Below, in pieces: positions 1-64,000 of a DNA stretch of 64,000 bases (within the stretch, counting starts at the first letter, position 1; each line of letters begins with the position of its first letter). The notes beneath the pieces were generated by a model. It searched no databases. It saw only the letters and a program-made list of their open reading frames with translations, and had not been told where the DNA came from. The stretch comes from Diadema antillarum. Lineage: Eukaryota. The position numbers and the translations under genes are program-made. The DNA lies in assembly GCF_040938485.1 (NCBI RefSeq), contig NW_027272710.1:1-64000 (forward strand), in the 5' to 3' direction.

Positions 1-11407: not shown

Positions 11408-12004
11408 TTAAAAAATACTATTACACAGGAGATACATTGCAATTTTACATCACAAACCATCTTGAAAAAAAAAAAAAAACTACAGAATGATTTTTACCTC
11501 TTGTCTTAATGAAAAAAAAATCATGAACTTCGACTCATCTATATCACTACGGCAGCGGCTGTGGTTGTTATCAAATCAAATTAAACTCTACCTTTTCCTT
11601 TTCAAATGTAATCGTCACTAATTTCTGATTTTCTGAATTTCCACTCTTCCGCTATAACGTATAAATCAATAATATCCATCGATTTGCTATGCAATCATCG
11701 TCAAAACTAAACAGAGAAAGTCGATAAGCGTCATTCATACAAAAAGACGTCTTATCCATTTATATGAAGGCCTAATTACATCAGTAATCAAAAATAAGAT
11801 AACAAATATTCTTAAGATAAGAAATATCTTAACAACAATTCAGTTTTAGTAAGAGCTATAGATGGCTCTTGAAGATGACAAGGTGTAAGGCAAGACAGGA
11901 GTTTAGCACATCTTACAAGAATAAGTAAAAATATTTGAATAGTCAATACTGAATACATTCGAGCAAGAACTCAAGACATGGATATTTCACCAAAAGCTGG
12001 CCTC

Positions 12005-13070
12005 TTATGCTCGCCTCATGCGCATACAGGCACATGACACGGGGACTTGAAGGGTCTTCTGCTCGTACCGGAAGTGGCCATCCACACACTGAGTCTTCTG
12101 CAGGACTTTCATGTTGTACATCACAGGTTGACAACGAAGGTTGGGATCCACTTGGTGTGTGTAAGGATCCAGACATGCAGAACACTGGCACTGGGCCATA
12201 GTGATCGCCATTGGAATGCGGTCGGCATCGAAGCATTCCACGTAGGTCCATGGACACGAGCCGTCTTGGTTGACAATCTCCGGACTTCCAGGGTTTGGTT
12301 TCGCTCCTACGGGGCAGTCCTGCGGGCTGGAGACGCCATCAAACGGACAGCTTGACGTACCGGCCAAGCCCATGTCACTGGTCGACAGGTTGAAACTTTG
12401 TACGGCGAATGCTGCAGCTTTAGGATAGAAAAGATTAGAGTTCAGTTCTCGTCGATGGGAATCAGCTGCGTCTCTTGGCAGACATGTCTGAGAGGTGCTC
12501 GGGACTGGTGACGATGTAACGGTCTGGAAGATGGCTGCTGCCATCGACGTAAGTAGAAGTAGGGTCTGATGAGGCAAAATGATAAGAGATGGGTAAATGA
12601 TACGTCCATACGTCCATATGGATGAAATTGTATCAAACTAATTACTTATCTCAATGCAGAAAATATAATAAGTGGAAAACAACTTGAATACTATTCGCAT
12701 TTCAACTAGTAACGGAGTTTCAATGCAAATGGGAAATCATTTAAATGGAATACGTAATGACGGTAAATCTTGCCCTTCTGGTCGTTGTCATAGACTAATT
12801 ACACACGGCTTTTGCAAAAATATATTAACCTGGATTAATCGACAAATACAAAATAAATTTAATCTTATACATAACGTTCATGGCGACACAATTTTCGAGT
12901 GTTTCCTAGATGAAAGACGAGCGGAGGCGGTCAACTGAAATACCACGCGGAATTACTGTAATTGCAACGATACCAACTGTCAAATAATGTCAGATGTGAC
13001 GGTAAGATATTCATAATGGCACGACTCTTTTTGAATGTCAAACTAAAGTGGTGGTGGGACTCACATTCAT
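12005..13070 (-). CDS. IL17: Interleukin-17 family cytokine, copy 1 (type A), two exons: join(13070..13065,12565..12005), 188 aa
   Basis: IL-17 cystine-knot pattern SCPWTY..DADRIP..AQCQCSAC..CQPV..VL..C..VPVSCAC. Exon 1 is caaaATGAAT|GTGAGT and the acceptor is ctcttatcattttgcctcatcag|ACC. The spliced N-terminus MNTLLLLTSMAAAIFQTVTS looks like a signal peptide. Confidence 0.9.
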
Positions 13071-13254
13071 TTTGAGCGTGGTGTTTAAATCCTCTTGTTT
13101 CTTGCAGTATAACGTGCTTTTCCAATTGAGACGTTTACGAGTCCTCTCTAGTAAGTTGACGTCGAGGTATCTTCCAGGCAAGAAGTGCTCAGTGATATTC
13201 TGGATGTCCTAGCGTGCAGGCTTAAGATGATGGAGAAAACCCCACACCGACGAG

Positions 13255-13261
13255 TTTTATA
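13255..13261 (-). promoter_or_regulatory. TATA box of IL17 copy 1
   Basis: TATAAAA about 185 nt upstream of the ATG with no ATG in between. Conserved at 27511-27517, 40539-40545 and 55611-55617. Confidence 0.7.
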
Positions 13262-13433
13262 CCATCAGCTTACCGGATGGAGATTATGTCACCTGTACGG
13301 ACACGGCACGTGTCTTTATACTTCCTAGTTCCTTCCCGCTATCATAGACATCCCGAGATTATTATTTGTGCTGTTTAAACTAAGGCCTATCGTCTGTACA
13401 CCCTGTTCAAATATGAAACCTCTCCACAGGCAA

Positions 13434-13443
13434 GGGAATTCCC
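13434..13443. promoter_or_regulatory. NF-kB site GGGAATTCCC, copy 1
   Basis: Perfect palindromic kB consensus about 170 bp upstream of the TATA box, identical in all four promoters. Confidence 0.75.
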
Positions 13444-14254
13444 AGGAGATGCAGCTTTAATTAGATTATGTACATATAGATCCAAAAATAGCCTTCTTAA
13501 GAATACACTTACTGTTCCACTCAAATAGAATAACAAATTGGATTTTTTTTTCTAATGATCTAATCCTTTAATATCTTGGAACTGACCAAAGCACTATTAA
13601 ACAAAAGTACTCATTGCAACAATACTAAAGAAAACTTCGGAAGTCATTATTTGGTGACGCAGATCTCTGATGAAATGTTTTAGATAAAGAGAAACCCTGA
13701 ATTAAACAGTTTGTAACTCTAAAGGATCTGTCACTCGAAAGAGTTTATGTTCCTGAAACAATATTTATGAGAGAAACTCAAACACACAGGTAAAGATACT
13801 GATGCAAACGGGAAATTAAGAGTCACAGAAAATTTTCCAGCGGGAACAATTTCTGTTTTGCAGTGGGAAAAACCGAAGCCGTACGAACGGAAGCAACTCC
13901 AATTTGGATTATACAAAAACGGATATCTTATTAATAACTTATTGATATATCAAGAGAAACAAGGAAATATGAGAATCTGACTTTTTGAGGTGAAAAGTAT
14001 AGTTAATGATAAATAGCTACTAAATATAATGATGTCGACTAAAATATAAAGACGTTTTCTCCCTAGAAAAGGAAATGTAAGGGACAGTCTGCCCCTCCCC
14101 CTCCCTCCGGTTTCGCCATCCTTGCTACGCTTTACACAAAATAATAATATATATAATATAATATAATATGATATATTTAAGACCTGAAAGGTGTTCGCAA
14201 TTGCATTCAAAACATTGCAAATAACCCTGTTGGAAAGAACACAATGTCCCACAA

Positions 14255-14530
14255 TGTAAAACACTATGTGAAACACACTGCGAAAACATTGTAAACACAC
14301 TGTGAAATCTCTTCACACAGATAAATTCGAGCATATCAACAGTCTGAACACATTGTGAATCATCAATTCATAGGTATGAATCATTAATTCACAGTGTGGA
14401 ACAAAGCATTAATAATGAATACCCTGTGAAAAACCACATCACAGTGTGAAATAATCTCCAGACTGTTAAATTAAAGCGTTTTCTCATAGTTGACTTTGTG
14501 AACACAGTGTGAACGCACTGTGGGACACTG
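14255..14530. repeat. CACAGTGTG-rich degenerate array about 1 kb upstream of the promoter
   Basis: Repeated CACA(G/C)TGTG motifs. Paralogous arrays at ~28395-28615, ~41490-42030 and ~56560-56830. Confidence 0.6.
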
Positions 14531-16489
14531 CGTTCTTTTCAGTAGGGAAGGACAAAGTGTTATCTGCCATCTTCAACCAAGACATCGAAAGGATAATATC
14601 GTGTCATATTCAATAGTGACAAGTCCACTTCACTCTGTCTATATTTCTCTACCGAAAACATGCATATAAACTTAAACATCAAATGGGGTAAATACATCGG
14701 CATGTCTTCCTTCAATTTCTGACACAAGTCTTCTGATACTATAATCAAGGGAAAGTCGCTGCGATAGAACAATCACTCCTGTAATGTAAAGCCATTAAGT
14801 GCAAGAAATTTTCCAATGTAAAGAAAAAGGAGAAAAATCCTCCTTCATTGATCTTTACCTTTTCCACTTTTCAAAAAGAAATAATATTTTGTTTAATATC
14901 TTCTTAAAGAAAATAATCTATTGATATGCTTCGGTATAACGTCACTGCAAAAGTGTATAATCGTGTAAATATCTTTCATCTCTATCGCTTGAAATATTCG
15001 GCATTTTTGATAAGCATGCAAGTTGTTTTGAATTATAACCAAGTTGTTTATTTGGTGTACATTTTACGCCAATGTTATTGAATATTTAGGTGGAAGAGAA
15101 TGGGCATTAACATCTTCTTGACTCCCAGAGCGCCAACTTGAAAAACGTGTAACAGACTGCATAGCAGTCAAAGATTGGAAGGACAACAAACCTCCTTTTT
15201 TTTTACGGCTTGTTTTGTCAACATACCTTAATACATATCCGAGACATGGACCATGAAAAAGGCCCTGCAGGACCGGCTTGATGTCACATACAGTCGGCTT
15301 TTTATGACAGTGCAGGATATCAGTTTTGGAGAGCACAAAACAAGCAAAGAAATCCATTGAGATATTTCATTTGTTGTTGTTTTTTTTCTCTCTCTCTCTC
15401 TCTCTCTCTCATCCGCTTGTAAAGACATTTATTTCAACATTATGTTTCCGGAAAAAAAAAATATATATGTTAATGTAAATCATGTATTACAATCGGTCTT
15501 AAAAAACATATTGCTTATACATAGGACATCTATTCCAATTTCTAAAACACTCCAGATTCCCCGCTAAAAAACAACAACAGATATTTGTTCTTTTTTTTCC
15601 TCCCCTATTTTATTCTCCAGAATCAACACTTTATAAATAGTTCAAAATTCAAAATTTACCAAATGAATCAGCTTTCATTCAAGAGAGAGTCTCTGATTCA
15701 ATCTTTCATTTACCTCTTGGGGTTTTTTTTCAGTTAAAGACATAATATATATCTATTCATCTTACAGTACAAGAGAACATGTTGGAAGTCTTTCCTGCAA
15801 TCACAAATATTACATAAATCTCTGTCACTAAATTTCCAGACAAACGGTTTTTGTTTAACCGAGAAAGTATCATTACGTAAAAAAGATTCCTTTACTGAGT
15901 TTTGATTTGTCTGTGTAACTCTTTTCAAAATACTTCCAATCTACATTCAAATTTTATGATCTTTTCACAATACAATTCTGTCAAGTGGAATTCAATTAAA
16001 ATGCTCCCTGACAAACTATCAGTCATGGGCTTTTGCTTTCGTCTGGCAGTTATAGTTGGTACAACAAAATATACACATTTTGGTATCGCAGATTTTATTT
16101 TAATTAAAAATATTCAAAAAACCTGTTTATTGACTATTCTTTATCGTAATCTATGATATCTTCTGTTGACAACAAATTACTTAGCCCAGTACAGATATCA
16201 TTCTGATGCGTAAAATAATCGCTCCATTTACCTTTCTTCATTCAAACTACGTTTGAGCTTCATAACAAATGTACTTATGATCATACATACCATGAAATTT
16301 CCTTATCAAATAGAAAAAAAAAAGTTCATCCCGACAATGTAATAGATAACCACGCGCAAAATAAAATATCGCACAATTTGAATGTCTTTATAAAGGATCG
16401 AAGATTTTTTTTTAGGGTGTTTTGTTACTTTTTACATCTTTGTTCGGAGATAGTGCCGAATTAGATAATGATTACTCATACTGAATATA

Positions 16490-16708
16490 GTCGTAGAACA
16501 CAATTGTCCCTGTTTCCGTGTAAAGGAATAAATGTCCGATGTAATTTCTTTGAGGTTATCCTGCCCATGCAGACTAGGGAGACTTCTGAACTATACTGAT
16601 TGCATTGCACGAGATATTGAGCATGAAATATCCGACTTCCAAACTCTGATGACTGACAGAAATATTTGGCACGGCATAGTGTCTCTATCTCTGATGCGTT
16701 CGTCTTAA
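16490..16708 (+). pseudogene. Decayed 3' end of an RTE-like LINE ORF2
   Basis: Translates as CFRVKE*MSDVISLRL..GRLLNYTDCIARD..DFQTLMTDRNIWHGIV, resembling the RTE C-terminal GRP.TY.D..RD...M.DR..W pattern. Confidence 0.6.
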
Positions 16709-18090
16709 ACAATTACTGATTCAAAACCGTTTGATACAATGCAACAACACTCGTATCTAATTATGTTGCAATAAATGTAAAACATTACCAAAAAAATTAT
16801 ATTTTGTAAAATTGGCATTTCTTATAATATTATTAGTATTTTGGCCCTCTACCCCTGACACTTTCACTCTTGATATTTTACCAGTTATATTTTACCTGGC
16901 ACCAAGTTAGCTTGCATGTATATGTGTGTGTTGATGACCTGTACTTTCACATGCATTCCGCACTATCATAACATGACGGATGTTGTGGTCGGCTGGTTCT
17001 TCCTTTGTTAATGTAGTTTAGTATTCTTTGAGTAGACGGAAATGTAAGTTCCCTTCTGTGAAATCAAAACTATGCGGAATTCTCAGAAGTGTTTGATGTC
17101 ATTGTTACACCACTGACGTATATACTTGTCCGAAGTCCGAAGTTGTAAGTATATACCTTTCTATTTTGGTAGTAACCCACGTGCCTGCCCAATAGTTTTC
17201 CTTATTTTAATGTCGTTACTACTCCTTATCTGTTGAGGACTTATCGGTAACGATCATCTAGAAGACATACAAAGCCGTATAAAAGTCACTTTGTTATTTT
17301 GCATTCGTTGCTTTTTTTCGCCATTAACTTAGCTTTAATTTATTCGATGAGACGATATTAGATTATAACGATGAACAGGTTTCCCAATTTTTACCAGTTT
17401 ACGGTGCTGTACTTGGGGCTTCCCTTGTATTCACATCTTTAAAAGTGATATCACCATAATATCACAACAGCATGTAGGCTCAGTTTAGATAATTAATGGT
17501 CAGAATCACTGCTGATCAGCAAAGCAAATTGACCTGACTGAAGTGAAGAGTCGAAGGTTTTACAAATTTATTCCACAGGTGGATGATCACGACGGGGAAA
17601 TAGTTGTTTATAGACAAGACAATTAACGAAGAGAAAGAAGGATATCACTTCTGAACAAAATAGTATGACAATAGCTTATTTGGATAATTAATTCCAAAAA
17701 TAACTTGATTAATTTTTTGGATCAGTCTACATTATTTTGATCATGCCACGGGAGGAAAAAATGACAGTCTAGTGAACTTGGCGGAAATACGAAAATCCGG
17801 CGGACCTTGTTCTATCGCACCTCCGTGTGACAACAAAATGCCAAGGTCTCACACCCAGAAGACATCTAGATTGTAAATGTACAATGCACCATACATAAAA
17901 TGTATCAATCAAACAATACACATACAGCGTCTCCGTTCAACCTCAGCAATTCAGGTGTTGTCATTCTCCAATGATTCATCCAACATATCGCTTTTCCTTA
18001 GGTCACTCATTATGAAGCTTTTCATGTGAAAGATCGTATTCAAGACCTTTTGTCAGCTGTTTGCTGTCTAATCATCCATACTGTATCTAT

Positions 18091-19843
18091 CTCTTTTGGA
18101 ATAGTCATAGCGTTGCCACATATTAAAACACACTGTGATTCACAGTGTGAAACACAGTGTGTTATCTCACACTATGGTTACCTGCGAAATTGGACGTAGG
18201 GTAATGCTGTGTTATTATCACACTGTGGAAAATCTCAGTATTTCATACTGAGGCATATAGTATGTCATAGTGAGGCATCCCATACTGTGTTATCTTCCAC
18301 AGTGTCTCATACTGTGTTATCTACCACAGTCTTTCACTCTGTGTTAGCAAACACAGTCAAAAAAAAATCTAAGACAATCAATAGCCATAATAAAATGTAT
18401 CATAATTTACCCAACAGGCGAGTGATGAATTTCAGGACAACATGTTCCCTCCTATATAACCTGTCCTTCTCGTAATAGTAACCTCAAGCAACTTATACGG
18501 CCTATTACCATTGTAGTCCTAAATAAATCTATAACAGTCATCCCATTCCTACTTAGACATCGGGTGTATCAATATATCATATGCCATCTATTCGTAATGC
18601 ATTAAGGCATGGTTCTCAAATAGACAATACTTTACTATCAAGAAATGAAGTTACACTTTCATAACAAAATTTATAACATTTGGAATATTATAACATTATT
18701 AGACAATCTTTGATAAAGTTCAAAGTAAAGACTTATCATAAATACCCTGAAATTAGAAGTATTTATTAGGAATTTTCTAACATTTTGATTGCATTTAATG
18801 AATATTTATGAGCTTTATGACATTTTGTGCCATAGTGTTACCACAGGAGCACCACAGGATACTATAGGAACCACAGAAATACCACACGCGAAGTGTCACA
18901 TACTGTACCTCATCACTCCCACTTAATAGGTTAAATACTGTTTAAATTCATTGTTATAATCATGCTGCAACATATGTGACACGTTCAGTGGTTAGTTTGT
19001 GGTAAACTGTAGTTCATGATGAGTCACTGTGTGACTTTTGGGTGACAAACCACATAATCTAGAATTTCGCACTGTGTCAATTCGGTGGACATAATATTCC
19101 CACATACTGCAATGTGTCACACAATTCGGTTGTGTGTGTGTGTGTGTTGCAAGCGCTGTAGCAACTGTGATTACTATGTGACTTTCGGTGAAGAACATCA
19201 TACACTAGAATTCCACACTGTGGCAACTCTGTTGGCACACAAATTTTACATACAGTATGTGACTCACTGTGGTTATTATATGGTAAGCTGTGGTAACTGT
19301 GATTTCTATCAGATTTAGCATGTGGTAAGTCACATAGTTTAAAAACACACTGTGCTCTTACGTGAACACATCTTTCCTACAGAATGAAATATGAAACACA
19401 CTGTGACTATCATGTGGTAGCTGTAGTAACTCTATACTACTATCTGGCTATATAGGAGATAAACCACATAGTATATCGTTTCACACTGTGACATCACTGT
19501 GGGGGCGTTATTCCCATAGAATGCAATATGTGACACACTGTGACTATCATGTGGTAACTGCATGTCACATATGATAAGTATGTGCTTAACCACGTAGTCT
19601 GAAAATTCATACTATGACAACTCTATGAACACACCATGCCCACATACTGCAGCATATGACACACTGTTACCATTATGTGGTAAGCTGTGGTAACTGTGTA
19701 TATCTATGTAAGTTATAAGTGGTGAACCACGTAGTTTTCAATTTGAGACTGTGGCAACACTGTGAACACAATGTATTCACACATTTTACACATCGTTAAC
19801 TATGTGAACACAGTGTGGTAGTACTGTGTTTGTTCCATAAGTT
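18091..19843. mobile_element. ~1.75-kb insertion with CACAGTGTG arrays at both ends
   Basis: Present here, at 31049-35800 (interrupted) and at 45688-47522. The flanks are directly joined near 60832. The possible short TIR (CTCTTTTGGAA / TTCCATAAGGG) is weak. Confidence 0.6.
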
Positions 19844-20506
19844 CATGGCTCACGTTCTCTTCGATATTTCATCTGCTTGTCGACAAGGTCCTCTCAATCT
19901 AGTTGCACATCACTGTCAAGTGTCCATAATTTGCACAGGAATATTTGATTAGTGAGGGGCAAAAGTTATGAAACTTCTTTTCTCAAGTTGTAGCAGTTGG
20001 GCAGAAATCAAGCTGTGGCGCCTTCAGTTAGGAGTCTATTGAAGTAATGATTAAATGTAAGCACAAGGTGCAAAGTTCATTTCTAAGACGTAGCATTTTT
20101 TTTTTGTATTATTGTTCCCCTGCATTAGAACGAAAACACCATGGCGGAAGAAATCACAGTACAAACTGGACGTCAAGCTATTACGATCATTTCTGATAAA
20201 TCCTTTAAGGGAGAAGATTAAAGTCAACATCATTTCATACTTGTGTGTTTGGAACACCGAGTTACAAATTGCTAATATTTCAAATGCATTTATCACTTCG
20301 GAATTAGCCCTATTCAATTACTGAATTCTCATTTTCGAGTAAATGGCAGAGATAAACAGTTCTATATAATAACTGTAAGTCTTGAAATGAAACCACAACC
20401 AAAATAAGATACTCCGTCCCTACGAAGGACCAACTTTTCGAAACTATCGTCCAGTGATAGATATTTAAGAATAGTTTGTTGTTTTTTTTTAATAATGATC
20501 ATCCAG

Positions 20507-20649
20507 GGGGGGGGGGGAATTTCATGAAACATTTTGTCCGACAAAGTTGTCAGACAAATTTGCTCTCAGCCAATCAGATGTAAGGATTTCAGTAGCTTGT
20601 AACAGTTTGTCAGAAAAATATCCGACCAAAACGCTTAATGAAATTCCCC
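20507..20649. mobile_element. PIF/Harbinger-like MITE
   Basis: GGGGGAATTTCAT...ATGAAATTCCCC termini with a 3-bp CAG duplication. Empty sites near 3222 and 61660. Confidence 0.7.
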
Positions 20650-21349
20650 CAGCTCATACCGCTCAATTTTTTCTTTTTTTTAACGGAAACAAGGTATTCC
20701 GTTACGTCATTTTAATGTTTCTTTCACGATTTTTTCTTAACGAGTTGGAATTATCTTCCTTTTTTTGTGATGCGCGTTTGTTTCAGGCTCTGGCTGTGTA
20801 CACGCAGGTAACGTTATTTTTTTTTCTGTGTATGTGTGTGTGTTACTTGCGTTACATGTGTGTTACTTGCGTTACATGTTGGGTGTGTGTGTGTGTCTGT
20901 GTGTGTGTCTGTGTGTGTGTGTTATTTCAAGTATGCCTAACTGATTACATTAAAATTATGTTGAATAATGTATGTACAATTGTATGTGCTTGGTCTGAGA
21001 GATAAGAAAAAGAAAAACAGTTGACTCACTTCTCTTCTCACTGAGCCAACACCCTAAATCCTACACATATTCGTTGAAATAATATAACCACACACACGCA
21101 CACACACACACTCACACATACATTCATATAACTTAATGCACACCCGTGCAACAACACGATCAAGTACATCCACATCAGATCTACGTAGCCACACTCAAAC
21201 TCTTACGCACACGTACAAATGTGAAAACAGAAAATGATACCGGTCACTTGTGGTTAAGCGCCGGGTTACTAAGCAAGTCGGCGAACAGACGTCAATCTGT
21301 ATTCGATACAATATAGATAAATGCATGTATGCATATGATTTATATACAT

Positions 21350-21594
21350 GAGGAGTTTGTTCGCAAAAACCGATAAGTCCATTTTTTTTAAGATTTTGAA
21401 TTACGGTCTATGTCATAAAGTACAAAATAATACATTTTATATGATGTATTAGTCACTACATATACAGGTACATTTTTGAAGTTATGGTCAAAAGAAACAT
21501 TCATTTTATAATTCTCTTTATTTTTCTTGACCTTTAATCGCAAATATCTCCATTTGGCAAATATGGACTTATCGGTTCTTGCGAACAAAAACTC
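21350..21594 (-). mobile_element. GAAGAG-TIR MITE, reverse orientation
   Basis: Reverse complement of 4036-4282 and paralogous to 49006-49249. Confidence 0.88.
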
Positions 21595-21792
21595 TAAGTA
21601 TTTGTAAGCTCTTTGGGAAGTCAATAATGTGCTCAGACACGATACATGATTCTTTATGCGTTTTATTGAGCTCAATAGATTAGTGCCCTTTTTAGTAGGT
21701 ACATGCAAGCACAACATGTGCGCACAATCTTGAGAAGTACAGTTTCCCGCCCTATGAGGAAACGGAAATTAAACGTCTAACCATATCTAAAC

Positions 21793-24426
21793 GGTTTATT
21801 GCCACTTGGTCTATTCCCACTTGGTCTAATCACCAGTTGGGCTAACACCATTCGGGCTAAGCCCATTTGGTCCACTTCTCACTTGGTCTGCTTGCCACAT
21901 GGTCTAATAACCAGTTGGTCCACTGACCACCAGGGCTAATTGTCACTTTGTCTAATTCCCATTTCGTCTAATTGCCACTTGGTTTAATGTATTTTTTTGC
22001 CACTAGGTCCAATTGCACTTGGTCTAATATCAGTTCGTCTAATGTTCAGTTGGTCTAACACCATTTGGTCTCTTGCCAGTTGGTAATTTCCCAGTTGGTC
22101 TAATAACCAGTTGGTCTAATATCCACTTGGGCTAATTCTCACTTGGTTTATTTTACACTTAGTCTATTTTCATTTAGTCTAATAGCCACTTGGTCTAATT
22201 GCCAGTTCGTCTAATCATCATTTGGTCTAATTCCCACTTTGGCTAATGACCAGTTGGTCTAATGACCAGTTGGGCTACCACAGACTCTAGGCTACTGAGT
22301 CTAGGTGTCGATTAATATGGTAATTAAGTTGGCTCAAACACAGATTTAAATTTTAAGGGCAATATTGCGTAAGAAGGTGGAATGGTTAATCATCTTTTTT
22401 CGTGAAAGGGTCCGGGTGAAAGCCCACAATTTAAATGCGTGTATTAATTGGCCTTGAATTACTTACTTTTATTCATTCATTTTTTTTTTTTAATGTTTAG
22501 TAGTAGCCCTGCAGCAAATCTTTACTGAGGAGTGAGGGGAGGGGGATGATCAGCGATAGTCACCATCACCACAATAACAAGCGCATAACTGAACCGGCGG
22601 AGCCTTGGGGGGGGGGGGGGGGGGAGAAAAACTTGGTGCCGCCCGCCCCCCCCCCCCCCCACACACACACTCACACTTTACAGGGATCGAATGTCCCACT
22701 CTTTTGCATGAAATGTAAAGTGGGAGGAAAGTGGCAGCAAAAATATGAAATATGAAATATGTTTTGTTTTGTTTTTTTTTTTTTTTTTGCTTGTCAGATG
22801 ACTTTCGGTGGAAAATCAGACCTTAAAAGTATGAAGACCTTTTTTTGTTTTTGAAATGTCTGTGCGAGGGAGCGGAGCAACCGAGCGGGGGTAGATTTTG
22901 GGAGAGGGGTATCCCCCCACACGAGGAAGATTTTGCATTTCCAGACCTGAAATTCAGCGATCTGGTGCACACTATTGGTGAAATTTTGGATTTTTTTCCT
23001 GAAAAAAAATAAGTAAGAAAATGAAATATTAATATATCATTGAATGACTTAATTTATCATTGAATGACTAAATCGTGGTATTTCAGCTCTTGCTCCGCCT
23101 GTGTGACATTACTGTGAAGGCCTACTAATCAGTGGGGCCTATCACCGGCGTAGCAAGGATTTGATCTTAGGGGGAGCGGTTATATGCGAGGGAGCGAAGC
23201 AAGCGATGGGGGGGGGGGAGGTGTGGGAGGGGGATTCCCCCTCCCAAGGTGAGAACTTTTTGCATTTTGATGTTGTAAATGGTGCAATTTGATGTATTTT
23301 TTGCGTGTTTTATCGACTTCAAACAATCCCCCATGTTTAAGGTAGCAGCACATTTTGATGTAGGTTATTAGCGAACATTTTGCCTATAAAATTGTGTCAT
23401 CTGAATAAATGTTTTGTATTAATTATGTTACACTGAACATCATAAACGCGACCGAGCCCGAGCGAGCGGAGGGAGCGAGAGGTGGGGGTTGGAGGGAGAT
23501 GTCCCCCCTCCCACGGTGAGAATTTTTTGCATTTTGATGATGAACATGGTGCAATTTGATGCATGTTTTTGCGCGTATTGTCGACTTGAAACGGTCCCAC
23601 TTGTTTGAGGTAGCAATATAACTGACAATTCCGGTTTCCTTTTTATTGGGACGCACTGTATATTTACGCCTGTGGTTCCGTCGAAAACAATTTATAAAGC
23701 GCAATTATTTGGATGCTCTGAAATACAAGTTTTATAGACAGATTTTTTTTTAAAATCCCTGGTGTGGGAGGGCTCCCGCACCCTCCCCCCGCTCAAGTCT
23801 GCAATGATCAGTCTTGTATTAGGTTTCTGTATCACAAGATGGCTGTATTAAAGATAAAAACACACGCATGTGTGTATATCATAGAGTTGTATGATATATA
23901 ACGGTTGTTAACACTTCCTTTTTTAAATCCATGGTTCATGTTTCTTATTTTAGACCAAGTGGCATTAGACTAAGTGAGAATTAGACGAAATGGAAATTAG
24001 ACCAAGTGAAGATTTGCCCAAGTGTTAATTAGACTAAGTGGTAATTAGACCAAATGACAATTAGACGAAATGGAAATTGGACTAAGTGATATGTAGACCA
24101 AGTGGTAATAGCCGAAATGGGTGTAGCCCAAATGAATATTAGACTAAATGGCATGTAGACGAAGTGAATATTACACCATGTGGAAATTAGACGAAGTGGA
24201 AATTAGACGTAGTGGCAATTAGCCGGAGTGGAAATTAGACCAAGTGGTGTTAGACTAACTGAGAATTAGACTAAGTGGTATTAGCCGAACTGGATATTAG
24301 ACCAAGTGGAAATTAGACGAAATGGTAAATAGACGAAGTGGTTGTAGCCGAATAGGGTTTATCCCGAATGGTGTTAGCCCACCTGGTTATGAGACCAAGT
24401 GGTAATAGCCCAAATGATAATTTACC
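21793..24426. mobile_element. Foldback/MULE-like element with inverted minisatellite arms, copy 1
   Basis: Left arm (~21793-22280) is made of ~17-bp CCACTTGGTCTAA units and the right arm (~23950-24426) of the reverse-complement units. GG...CC termini, TSD tatctaaac / aatctaaac (8 of 9 match). Empty sites near 10235 and 37540. Confidence 0.8.
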
Positions 24427-24519
24427 AATCTAAACACCCTTTACAGTCATTATATAGGTTAATTTTTTTTTCCACGGTTTCATATTCCAGAAGTTTACAT
24501 CTGACTTAAAATGTGACAC

Positions 24520-24558
<39 letters not shown>

Positions 24559-25097
24559 TACTTTTTCGAAACTCCATCTACTTTTTGAGTCATTACAATA
24601 TACAAAACAGTAAAATACATAATATTACAGTCAGTTTATTGTACAGAGGCTAATACATACATTAACACATAAATAGGTGGGTTATGATACGTATAAATAA
24701 ATATATGAATATATATAACTGCACACTTTAATAGGAATACAGCTTTTCTTCCAGAAGGTAACAACATTATGCCACATAGTGGATACATGTAATGCATGAC
24801 GTCACACTTGACTTGTTTTCCCGTACTCAAACATTGAGTAATAGAGCCTACATTTCTGTTACAGGCTTCGCAAATTACAATATACAGAGAACTCAAAAAG
24901 TAACAAACACACACAGAGATCACGTCCTAATGACACATACAAATGCAGGTTGGAAACTGTCAAAAACTAGAATGATGATTAGATTGAAATTTGAACATTA
25001 TGTGTTTAAAGAGAAAGAGAACTGATTGATCCATTATGCTAACACAGTAGTAGAAGTGGGTCTTAAGCGTCTAACAGTATCCTCCTAACAAGTTGAA

Positions 25098-25659
25098 AGG
25101 ACAAGATCACTTTCCTAGACATGTGGATAAAGTGAATGCAGCAATATTAGAACACATCAGCGAGAGGTTGAGGACAATTTGGACAACCCGTTCAAAAGTT
25201 TTGAATTTTTGAAGTTTTTGCTAAGTCACTGCTTGATAAGATTACTGCTTGTGATGTCACATGTATAATTATAACGATGTAAATAAAATATAAAGACAAT
25301 TCAACATATTTTCACTTTCTCGAATGATATAAGAACGCTTGACTTGCCTCTGTCAAAAGGCAGGGGGAATAATATTACCCTTAACATACATCAGTGACAG
25401 ATTGAGGAAATGTGCACTTTATTCAAAAAAACTCAAAGTTTTTGTGAAATTCCATTTACATCTTCCTTATATCGATGTATGCTTGTGACATCATACACAG
25501 TAGTAGACTTCTTTCTTATCCGGCAGTGACTGCACAGATGATTTAAAAATGCATAACTTTTGAACGGATCGTACGATTTTCCCCAAACTTTCACTAATGT
25601 GTTCTAATGATATTGCTGCATTTACTTAATCCACATGTATATAAAGGTGAACTTGTTGT
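25098..25659. mobile_element. Kolobok-like TTAA MITE, copy 2
   Basis: Paralog of 10866-11407. Confidence 0.75.
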
Positions 25660-26252
25660 TTAAGAAAAAAATACTATAACACAAGAGATACATTGCAATT
25701 TTACATAACAAATCATCTTGAAAAAACAACAACAATCTACAATATAATTTCTACCTCTCGTTTTAATGAAAAAGACAATTAATCATGAACTTCGAATCAT
25801 CTATCTAACTACCGCTGCAGCTGTAATTGTTTTTAAGTCAAATTAAATTCTACCTTTTCCTTTTCGAATGTAATCGTCGCTAATTTCAGATTTTCTGAAT
25901 TTCCACTTTCCGTTATAACGTATAAATCAAAAATATTCATCGATTTGCTATGTAATCATCGTCAAAAATGAACGGAGAAAGTCGATCAGCGTCATTTATA
26001 CAAACAAACTTCTTGCTCATTTACATAAAAGCCTAATTACATAAGTTAATAATAAATAATTTTTAGAAAGAAATATCTTAACAACAATTCAGTTTTAGTT
26101 AGAGCTAGATGGCTCTTGTAGAGCACAAGGTGTAAGGCAAGACTGGAGTTTAGCACATCTTACAAGAATACAGTAAAAATATTTGAACAGTCAATACTGA
26201 ATACATTGGAGCAAGAACTCAAGACATGGATATTTCACCAACAGCTGGCCTC

Positions 26253-27317
26253 TTATGCTCGCCTCATGCGCATACAGGCACATGACACAGGGACTTGAAG
26301 GGTCCTCTGCTCGTACCGGAAGTGGCCATCCACACACTGGGTCTTCTGAAGGACTTTCATGTTGTACATCACAGGTTGACATCGAAGGTTTGGATCCACT
26401 TGGTGTGTGTAAGGATCCAGACATGCAGAACACTGGCACTGAGCCATAGTGATCACCATCGGGATACGGTCGGCATCGAAGCATTCCACGTAGGTCCATG
26501 GACACGAGCCGTCCTGGTTCACGATCTCCGGACTTCCAGCGTTTGGTTTCGCTCCTACGGGGCAGTTCTGCGGGCTGGAGACGCCATCAAATGGACAGCT
26601 CGACGTGTGGGCCAAGCCCATATCACTGGTCGACAGGTTGAAACTTTGTACGGCGAATGCTGCCGCTTTGGGATAGAAAAGATTAGAGTTCAGTTCTCGT
26701 CGATGGGAATCAGCTGCGTCTATTGGCAGACATGCCTGAGAGGTGCTTGGGACTGGTGACGATGTGACGGTCTGGATGATAGCTGCTGCTGCTGCCATCG
26801 ACGTAAAAAGAAGTAGGGTCTGATGAGGCAAAATGATAAGAAATAGGTAAATGCTACGTCCATACGGCCATATGGATAAAATTTTGTCAAAATAATTGCT
26901 AATTTCAATGCAGAAAACATGATAAGTGGAAAACAGCTTCAATACTATTCGCATTTCAACTAGTAACGGAGTTTCAATGCAAATAGGTAATCATTTAAAT
27001 GGAATACTTAATTACGATAAATCTTGTCCTTTTGTTTCTTGATATAGACAAATTACACACGACTTTTGCAGAAATACATTAACCTGCATTAGTTGACAAA
27101 TGCAAAATAAATTGAATCTAGTACATAGGGTACACCGCGACAAAATTTTCGAGTGTTTGCTAGATGAAAGACGAGCGCAGGCAGTCAACTGAAATACCAT
27201 GCGGAATTGTAATTGCAACGATACCAACTGTCAATGTCAGGTGTGATGGTAAGATAGTCATAATGGCACGACTCTTCTTGAATGTCAAACTAAAGTGGTG
27301 GTAGGACTCACATTCAT
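26253..27317 (-). CDS. IL17: Interleukin-17 family cytokine, copy 2 (type B): join(27317..27312,26819..26253), 190 aa
   Basis: Same cystine-knot pattern and splice sites as copy 1, with a five-Ala run in the signal peptide. Confidence 0.9.
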
Positions 27318-27682
27318 TCTGAGCGTGGTGTTGAAGTCCTCTTGTTTCTTGCAGTGTAACGTGCTTTTCCAATTGAGCCGTTTTACACGAGTCCTCTCCA
27401 CGCAGCAAGTTGACGTTGAGGTATCTTCCAGGCAAGAAATGCTCGGTGATGTTCACTGGATGCTCTAGCATACAGGATTAAGATGATGGAGAAAACACCA
27501 CACTGACCAGTTTTATACCATCAGCTTACCGGATAGAGATTGTGTCACCTTTATGAACACGGAAGGTATCTTTACAGTACTTCCCACTTTTTTCCTGCTA
27601 TCTTAGACAATCATTTGTGCTGTTTAAACAAAGGCCTATCGTCTGTACAACCTGTTCAAATATGAGACCTCTCCATGGACAA

Positions 27683-27692
27683 GGGAATTCCC
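27683..27692. promoter_or_regulatory. NF-kB site GGGAATTCCC, copy 2
   Basis: Perfect palindrome retained although nearby promoter sequence has diverged. Confidence 0.75.
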
Positions 27693-29194
27693 TGGAGATG
27701 GCGCTATAATTACATTTTGTACATGAAATTATAGAGCCAGAAATAGCCTTCTTAAATACACTTACTGTTCCACTTAAAAAAAAATAACAAATTGGATATT
27801 TTTCTAATGATCTACTCCTTGCCTTGGAACTGACCAAAGTACTATCAAACAAAAATATTCATTGCAAGAATGCTGAATACAAATTCTGAAGTCATTATTT
27901 GATGACGCAGATCTCTGGTGAAATTTTTTAGATAGAGAGAATCCCTGACATAATTTAAACAGTTTGTAACTCTAAATGACCTGTCACTCGACAGGGTTAT
28001 GTTTCTGAAACAACATTTATGAGAGAAACCCAAACTCACGGTTAAAGATACTGATGCAAAAGGGAAATTAAGAGTCCAGGAAAATTTATCAGCGGGAATA
28101 TTTTCTGTTTTGCAGTAGGAAAACCAAAGCCGTACAAACGGAAGCAAGGCCAATTTGGTTTATACAAAGACGGATATCTTATTGATAACTTATTAATATA
28201 TCAAGAAAACAAGGAAATATGAGAATCTGACTTTTTGTGGAGAAAAGCATAGTGAATGATGAATAGCAACTAAGATGTGAAGAAGTCGACATAGCCCTCT
28301 CCCCCTAGAAAAGGACATGTAAGGTAGAGTCTGGCCCTCCCCCTCTTTCCGGTTTCGCCACCCTTTTTGAGAATTGCTACGCTTGACACACATATTTGAC
28401 ACCTGAAAGGTGTTCGCACTGATAAATTCAAGCATATCAACAGTTTGAACACATTGTGAATCATCAATTCATAGGTGCGAATCATTAATTGACGGTGTGG
28501 AACAAAACATTAATAGTGAGTACCCTTTGAAAAACCACACCACAGTGTGAAATAATCTCCAGACTGTTACATTAAAATAGACTTTGTGGACAGTGTGAAC
28601 GCACTGTGGGACACTACGTTCTTTTCAGTAGGGAAGGACAACGTGTTATCTGCCATCTTTAACCAAGACATCGAAAGGATAATATCGAGTCATATTCAAT
28701 AGCGACATATCTACTTCACTCTGTTTCTATTCTCTACCGAGAACATGCATATAAACCTTAACATCAAATGAGGTAAATACATCGGCATATCTTCCTTCAA
28801 TTTCTGACACAAGTTTTCTGATACTATGATCAAGGGAAAGTCGCTGCGATAGAACAATTACTTCTGTAATGTAAAGCCATTACGTGCAAGTCATTTTCCA
28901 ATGTAAAGAAAAAGGAGAAAAAGCCTCCTTCATTGATCTTAACCTTTTCCACTTTTCAAAAAGAAATAATATTTTGTTTAATATCTTCTTAAAGAAAATA
29001 ATCTATTGATATGCTTCAGTATAACGTCACTGCAAAAGTGTATAATTGTGCAAATATCTTTTATCTCTATTGCTTGAAATCTTCGGCATTTTGAATTATA
29101 ACAAAGTTGTTTATTTTGGTATACATCTCACGCCAATATTATTCTGTATTTAGGTGAAAAAGAATGAACATTAACAATTCCGTTGTCTCGTTTA

Positions 29195-29570
29195 TGAGAT
29201 TGGCCATTTCTAATCATAAAAATTGTTCTTCATTATATCAATATAATGATAATAACAATTTCAAACCAAAACACAAACACGAACAAAATCATATCAATCA
29301 TTATACTTTATTTTCACGAAATATATTGAGTTGAAATATATTTCTTTAAAGTAGCTTTAAAAGAAAACAGAGATGTTCGTGACTTTAGGGAGTCGGGTAA
29401 AGCATTCCATGTATCAGGTCCGTGACGCCTCACTGACCTGTGAGCTATAAGAGATTTTGGATTATGTAGACGAAAATCTGTTGAGCGTCTTGTATTGTAC
29501 GAATGAATGTAAGCATTGTAATAAAAAAAAAGTTTTGAAAGGACTGTAGTGACAAATTGTGCGTCTACTT
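29195..29570 (-). pseudogene. 3' fragment of a CR1/L2-group LINE
   Basis: 29505-29301 translates HSYNTRRSTDFRLHNPKS..SVRRHGPDTWNALPDSLKSRTSLFSFKATLKK, matching the H.YNTR...G...WN.LP...FK..LK ORF2 tail. Unique to this unit. Confidence 0.75.
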
Positions 29571-31624
29571 AAACATAAATACAGAAGTTTGAAAGTTATG
29601 TGTAACATCAATTTAATGGTATTCACTTCCTCTTAAACAAAACCTGATTCAAAACTGTTTGATACAATGAAACAACACTTGCAATAGACGTAAAGCTTTA
29701 CCAACGAAAATGGCATTTCTTTTAATAACATTAGTATTTCTTCTCTCTACCCCTGTCACTTTCGCGCTTGATATTTTACCAGTTATTTTTTTACCTGACA
29801 CCAAGTTGGATTGCATGAATACGTGTGCGTTGATGACCTGTACTTTCACATGCATTCCGCACTATTATAAATTACGGATGTTGTGGTAGATTTCCTCTTC
29901 GTTTGTTGTATTGTTAAGTATTCTTTGAGTAGACGGAAATGGAACTTCCCTTCTGCGAAATCAAAATTCTGCGGGATTCTCCGAAGTGTCTGATGTCATT
30001 GTTACACTGCTGACGTATATTATAGTTGTCCGAAGTCTGAAGTTGTAAGTATATCCATTTCTATTTTGTTAGTAACCCATGTGCTTGCCCTCTGTTTTTT
30101 TTTTTTTTTTTGATGCAGTTACTACTCCGTATCTGTTTAAAATTTATCGGTAACGTAGTCTAGAAGGCATACAAAGCCGTATGAAAGTCACTCCGTCATT
30201 TGAATTCGTTGGCGTTTTTTTCACCATTCACTTAGCTTTAATTTATTCGATGAGACGATATTAGATCATAACGATGAGCAGGTTTCCCAATTTTTGCGGT
30301 GCTGTATTTGGGGCTTCCCTTGTATTCACATCTTTAAAAGTTATATCACTATCACAACACAACAGCATGTAGACTCTGTTTAGATGATTAATGGCCAGGA
30401 TCACTGCTGATCAGCAAAGCGAATTGACCTGACTGAAGTGAAGAGTCGAAGTTTTTTACAAATATTATATTCGACAGGTGGATGATCACGACGGGGAAAT
30501 AGTTGTTTGTAAAGAAGGATATCACTTCTGAACATAGATGGGACAATAGCTCATTTGGATCATTAACTCCAAAAATAACTATTGATTACATTTTTGGATC
30601 AGTTTACAATATTTTGATCTTGCCACAGGAGGAGAAAATGACAGTCCAGTGAACTTGGCGGAAATACGAAAATCCGGCGGACCTTGTTCTATCGCACCTC
30701 CGTGTGAATGATGGCATTCTGCAATACCAGGGCGAGGGAAGGTTCAGATTCGAGATCTCTCTCGCCTATGCATTTTGTACACCGTTTGCAACAAAATGTC
30801 AAGGTCTCACACCCAGAAGACATCTAGATTGTAAATGTACAATGCACTATACATAAAATTTATTAATCAAACAATACACATACAGCGTCTCCGTTCAACC
30901 TCAGCAATTCAGGTGTTGTCATTCTCCAATGATTCATCCAACATATCGCTTTTCCTTAAGTCACTCCTTATGAAGCTTTTCATGTGAAAAATCGTATTCA
31001 AAACCTTTTGTCAGCTGTTTGCTGTCTAATCATCCATACTGTATCTATCTCTTTTGGAATAGTCATAGCGTTGCAACATATTAAACACACATTGTGATTC
31101 ACAGTGTGAAACACAGTGTTTTATCTCACACTATGGTTTCCTGTGAAATGGGGCGTAGGGTAATACTGTGTTATTGTCACACTGTGGAAAATCACAGGGT
31201 GAATACTGTGGTAGGTAACACAGTATGTCAAAGTGAGGCATCCCATACGGTGTTATCTTCCACAGTCTCTCATACTGTGGTATCTACCACAGTCTTTCAC
31301 TCGGTGTTATCGAACATAGTCGGGAAAAAAATCTGGGACAATCAATAGCCATAATGAAATGTATCATAATTTACCTAATAGGCGAGTATGAATTTCGGTA
31401 CAAACATTTCCCTACCTTTATAATCTGTCCTTCTCCTAATGTATAACATCAAACAACTCATACGGCCTTCTACCATTGTAGTCCTAAATAGATCTAGAAT
31501 AGTCTTCCTATTCTTAGTCATCGGGAGTATCAGTATATGTGATAAAAAAACCTAAAATGGCAATAGATCTAAAAACGCTTTCTCCTGGCGAGGAAAGCGC
31601 ATGATTTAGAAACAAGACACCAAA

Positions 31625-31756
31625 CAGGTTAGTAATCACATTCTTCATCAGCGACCAGGATTCGATGTGATGTAAGATTAAAATCCGTTTCTGAAGCAGA
31701 CATACACACAAGGATATATGTCTGCTCCTGGTCGGACGGATTTCAAAACTAACCTG
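31625..31756 (-). ncRNA. Hammerhead-ribozyme-like motif with atypical arrangement
   Basis: GUC is directly followed by CGACCAGGA, whose complement UCCUGGUCG is directly followed by CUGAUGA. Two candidate GAAA strands exist (31744-31741 and 31691-31688), with a flanking 9-bp helix CAGGUUAGU/ACUAACCUG. Confidence 0.5.
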
Positions 31757-31790
31757 CCGGTGATGGAATGCGTCTAGTCTGGTAGTTGCC

Positions 31791-33637
31791 GTCCTCAGAG
31801 GGCTAAACTTCCCAGAGCTGCTAATGCATCCTCACAAGACGCCACAAGTTTCACAAGGCCATTCACAATGAGTGAACTGGAATCTGCAATGAAGTCTATG
31901 AAAAACAACAAGGCTGCAGGTCTTGATGATGTCCTAGTGGAACAGATCAAACACTTCGGGCCAGGTGCACGCAGATGGCTTCTTGATATGGTCAACGAAT
32001 GTGTTAAGTCCAACAAGATCCCAAAGATGTGGAGGAAAGCAAAAGTCATTGCTCTACTGAAACCTGGTAAAGACCCTGCCATCCCTAAGAGCTATAGGCC
32101 GATATCCCTACTCTGCCACATGTACAAGCTGTTTGAACGCCTCCATTAACTCCTGAACCGCATAGCATTGTTCGTTGATGATCACCTTATTCCGGAGCAG
32201 GCGGGTTTCAGACCGGGAAAATCATGTACAGGACAACTACTGAACCTCACGCAGTACATCGAGGATGGTTTTGAGAACAGAAAAATCACTGGTGCTGCCT
32301 TTGTCGATCTTTCTGCAGCATACGACACAGTCAATCACCGTATCCTTGCCAAGAAACTGTATGAGATGACCTCAGATGTTAGACTCACAAAGTTGATCTG
32401 CAACATGCTATCAAACCGCAGATTCTTCGTAGACCTCGGTGGTAGAAAGAGTAGATGGAGGACACAGAAGAACGGACTTCCTTAAGGGAGTGTGCTTGCC
32501 CCTTTGTTGTTTAACATCTACACAAACGATCAACCTACTCAACCAGACACTAGACGCTTCCTCTATGCTGATGACCTTTGCATTGCATCTCAAAAGGACA
32601 CCTTCGAAGAAGTAGAGGACTCCCTCTCCAGTGCACTGGACTTACTCATTCCCTACTATGCCAACAACCATCTAAGAGCTAACCCAGACAAAACACAAAT
32701 CAGTGTGTTTCATCTTAAGAATAGGGAAGCCAGCCGTCAACTACGGATTAGTTGGTATGGGAAACGCCTGCAACATGTATCCAAGCCAGTCTACCTGGGG
32801 GTGACACTTGACAGGTCCCTCACTTTCAAGGATCACATCATTAAGAACAAGGCAAAGGTGGCATCAAGGAAAAGTATCCTCCGAAAGCTCACTTATACGA
32901 AGTGGGGTGCTGATGCGAAGACGGTACGTACAACAGCACTGGCTTTATGCTACCCTACAGCTGAGTATGCGTCACCTGTCTGGAGTAGATCAGCTCATGC
33001 CACTAAGATTGACACTGTTCTAAACTCTTCATGTCGTGCTATTACTGGTTGCCTAAAGCCCACAAAGGTTGAAGACCTCTACCTACTGAGTGGGATTGCT
33101 CCTCCAAGCATCCGTAGGACCGTTGCATCCCAGAAGGAAAAGCTGAAGCAAGAAAATGACCCTCGCCACCCTCTCTTCAATCATGATCATTCAAGAAAGA
33201 GGCTAAAATCCAGGCGCAGCTTCATGCATTCTGTAAAGGCCCTGAACAAAAGCCCTGACAAGCAGCGTGTATCCATGTGGATTGAACGTCTTACCCATAC
33301 ACCGCATACAGTGTCTACTACCGGCCCTAAGGAAACTACACCATCAGGTGCCAGTGAGGCATGGCCTTTCTGGTCCTGCTGCAATCGCCTAAGAAGTGCT
33401 GTCGGCCGCTGCAAATCTAACCTAGCAAAGTGGGGGTATAGTGAGAATGATGACACCACCTGCCTGTGTGGAGAGGAGCAGACTATGCAACATCTCCTGG
33501 TCTGTCCACTTCTACCAGAGCCTTGCACACAGGAGGATCTGGCAGCTCTAACGCCCTGTGCCAGGCAGTGCATCCAACATTGGACTGGACGAATCTAACG
33601 TTCCTTTCTGCGTAGTGACTCGAGAAGAAGAAGAAGA
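31791..33637 (+). mobile_element. 5'-truncated non-LTR retrotransposon (RT plus C-terminal CxC..H..C motif; Ingi/Vingi-like is tentative)
   Basis: ORFs 31868-32149, 32168-32485 and 32492-33598 share one frame broken by two TAA stops. Motifs QAGFRPG, FVDLSAAYDTV, GLP*GSVLAPLLFNIY, YADD, YLGVTLD. Ends in a (GAA)n tail with possible TSD ggtagttgcc / ggttggtgcc. Confidence 0.92.
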
Positions 33638-33962
33638 GGTTGGTGCCACAGTGCATGGTAACCGCGCAGTGTGTCTGTGCGCGTTAGGCGTAGCAACGAC
33701 GCATCCATGGACTGGTTCCCTCCATGAAGAGCCAAAGATGAAAGGATGAATTCAGTGTTAAAAAAAAAAACATGACAAAATGAATCCCTGATAGCTTTTC
33801 AATGGACTTACATTGCCAATGTCATTGCTCCGATTTACTATCACGAAGATAAACGGTTCAGAGACCCACCTCATCTCGTCTTTCACTGACGCAACCTCAC
33901 ACCTCCGGCCCCAAAGAGACATCCCAGCCAGTAGTTGTGCCTTGTCAGTGATGGAATACTGT

Positions 33963-34067
33963 ATCAGACTTTCCTGATAGTCAACGGTCTTTCCCGTAGT
34001 CAATCAGACTTTTCCTGATAGTCAATCAGACTTTACCTGATAGTCAACCAGCCTTTCCTGGTAGTCA
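33963..34067. repeat. Five ~21-bp tandem units (ATCAGACTTTCCTGATAGTCA)
   Basis: Direct reading. Confidence 0.85.
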
Positions 34068-34160
34068 CTGATCAAAAACGAACAGAAGTGAATGTGATAA
34101 AAAACCTAAAATGGCAATAGATCTAAAAACGCTTTATCCTGGCGAGGAAAGCGCATGATT

Positions 34161-34337
34161 NNNNNNNNNNNNNNNNNNNNNNNNNNNNNNNNNNNNNNNN
34201 NNNNNNNNNNNNNNNNNNNNNNNNNNNNNNNNNNNNNNNNNNNNNNNNNNNNNNNNNNNNNNNNNNNNNNNNNNNNNNNNNNNNNNNNNNNNNNNNNNNN
34301 NNNNNNNNNNNNNNNNNNNNNNNNNNNNNNNNNNNNN
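34161..34337. other. Assembly gap (177 N)
   Basis: Run of N. Confidence 1.
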
Positions 34338-34545
34338 AGATTTTGAAGTACGGTCTCTGTCATAAAGTACAAAATAATACCTTTTTAAATGATATATTGT
34401 TCATACATATAAAGATATATTTTTGAAGTTATGGTCAAAAGAAGCAAAATTTTTCTTATTATTCTCTTTGTTTTTCTTGATCTTTAATCACAAATATCTC
34501 CACTTGGCAAATATGGACTTATCGGTTTTTGCGAACAAACTCTTC
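34338..34545 (-). mobile_element. GAAGAG-TIR MITE truncated by the gap
   Basis: Ends CTTATCGGTTTTTGCGAACAAACTCTTC, and the internal sequence is the reverse complement of 4036-4282. Confidence 0.85.
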
Positions 34546-36979
34546 AATATGATAATATACATGTATAGACCATCTATTCGTAATGCATTAAGGTATGGTT
34601 ACTAACTTGACAATACTTTACCATCAACATATGAAATTACATTTTCATAACAAAATCTATGACATTGGGAATATTATGATATTATTAGACAATGTATGAT
34701 AAAGTTCAAAGTAAATCGCATCATAAATACTCTGAAATTAAAAGTCTTTTATGTATTTTCTTAAATTTTGATTGCTTTTAATGAGTATTCATAACCTGTG
34801 TAAAGATTTGTGATACAGTGTTACCACAAGAGTACCACAGGAATACCATAGGAATACCACAGAAATACCACATGAAGTATCACATACTGTACCTCAGCAC
34901 TCCAACTAAATGGGTAATACTGCAGGAGCATATGTCAGGTTAAATACTGTTTAAATCAATTGTTATGATTCACAGCATTACTTATTTATCAATTACATTT
35001 TGGAATATGTGTGTAGTATGTTAGTTTGTTAGTTTATTCCAGTAGGACCTACTGCTGTGTGTTACTCATGTGAGGTACTGCTGTGTGGCATATTGTATTG
35101 TCTTGTGATAGTCCTGCGATACTGTGATTAGTTTGTGACTTTTGGGGAAGAACCACATAGACTAGAATTCCACACTGTGGCAACTCTGTGGGCACACAAA
35201 ATTTCACAAATTACAGTATGTGACACACGTTGGCCAATGGTAAGCTGTGGTAACTGTGATTTCTTTCAGATTTAGCATGTGGTAAGTCACATAGTTTTAA
35301 ATACACAATATTTGTGTATAAGTGAACACATCTTTCCCACAGACTATGTAACACACTGTGGCTATTGTGTGATAGCTGTGGTAACTGTATACCTCTATGT
35401 GGCTAGTAGGAGATAAACCACATAGTTTATCGTTTCACACTGTGACATCTCTGTGGAGGCACTATTCCCATAGACTGCAATATGTGACACACTGTGACTA
35501 TTATGAGTTAACTGCATGTCACCATATGATAAGTATGTGGTTTACCACATAGTCGGAAAATTCAAACTATGACAACTCTTTGAACACACCATGCCCACAT
35601 ACTATACCATAGTACACACTGTGACCATTACGTGGTAAGCTGTGGTAACTGTATGACTACGTGAGTTGTATGTGGTGAACCACATAGTTGGTAATTTCAC
35701 ACTGTGTCAAAACTGTGAACACACTATATTCACACATTTTACACATAGTTAAATATGTGAATACATTGACAGTGGTAACACTGTGTTTGTTCCATAAGGG
35801 CATGGCTCATGTTCTCTTCGATATTTCAACTGCTCGTCGACAAGGTCCTCTAAATCTAGTTACCCATCACTGCCAGGTGTCCATAATTTGCACAGGCCTA
35901 TTTGATTAGCGAGGAACAAAAGTTATGAAACGTCTTCTCTCAAATATTATTGTTTCAGCTCAGCAGAAATCTACTTCTGGCGCCTCCGGTTAGGAGTCTT
36001 AGATATAATACCGCCCCCTCCCGAAAGAAGAGTATAAGGACATCAATGAAAACTAAGAAACGTACGTTGTAAGGTACAAAGTTGAGCAGTTGTGAAGAAA
36101 TCTTGAAAAAAAATCAGTAGAGCTAAAATCTTCCTGTGGCGCCTCCTGTTAGTAGTCTATTAAATTAATATTTGAATATAAGGGCAAGGTACACAGTTCA
36201 CTTGTAAGACGTAGCAGTTTCTTATTATTATGCCCCTGCATTAGAACGAAAACACCTTGACAGAAGAAATTACAGTACACACTGGACGTCAAGCTGTTAC
36301 GATCATTTTTGATAAATCCCCCAAGGGAGAAGATTCAAGTCAACATTATTTCATACTTGTGTGTTTAGAACTCCGAGTTACAAATCGCGAATATTTCAAA
36401 TCTTGGATCGAATGCATTCTTCACTTTAATTCTCATATTCGGGTAAATGGTATAGATAAACAATGATTATAATACCTGTAAATCTTGAAATGAATTCACA
36501 ACCCAAATTAAAAACTCCGTCCCTACGTAGGACCAACTTTTTTAAACTTTTGTCAAGTGATATCTAGAAATTGTTTTCAAATAATCATTTACCTCAAACC
36601 GCTCATTTTTTAAATGAAAACACGGTATTCTATTACGTCATTATATTGTTTCTTTCACGATTTCTTCTTAACGAGTAGAAATTTTCTTCCTTTTTTGTGA
36701 TGCGTGCTTGTTTCTGGCTCTGGCTGTGTATACGCACGTTACGTTTGTGTGTGTGTGTGTGTGTGTTACTTGCGTTACATGTGTATGTTGTTTGGGTGTG
36801 TGTGTGTTTGTGTTTGTGTTATTTCAAGTAGGCCTACATGATTACATCAAAATTATGTTGAATGATGTATGTATCTACTCGGTCTGAGAGATAAGACCGA
36901 GTTGACCGATGTTGACTCACTTCTCTTCTCACTGAGCACACACCCTAAATCTTACACATATTCACTGAAATGATATATC

Positions 36980-37027
<48 letters not shown>

Positions 37028-37257
37028 TACAACCAACTAATGAACACCCTTGCAACCATACGATCAAGCACATCCACATCAGATCTACATAGCCACACTC
37101 AAACTCTTACGCACGTACAAATGTGGAAACAGAAAATGATACCGGTCTCTTGTGATTAAGCGTCGGGGGTTACTAAGCAAGTAGAGGAACAGACGCCAAA
37201 CGTCAATCTGTATTCGATACAATATAAATGTATGCATGTATGTATGTAATATATATA

Positions 37258-37324
<67 letters not shown>

Positions 37325-38169
37325 TATATCATTATGTCATTTAAGTATTTGTAAACTCTTTGGGAAGTCAATAATGTGCTCAGACACGATACATTATATT
37401 TTATTTGTTTATTGTGTTCAATAGATAAGTGCCCTTTGTAGTAGGTGCATGCATGCACAGCATGTACGCAGAATATACTTGAGAGGTGCAGCTTCTCACC
37501 CTATGAGGAAACGGAAATTAAACATCTAACCATGTCTAAACACTCCTTACTATGATTATCCTGGTTAAATGTTTTTTAACGGTTTGGTATAATATAGAAG
37601 TATGCATCAGACTTAAAATGCGACAAAAATCCACATTACTCTTTCGAAACCTTATAGTATACATAACAGTTAAATAAATAACATTACAGTCAGTTCATTG
37701 CACAGAGGCTAATAAATATAATGTATAAATGAACAAATAAATAGGTCAGTTATAATACGTATAAATAAATACATGAATATATAACTGCACACTTAGGAAT
37801 ACAGCTTTTCTTCGAGAAGGTAACAACATTATGCCACATAGTGGATACTTGTAATGCATGACGTCAAACTTGATTTTTACCGTACTCAAACATTGAGTAA
37901 TACAGCCTACAACTTGTATATTTCATTTACAGGCTTCGCGAATTACGATATACACAGAACTAAAAAAGTAACAAACACACACAGAGATTACATCCTCGTG
38001 ATATATCAAAGAAATGCGAGTTAGAAATTGTCAGAGGCTGGAATGATGATTAGATTTGAATGTGTACATTATGTGTTTAAAAAATAGAGAGAAATGATTG
38101 ATCCATATGTGAGGGTACACAGTAGTAGAATTGGGTTTAAGCGTCTTACAGTATTCCTAACAAGTTGAA

Positions 38170-38707
38170 ATGACAAGTTCACCTTCATAGACATGTGGAT
38201 GGAGTGAATGCAGCAATATTAGTAAACAACATCAGTGAGAGTTTGAGGAAAATTGGACAATCCGTTCAAAAGTTGTGAATTTTTGGAGTTTTTGCTCAGT
38301 CGCTACTTAATGAGACGACTACTATAGCTCGTGATTTAACTTGTGTACAACGAAATAAAGAAAACATAAAGAAAAGTCAACATATTTTAACTTTTTTCGC
38401 ATGATATTAGAACGCTTGTCTTGCCTCTTTCAGAAGGCAGGGGGAATAATATTAGCCTTAACATACTTCAGTGACAGGTTGAGGAAATGTGCACTTTATA
38501 CCCCCCCCCCCCTCCCAAAAAAAAAAAAAAGTGAAATGTGATATCAGGCACCTAAGTAGTCTTCTCATCCAGCAGTGACTGCACAGATAATTTAAAAATG
38601 CACAACTTTTGAACAGATTATACGATTTTTCCAAACTTTCACTAATGTGTTCTAATGATATTGCTGCATTTATTTCATCCATGTGTATAGGAAGGTGAAC
38701 TTGTCCT
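38170..38707. mobile_element. Kolobok-like TTAA MITE, copy 3
   Basis: Paralog of 10866-11407, ending GTGAACTTGTCCT-TTAA. Confidence 0.75.
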
Positions 38708-39293
38708 TTAAGAAAAATACTATTACACAGGAGATACATTGCAATTTTACATTACATACCATCTTAAAAAAAAAACTACAGAATAATTTCTACCTCTCGT
38801 CTTAATGAAAATCATGAACTTCGACTCATCTATCTCACTACAGCAGCGGCTGTAGTTGTTATTAAATCAACTTAAATTCTACCTTTTCCTTTTCGAATGT
38901 AATCGTCACTAATTTCTGATTTTCCGAATTTCCATTCTTCCGCTATAACGTATAAATCAATAATATCTATCAATTTTCTTTGAAATCATCGTCAAAACTG
39001 AACAGAGAAAGTCGATAAGCGTCATTTATACAACAAGACGTCTTATCCATTTATATAAAGGGCTAATTACATCAGTAATCAAAAATAAGATAACAAATAT
39101 TCTTAAGAGAAGAAATATCTTAACAACAATTCAGTTTTAGTAAGAGCTAGATGGCTCTTGTGGATGACAATGTGTAAGGCAAGACAGGAGTTTAGCACAT
39201 CTTACAAGAATAAGTAAAAATATTTGAACAGTCAATACTGAATACATTGGAGCAAGAACTCAAGACATGGATATTTCACCAACAGCTGGCCTC

Positions 39294-40354
39294 TTATGCT
39301 CGCCTCATGCGCATACAGGCACATGACACGGGGACTTGAAGGGTCTTCTGCTCGTACCGGAAGTGGCCATCCACACACTGGGTCTTCTGCAGGACTTTCA
39401 TGTTGTACATCACAGGTTGACATCGAAGGTTTGGATCCACTTGGTGTGTGTAAGGATCCAGACATGCCGAACACTGGCACTGGGCCATAGTGATCGCCAT
39501 TGGAATACGGTCGGCATCGAAGCATTCCACGTAGGTCCATGGACACGAGCCGTCTTGGTTGACAATCTCCGGACTTCCAGGGTTTGGTTTCGCTCCTACG
39601 GGGCAGTCCTGCGGGCTGGAGACGCCATCAAACGGACAGCTTGATGTATCGGCCAAGCCCATGTCACTGGTCGACAGGTTGAAACTTTGTACGGCGAATG
39701 CTGCCGCTTTAGGATAGAAGAGATTAGAGTTCAGTTCTCGTCGATGGGAATCAGCTGCGTCTATTGGCAGACATGTCTGAGAGGTGCTCGGGACTGGTGA
39801 CGATGTAACGGTCTGGAAGATGGCTGCTGCCATCGACGTAAGTAGAAGTATGGTCTGATGAAGCAAAACGATAAGAGATTGGTAAATGATACGTCCATAC
39901 GTCCATATGGATGAAATTATATCAAACTAATTGCTTATCTCAATGCAGAAAATATAATAAGTGGAAAACAAGTTGAATGCTATTCGCATTTCGACTAGTA
40001 ACGGAGTTTCAATGCAAATGGGGAATCATTTAAATGGAATACGTAATGATGGTAAATCTTGCCCTTCTGATTCTTGTCTTAGACTAATCACACACGGCCT
40101 TTGCAAAATTAACCTGAATTAATCGACAAATACATGATAAATTGAATCTAATACATAAAGTTCATGGCGACACAATTTTCGAGTGTTTTTTAAATGAAAG
40201 ACGAGCGCATGCAGTCAACTGAAATACCACTCGGAATTATTGTAATTGCAACGATACTAACTGTCAAATAATGTCAGGTGTGACGGTAAGATAATCATAA
40301 TGGCACGACTCTTTTTGAATGTCAAACTAAAGTGGTGGTGGGACTCACATTCAT
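39294..40354 (-). CDS. IL17: Interleukin-17 family cytokine, copy 3 (type A): join(40354..40349,39854..39294), 188 aa
   Basis: Same pattern and splice sites. Differs from copy 1 at three residues (TI/TL, PID/PRD, ADT/AGT). Confidence 0.9.
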
Positions 40355-40721
40355 TTTGAGCGTGGTGTTGAAGTCCTCTTGTTTCTTGCAGTATAATGTG
40401 CCTTCCCAATTGAGACGTTTACGAGTCCTCTCTAGTAAGTTGACGTCGAGGTATCTTCCAGGCAAGAAATGCTCGGTGATATTCTGGATTCCCTAGCATA
40501 CAAGCTTAAGATGACGGAGACAACTCCACACTGACGAGTTTTATACCATGAGCTTGCCGGATGGAGATTATATGATACCTGTACGGACACGGAACATGTC
40601 TTCATATACTTCCTAGTTCCTTCCCGCTATCATAGACATCCCGAGACTATTATTTGTGCCGTTTAAGCTAAGGCCTATCGTCTGTATACCCTGGTCAAAT
40701 ATGAAACCTCTCCACAGGCAA

Positions 40722-40731
40722 GGGAATTCCC
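40722..40731. promoter_or_regulatory. NF-kB site GGGAATTCCC, copy 3
   Basis: Perfect palindrome at the same position as in the other promoters. Confidence 0.75.
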
Positions 40732-41599
40732 AGGAGATGCCGCTTTAATTACATTATGTACATAATACATCCAAAAATAGCCTTCTTAAAAATACACTTA
40801 CTGTTCCACTTAAATAGAATAACAAATTGGAATTTTCTTTCTAATGATCTAATCCTTTAATATCGTGTAACTGACCAAAGCACTGTTAAACAAAAGTACT
40901 CTTTGCAAGAATACTCAAGAAAACTTCGGAAGTCATTATTTGGTGACGCAGATCTCTGATGAAATGTTTTAGATAGAGATAAACCCTGAATTAAACAGAT
41001 TGTAACTCTAAAGGATCTGTAACTCGACAGAGTTTATGTTCCTGAAACAATATTCATGAGAGAAACTCAAACACACAGGTAAAGATACTGATGCAAACGG
41101 GAAATTAAGAGTCCCAGAAAATTTACCAGCGGGAACATTTTCTGTTTTGCAGTGGGAAAAAACCGAAGCCGTACGAACGGAAGCAACGCCAATTTGGCTT
41201 ATGCAAAGACGGATATCTTAGTGATAACTATATCAAGAAAACAAGGAAATATCAGAATCGGACTTTTTGAGGTGAAATGTATAGTGAATGATAAATAGCA
41301 ATTATAACATAAAGATGTCGACTAAAATATAAAGATGTTCTCCCCTAGAAAAGGAAATGTAAGGTAGCGTCTGTCCCTCCCCCTCCATCCGGTTTTGCCA
41401 CCCTTGCTACGCTTTACACACATTATATTTGAGACCTGAAAGGTGTTCGCAACTGCATTCAACACACTGCAACACATGGAAAGAACACAGTGTCCCACAA
41501 TGTACAACACTATGTGAAACACAGTGTGAAAACATTGTAAACACAGTGTGAAATCTCTTCACACTGATAGATTCGAGCATATCAACAGTATGAACACAT

Positions 41600-41845
41600 G
41601 AAGAGTTTGTTTGCAAAAACCGATAAGTCAATATTTGCCAAATGGAGGTATTTGCAATTAAAGGTCAAGAAAAATGAGGAGAATAATACGAAATGTTTTG
41701 CTTCTTTTGACCATAACTTCAAAAATATACCTTTATATGTAGTGACCAATGTATCATTTAAAAGGTATTATTTTTACTTTATGACAGAGACCGTACTTCA
41801 AAATCTTCAAAAATGGACTTATCGGTTCTTGCGAACAAACTCTTC
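41600..41845 (+). mobile_element. GAAGAG-TIR MITE with a clean target duplication
   Basis: gaacACAT-[GAAGAG...CTCTTC]-ACATtgtgaat versus the empty paralog gaacACATtgtgaat near 14350. Confidence 0.9.
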
Positions 41846-44104
41846 ACATTGTGAATCATCAATTTATAGGTATGAATCATTAATTCACAGTGTAGAACAA
41901 AACATTAATAATGAATACCCCTGTGAAAAAAAACACACCACAGTGTGAAATAATCTCCAGACTGTTAAATTCGAGCGTTTTCTCATAGTAGACTTTGTGA
42001 ACACAGTGTGAACGCACTGTGGGACACTGCGTTCTTTTCAGTAGGGAAGGACAAAGTGTTATCTGCCATCTTCAACCAAACCATCGAAAGGATAATGTCG
42101 TGTCATATTTAATAGCGACATATCTACTTCACTCTGTCTCTATTTCTCTACCGAGAACATGCATATAAGCTGAAACATCAAATGAGGTAAATACATCGGT
42201 ATGTCTTCCTTCAATTTCTGACACAAGTCTTTTTATGCTATGATCTAGGGAAAGTCGCTGCGATAGAACAATTACTCCTGTAATGTAAAGCCATTAAGTG
42301 CAAGTCATTTTTTCAATGTAAAGAAAAAGGAGAAAAATCCTCCTTCATTGATCTTGACCTTTTCCACTTTTCAAAAAGAAATATTTTGTTTAATATCTTC
42401 TTAAAGAAAATAATCTATTGATATGCTTCAGTATAAAGTCACTGCAAAAGTGTATAGTTGTGCAAATATCGTTTATCTCCATTGCTTGAAATCTTCGGCA
42501 TTTTTATTAAGCACGCAAGTTGCTTTGAATTATAACCAAGTTGTTTATTTTGGTGTACATCTTACGCCAATGTTATTGTATATAGGTGGAAAAGAATGGG
42601 CATTAACAATTCCGTGGTCTCGTTTATGATACCATGGAAAGACTTCATGAATATCTTCTTGACTCCCAGAGCGCCAACTTGAAAAACATGTAACAGACTG
42701 CATAGCAGTCAAAGATTGGAAGGACAACAAACCTACTTTTTTTTTTAACAGCTTGTTTTGTCAGCATACCTTGATACAGATCCGAGACATGGACCATGAA
42801 AAAGGCCCTGCAGGACCGGCTTGATGACACATACAGCCGACTTTTTATGAGAGTGCATGATATCAGTTGGGGAGAGCACAAAACAAGCAAAGAAATCCAT
42901 TGAGATATTTAATTTGTTTTTTTTTTTCTCTCTCATCATCCGCTTTTAAAGACATTAATTTCAACATTATGATGTTTCCGGGAAAAAAAAAATATCAATG
43001 TTAATTATGTATTACAATCGGTCTTTAAAAAACATATTTTTTATACATAGGATGTTAATAACGGAAGAAAATATGCATTTTAGTTTTTCCCACGTTTTCC
43101 AGCATCTATTTCAATTTTTAAAACACTCCAGACTGCCCGCAAAAAACAACAACAGATATTTGTTCCTTTTTTCCTCCCTGTTTTATTCCCCAGAATTAAC
43201 ACTTTATAGATAGTTCAAAATTCAAAATTTACCAAATGAATCAGCTTTCATTGAAGAAAGAGTCTCTGCATTAACCTTCCATTAACCTCTTGTTTTTTGT
43301 TTTTTGTTTTTTTTTTTGTTTTTTTTTGGGGGGGGTGTTTTGGGAAAAGACATAATATATATCTATTCATCTTACAGTACAAGAGAACATGTTGGAAGTC
43401 TTTCCTGCAACCACAAATATTTCATAAATCTCTGTCACTAAATTTCCAGACAAATGGTTTGTGTTTAACCGATAAAGTATTATAACATAAAGAGATCCCT
43501 TTAATGCGTTCTGATTTGTCTGTGTTACTCTTTTCAAAATACTTCCAGTTTACATTCAAATTTTATGATCTTTTCACAATACACCTCTGTCAAGAAGAAT
43601 TCAATTAAAATGCTTCCCTGACAAACTTTCAATCATGGGCTTTTGCTTTCGTCTTACAGTTATAGTTGGGACTACAAAAGATACACATTTTGGTATCGCA
43701 GATTTTATTTCAATTCAAAATATTCAAAAACCTGTTTATTGACTATTCTTTATCATAATCTATGATATCTTCTGTCGACAACAAATTACTTAGCCCAGTA
43801 CAGATATCACTCAGATGCGTAAAATAATCACTCCATATACCTATCTTCATTCAAACTACGTTTGAGCTTCATAACAAATGTATTTATTATCATACATACC
43901 ATGAAATCTCCTTACCAAATAGAAAAAAAAAACATTTTATTCATCCCGACAATGTAATAATTGACCACGCGCAAAATAAAATATCGCACAATTTGAATGT
44001 CCTTATAAAGGATCTAAGATTTTTTAGGGTGTTTTATTACTTTTTACATCTTTGTTCGGAGACAGTGCCGAATTGAATAATGATTTCTCATACTGAATAA
44101 TATT

Positions 44105-44323
44105 GTCGTAGAACACGGTTGTCCCTGTTTCCGTGTAAAGGAATAAATGTCCGATGTAATTTTTTAAAGATTATCCTGCCCATGCAGACAAGGGAGACCT
44201 CTGAACTATACTGATTGCATTACACGAGATATTGAGCATGAAATATCCGACTTCCAAATTCTGATGACTGACTGAAATATTTGGCACGGCATAGTGTCTC
44301 TATCTCCGATGCGTTCGTCTTAA
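44105..44323 (+). pseudogene. Decayed RTE-like LINE 3' end (paralog of 16490-16708)
   Basis: Translates ..GRPLNYTDCITRD..LMTD*NIWHGIV. Confidence 0.6.
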
Positions 44324-45687
44324 ACAATTACTGATTTAAAACCGTTTGATACAATGCAACAACACTCTATCTAATTATGTTGCAATGAATGTAAAACTTT
44401 ACCCCAAAAAATATATTTCGTAAAATTGGCATTTCTTTTAATATTATAAGTATTTTGGCCCTCCTGACACTTTCACTCTTGATATTTTACCTGTTATATT
44501 TTACCTGACACCAAGTTGGCTTGCATTAATATGTGCGTGTTGATGAAGTGTACTTTCACATGCATTCCGCACTATCATAACATGACGGATGTTGTGGTCG
44601 GCTGGTTCTTCCTTTGTTAATGTAGTTTAGTAATCTTTGAGTAGACGGAAATGTTAGTTCCCTTCTGTGAAATCAAAACTATGCGGAATTCTCAGAAGTG
44701 TTTGATGTCATTGTTACACCGCTGACGTATATAATTGTCCGAAGTCCGAAGTTGTAAGTATATACCTTTCTATTTTGGTAGTAACCCACGTGCCTGCCCA
44801 ATAGTTTTCCTTATTTTAATATCGTTAATACTCCTTATCTGTTTAGGATTTATCGGTAACGATAATCTAGAAGACATACAAAGCCATATGAAAGTCACTT
44901 CGTTATTTTGCATTCGTTGCTTTTTTTTCGCCATTAATCTAATTTATTCGATGTGACGAAATTTAATCATAATGATGAACAGGTTTCCCAATTTTACGGT
45001 GCTGTACTTGGGGCTTCCCTTGTATTTACATCTTTAAAAGTAATATCACCATAATATTACAACAGCATGTAAGCTCAGTTTAGATGATTAATGGTCAGGA
45101 TCACTGCTGATCAGCAAAGCGAATTGACCTGACTGAAGTGAAGAGTCGAAGTTTTTACAAATTTATTCCACAGGAGGATGATCACGACGGGGAAATAGTT
45201 GTTTATAGACAAGACAATTAACGAAGAGAAAGAAGGATATCACTTCTGAACAAAATGATGGGACAATAGCTCTTTTGGATTATTAATTCCAAAAATAACT
45301 ATTGATTACTTTTTTGGATCAGTCTACATTATTTTGATCTTGCCAAAGGAGGAGAAAATGACAGTCTAGTGAACTTGGAGGAAATACGAAAATCCGGCGG
45401 ACCTTGTTCCATTGTACCTCCGTGTGACAACAAAATGCCAAGGTCTCACACCCAGAAGACATCTAGATTGTAAATGTACAATGCACTATACACAAAATTT
45501 ATTAATCAAACAATACACATACAGCGTCTCCGTTCAACCTCAGCAATTCAGGTGTTGTCATTCTCCAATGATTCATCCAACATATCGCTTTTCCTTAGGT
45601 CACTCCTTATGAAGCTTTTCATGTGAAAAATCGCATTCAAAACATTTTGTCAGCTGCTTGCTGTCTAATCATCCATACTGTATCTAC

Positions 45688-46170
45688 CTCTTTTGGAATA
45701 GTCATAGCGTTGCAACATATTAAACACACACTGTGATTCACAGTGTGAAACACAGTGTGTTATCTCACACTATGGTTTCCTGTGAAATAGGGCGTAGTGT
45801 AATACTGTGTTATTATCACACCGTGGAAAATCACAGGGTGAATACTGTGGTAGGTAACACAGTATGTCAAAGTGAGGCATCCCATACTGTGTTATCTTCC
45901 AGTCTCTCATACTGTGTTATCTACCACAGTCTTTCACTCTGTGTTAGCAAACACAGTCGAAAAAAATCTAAGACAATCAATAGCCATAATGAAATGTATC
46001 ATAATTTACCTAACAGGCGAGTGATGAATTTAAGGACAACATGTTCCCTCTTATATAACCTGTCCTTCTCCTAATAGTAACCTCAAGCAACTTATACGGC
46101 CTACTACCATTGTAGTCCTAAATAAATCTATAATAGTCATCCTATTCCAACTTAGACATAGGGTGTATCA

Positions 46171-46211
<41 letters not shown>

Positions 46212-47522
46212 GCTATCTATTCGTAATGCATTAAGGCATGGTTCTTAAATAGACAATACTTTACTATCAAGAAATGAAGTTACACTTTCATAACAAAATT
46301 TATGACATTTGGAATATTATAACAGTATTAGACAATCTTTGATGAAGTTCAAAATAAAGTCTTATCATAAATACCCTGAAATTAAAAGTTTTTATCAGAA
46401 ATTTTCTAACATTTTGATTGCATTTGATGAATATTATTGAGCTTTATAACAATTTGTGCCACAGTGTTACCACAGGAGCACCACAGGATACTATAGAAAT
46501 ACCACAGAAATACCACATGAAGTGTCACATACTGTACCTCATCACTCCCACTTAAAAGGCAATGCTGTAGGAGCATAGACTAGGTTAAATACTGTTTAAA
46601 TTCATTGTTATAATCATGCTGCAACATTATGTCACACGTTCAGTGGTTAGTTTGTGGTAAACTGTAGTTCATGATGAGTCACTGTGTGACTTTTGGGTGA
46701 CAAACCACATAATCTAGAATTTCACACGGTGTCAATTCGGTGGACATGATATTCCCACATACTGCAATGTGTCACACAATTCGGTTTTGTGTGTGTGTGT
46801 GTGTGTGTTTGTGTGTGTGTGTTGCAAGCGCTGTAGCAACTGTGATTACTATGTGACTTTCGGTAAAGAACCTAATACACTAGAATTCCACACTGTTGCA
46901 ACTCTGTTGGCACACAAATTTTACATGTTAAGCCTACAGTATGTGACTCAATGTGGTTATTATATCGTAAGCTGTGGTAACTGTGATTTCTATCAGATTT
47001 AGCATGTGGTAAGTCACATAGTTTAAAAACACACTGTGCTCTTACGTTAACACATCTTTCCTACAGACTGAAATATGAAACACACTGTGACTATCATGTG
47101 GTAGCTGTAGCATCTCTATACTACTATCTGGCTATATAGGAGATAAACCACATAGTATATCGTTTCACACTGTGACATCACTGTGGAGGCGTTATTCCCA
47201 TAGAATGCAATATGTGACACACTGTGACTATCATACTGCATGTCACATATGATAAGTATGTGGTTAACCACGTAGTCTGAAAATTCATACTATGACAACT
47301 CTATGAACACACCATGCCCACATACTGCAGCATATGACACACTGTTACCATCATGTGGTAAGCTGTGGTAACTGTGTATATCTATGTGAGTTATAAGTGG
47401 TGAACCACGTAGTTTTCAATTTGACACTGTGGCAACACTGTGAACACAATGTATTCACACATTTTGCACATCGTTAACTATGTGAACACAGTGTGGTAGT
47501 ACTGTGTTTGTTTCATAAGTGT
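45688..47522. mobile_element. CACAGTGTG-array insertion (paralog of 18091-19843)
   Basis: Collinear with 18091-19843. Confidence 0.6.
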
Positions 47523-48177
47523 ATGGCTCACGTTCTCTTCGATATTTCAACTGCTTGTCGACAAGGTCCTCTCAATCTAGTTGCCCATCACTGTCAAGTG
47601 TCCATAATTTGCACAGGAATATTTGATTAGCGAGGGGCAAAAGTTATGAAACTTCTTTTCTCAAGTTGTAGCAGTTGAGCAGAAATCAAGCTGTGGCGCC
47701 TTCAGTTAGGAGTCTATTGAAGTAATGATTAAATGTAAGCACAAAGTGTAAAGTTCATTTCTAAGACGTAGCATTTTTTGTATTATTATTCCCCTGCATT
47801 AGAACGAAAACACCATGGCGGAAGAAACCACAGTACAAACTGGACGTCAAGGTATTACGATCATTTCTGATAAGGGAGAAGATTTAAGTCAACATTATTT
47901 CATACTTGTGTGTTTGGAACACCGACTTACAAATTGCGAATATATCAAAACTTGGATCAAATGCATTCATCACTTCGGAAGTAGCCCTATTCAATTATTA
48001 AATTCTCATTTTCGAGTAAATGGCAGAGATAAACAGTACTATATAATAACTGTAAGTCTTGAAATGAAACCACAACCAAAATAAGATACTCCGTCCCTAC
48101 GAAGGACCAACTTTTCGAAACTTTCGTCCAGTGATATTTGAGAATAGTTTTTTTTTTTTTAAATAATGATCATCCAG

Positions 48178-48314
48178 GGGGGCATTTCATGAAACATTTT
48201 GTCCGACAAAGTTGTCAGACAAATTTGCTCTCAGCCAATCAGATGTAAGGATTTCAGTAGCTTGTAACAGTTTGTCAGAAAAATATCCGACCAAAACGCT
48301 TAATGAAATTCCCC
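48178..48314. mobile_element. PIF/Harbinger-like MITE (paralog of 20507-20649)
   Basis: Same TIRs and CAG duplication. Confidence 0.7.
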
Positions 48315-49005
48315 CAGCTCATACCGCTCAATTTTTTCTTTTTTTTTAATGGAAACAAGGTATTCTGTTACGTCATTTTAATGTTTCTTTCACGATTTTT
48401 TCTTAACGAGTTGGAATTATCTTCCTTTTTTTTTTGTGATGCGCGTTTGTTTCAGGCTCTGGCTGTGTACACGCAGGTAACGTTATTATTCTTTTTTCTG
48501 TGAATGTGTGTGTGTTACTTGCGTTACATGTGTGTTACTTGCGTTACATGTTGGGTGTGTGTGTGTCTGTGTGTGTGTCTGTGTGTGTGTGTTATTTCAA
48601 GTATGCCTAACTGATTACATTAAAATTATGTTGAATAATGTATGTAAAATTGTATGTGCTTGGTCTGAGAGATAAGAAAAAGAAAAACAGTTGACTCACT
48701 TCTCTTCTCACTGAGCCAACACCCTAAATCCTACACATATTCGTTGAAATAATATAACCACACACACTCACACATACATTCATATAACTTAATGCACACC
48801 CGTGCAACAACACGATCAAGTACATCCACATCAGATCTACGTAGCCACACTCAAACTCTTACGCACACGTACAAATGTGAAAACAGAAAATGATACCGGT
48901 CACTTGTGGTTAAGCGCCGGGTTAATAAGCAAGTCGGCGAACAGACGTCAATCTGTATTCGATACAATATAGATAAACGCATGTATGCATATGATTTATA
49001 TACAT

Positions 49006-49249
49006 GAGGAGTTTGTTCGCAAAAACCGATAAGTCCTTTTTTTAAGATTTTGAATTACGGTCTATGTCATAAAGTACAAAATAATACATTTTATATGATG
49101 TATTAGTCACTACATATACAGGTACATTTTTGAAGTTATGGTCAAAAGAAACATTCTTTTTATAATTCTCTTTATTTTTCTTGACCTTTAATCGCAAATA
49201 TCTCCATTTGGCAAATATGGACTTATTCGTTTTTGCGAACAAACTCTTC
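49006..49249 (-). mobile_element. GAAGAG-TIR MITE (paralog of 21350-21594)
   Basis: Same flanks and orientation as 21350-21594. Confidence 0.88.
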
Positions 49250-49253
49250 ATAC

Positions 49254-49294
<41 letters not shown>

Positions 49295-49495
49295 ATTTAA
49301 GTATTTGTAAACTCTTTGGGAAGTCAATAATGTGCTCAGACACGATACATGATTCTTTATGCGTTTTATTGAGCTCAATAGATTAGTGCCCTTTTTAGTA
49401 GGTACATGCAAGCACAACATGTGCGCACAATCTTGAGAAGTACAGTTTCCCGCCCTATGAGGAAACGGAAATTAAACGTCTAAGCATATCTAAAC

Positions 49496-50732
49496 GGTTT
49501 ATTGCCACTTGGTCTATTTCCACTTGGTCTAATCACCAGTTGGGCTAACACCATTCGGGCTAAGCCCATTTGGTCCACTTCTCACTTGGTCTGCTTGCCA
49601 CATGGTCTAATAACCAGTTGGTCCACTGACCACCAGGGCTAATTGTCACTTTGTCTAATTCCCATTTCGTCTAATTGCCACTTGGTCTAATGTATTTTTT
49701 TGCCACTAGGTCCAATTGCACTTGGTCTAATATCAGTTCGTCTAATGTTCAGTTGGTCTAACACCATTTGGTCTCTTGCCTGTTGGTAATTTCCCAGTTG
49801 GTCTAATAACCATTTGGTCTAATATCCACTTGGGCTAATTCTCACTTGGTCTAATTTACACTTAGAATTTACAGAATTTATATTGTTACGAATTTAGTAC
49901 GTCCTTATCTTTTCCTCGGGCCGGCCATCTTTTCAAGCAATGCTTATAATGGCGGCCCTCTGCATAATCGTTTCTTAACTATAAATGTTATTCTTATCAC
50001 TGCTGCATAGACATGCATACTGTATATTAAATTTCTTTCATATCGTTGTTTATGCAAGTCAAAAGACTGTGTTAAATTTACTTTACATATGTCCTACGTG
50101 TTCATGATTATGTACTTAGTATGTATCTTGGTTTATGCAAGTCAAACGACTTTGCGTTTAATTTACTTTGTATATTTCCTGCATTTTCATGATTATGTAA
50201 CTTATGTATATTGATTTGCAGAAAATAAAGTATCTATCAAACAAACAAACTTAGTCTATTTTCATTTAGTCTAATAGCCACTTGGTCTAATTGCCAGTTC
50301 GTCTAATCATCATTTGGTCTAATTCCCACTTTGGCTAATGACCAGTTGGTCTAATGACCAGTTGGGCTACCACAGACTCTAGGCTACTGAGTCTAGGTGT
50401 CGATTAATATGGTAATTAAGTTGGCTCAAACACAGATTTAAATTTTAAGGGCAATATTGCGTAAGAAGGTGGAATGGTTAATCATCTTTTTTTCATGAAA
50501 GGGTCCGGGTGAAAGCCCATAATTTAAATGCGTGTATTAATTGGCCTTGAATTACTTACTTTTATTCATTCATTTTTTTTTATGTTTAGTAGTAGCCCTA
50601 CAGCAAATCTTTACTGAGGAGTGAGGGGAGGGGGATGATCAGCGATAGTCACCATCACCACAATAACAAGCGCATAACTGAACCGGCGGAGCCTTGGGGG
50701 GGGGGGGGGGGGGGAAGAAAAACTTGGTGCCG

Positions 50733-50763
<31 letters not shown>

Positions 50764-52527
50764 CACACTTTACAGGGATCGAATGTCCCACTCTTTTGCA
50801 TGAAATGTAAAGTGGGAGGAAAGTGGCAGCAAAAATATGAAATATGTTTTGTTTTGTTTTGTTTTGTTTTTTTGCTTGTCAGATGACTTTCGGTGGAAAA
50901 TCAGACCTTAAAAGTATGAAGACCTTCTTTTGTTTTTGAAATATCTGTGCGAGGGAGCGGAGCAACCGAGCGGGGGTAGATTTTGGGAGAGGGGTATCCC
51001 CCCACACGAGGAAGATTTTGCATTTCCAGACCTGAAATTCAGCGATCTGGTGCACACTATTGGTGAACTTTTGGATTCTTTTCCTGAAAAAAAAATAAGT
51101 AAGAAAATGAAATATTAATATATCATTGAATGACTTAATTTATCATTGAATGACTAAATCGTGGTATTTCAGCTCTTGCTCCGCCTGTGTGACATTACTG
51201 TGAAGGCCTACTAATCAGTGGGGCCTATCACCGGCGTAGCAAGGATTTGATCTTAGGGGGAGCGGTTAGATGCGAGGGAGCGAAGCAAGCGATGGGGGGG
51301 GGGGGGGGGAGGTGTGGGAGGGGAATTCCCCCTCCCAAGGTGAGAACTTTTTGCATTTTGATGTTGTAAATGGTGCAATTTGATGTATTTTTTGCGTGTT
51401 TTATCGACTTTAAACAATCCCACATGTTTAAGGTAGCAGCACATTTTGATGTAGGTTATTAGCGAACATTTTGCCTATAAAATTGTGTCATTTGAATAAA
51501 TGTTTTGTATTAATTATATTACACTGAACATCATAAACGCGACCGAGCCCGAGCGAGCGGAGGGAACGAGAGGTGGGGGTTGGAGGGAGATGTCCCCCCT
51601 CCCACGGTGAGAATTTTTTGCATTTTGATGATGAACATGGTGCAATTTGATGCATGTTTTTGCGCGTATTGTCGACTTGAAACGGTCCCACTTGTTTGAG
51701 GTAGCAATATAACTGACAATTCCGGTTTCCTTTTTATTGGGACGCACTGTATATCTACGCCTGTGGTTCCGTCGAAAACAATTTAGAAAGCGCAATTATT
51801 TGGATGCTCTGAAATACAAGTTTTATAGACAGATTTTTTTTTTAAATCCCTGGTGTGGGAGGGCTCCCGCACCCTCCCCCCGCTCAAGTCTGCAATGATC
51901 AGTCTTGTATTAGGTTGCTGTATCACAAGATGGCTGTATTAAAGATAAAAACACACGCATGTGTGTATATCATAGAGTTGTATGATATACATTTGTATAA
52001 CGGTTGTTAACACTTCCTTTTTTAAATCCATGGTTCATATGTTTCTTATTTTAGACCAAGTGGCATTAGACTAAGTGAGAATTAGACGAAATGGAAATTA
52101 GACCAAGAGAAGATTTGCCCAAGTGTTAATTAGACTAAGTGGTAATTAGACCAAATGACAATTAGACGAAATGGAAATTAGACTAAGTGATATGTAGACC
52201 AAGTGGTAATAGCCGAAATGGGTGTAGCCCAAATGAATATTAGACTAAATGGCATGTAGACGAAGTGAATATTACACCATGTGGAAATTAGACGTAGTGG
52301 AAATTAGACGTAGTGGCAATTAGCCGGAGTGGAAATTAGACCAAGTGGTGTTAGACTAACTGAGAATTAGACTAAGTGGTATTAGCCGAACTGGATATTA
52401 GACCAAGTGGAAATTAGACGAAATGGTAAATAGACGAAGTGGTTGTAGCCGAATTGGGTTTAGCCCGAATGGTGTTAGCCCACCTGGTTATGAGACCAAG
52501 TGGTAATAGCCCAAATGATAATTTACC
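49496..52527. mobile_element. Foldback/MULE-like element, copy 2
   Basis: Near-identical to 21793-24426 with the same TSD, plus a nested insertion. Confidence 0.8.
49866..50248 (+). mobile_element. Retroelement 3' fragment nested in the foldback arm
   Basis: Ends AATAAA..(CAAA)n, flanked by an ACTTAG duplication, and absent from copy 1. Confidence 0.6.
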
Positions 52528-53198
52528 AATCTAAACACCCTTGACAGTCATTATATAGGTTAAATGTTTTTTTTTTTTCCACGGTTTCATATTCCAGAAG
52601 TTTACATCTGACTTAAAATGTGACACAAAACACACACACACACACACACACACACATATTACTTTTTCGAAACTCCATCTACTTTTTGAGTCATTACAAT
52701 ATACAAAACAGTAAAATACATAATATTACAGTCAGTTTATTGTACAGAGGCTAATACATACATTAACACATAAATAGGTGGGTTATGATACGTATAAATA
52801 AATATATGAATATATATAACTGCACACTTTAATAGGAATACAGCTTTTCTTCCAGAAGGTAACAACATTATGCCACATAGTGGATACATGTAATGCATGA
52901 CGTCACACTTGACTTTTTTTCCCGTACTCAAACATTGAGTAATAGAGCCTACATTTCTGTTACAGGCTTCGCAAATTACAATATACAGAGAACTCAAAAA
53001 GTAACACACACACACAGAGATCACGTCCTAATGACACATACAAATGCAGGTTGGAAACTGTCAAAAACTAGAATGATGATTAGATTGAAATTTGAACATT
53101 ATGTGTTTAAAGAGAAAGAGAACTGATTGATCCATTATGTATACACAGTAGTAGAATTGGGTCTTAAGCGTCTAACAGTATCCTCCTAACAAGATGAA

Positions 53199-53760
53199 AG
53201 GACAAGATCACTTTCCTAGACATGTGGATAAAGTGAATGCAGCAATATTAGAACACATCAGCGAGAGGTTGAGGACAATTTGGACAACCCGTTCAAAAGT
53301 TTTGAATTTTTGAAGTTTTTGCTAAGTCACTGCTTGATAAGATTACTGCTTGTGATGTCACATGTATAATTATAACGATGTAAATAAAATATAAAGACAA
53401 TTCAACATATTTTCACTTTCTCGAATGATATAAGAACGCTTGACTTGCCTCTGTCAGAAGGCAGGGGGAATAATATTACCCTTAATATACATCAGTGACA
53501 GATTGAGGAAATGTGCACTTTATTCAAAAAAACTAAAAGTTTTTGTGAAATTCTATTTACATCTTCCTTATATCGATGTATGCTTGTGACATCATACACA
53601 GTAGTAGACTTCTTTCTTATCCAGCAGTGACTGCACAGATGATTTAAAAATGCATAACTTTTGAACGGATCGTACGATTTTCCCCAAACTTTCACTAATG
53701 TGTTCTAATGATATTGCTGCATTTACTTAATCCACATGTATATAAAGATGAACTTGTTGT
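53199..53760. mobile_element. Kolobok-like TTAA MITE, copy 4
   Basis: Paralog of 25098-25659. Confidence 0.75.
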
Positions 53761-54351
53761 TTAAGAAAAATACTATAACACAAGAGATACATTGCAATTT
53801 TACATAACAAATCATCTTGAAAAAACAACAACAATCTACAATATAATTTCTACCTCTCGTTTTAATGAAAAAGACAATAAATCATGAACTTCGAATCATC
53901 TATCTAACTACCGCTGCAGCTGTAATTGTTTTTAAGTCAAATTAAATTCTACCTTTTCCTTTTCGAATGTAATCGTCACTAATTTCAGATTTTCTGAATT
54001 TCCACTTTCCGTTATAACGTATAAATCAAAAATATTCATCGATTTGCTATGTAATCATCGTCAAAAATGAACGGAGAAAGTCGATCAGCGTCATTTATAC
54101 AAACAAACTTCTTGCTCATTTACATAAAAGCCTAATTACATCAGCTAATAATAAATAATTTTTAGAAAGAAATGTCTTAACAACAATTCAGTTTTAGTTA
54201 GAGCTAGATGGCTCTTGTAGAGCACAAGGTGTAAGGCAAGACTGGAGTTTAGCACATCTTACAAGAATACAGTAAAAATATTTGAACAGTCAATACTGAA
54301 TACATTGGAGCAAGAACTCAAGACATGGATATTTCACCAACAGCTGGCCTC

Positions 54352-55419
54352 TTATGCTCGCCTCATGCGCATACAGGCACATGACACAGGGACTTGAAGG
54401 GTCCTCTGCTCGTACCGGAAGTGGCCATCCACACACTGGGTCTTCTGAAGGACTTTCATGTTGTACATCACAGGTTGACATCGAAGGTTTGGATCCACTT
54501 GGTGTGTGTAAGGATCCAGACATGCAGAACACTGGCACTGAGCCATAGTGATCACCATCGGGATACGGTCGGCATCGAAGCATTCCACGTAGGTCCATGG
54601 ACACGAGCCGTCCTGGTTCACGATCTCCGGACTTCCAGCGTTTGGTTTCGCTCCTACGGGGCAGTTCTGCGGGCTGGAGACGCCATCAAATGGACAGCTC
54701 GACGTGTGGGCCAAGCCCATATCACTGGTCGACAGGTTGAAACTTTGTACGGCGAATGCTGCCGCTTTGGGATAGAACAGATTAGAGTTCATTTCTCGTC
54801 GATAGGAATCAGCTGCGTCTATTGGCAGACATGCCTGAGAGGTGCTTGGGACTGGTGACGACGTAACGGTCTGGATGATAGCTGCTGCTGCTGCTGCCAT
54901 CGACGTAAGTAGAAGTAGGGTCTGATGAGGCAAAATGATAAGAGATTGGTAAATGATACGTCCATACGTCCATATGGATAAAATCATATCAAACTAATTG
55001 CTAATTTCAATGCAGAAAACATGATAAGTGGAAAACAGCTTGAATACTATTCGCATTTCAACTAGTAACGGAGTTTCAATGCAAATGGGAAATCATTTAA
55101 ATGGAATATTTAATTACGATAAATATTTTCCTTTTGTTTCTTGATATAGACAAATTACACACGACTTTTGCAGAAATACATTAACCTGCATTAGTTGACA
55201 AATGCAAAATAAATTGAATCTAGTACATAGGGTACACCGCGACAAAATTTTCGAGTGTTTGCTAGATGAAAGACGAGCGCAGGCAGTCAACTGAAATACC
55301 ATGCGGAATTGTAATTGCAACGATCGCAACTGTCAATGTCAGGTGTGCTGGTAAGATAATCATAATGGCACGACTCTTCTTGAATGTCAAACTAAAGTGA
55401 TGGTAGGACTCACATTCAT
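54352..55419 (-). CDS. IL17: Interleukin-17 family cytokine, copy 4 (type B): join(55419..55414,54921..54352), 191 aa
   Basis: Same pattern and splice sites, with a six-Ala run. DSYRREMN here versus DSHRRELN in copy 2. Confidence 0.9.
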
Positions 55420-55788
55420 TTTGAGCGTGGTGTTGAAGTCCTCTTGTTTCTTGCAGTATAACAACGTGCCTTTCCAATTGAGACGTTTACGAGTCCTCTC
55501 CACGAAGTAGGTTGACGTCGAGGTATCATCCAGGCAAGAAATGCTCAGTGATATTCTGGATGTTCTAGCATACAGGCTTAATATGATGGAGAAAACCCCA
55601 CACTGACGAGTTTTATATCATCAGCTTACCGGATGGAGATTATGTCACCTGACACGGAACGTGTCTTCATACTTCCTAGTTCCTTCCCGCACGCTATCAT
55701 AGACATCCCGAGCTCTAATTTTGCGCTGTTTAAACTAAGACACATCGTCTGTACACCCTGTTCAAATATGAAACTATTCCCAGGGCAA

Positions 55789-55798
55789 GGGAATTCCC
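55789..55798. promoter_or_regulatory. NF-kB site GGGAATTCCC, copy 4
   Basis: Perfect palindrome at the same position as in the other promoters. Confidence 0.75.
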
Positions 55799-57730
55799 TG
55801 GAGATGTTGCCAGAAATAGATTACAATATGTACATATAGATCCAAAAATAGCCTTCTTAAAAGTACACTTATTGTTCCACTTAAAAAAATAGCAAACTGG
55901 ATTTTTTAATGATCTAATCTTTATCTTGGAACTGACCAAAGTTCTATCTAACAAAAGTACTCATTGCAAGAATACTAAAGAAAACTTCGGAAGTCACTAT
56001 TTGGTGACACAGATCATGTGATGAAATGTTTTAGATAGAGAGAAGCCCTGAGTTAAACAGTTTGTAACTCTAAAGGATCTGTCACTCGACAGAGTTTATC
56101 TTCCTGAAACAACATTTATGAGAGAAACTCAAACACACAGGTAAAGATACTAATGCAAAAGGAAAATTAAGAGTCCCAGAAAATTTACCAGTAGGAGTAT
56201 TTTTTGTTTTGCAGTGGTAAAAAACCAAAGCCGTACAAACGGAAGCAAGGCCAATTCGGCTTATACAAAGACGGATATCTTACTGATAACTTATTGCTAT
56301 ATCAAGAAAACAAGGAAATATCAGAATCCGACTTTTGGGGGTGAAAAGTATAGTGAATGATAAATGGCAACTAAAATGTAAGTATGTCGACTAAAATGTA
56401 CAGATGTTCTCCCCCTAGAAAAGGAAAGGAAAGGTAGAGTCTGCCCCTCCCCCTCCTTCCGGTTTCGCCATACTTGCTACGCTTTACACACATATATTTG
56501 AGACCTGAAATGTGTTCGCAATTGCATTCAAAATACTGCAAATACCCCTGCTGGAAAGAACACAGTGTCCCACAATGTGAAACACTAAGTGAAACACAGT
56601 GTGAAAACATTGTAAACACAGTGTGAAATCTCTTCACACTGATAAATTCGAGCATATCAACAGTATGAACACAATAGTGAATCATCAATTTATAGGTATG
56701 AATCATTAATTCACAGTGTGGAACAATACATTGATAATGAATACTCTGTGAAAAACCACACCACAGTGTGAAATAATCTTCAGACTGTTAAACTCCAGCG
56801 TTTTCTCATAGTTGACTATGTGAAGACACTGCAACGTTCTTTCCAGCAAGGAAGGGCAAAGTGTTATCTGGCATCTTGAACCAAAACATCGAAAAGAAAA
56901 TATCTTGTCATATGTAATAGCGACACGTCTACTTCACTCTGTCTCTATTTCTCTTCCTAGAACATGAATTTATAAACTTAAACATCTAATGAGGTAAATA
57001 CATCGGCATATCTTCCCTCAATTTCTAACACAAGTCTTCTGATGCTATGATCAAGTGAAACAATTACTCCTGTAAATTGATTAAATCCAAGTCATTTGAC
57101 AATGTAAATAAAAAAGAAAAAAATCCTCATTCATTTATCTTTACCTTTTCCACTTTTCATCTTGTAGAAAAACAATTTGTTGATATGTTTCAGTGTAAAG
57201 TCACTGCAAAAGTGTCTAATTGTGGAAATATTTTTTTATCTCTATTGCTTAAAATCGTCGTCATTTTTTAATAAGCCTGGAAGATGTTTTGAAGTATGAG
57301 AAAGTTGTTTATTTTGGTGTACATCTTACGCCAATGTGATTGTATTTTTAGGTGGAAAAGAATGGGCATTTCCATGGTCTCGTTTATGAGACCATGGTAA
57401 GACTTCATAAACATCTTCATGACTCCCAGAGCGCCAACTTGGAATACATGTAACAGTCACGTTTTCCAGCATCTATGAAAACACTAATTCTCCGGAAAAA
57501 AAAACACCAAGCAAACACAAAATCATTAATAGCTGTTCCTTTTGTCCTTCCCTGTTTAATTTTCTCATAATCAACACTTCATAAATACTCCAAAATGCCA
57601 AATTTACCATATCACCCATTTTCATTTTCTTAGCTCCAATGATAATAAAAAAAGCATCGACTCTAGAAAACACATTTTACCTATTTCTTAAATTGAAAAA
57701 AAAGAACGATTCATCTTACAGTACATAATA

Positions 57731-58423
57731 TGTGACCCTGCACCTCAAAACAAACAAAAAGTCGCCAGACTTGAATTTTTAGTTAAGACCATATTCTGAA
57801 AGAGCAGACTTTAAGCTTTAAAATGATGTATAACTCACATCAAATGGATTCTCCTAACCTATCTAGATATTGGAAAGAAAGCACAAACTCAGGAAAAGTG
57901 TGAATTGAGAAAAGAGGCTTTGAAGTACAGTGTCTATTCAAGCGCTTAATCTTTACCAAACCGTGCTGGCTGTGCGATGGAAGTTATAAAAAAACAGGAA
58001 GTAAACCACCAGAGTAACAACAATGAAGGGATTATCAGATTAAACTGAAATTAAGCATGCCTCATTAACACATTCTGTCCATAATTAACGCCAACTTTCA
58101 AAGCAGTAGCACTATCCTTTTAAAAGTTATTAGAGTTGAAAGTGAAGAGTGTGGACAAGGTTTTTCAGAAATGAAAAAGGGATTCTAAAGACACACCTAA
58201 TCACACTATTCTACCAAAAATGTTCGAGATAAACTGCTAAAAAAAACACACTTTCCTGCCCGTTTTGTGATACCAAATGTTAGCATAATGTAAAAGAAGA
58301 CCCGCTCTTTCAGAAAATGTGAAAAAGTCAAGTTCGGGTAGGTTGACCCATTTCACTTATTTTCAGTCCTCACGCAAAATCAGTGTGTGCGACTTTATGT
58401 TCGTTTTGAGGTGCACGGTCACA
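57731..58423. mobile_element. ~700-bp TGTGACC...GGTCACA TIR element, copy 2
   Basis: Collinear with 867-1562 but in a non-paralogous site; the sites near 15770 and 43380 are empty. Confidence 0.8.
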
Positions 58424-59154
58424 TATGGATGCTGGATGCCTTTCCTACAATCACAAACATCATATAAATGTGGGTCATTACATTGCCGAACAAACTGTTT
58501 TTGTTTAAACTACAGCATATCTTTGAAAAAAAAAAATGCTTTATTCCGTTTTCCTATGTATGTTAATTTTTTAATACTTCCTCCCAAATTACATTCAAAT
58601 TTGTGATCTTTTCACAATACAATAAACTTTCATATTTCTCTTTCGTGAAAAAAGCAATAAAAAAGTTGCCTTTACAAATTACCCTTGGGCTTTTGCTTTC
58701 GCCCAACGGTAATAGTTGGTATCAACAAAACATCAGATGCTTTTATGTTATTGGTAAAACCACATACTTGATATCGCAGATCTTTCATTTAGAATATTAA
58801 CAAAAAACCTTTCTTCTTCTCCGTCATACCTATGAAATCTTTTGTCAACAACAAATAGCCTAGTTGGGATATCATTCAGATACATAGTATTACTCCATAT
58901 ACCTAACTTCATTCAAACTACCGTTGATCTTCATAACAAATGTTTTATAATACATACCATGAAATTTGCTTATCAATATTGAATAAATACATTATTTTGT
59001 TCATCTCATATTCTATAAATGGACCACGCACGAATATCGAGCAATGAAAGGTTTTCAATATTTCTTGATGTTTTTAATAGCCAGCTGTGTAACTTTTTAC
59101 ATGTCTATGCGGAGACAGTGCCTAATTGTATGATTATTCCTCTTACTTTATCTA

Positions 59155-59372
59155 GTCGTAGAGCACGATTGTCCCTGTTTCCGTGTAAAGGAATAAATAT
59201 TTGATGTAATTTTGTTGAGACTTTCCCGCAAATTCTGAGGGGCAAGACCTTTGACCTACGCTGGTTGCATTGCACAATATATTGAGCATGAAACATCCGA
59301 CTTGAAAACTCTTAAGATGGACAGATATGTATGGCACGGCATTGTTTCCCTATCTCAGACGTGTCCGTCAAG
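59155..59372 (+). pseudogene. Decayed RTE-like LINE 3' end (divergent paralog)
   Basis: Translates ..GARPLTYAGCIAQYIEHETSDLKTLKMDRYVWHGIV. Confidence 0.6.
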
Positions 59373-61711
59373 CTGTATAATTGATTCAAAACCTTTTGAT
59401 GTAATGCAAAGACACTCATATCAACTTCTTTTGCAACTAAGGTAGAATTTCATCCCTGATATTATTTTGTAAGATATGCAGTTCTTGTTAAATTGATATT
59501 TTTCGCTCTTAATTTTTTTTTTTTTTACCCTGACAATTTTTATACTTTGCCAGTACCATTTTGCCCTTCCACCAAGTTGCCCTGTATGGATATGTGTGTG
59601 CTGATGAAATGTACTTTCATATGTATTCCGCACTGTCATAACGTGACGGATGTTGTGGTGGACTGTTTTTTCCTCTGTTATATAGTTTAGTTCTCCTTGA
59701 GTAGACGGAAATGTAAGTTCCCATCTGTGAAATCTTAGTACTCTTTGAGTAGACGGAAATGTATGTTCCCATCTGTGAAATCCAAACTATGCGGAATTCT
59801 CCGAAGTGTCTGATGTCATTGTTACACGCATATCGTTGTTATTTTATTCCGAAGTTATAAATATATCCCTTTCTATTTGAGAAGTAACCGTATGTGCTTG
59901 TACTCTAGTTTTTCTGGTTTCGATGCTGTTACTTCTCCTTGTCTCTTTAGAGTTTATCAGCATTGATAGTCTAGAAGATAATAATAAAAAAAGGTCATAT
60001 GAAAGTCAGTGTGGTATGCACATTTGTTCGATGTTTTCTACGCTATTTATTCAGGTTTGGTTTATTGGATGTAGCAAAGTCTATTGGACCTAACGAATCT
60101 CCATCAAAACAATCACAGGTTTCCTAATGTTCACTTGGAAGCTCCCCTTTTATGCACATTTTCAGAAGTAATCCCACTAAGCAACCAAAACAGTATGTAG
60201 ATTCAGTGTAGATGATTATCGATCAGGATCCCTGCTGATCGGTACAGCAACAATATCTGATTGGAGTGAACATGAGCGTCAAAATGTGTACAATCTTATT
60301 CGACAGGTGTATGATCACGGCGGAGAAATATTTGTTTATCTACAAGACAATTAACGAAGAGAAAGAAGGATGTCGATCTAACGGGACAATAGCTCATTTG
60401 GATCATTAACTCCAAAAATAACTATTGATTACTTTTTTGATCAGTCTACATTATTTTGATCTTGCCAGGGGAAGAGAAAATGACAGTCTAGTGAACTTGG
60501 CGGAAATACGAAAATCCGGCGGACCTTGTTCTATCGCACCTCCGTGTGAATAATGGCATCCTACAATACCAGGACGAGAGGAGGCTCAAATTCGAGATCT
60601 CTTTCACGTATGCATTTTTTTTACACCGTTTGCAACAAAATGTCAAGGTCCCAAAATATCCAGATTGTAAATGTGCACTGCACTGCATATCAATTTCAAA
60701 TTAAGATGTTGTGATTCTCCAATGCTTCTTCCAACATATCGCTTTTCCTTAGGTTACTTAAGATCCTTAAGAAACTTTGCATGTAAAAGATTGTATTCAA
60801 AACCTTTAGTTGTCTAATCACCCACACTGTATGCATGGCTCAGGTTCTCTTCGATGTTTCAACTGATCGTCGACAAGGTCCTCTCATTCTAGTTTATACC
60901 CGTCACTGTCAGGCAATGTCAGGTGTCCATAACTTGCACAGACCTATTTGATTAGAGAAGAACGAAAGTTATAACACGGCTTCTCTCAAGTTGTATCGGT
61001 TGAGGAGAAATCTAGTTGTGGCGCCTCGGTTAGGAGTCTTTGATATACCCCCCCCCCCCCCTCCCCCGAAAGAAGATTTAAAAGGACTGGAAACTACGAA
61101 ATGTAAGGTACAAAGTTAAGCAGTTAAGCAGAAATCTAGACAAAAGTCAGTAGAGCAAAGGTCTGCCTGTGGTGACTCCGGTTGGGAGTCTTTTTAAGAT
61201 ATAAGGGCATTGATGGAAACAAAGAAACTCACGGTTAAAATTCATTTGAAAAATGTAGCAGTTTCTTATTATAATACCCCTGCATTAGAGCAAAAATACT
61301 CTGACAGAAGAAATCACAGTTCTCGTTGTACGCAAAGCTATTACGATCATTTTCCGATAAGTCCCCTATTTAAAAGGGAGGAAATTAAAATCAACATTAT
61401 TCTATACTTGTGTGTTTGGAACACCGATTTACAAATCGCGAATATTTCAAAATCTTGGATCAATGCATTCTTCACTTCTGAAGTAACCCTATTCAATTCG
61501 TTCATTCTCATTATACCGGTAAATGGCATAGACAAACAGTATAGTACCTGTAAGTCTCGAAATGAAATCACAACCCAAATCAAAAACTCCGTCCCTACGT
61601 AAGACCAACTTTTCGAAACTTTCGTCCAGTGATATCTAAAATAGTCTTTAAATGATCATCCAACTCATACTCCTCATTTTTTTTCTTTTAAATGGAAACA
61701 ACGTATTCTAT

Positions 61712-62084
61712 TATTCAATTCAATTTAATTCAATCATAGTTATGTCCAATCAACGAAAATCAAAACATGGTATAAAGTTTACATGTCATGAAATAATATT
61801 GTTCAAACGTTGACATGTAGTATCCGAGATAAATTATATAACAACATACATCTGTATATATACAATAATTACGAGGAACAATACATTTCTACTTCGGGGG
61901 CGTGCGGAAAATATATTCAATTATGGAAAATAGTGATCCACTAAAAAGCAAAGCTTGTGGGACGTGGATCGCTAGATAAATAATGAGTAAAATATATATT
62001 ATTCGAGGGTTTTTATAGCTATCATATTTGATATAGATTATTTAAGTCATTTGTAAAGATTGTAAAAATGCGTAAAGATTAGGC
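61712..62084 (-). mobile_element. Probable LINE 3' remnant with an (ATTGA)n-like tail
   Basis: Insertion relative to paralogs (near 3270 and 36635) whose left edge is TTCAATTCAATTTAATTCAAT. No coding remnant recognised. Confidence 0.4.
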
Positions 62085-62197
62085 ATTTTAATGTTTCTTT
62101 CACGATTTCTTCCTAACGAGTAGAAATTGCCTTCCTTTTTGTGATGCGTGCTTGTTTCAGGCTTTGGCTGTGTATACGCACGTTACATTGGTGTGTT

Positions 62198-62237
<40 letters not shown>

Positions 62238-62399
62238 CGTGTGTGTGTGTTATTTCAAGTAAGCCTACATGATTACATCAAAATTATGTTGAATGATGTA
62301 TGTATCTGCTCAGTCTGAGAGATAAGAAAATGTTGACTCACTTCTCTTCTCACTGAGCGCACTCCCTAAATCTTACACATATTCACTGAAATGATATAT

Positions 62400-62446
<47 letters not shown>

Positions 62447-62645
62447 TGCATACATACAACTAAATGCACACCCTTGCAACCACACGATCAAGCACATCAA
62501 CATCAGATCTACAAGGCCACACTCAAACTCTTACGCACACGTACAAATGCGGAAACAGAAAATGATACCGGTCACTTGTGGTTAGCAGGGTTGCTAAGCA
62601 AGTCGGCGAACAGATTCCACACGTCAATCTTTATTCGATACAATG

Positions 62646-62702
<57 letters not shown>

Positions 62703-64000
62703 CGTTATGTCATTTAAGTATTTGTAAACTCTTTGGGAAGTCAATAATGTGTTCAGACACGATACATTATCATTCATGCTTTTTATTGTATTCAATAAAT
62801 AAAAAGTGCCCTTTGTAATAGGTACATGCATGCAAAGCATTTACGCGGAATATACTTGAGAAGTACCGTTTCCCACCCCATGAGGAAATTAAATATCTAG
62901 CCATGTCTAAACACTCCTTATAGTCATTATCTTGGTTAAGTGCTTTGGTTTGATATTACAGAAGTATGAATCAAACTTAAAATGCGACAGAAAACCACAT
63001 TATTTACTCTTTCGAAACCCCATCTATGTGTACTTTATGAGTCATTATAGTATACCTAACAGTTAAATACATAATATTACAGTCAGCTTATTGTACAAAA
63101 GCTAATAAATACAGTGCATAAATTAACAAATAAATAGGTGGGCTGTAATATGTATAAATAAGTATATACATATGTATAAATACACGCTTTAATAATAATA
63201 CATCTTTTCCTCCAGAAGGTAACAACATTATGCCACATAGTGGATACTTGTAATGCATGACGTCAAACTTGACATTTTTTTTTCCATACTCAAACATTGA
63301 GTAATACAGCCTACATTTCTTTTTCAGGCTTTGCGAATTACAATATGCATAGAATTCAAGAAGTAACAAACACACACAGAGATCACGTCGTCATGACACA
63401 TATAAATGCAGGTTGGAAATTGTCAGAAACTGGAATGATGATTAGATATAGATTTGTATATTATGCGTTTCAAAAAGAGAGATATCTGATTGACCCATGA
63501 TATGTATACGGTACTAGTATTGGGTCTCTCACGTCTCATAGTATTCTCCGAAAATATTTAAGAAGAATACTATAACACAGAAGATACACTGCAATTTTAG
63601 ATCACAAATTATCTTGAACAAAACGATGTACAGAATATCTCTCCCTCTCGTCTTGATAATAAAGAAATTATGAAAGTATATTCATCTATACTGCGACAGC
63701 GGCTGTAATTTGAGTTGAGTAAAATTCTACCCTGTCGGTTTTCGAATGTAATCGTCACTCTTTTCGGATATTCTGCATTTCTACCTTTCCACTATAACGC
63801 AGAATTCAATAATATGTTTAGACTTTTCTCCTTCGATTTGCGATCAAATCGAAGTCAAAAATAAAGAAAGTCGATAAGCGTCATTCATACTGGACGACTA
63901 TATGCCCATTTTCAACAAAGACTAAATTACATCAGTTATCAAATGTAAGATAAGAAATAAATCTAAGATAAGAAGTATAATAAAAGCAAGTCAGTTGTAA

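Follow-up and report, generated by a model that had tools for sequence, protein, structure and literature searches.

Hammerhead topologies in the closest described systems

The hammerhead ribozyme can be divided into three blocks: S (the cleavage site), G (GAAA) and C (CUGAnGA). Types I, II and III are the three circular orders of these blocks. A non-circular order, type SGC (the HRIMA-1 motif and variants), was described and validated in 2023 by Eckert, Friedrich, Weinberg and Weinberg (NAR 2023, PMC10085705) in 583 sequences. These 80-nt RNAs were found almost only in metatranscriptomes, and none in the genome of a known organism. Their cleavage needs four helices: stems I, II and III, plus a helix that binds the other sides of stems I and II and is required for the cleavage of SGC-3. 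Stems I and II are of 5-6 bp (5/5 in SGC-1, 6/5 in SGC-3), the linker between the stem I and stem II strands is typically 3 nt, although the authors accept long insertions that fold into a hairpin, and G10.1-C11.1 lies next to G12. The authors left open how such permutations evolve. Most type II hammerheads, which are mainly bacterial and archaeal, have a pseudoknot between loop I and the bases just 3′ of stem II (Perreault et al. 2011, PMC3088659). The minimal type I hammerheads of Penelope-like elements (PLEs) and animal retrozymes have a GAAA-NNNN-GUC junction with a one-pair, near-palindromic stem III segment, act as dimers, and sit in PLE pseudo-LTRs or tandem arrays of invertebrate retroelements (Cervera and de la Peña 2014, PMC4209133; 2020, PMC7229834). 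Self-cleaving motifs are also multiplied as part of non-LTR retroelements, such as the Schistosoma Sm-alpha hammerhead and the HDV-like ribozymes at LINE 5′ ends; these lie on the sense strand of the element and process its transcript.

A 64,000-nt stretch of DNA from the sea urchin Diadema antillarum (the window) was analysed here. A 132-base segment of it, 31625-31756, lies in a repeat present in roughly a thousand copies, and carries on its minus strand the invariant core letters of a hammerhead in the S-G-C order. As in type-SGC ribozymes, it shows stems I and III, one extra base after CUGAUGA, and a helix that joins the far sides of stems I and II and flanks the C block. It differs from the published examples in being DNA-encoded in an animal in about 10^3 copies, in having a 30-nt hairpin in place of the linker, a 9-bp stem I, an A between C11.1 and G12, an outer helix closing the domain, and an extra upstream GAAA. 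There is no sequence similarity outside the core. Self-cleavage is predicted from sequence alone.

A predicted hammerhead core on the minus strand

A first-pass annotation had described this segment as a hammerhead-like RNA carrying its own stem III partner inside loop I. Inspection of the minus strand confirmed that description letter for letter. In 5′ to 3′ order it holds the outer helix strand CAGGUUAGU, UUU, a first GAAA, UCC, GUC (31737-35), CGACCAGGA, a hairpin, UUCA, a second GAAA, CGGAUUUUAA, a 10-nt linker, UCCUGGUCG, CUGAUGA, AGAAUGUGAUU and ACUAACCUG. The features of the locus are as follows.

31541-31789 (-), repeat module M, one copy of a high-copy interspersed family, with the hammerhead-like domain and a 3′ region (in minus sense) with a hairpin and U-runs
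31748-31756 (-), outer helix P0, 5′ strand (CAGGUUAGU), nine Watson-Crick pairs with 31625-31633
31736-31746 (-), block S, stem III 5′ strand (UUGAAAUCCGU), including the first GAAA (31744-41) and U16.1 (31736), 11 pairs, one of them G.U, with 31678-31688
31735 (-), C17; the predicted cleavage is 3′ of it, between 31735 and 31734
31726-31734 (-), stem I 5′ strand (CGACCAGGA), nine Watson-Crick pairs with 31652-31660 (duplex energy -15.6 kcal/mol)
31696-31725 (-), hairpin H, nine Watson-Crick pairs, or 12 with two G.U, in the position of the usual ~3-nt linker of type-SGC ribozymes; in the family-majority sequence the two G.U pairs would be A.C in plus sense
31688-31695 (-), block G2: stem II 3′ strand UUC (31695-93), A11.1 (31692) and G12 A13 A14 A15.1 (31691-88)
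31678-31687 (-), stem III 3′ strand (CGGAUUUUAA)
31661-31667 (-), helix X 5′ strand (CAUCGaA here, CAUCGCA in the family majority)
31652-31660 (-), stem I 3′ strand (UCCUGGUCG)
31645-31651 (-), block C core box C3-A9 (CUGAUGA)
31641-31644 (-), A10.1 (31644) and stem II 5′ strand GAA (31643-41); A.A, then G-C, A-U and A-U with 31692-95
31634-31640 (-), helix X 3′ strand (UGuGAUu here, UGCGAUG in the majority)
31625-31633 (-), outer helix P0, 3′ strand (ACUAACCUG)
31790-34091 (+), 5′-truncated APE-type LINE, with reverse-transcriptase ORF pieces up to 33598 and a 3′ UTR with five copies of a 22-nt repeat (33963-34067)
34092-34160 (-), start of a second copy of M (A′), cut off by the N run 34161-34337

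All the invariant core letters are present in register: C3-A9 directly 3′ of the stem I strand, G12-A14, the A15.1-U16.1 pair (A31688 with U31736) and C17. Along the minus strand, H17 (31735), G12 (31691) and C3 (31651) follow each other in the S-G-C order. Stem I has 9 bp and stem III 11 bp, while stem II has only 3 bp after an A.A (A31644 opposite A31692) where hammerheads usually open stem II with a paired 10.1-11.1, most often G-C.

Both strands of the window were scanned for the three blocks in any order. Only three strong sites were returned. Two are ordinary type I hammerheads of a Penelope-like insertion at 8547-9981 (C3 at 9900 + and at 8628 -); they are minimal, identical and oppositely oriented (CUGACGA-GGCUUCGGCC-GAAAC-AGACU-GUC), and lie at the ends of that insertion. 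The third is the site described here. Forty shuffled windows gave only three hits, even at much looser thresholds (stem I ≥5, stem III ≥5, stem II ≥2). The minus strand folds at -53.7 kcal/mol (z = -5.3), and the plus strand at -42.8 kcal/mol (z = -3.2). Rfam searches at the gathering threshold and at E ≤ 10, on 64 kb, 800 bases and 151 bases, returned no hammerhead family for this site. This is weak evidence against it, since covariance models cannot hold the pseudoknotted order, and the genuine type I hammerheads of the same window reach only E = 0.85 (against RAGATH-1-hammerhead). Scans for tRNAs and for promoters and terminators found nothing.

The motif lies in a high-copy repeat module next to a LINE

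The window is a tandem array of ~14-kb units (spacings 13.0-15.1 kb) that are 84-100% identical in different segments. Each unit carries an interleukin-17 gene on the minus strand, for example 26253-26954 (Pfam IL17, E = 1e-17). Arrays with a 16-nt period recur at the same place in two units 28 kb apart (23922-24269 and 52023-52370), at 99% identity. The middle unit contains a ~3-kb insertion at about 31541-34554 that is absent from the paralogous units near 18577 and 46176. From left to right, the insertion comprises the non-coding module M, the plus-strand LINE, a second start of M, a run of 177 N, and an unrelated ~210-bp repeat (34338-34546). The latter has four more copies in the window, at 4037-4243 (-), 41599-41806 (-), 21391-21589 (+) and 49045-49272 (+), with 87-92% identity, and is probably a small mobile element. 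No tandem copies of M occur in the window.

Protein homology to LINEs starts at 31790, which rules out the motif being antisense LINE coding sequence. The reverse transcriptase (Pfam RVT_1; 32492-33598, +) has 50-70% identical relatives (proteins P0001-P0120) named from amphioxus, deep-sea eels, moths, a beetle and a psyllid, a very wide spread for one LINE lineage; relatives at 70% identity carry an Exo_endo_phos (APE endonuclease) domain upstream. Two related LINEs from other organisms (L001 and L002; 70% and 64% protein identity) share only coding sequence with this one, and carry no strong hammerhead-like site. The five 22-nt units of the LINE 3′ UTR (ATCAGACTTTCCTGATAGTCA) lie just before the second copy of M, and each can form a small hairpin. 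The second copy of M is 97% identical to 31537-31606, and both copies share a minority letter at the position equivalent to 31604. The right copy extends further left than the left copy, with letters also seen upstream of M in other copies, so M being a long target-site duplication was rejected. Downstream of the ribozyme-like domain in minus sense (31541-31606 and 34092-34160, -) lies a hairpin followed by U5, then U4 and U6-7 runs (GCGCUUUCC..GGAUAAAGCG-UUUUU); it looks like a terminator, but a simple terminator scan did not call it. One minus-strand frame (31517-31798, 94 codons) is free of stops across the whole of M, but a protein search with it found no relatives, so it is probably an accident.

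The contigs of four public runs were aligned to 31400-31999. Summed word depth was about 45,000 across M, against about 60-270 on the unique flank and about 340-730 on the LINE body (about 100-400 for the flank and LINE body in three runs). Since summed depth is not a copy number, this indicates only that M is roughly 100-200 times more abundant than its surroundings, on the order of 10^3 copies. Nearly all the other copies differ from this one at ten plus-strand positions: 31582, 31604, 31634, 31638, 31662, 31674, 31714, 31719, 31758 and 31759. In the part of the variants that was compared, no common one falls in CUGAUGA, either GAAA, GUC, stem I, stem III or the stem II letters. A contig from a third organism carries C17>U, C1.1>U and A1.3>G. 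All three changes are allowed by hammerhead rules in minus sense (H17 and two wobble pairs) and would be disruptive in plus sense, although that contig did not cover the partner strand. Searches for individual copies of M gave none: a 22-mer scan of JGI metagenomes returned one chance hit in a GC-rich contig, scans of viral and prokaryote genomes returned nothing, and an exact look-up of the LINE ORF found no record.

A fourth helix is perfect in the family-majority sequence

When the family-majority letters were applied to the 146-nt non-coding domain, the only region to which they were applied, a perfect helix of 7-8 bp appeared (helix X), in which CAUCGCA(U) at 31667-31661(60) pairs with (A)UGCGAUG at (41)31640-31634. 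Helix X lies immediately 5′ of the stem I strand and immediately 3′ of the stem II strand, which is the position of the type-SGC interaction helix. SGC-1 and SGC-3, rebuilt from the oligonucleotide table of the supplement to PMC10085705, show the same layout: stem III 3′ strand, X 5′ strand, stem I 3′ strand, CUGAUGA, one extra base, stem II 5′ strand, X 3′ strand. The minimum free energy is -62.7 kcal/mol for the majority sequence, against -53.7 kcal/mol for this copy. Three of the ten private differences of this copy (31662, 31638 and 31634) fall in helix X, and all three weaken it, turning three of seven pairs into C.U, G.U and A.G; five of seven pairs remain, one of them G.U. Hairpin H, which has no unpaired bases, replaces the short linker, so that stems I, H, II and X meet without a gap as a four-way junction, and P0 closes the whole domain.

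Two registers share one core

With the first GAAA, the sequence also reads as a type II (G-S-C) hammerhead. In this register stem II is AGA/UUU, it opens with a proper A10.1-U11.1 pair and is continued by P0, and helix X of the majority sequence falls exactly where most type II hammerheads have their pseudoknot (PMC3088659). Only UCCG lies between A15.1 (31741) and U16.1 (31736), however, so that stem III would be a single A-U pair over a loop that is not self-complementary, and neither the monomer nor a homodimer would work. The nested part of this fold has -37.5 kcal/mol, against -44.7 kcal/mol for that of the S-G-C fold. The latter keeps every helix of the former, including stem I and X, except the 3-bp AGA/UUU, and adds the 11-bp stem III, both strands of which would be transcribed before the C block. 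The type I dimeric reading typical of PLEs and retrozymes does not apply either: the one-pair junction is similar, but stem I is closed, UCCG is not palindromic, the partner strand is supplied in cis, and the neighbouring reverse transcriptase is LINE-type, with APE-endonuclease relatives.

Discussion

The most likely explanation is that the segment is one decayed copy of an abundant sea-urchin interspersed repeat whose minus strand encodes a hammerhead core in block order G1-S-G2-C, with the non-circular type-SGC arrangement as its stable fold. The probability that this is a genuine hammerhead-derived type-SGC motif is put at about 0.6. In this view, a minus-sense transcript would cut itself after C31735. 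The sequence, the helices, the abundance of the family and its majority letters were established directly by the analysis, whereas catalysis, the strand that is transcribed, and the idea that G1 is a leftover of a type II ancestor are inferences. The public runs used were all contigs, in which molecule ends cannot be seen. That the majority sequence cleaves is somewhat less likely than not, and cleavage by this copy, with its damaged helix X, is less likely still; it is probably weakly active or inactive.

The interpretation given in the first-pass annotation was only partly supported. A full hammerhead core is present, and the only sterically sensible stem III uses the second GAAA strand inside loop I. 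The copy is mutated, as had been suspected, but in helix X, which had not been seen, and not at 10.1/11.1, where the A.A is shared by the whole family. The statement that the topology was not known from the literature does not hold, since it is the type-SGC order. A two-state switch was not supported by the fold comparison above and was rejected, the S-G-C fold being taken as the operative one. The suggestion of an in-cis substitute for dimerisation remains a reasonable evolutionary reading, not a demonstrated mechanism.

Three features sit uneasily with an active ribozyme. Natural active hammerheads with a U.U at 10.1/11.1, the best tolerated mismatch there, and with stems II of one or two pairs, exist (PMC3088659), but the mismatch here is a family-wide A.A. 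Stem I (9 bp) and stem II (four layers) are also unequal, unlike those of SGC-1 and SGC-3; the three stacked non-canonical layers of the core lie on the stem II side, which may compensate for this, although this is an inference. M also appears to be the 3′ tail of a plus-strand LINE, which would make the ribozyme antisense to it.

The best surviving alternative, although unlikely, is that M is the structured 3′ tail of a LINE/SINE pair read on the plus strand, with helices serving recognition by the LINE reverse transcriptase. The hammerhead boxes on the opposite strand would then be an inert relic of a captured ribozyme element or a coincidence, with no present function. M abuts the 5′-truncated LINE, its start recurs at the 3′ end of that LINE, and the two copies share a minority letter. 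The plus strand of M is A-rich (AT skew +0.16), with five A runs of four or more and no such T run, like the LINE sense strand. The left end of M joins the flank at a microhomology, and the length of the N run (177) is that which would make the right copy end where the left one ends, if the run hides an equal length. The depth of M, about 100 times that of the LINE body, is as expected for LINE tails and their SINEs, and the layout fits a template switch to the 3′ end of a second RNA, which would have produced the left copy. In this view the ribozyme would be antisense to the retrotransposed RNA. On the other hand, the helices hold three G.U pairs in minus sense and none in plus sense, where they become A.C mismatches, the minus strand folds better, and the ribozyme boxes are on the minus strand. 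Further, other copies extend beyond both ends of this one, so the tail model is not proven, and related LINEs at 70% identity carry nothing similar. Given the six helices, the odds that the three junction strands read UH, GAA(A) and CUGANGA in register are estimated at about 1e-6.

A type II hammerhead in which the second GAAA strand acts as an attenuator sequestering the first is very unlikely, given its unworkable stem III and lower stability. Chance resemblance in a hairpin-rich repeat can be set aside, since, although stems I ≥9, III ≥11 and II ≥3 with all the boxes are roughly estimated at about 3e-11 per base of random sequence, which could yield about one case in tens of gigabases, this estimate ignores X, H and P0, all of which abut the core strands without gaps, and the whole family shares the arrangement.

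The type-SGC topology is thus already known, but it has not been reported in an animal or in the genome of a known organism, nor with a hairpin linker, an outer helix or a second GAAA block. A bolder reading, held only tentatively, is that an animal genome encodes, about a thousand times over, an active type-SGC hammerhead that keeps the old type II GAAA block beside the new one. The G1-S-G2-C order suggests that a second G block arose inside loop I of a type II ribozyme with a minimal stem III, the type II pseudoknot becoming the SGC interaction helix; this is an inference. The motif would then be a living intermediate showing how a non-circular RNA permutation arises. The antisense relation to the LINE, if real, would be a further puzzle. 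Non-circular permutations of a ribozyme have been described once, from environmental RNA of unknown hosts. If confirmed, this motif would place one in the DNA of a known animal, inside a mobile element, giving hundreds of copies for covariation analysis and an organism in which to study it. It would also show that current hammerhead searches, which assume types I-III, miss part of the ribozyme content of animal genomes.
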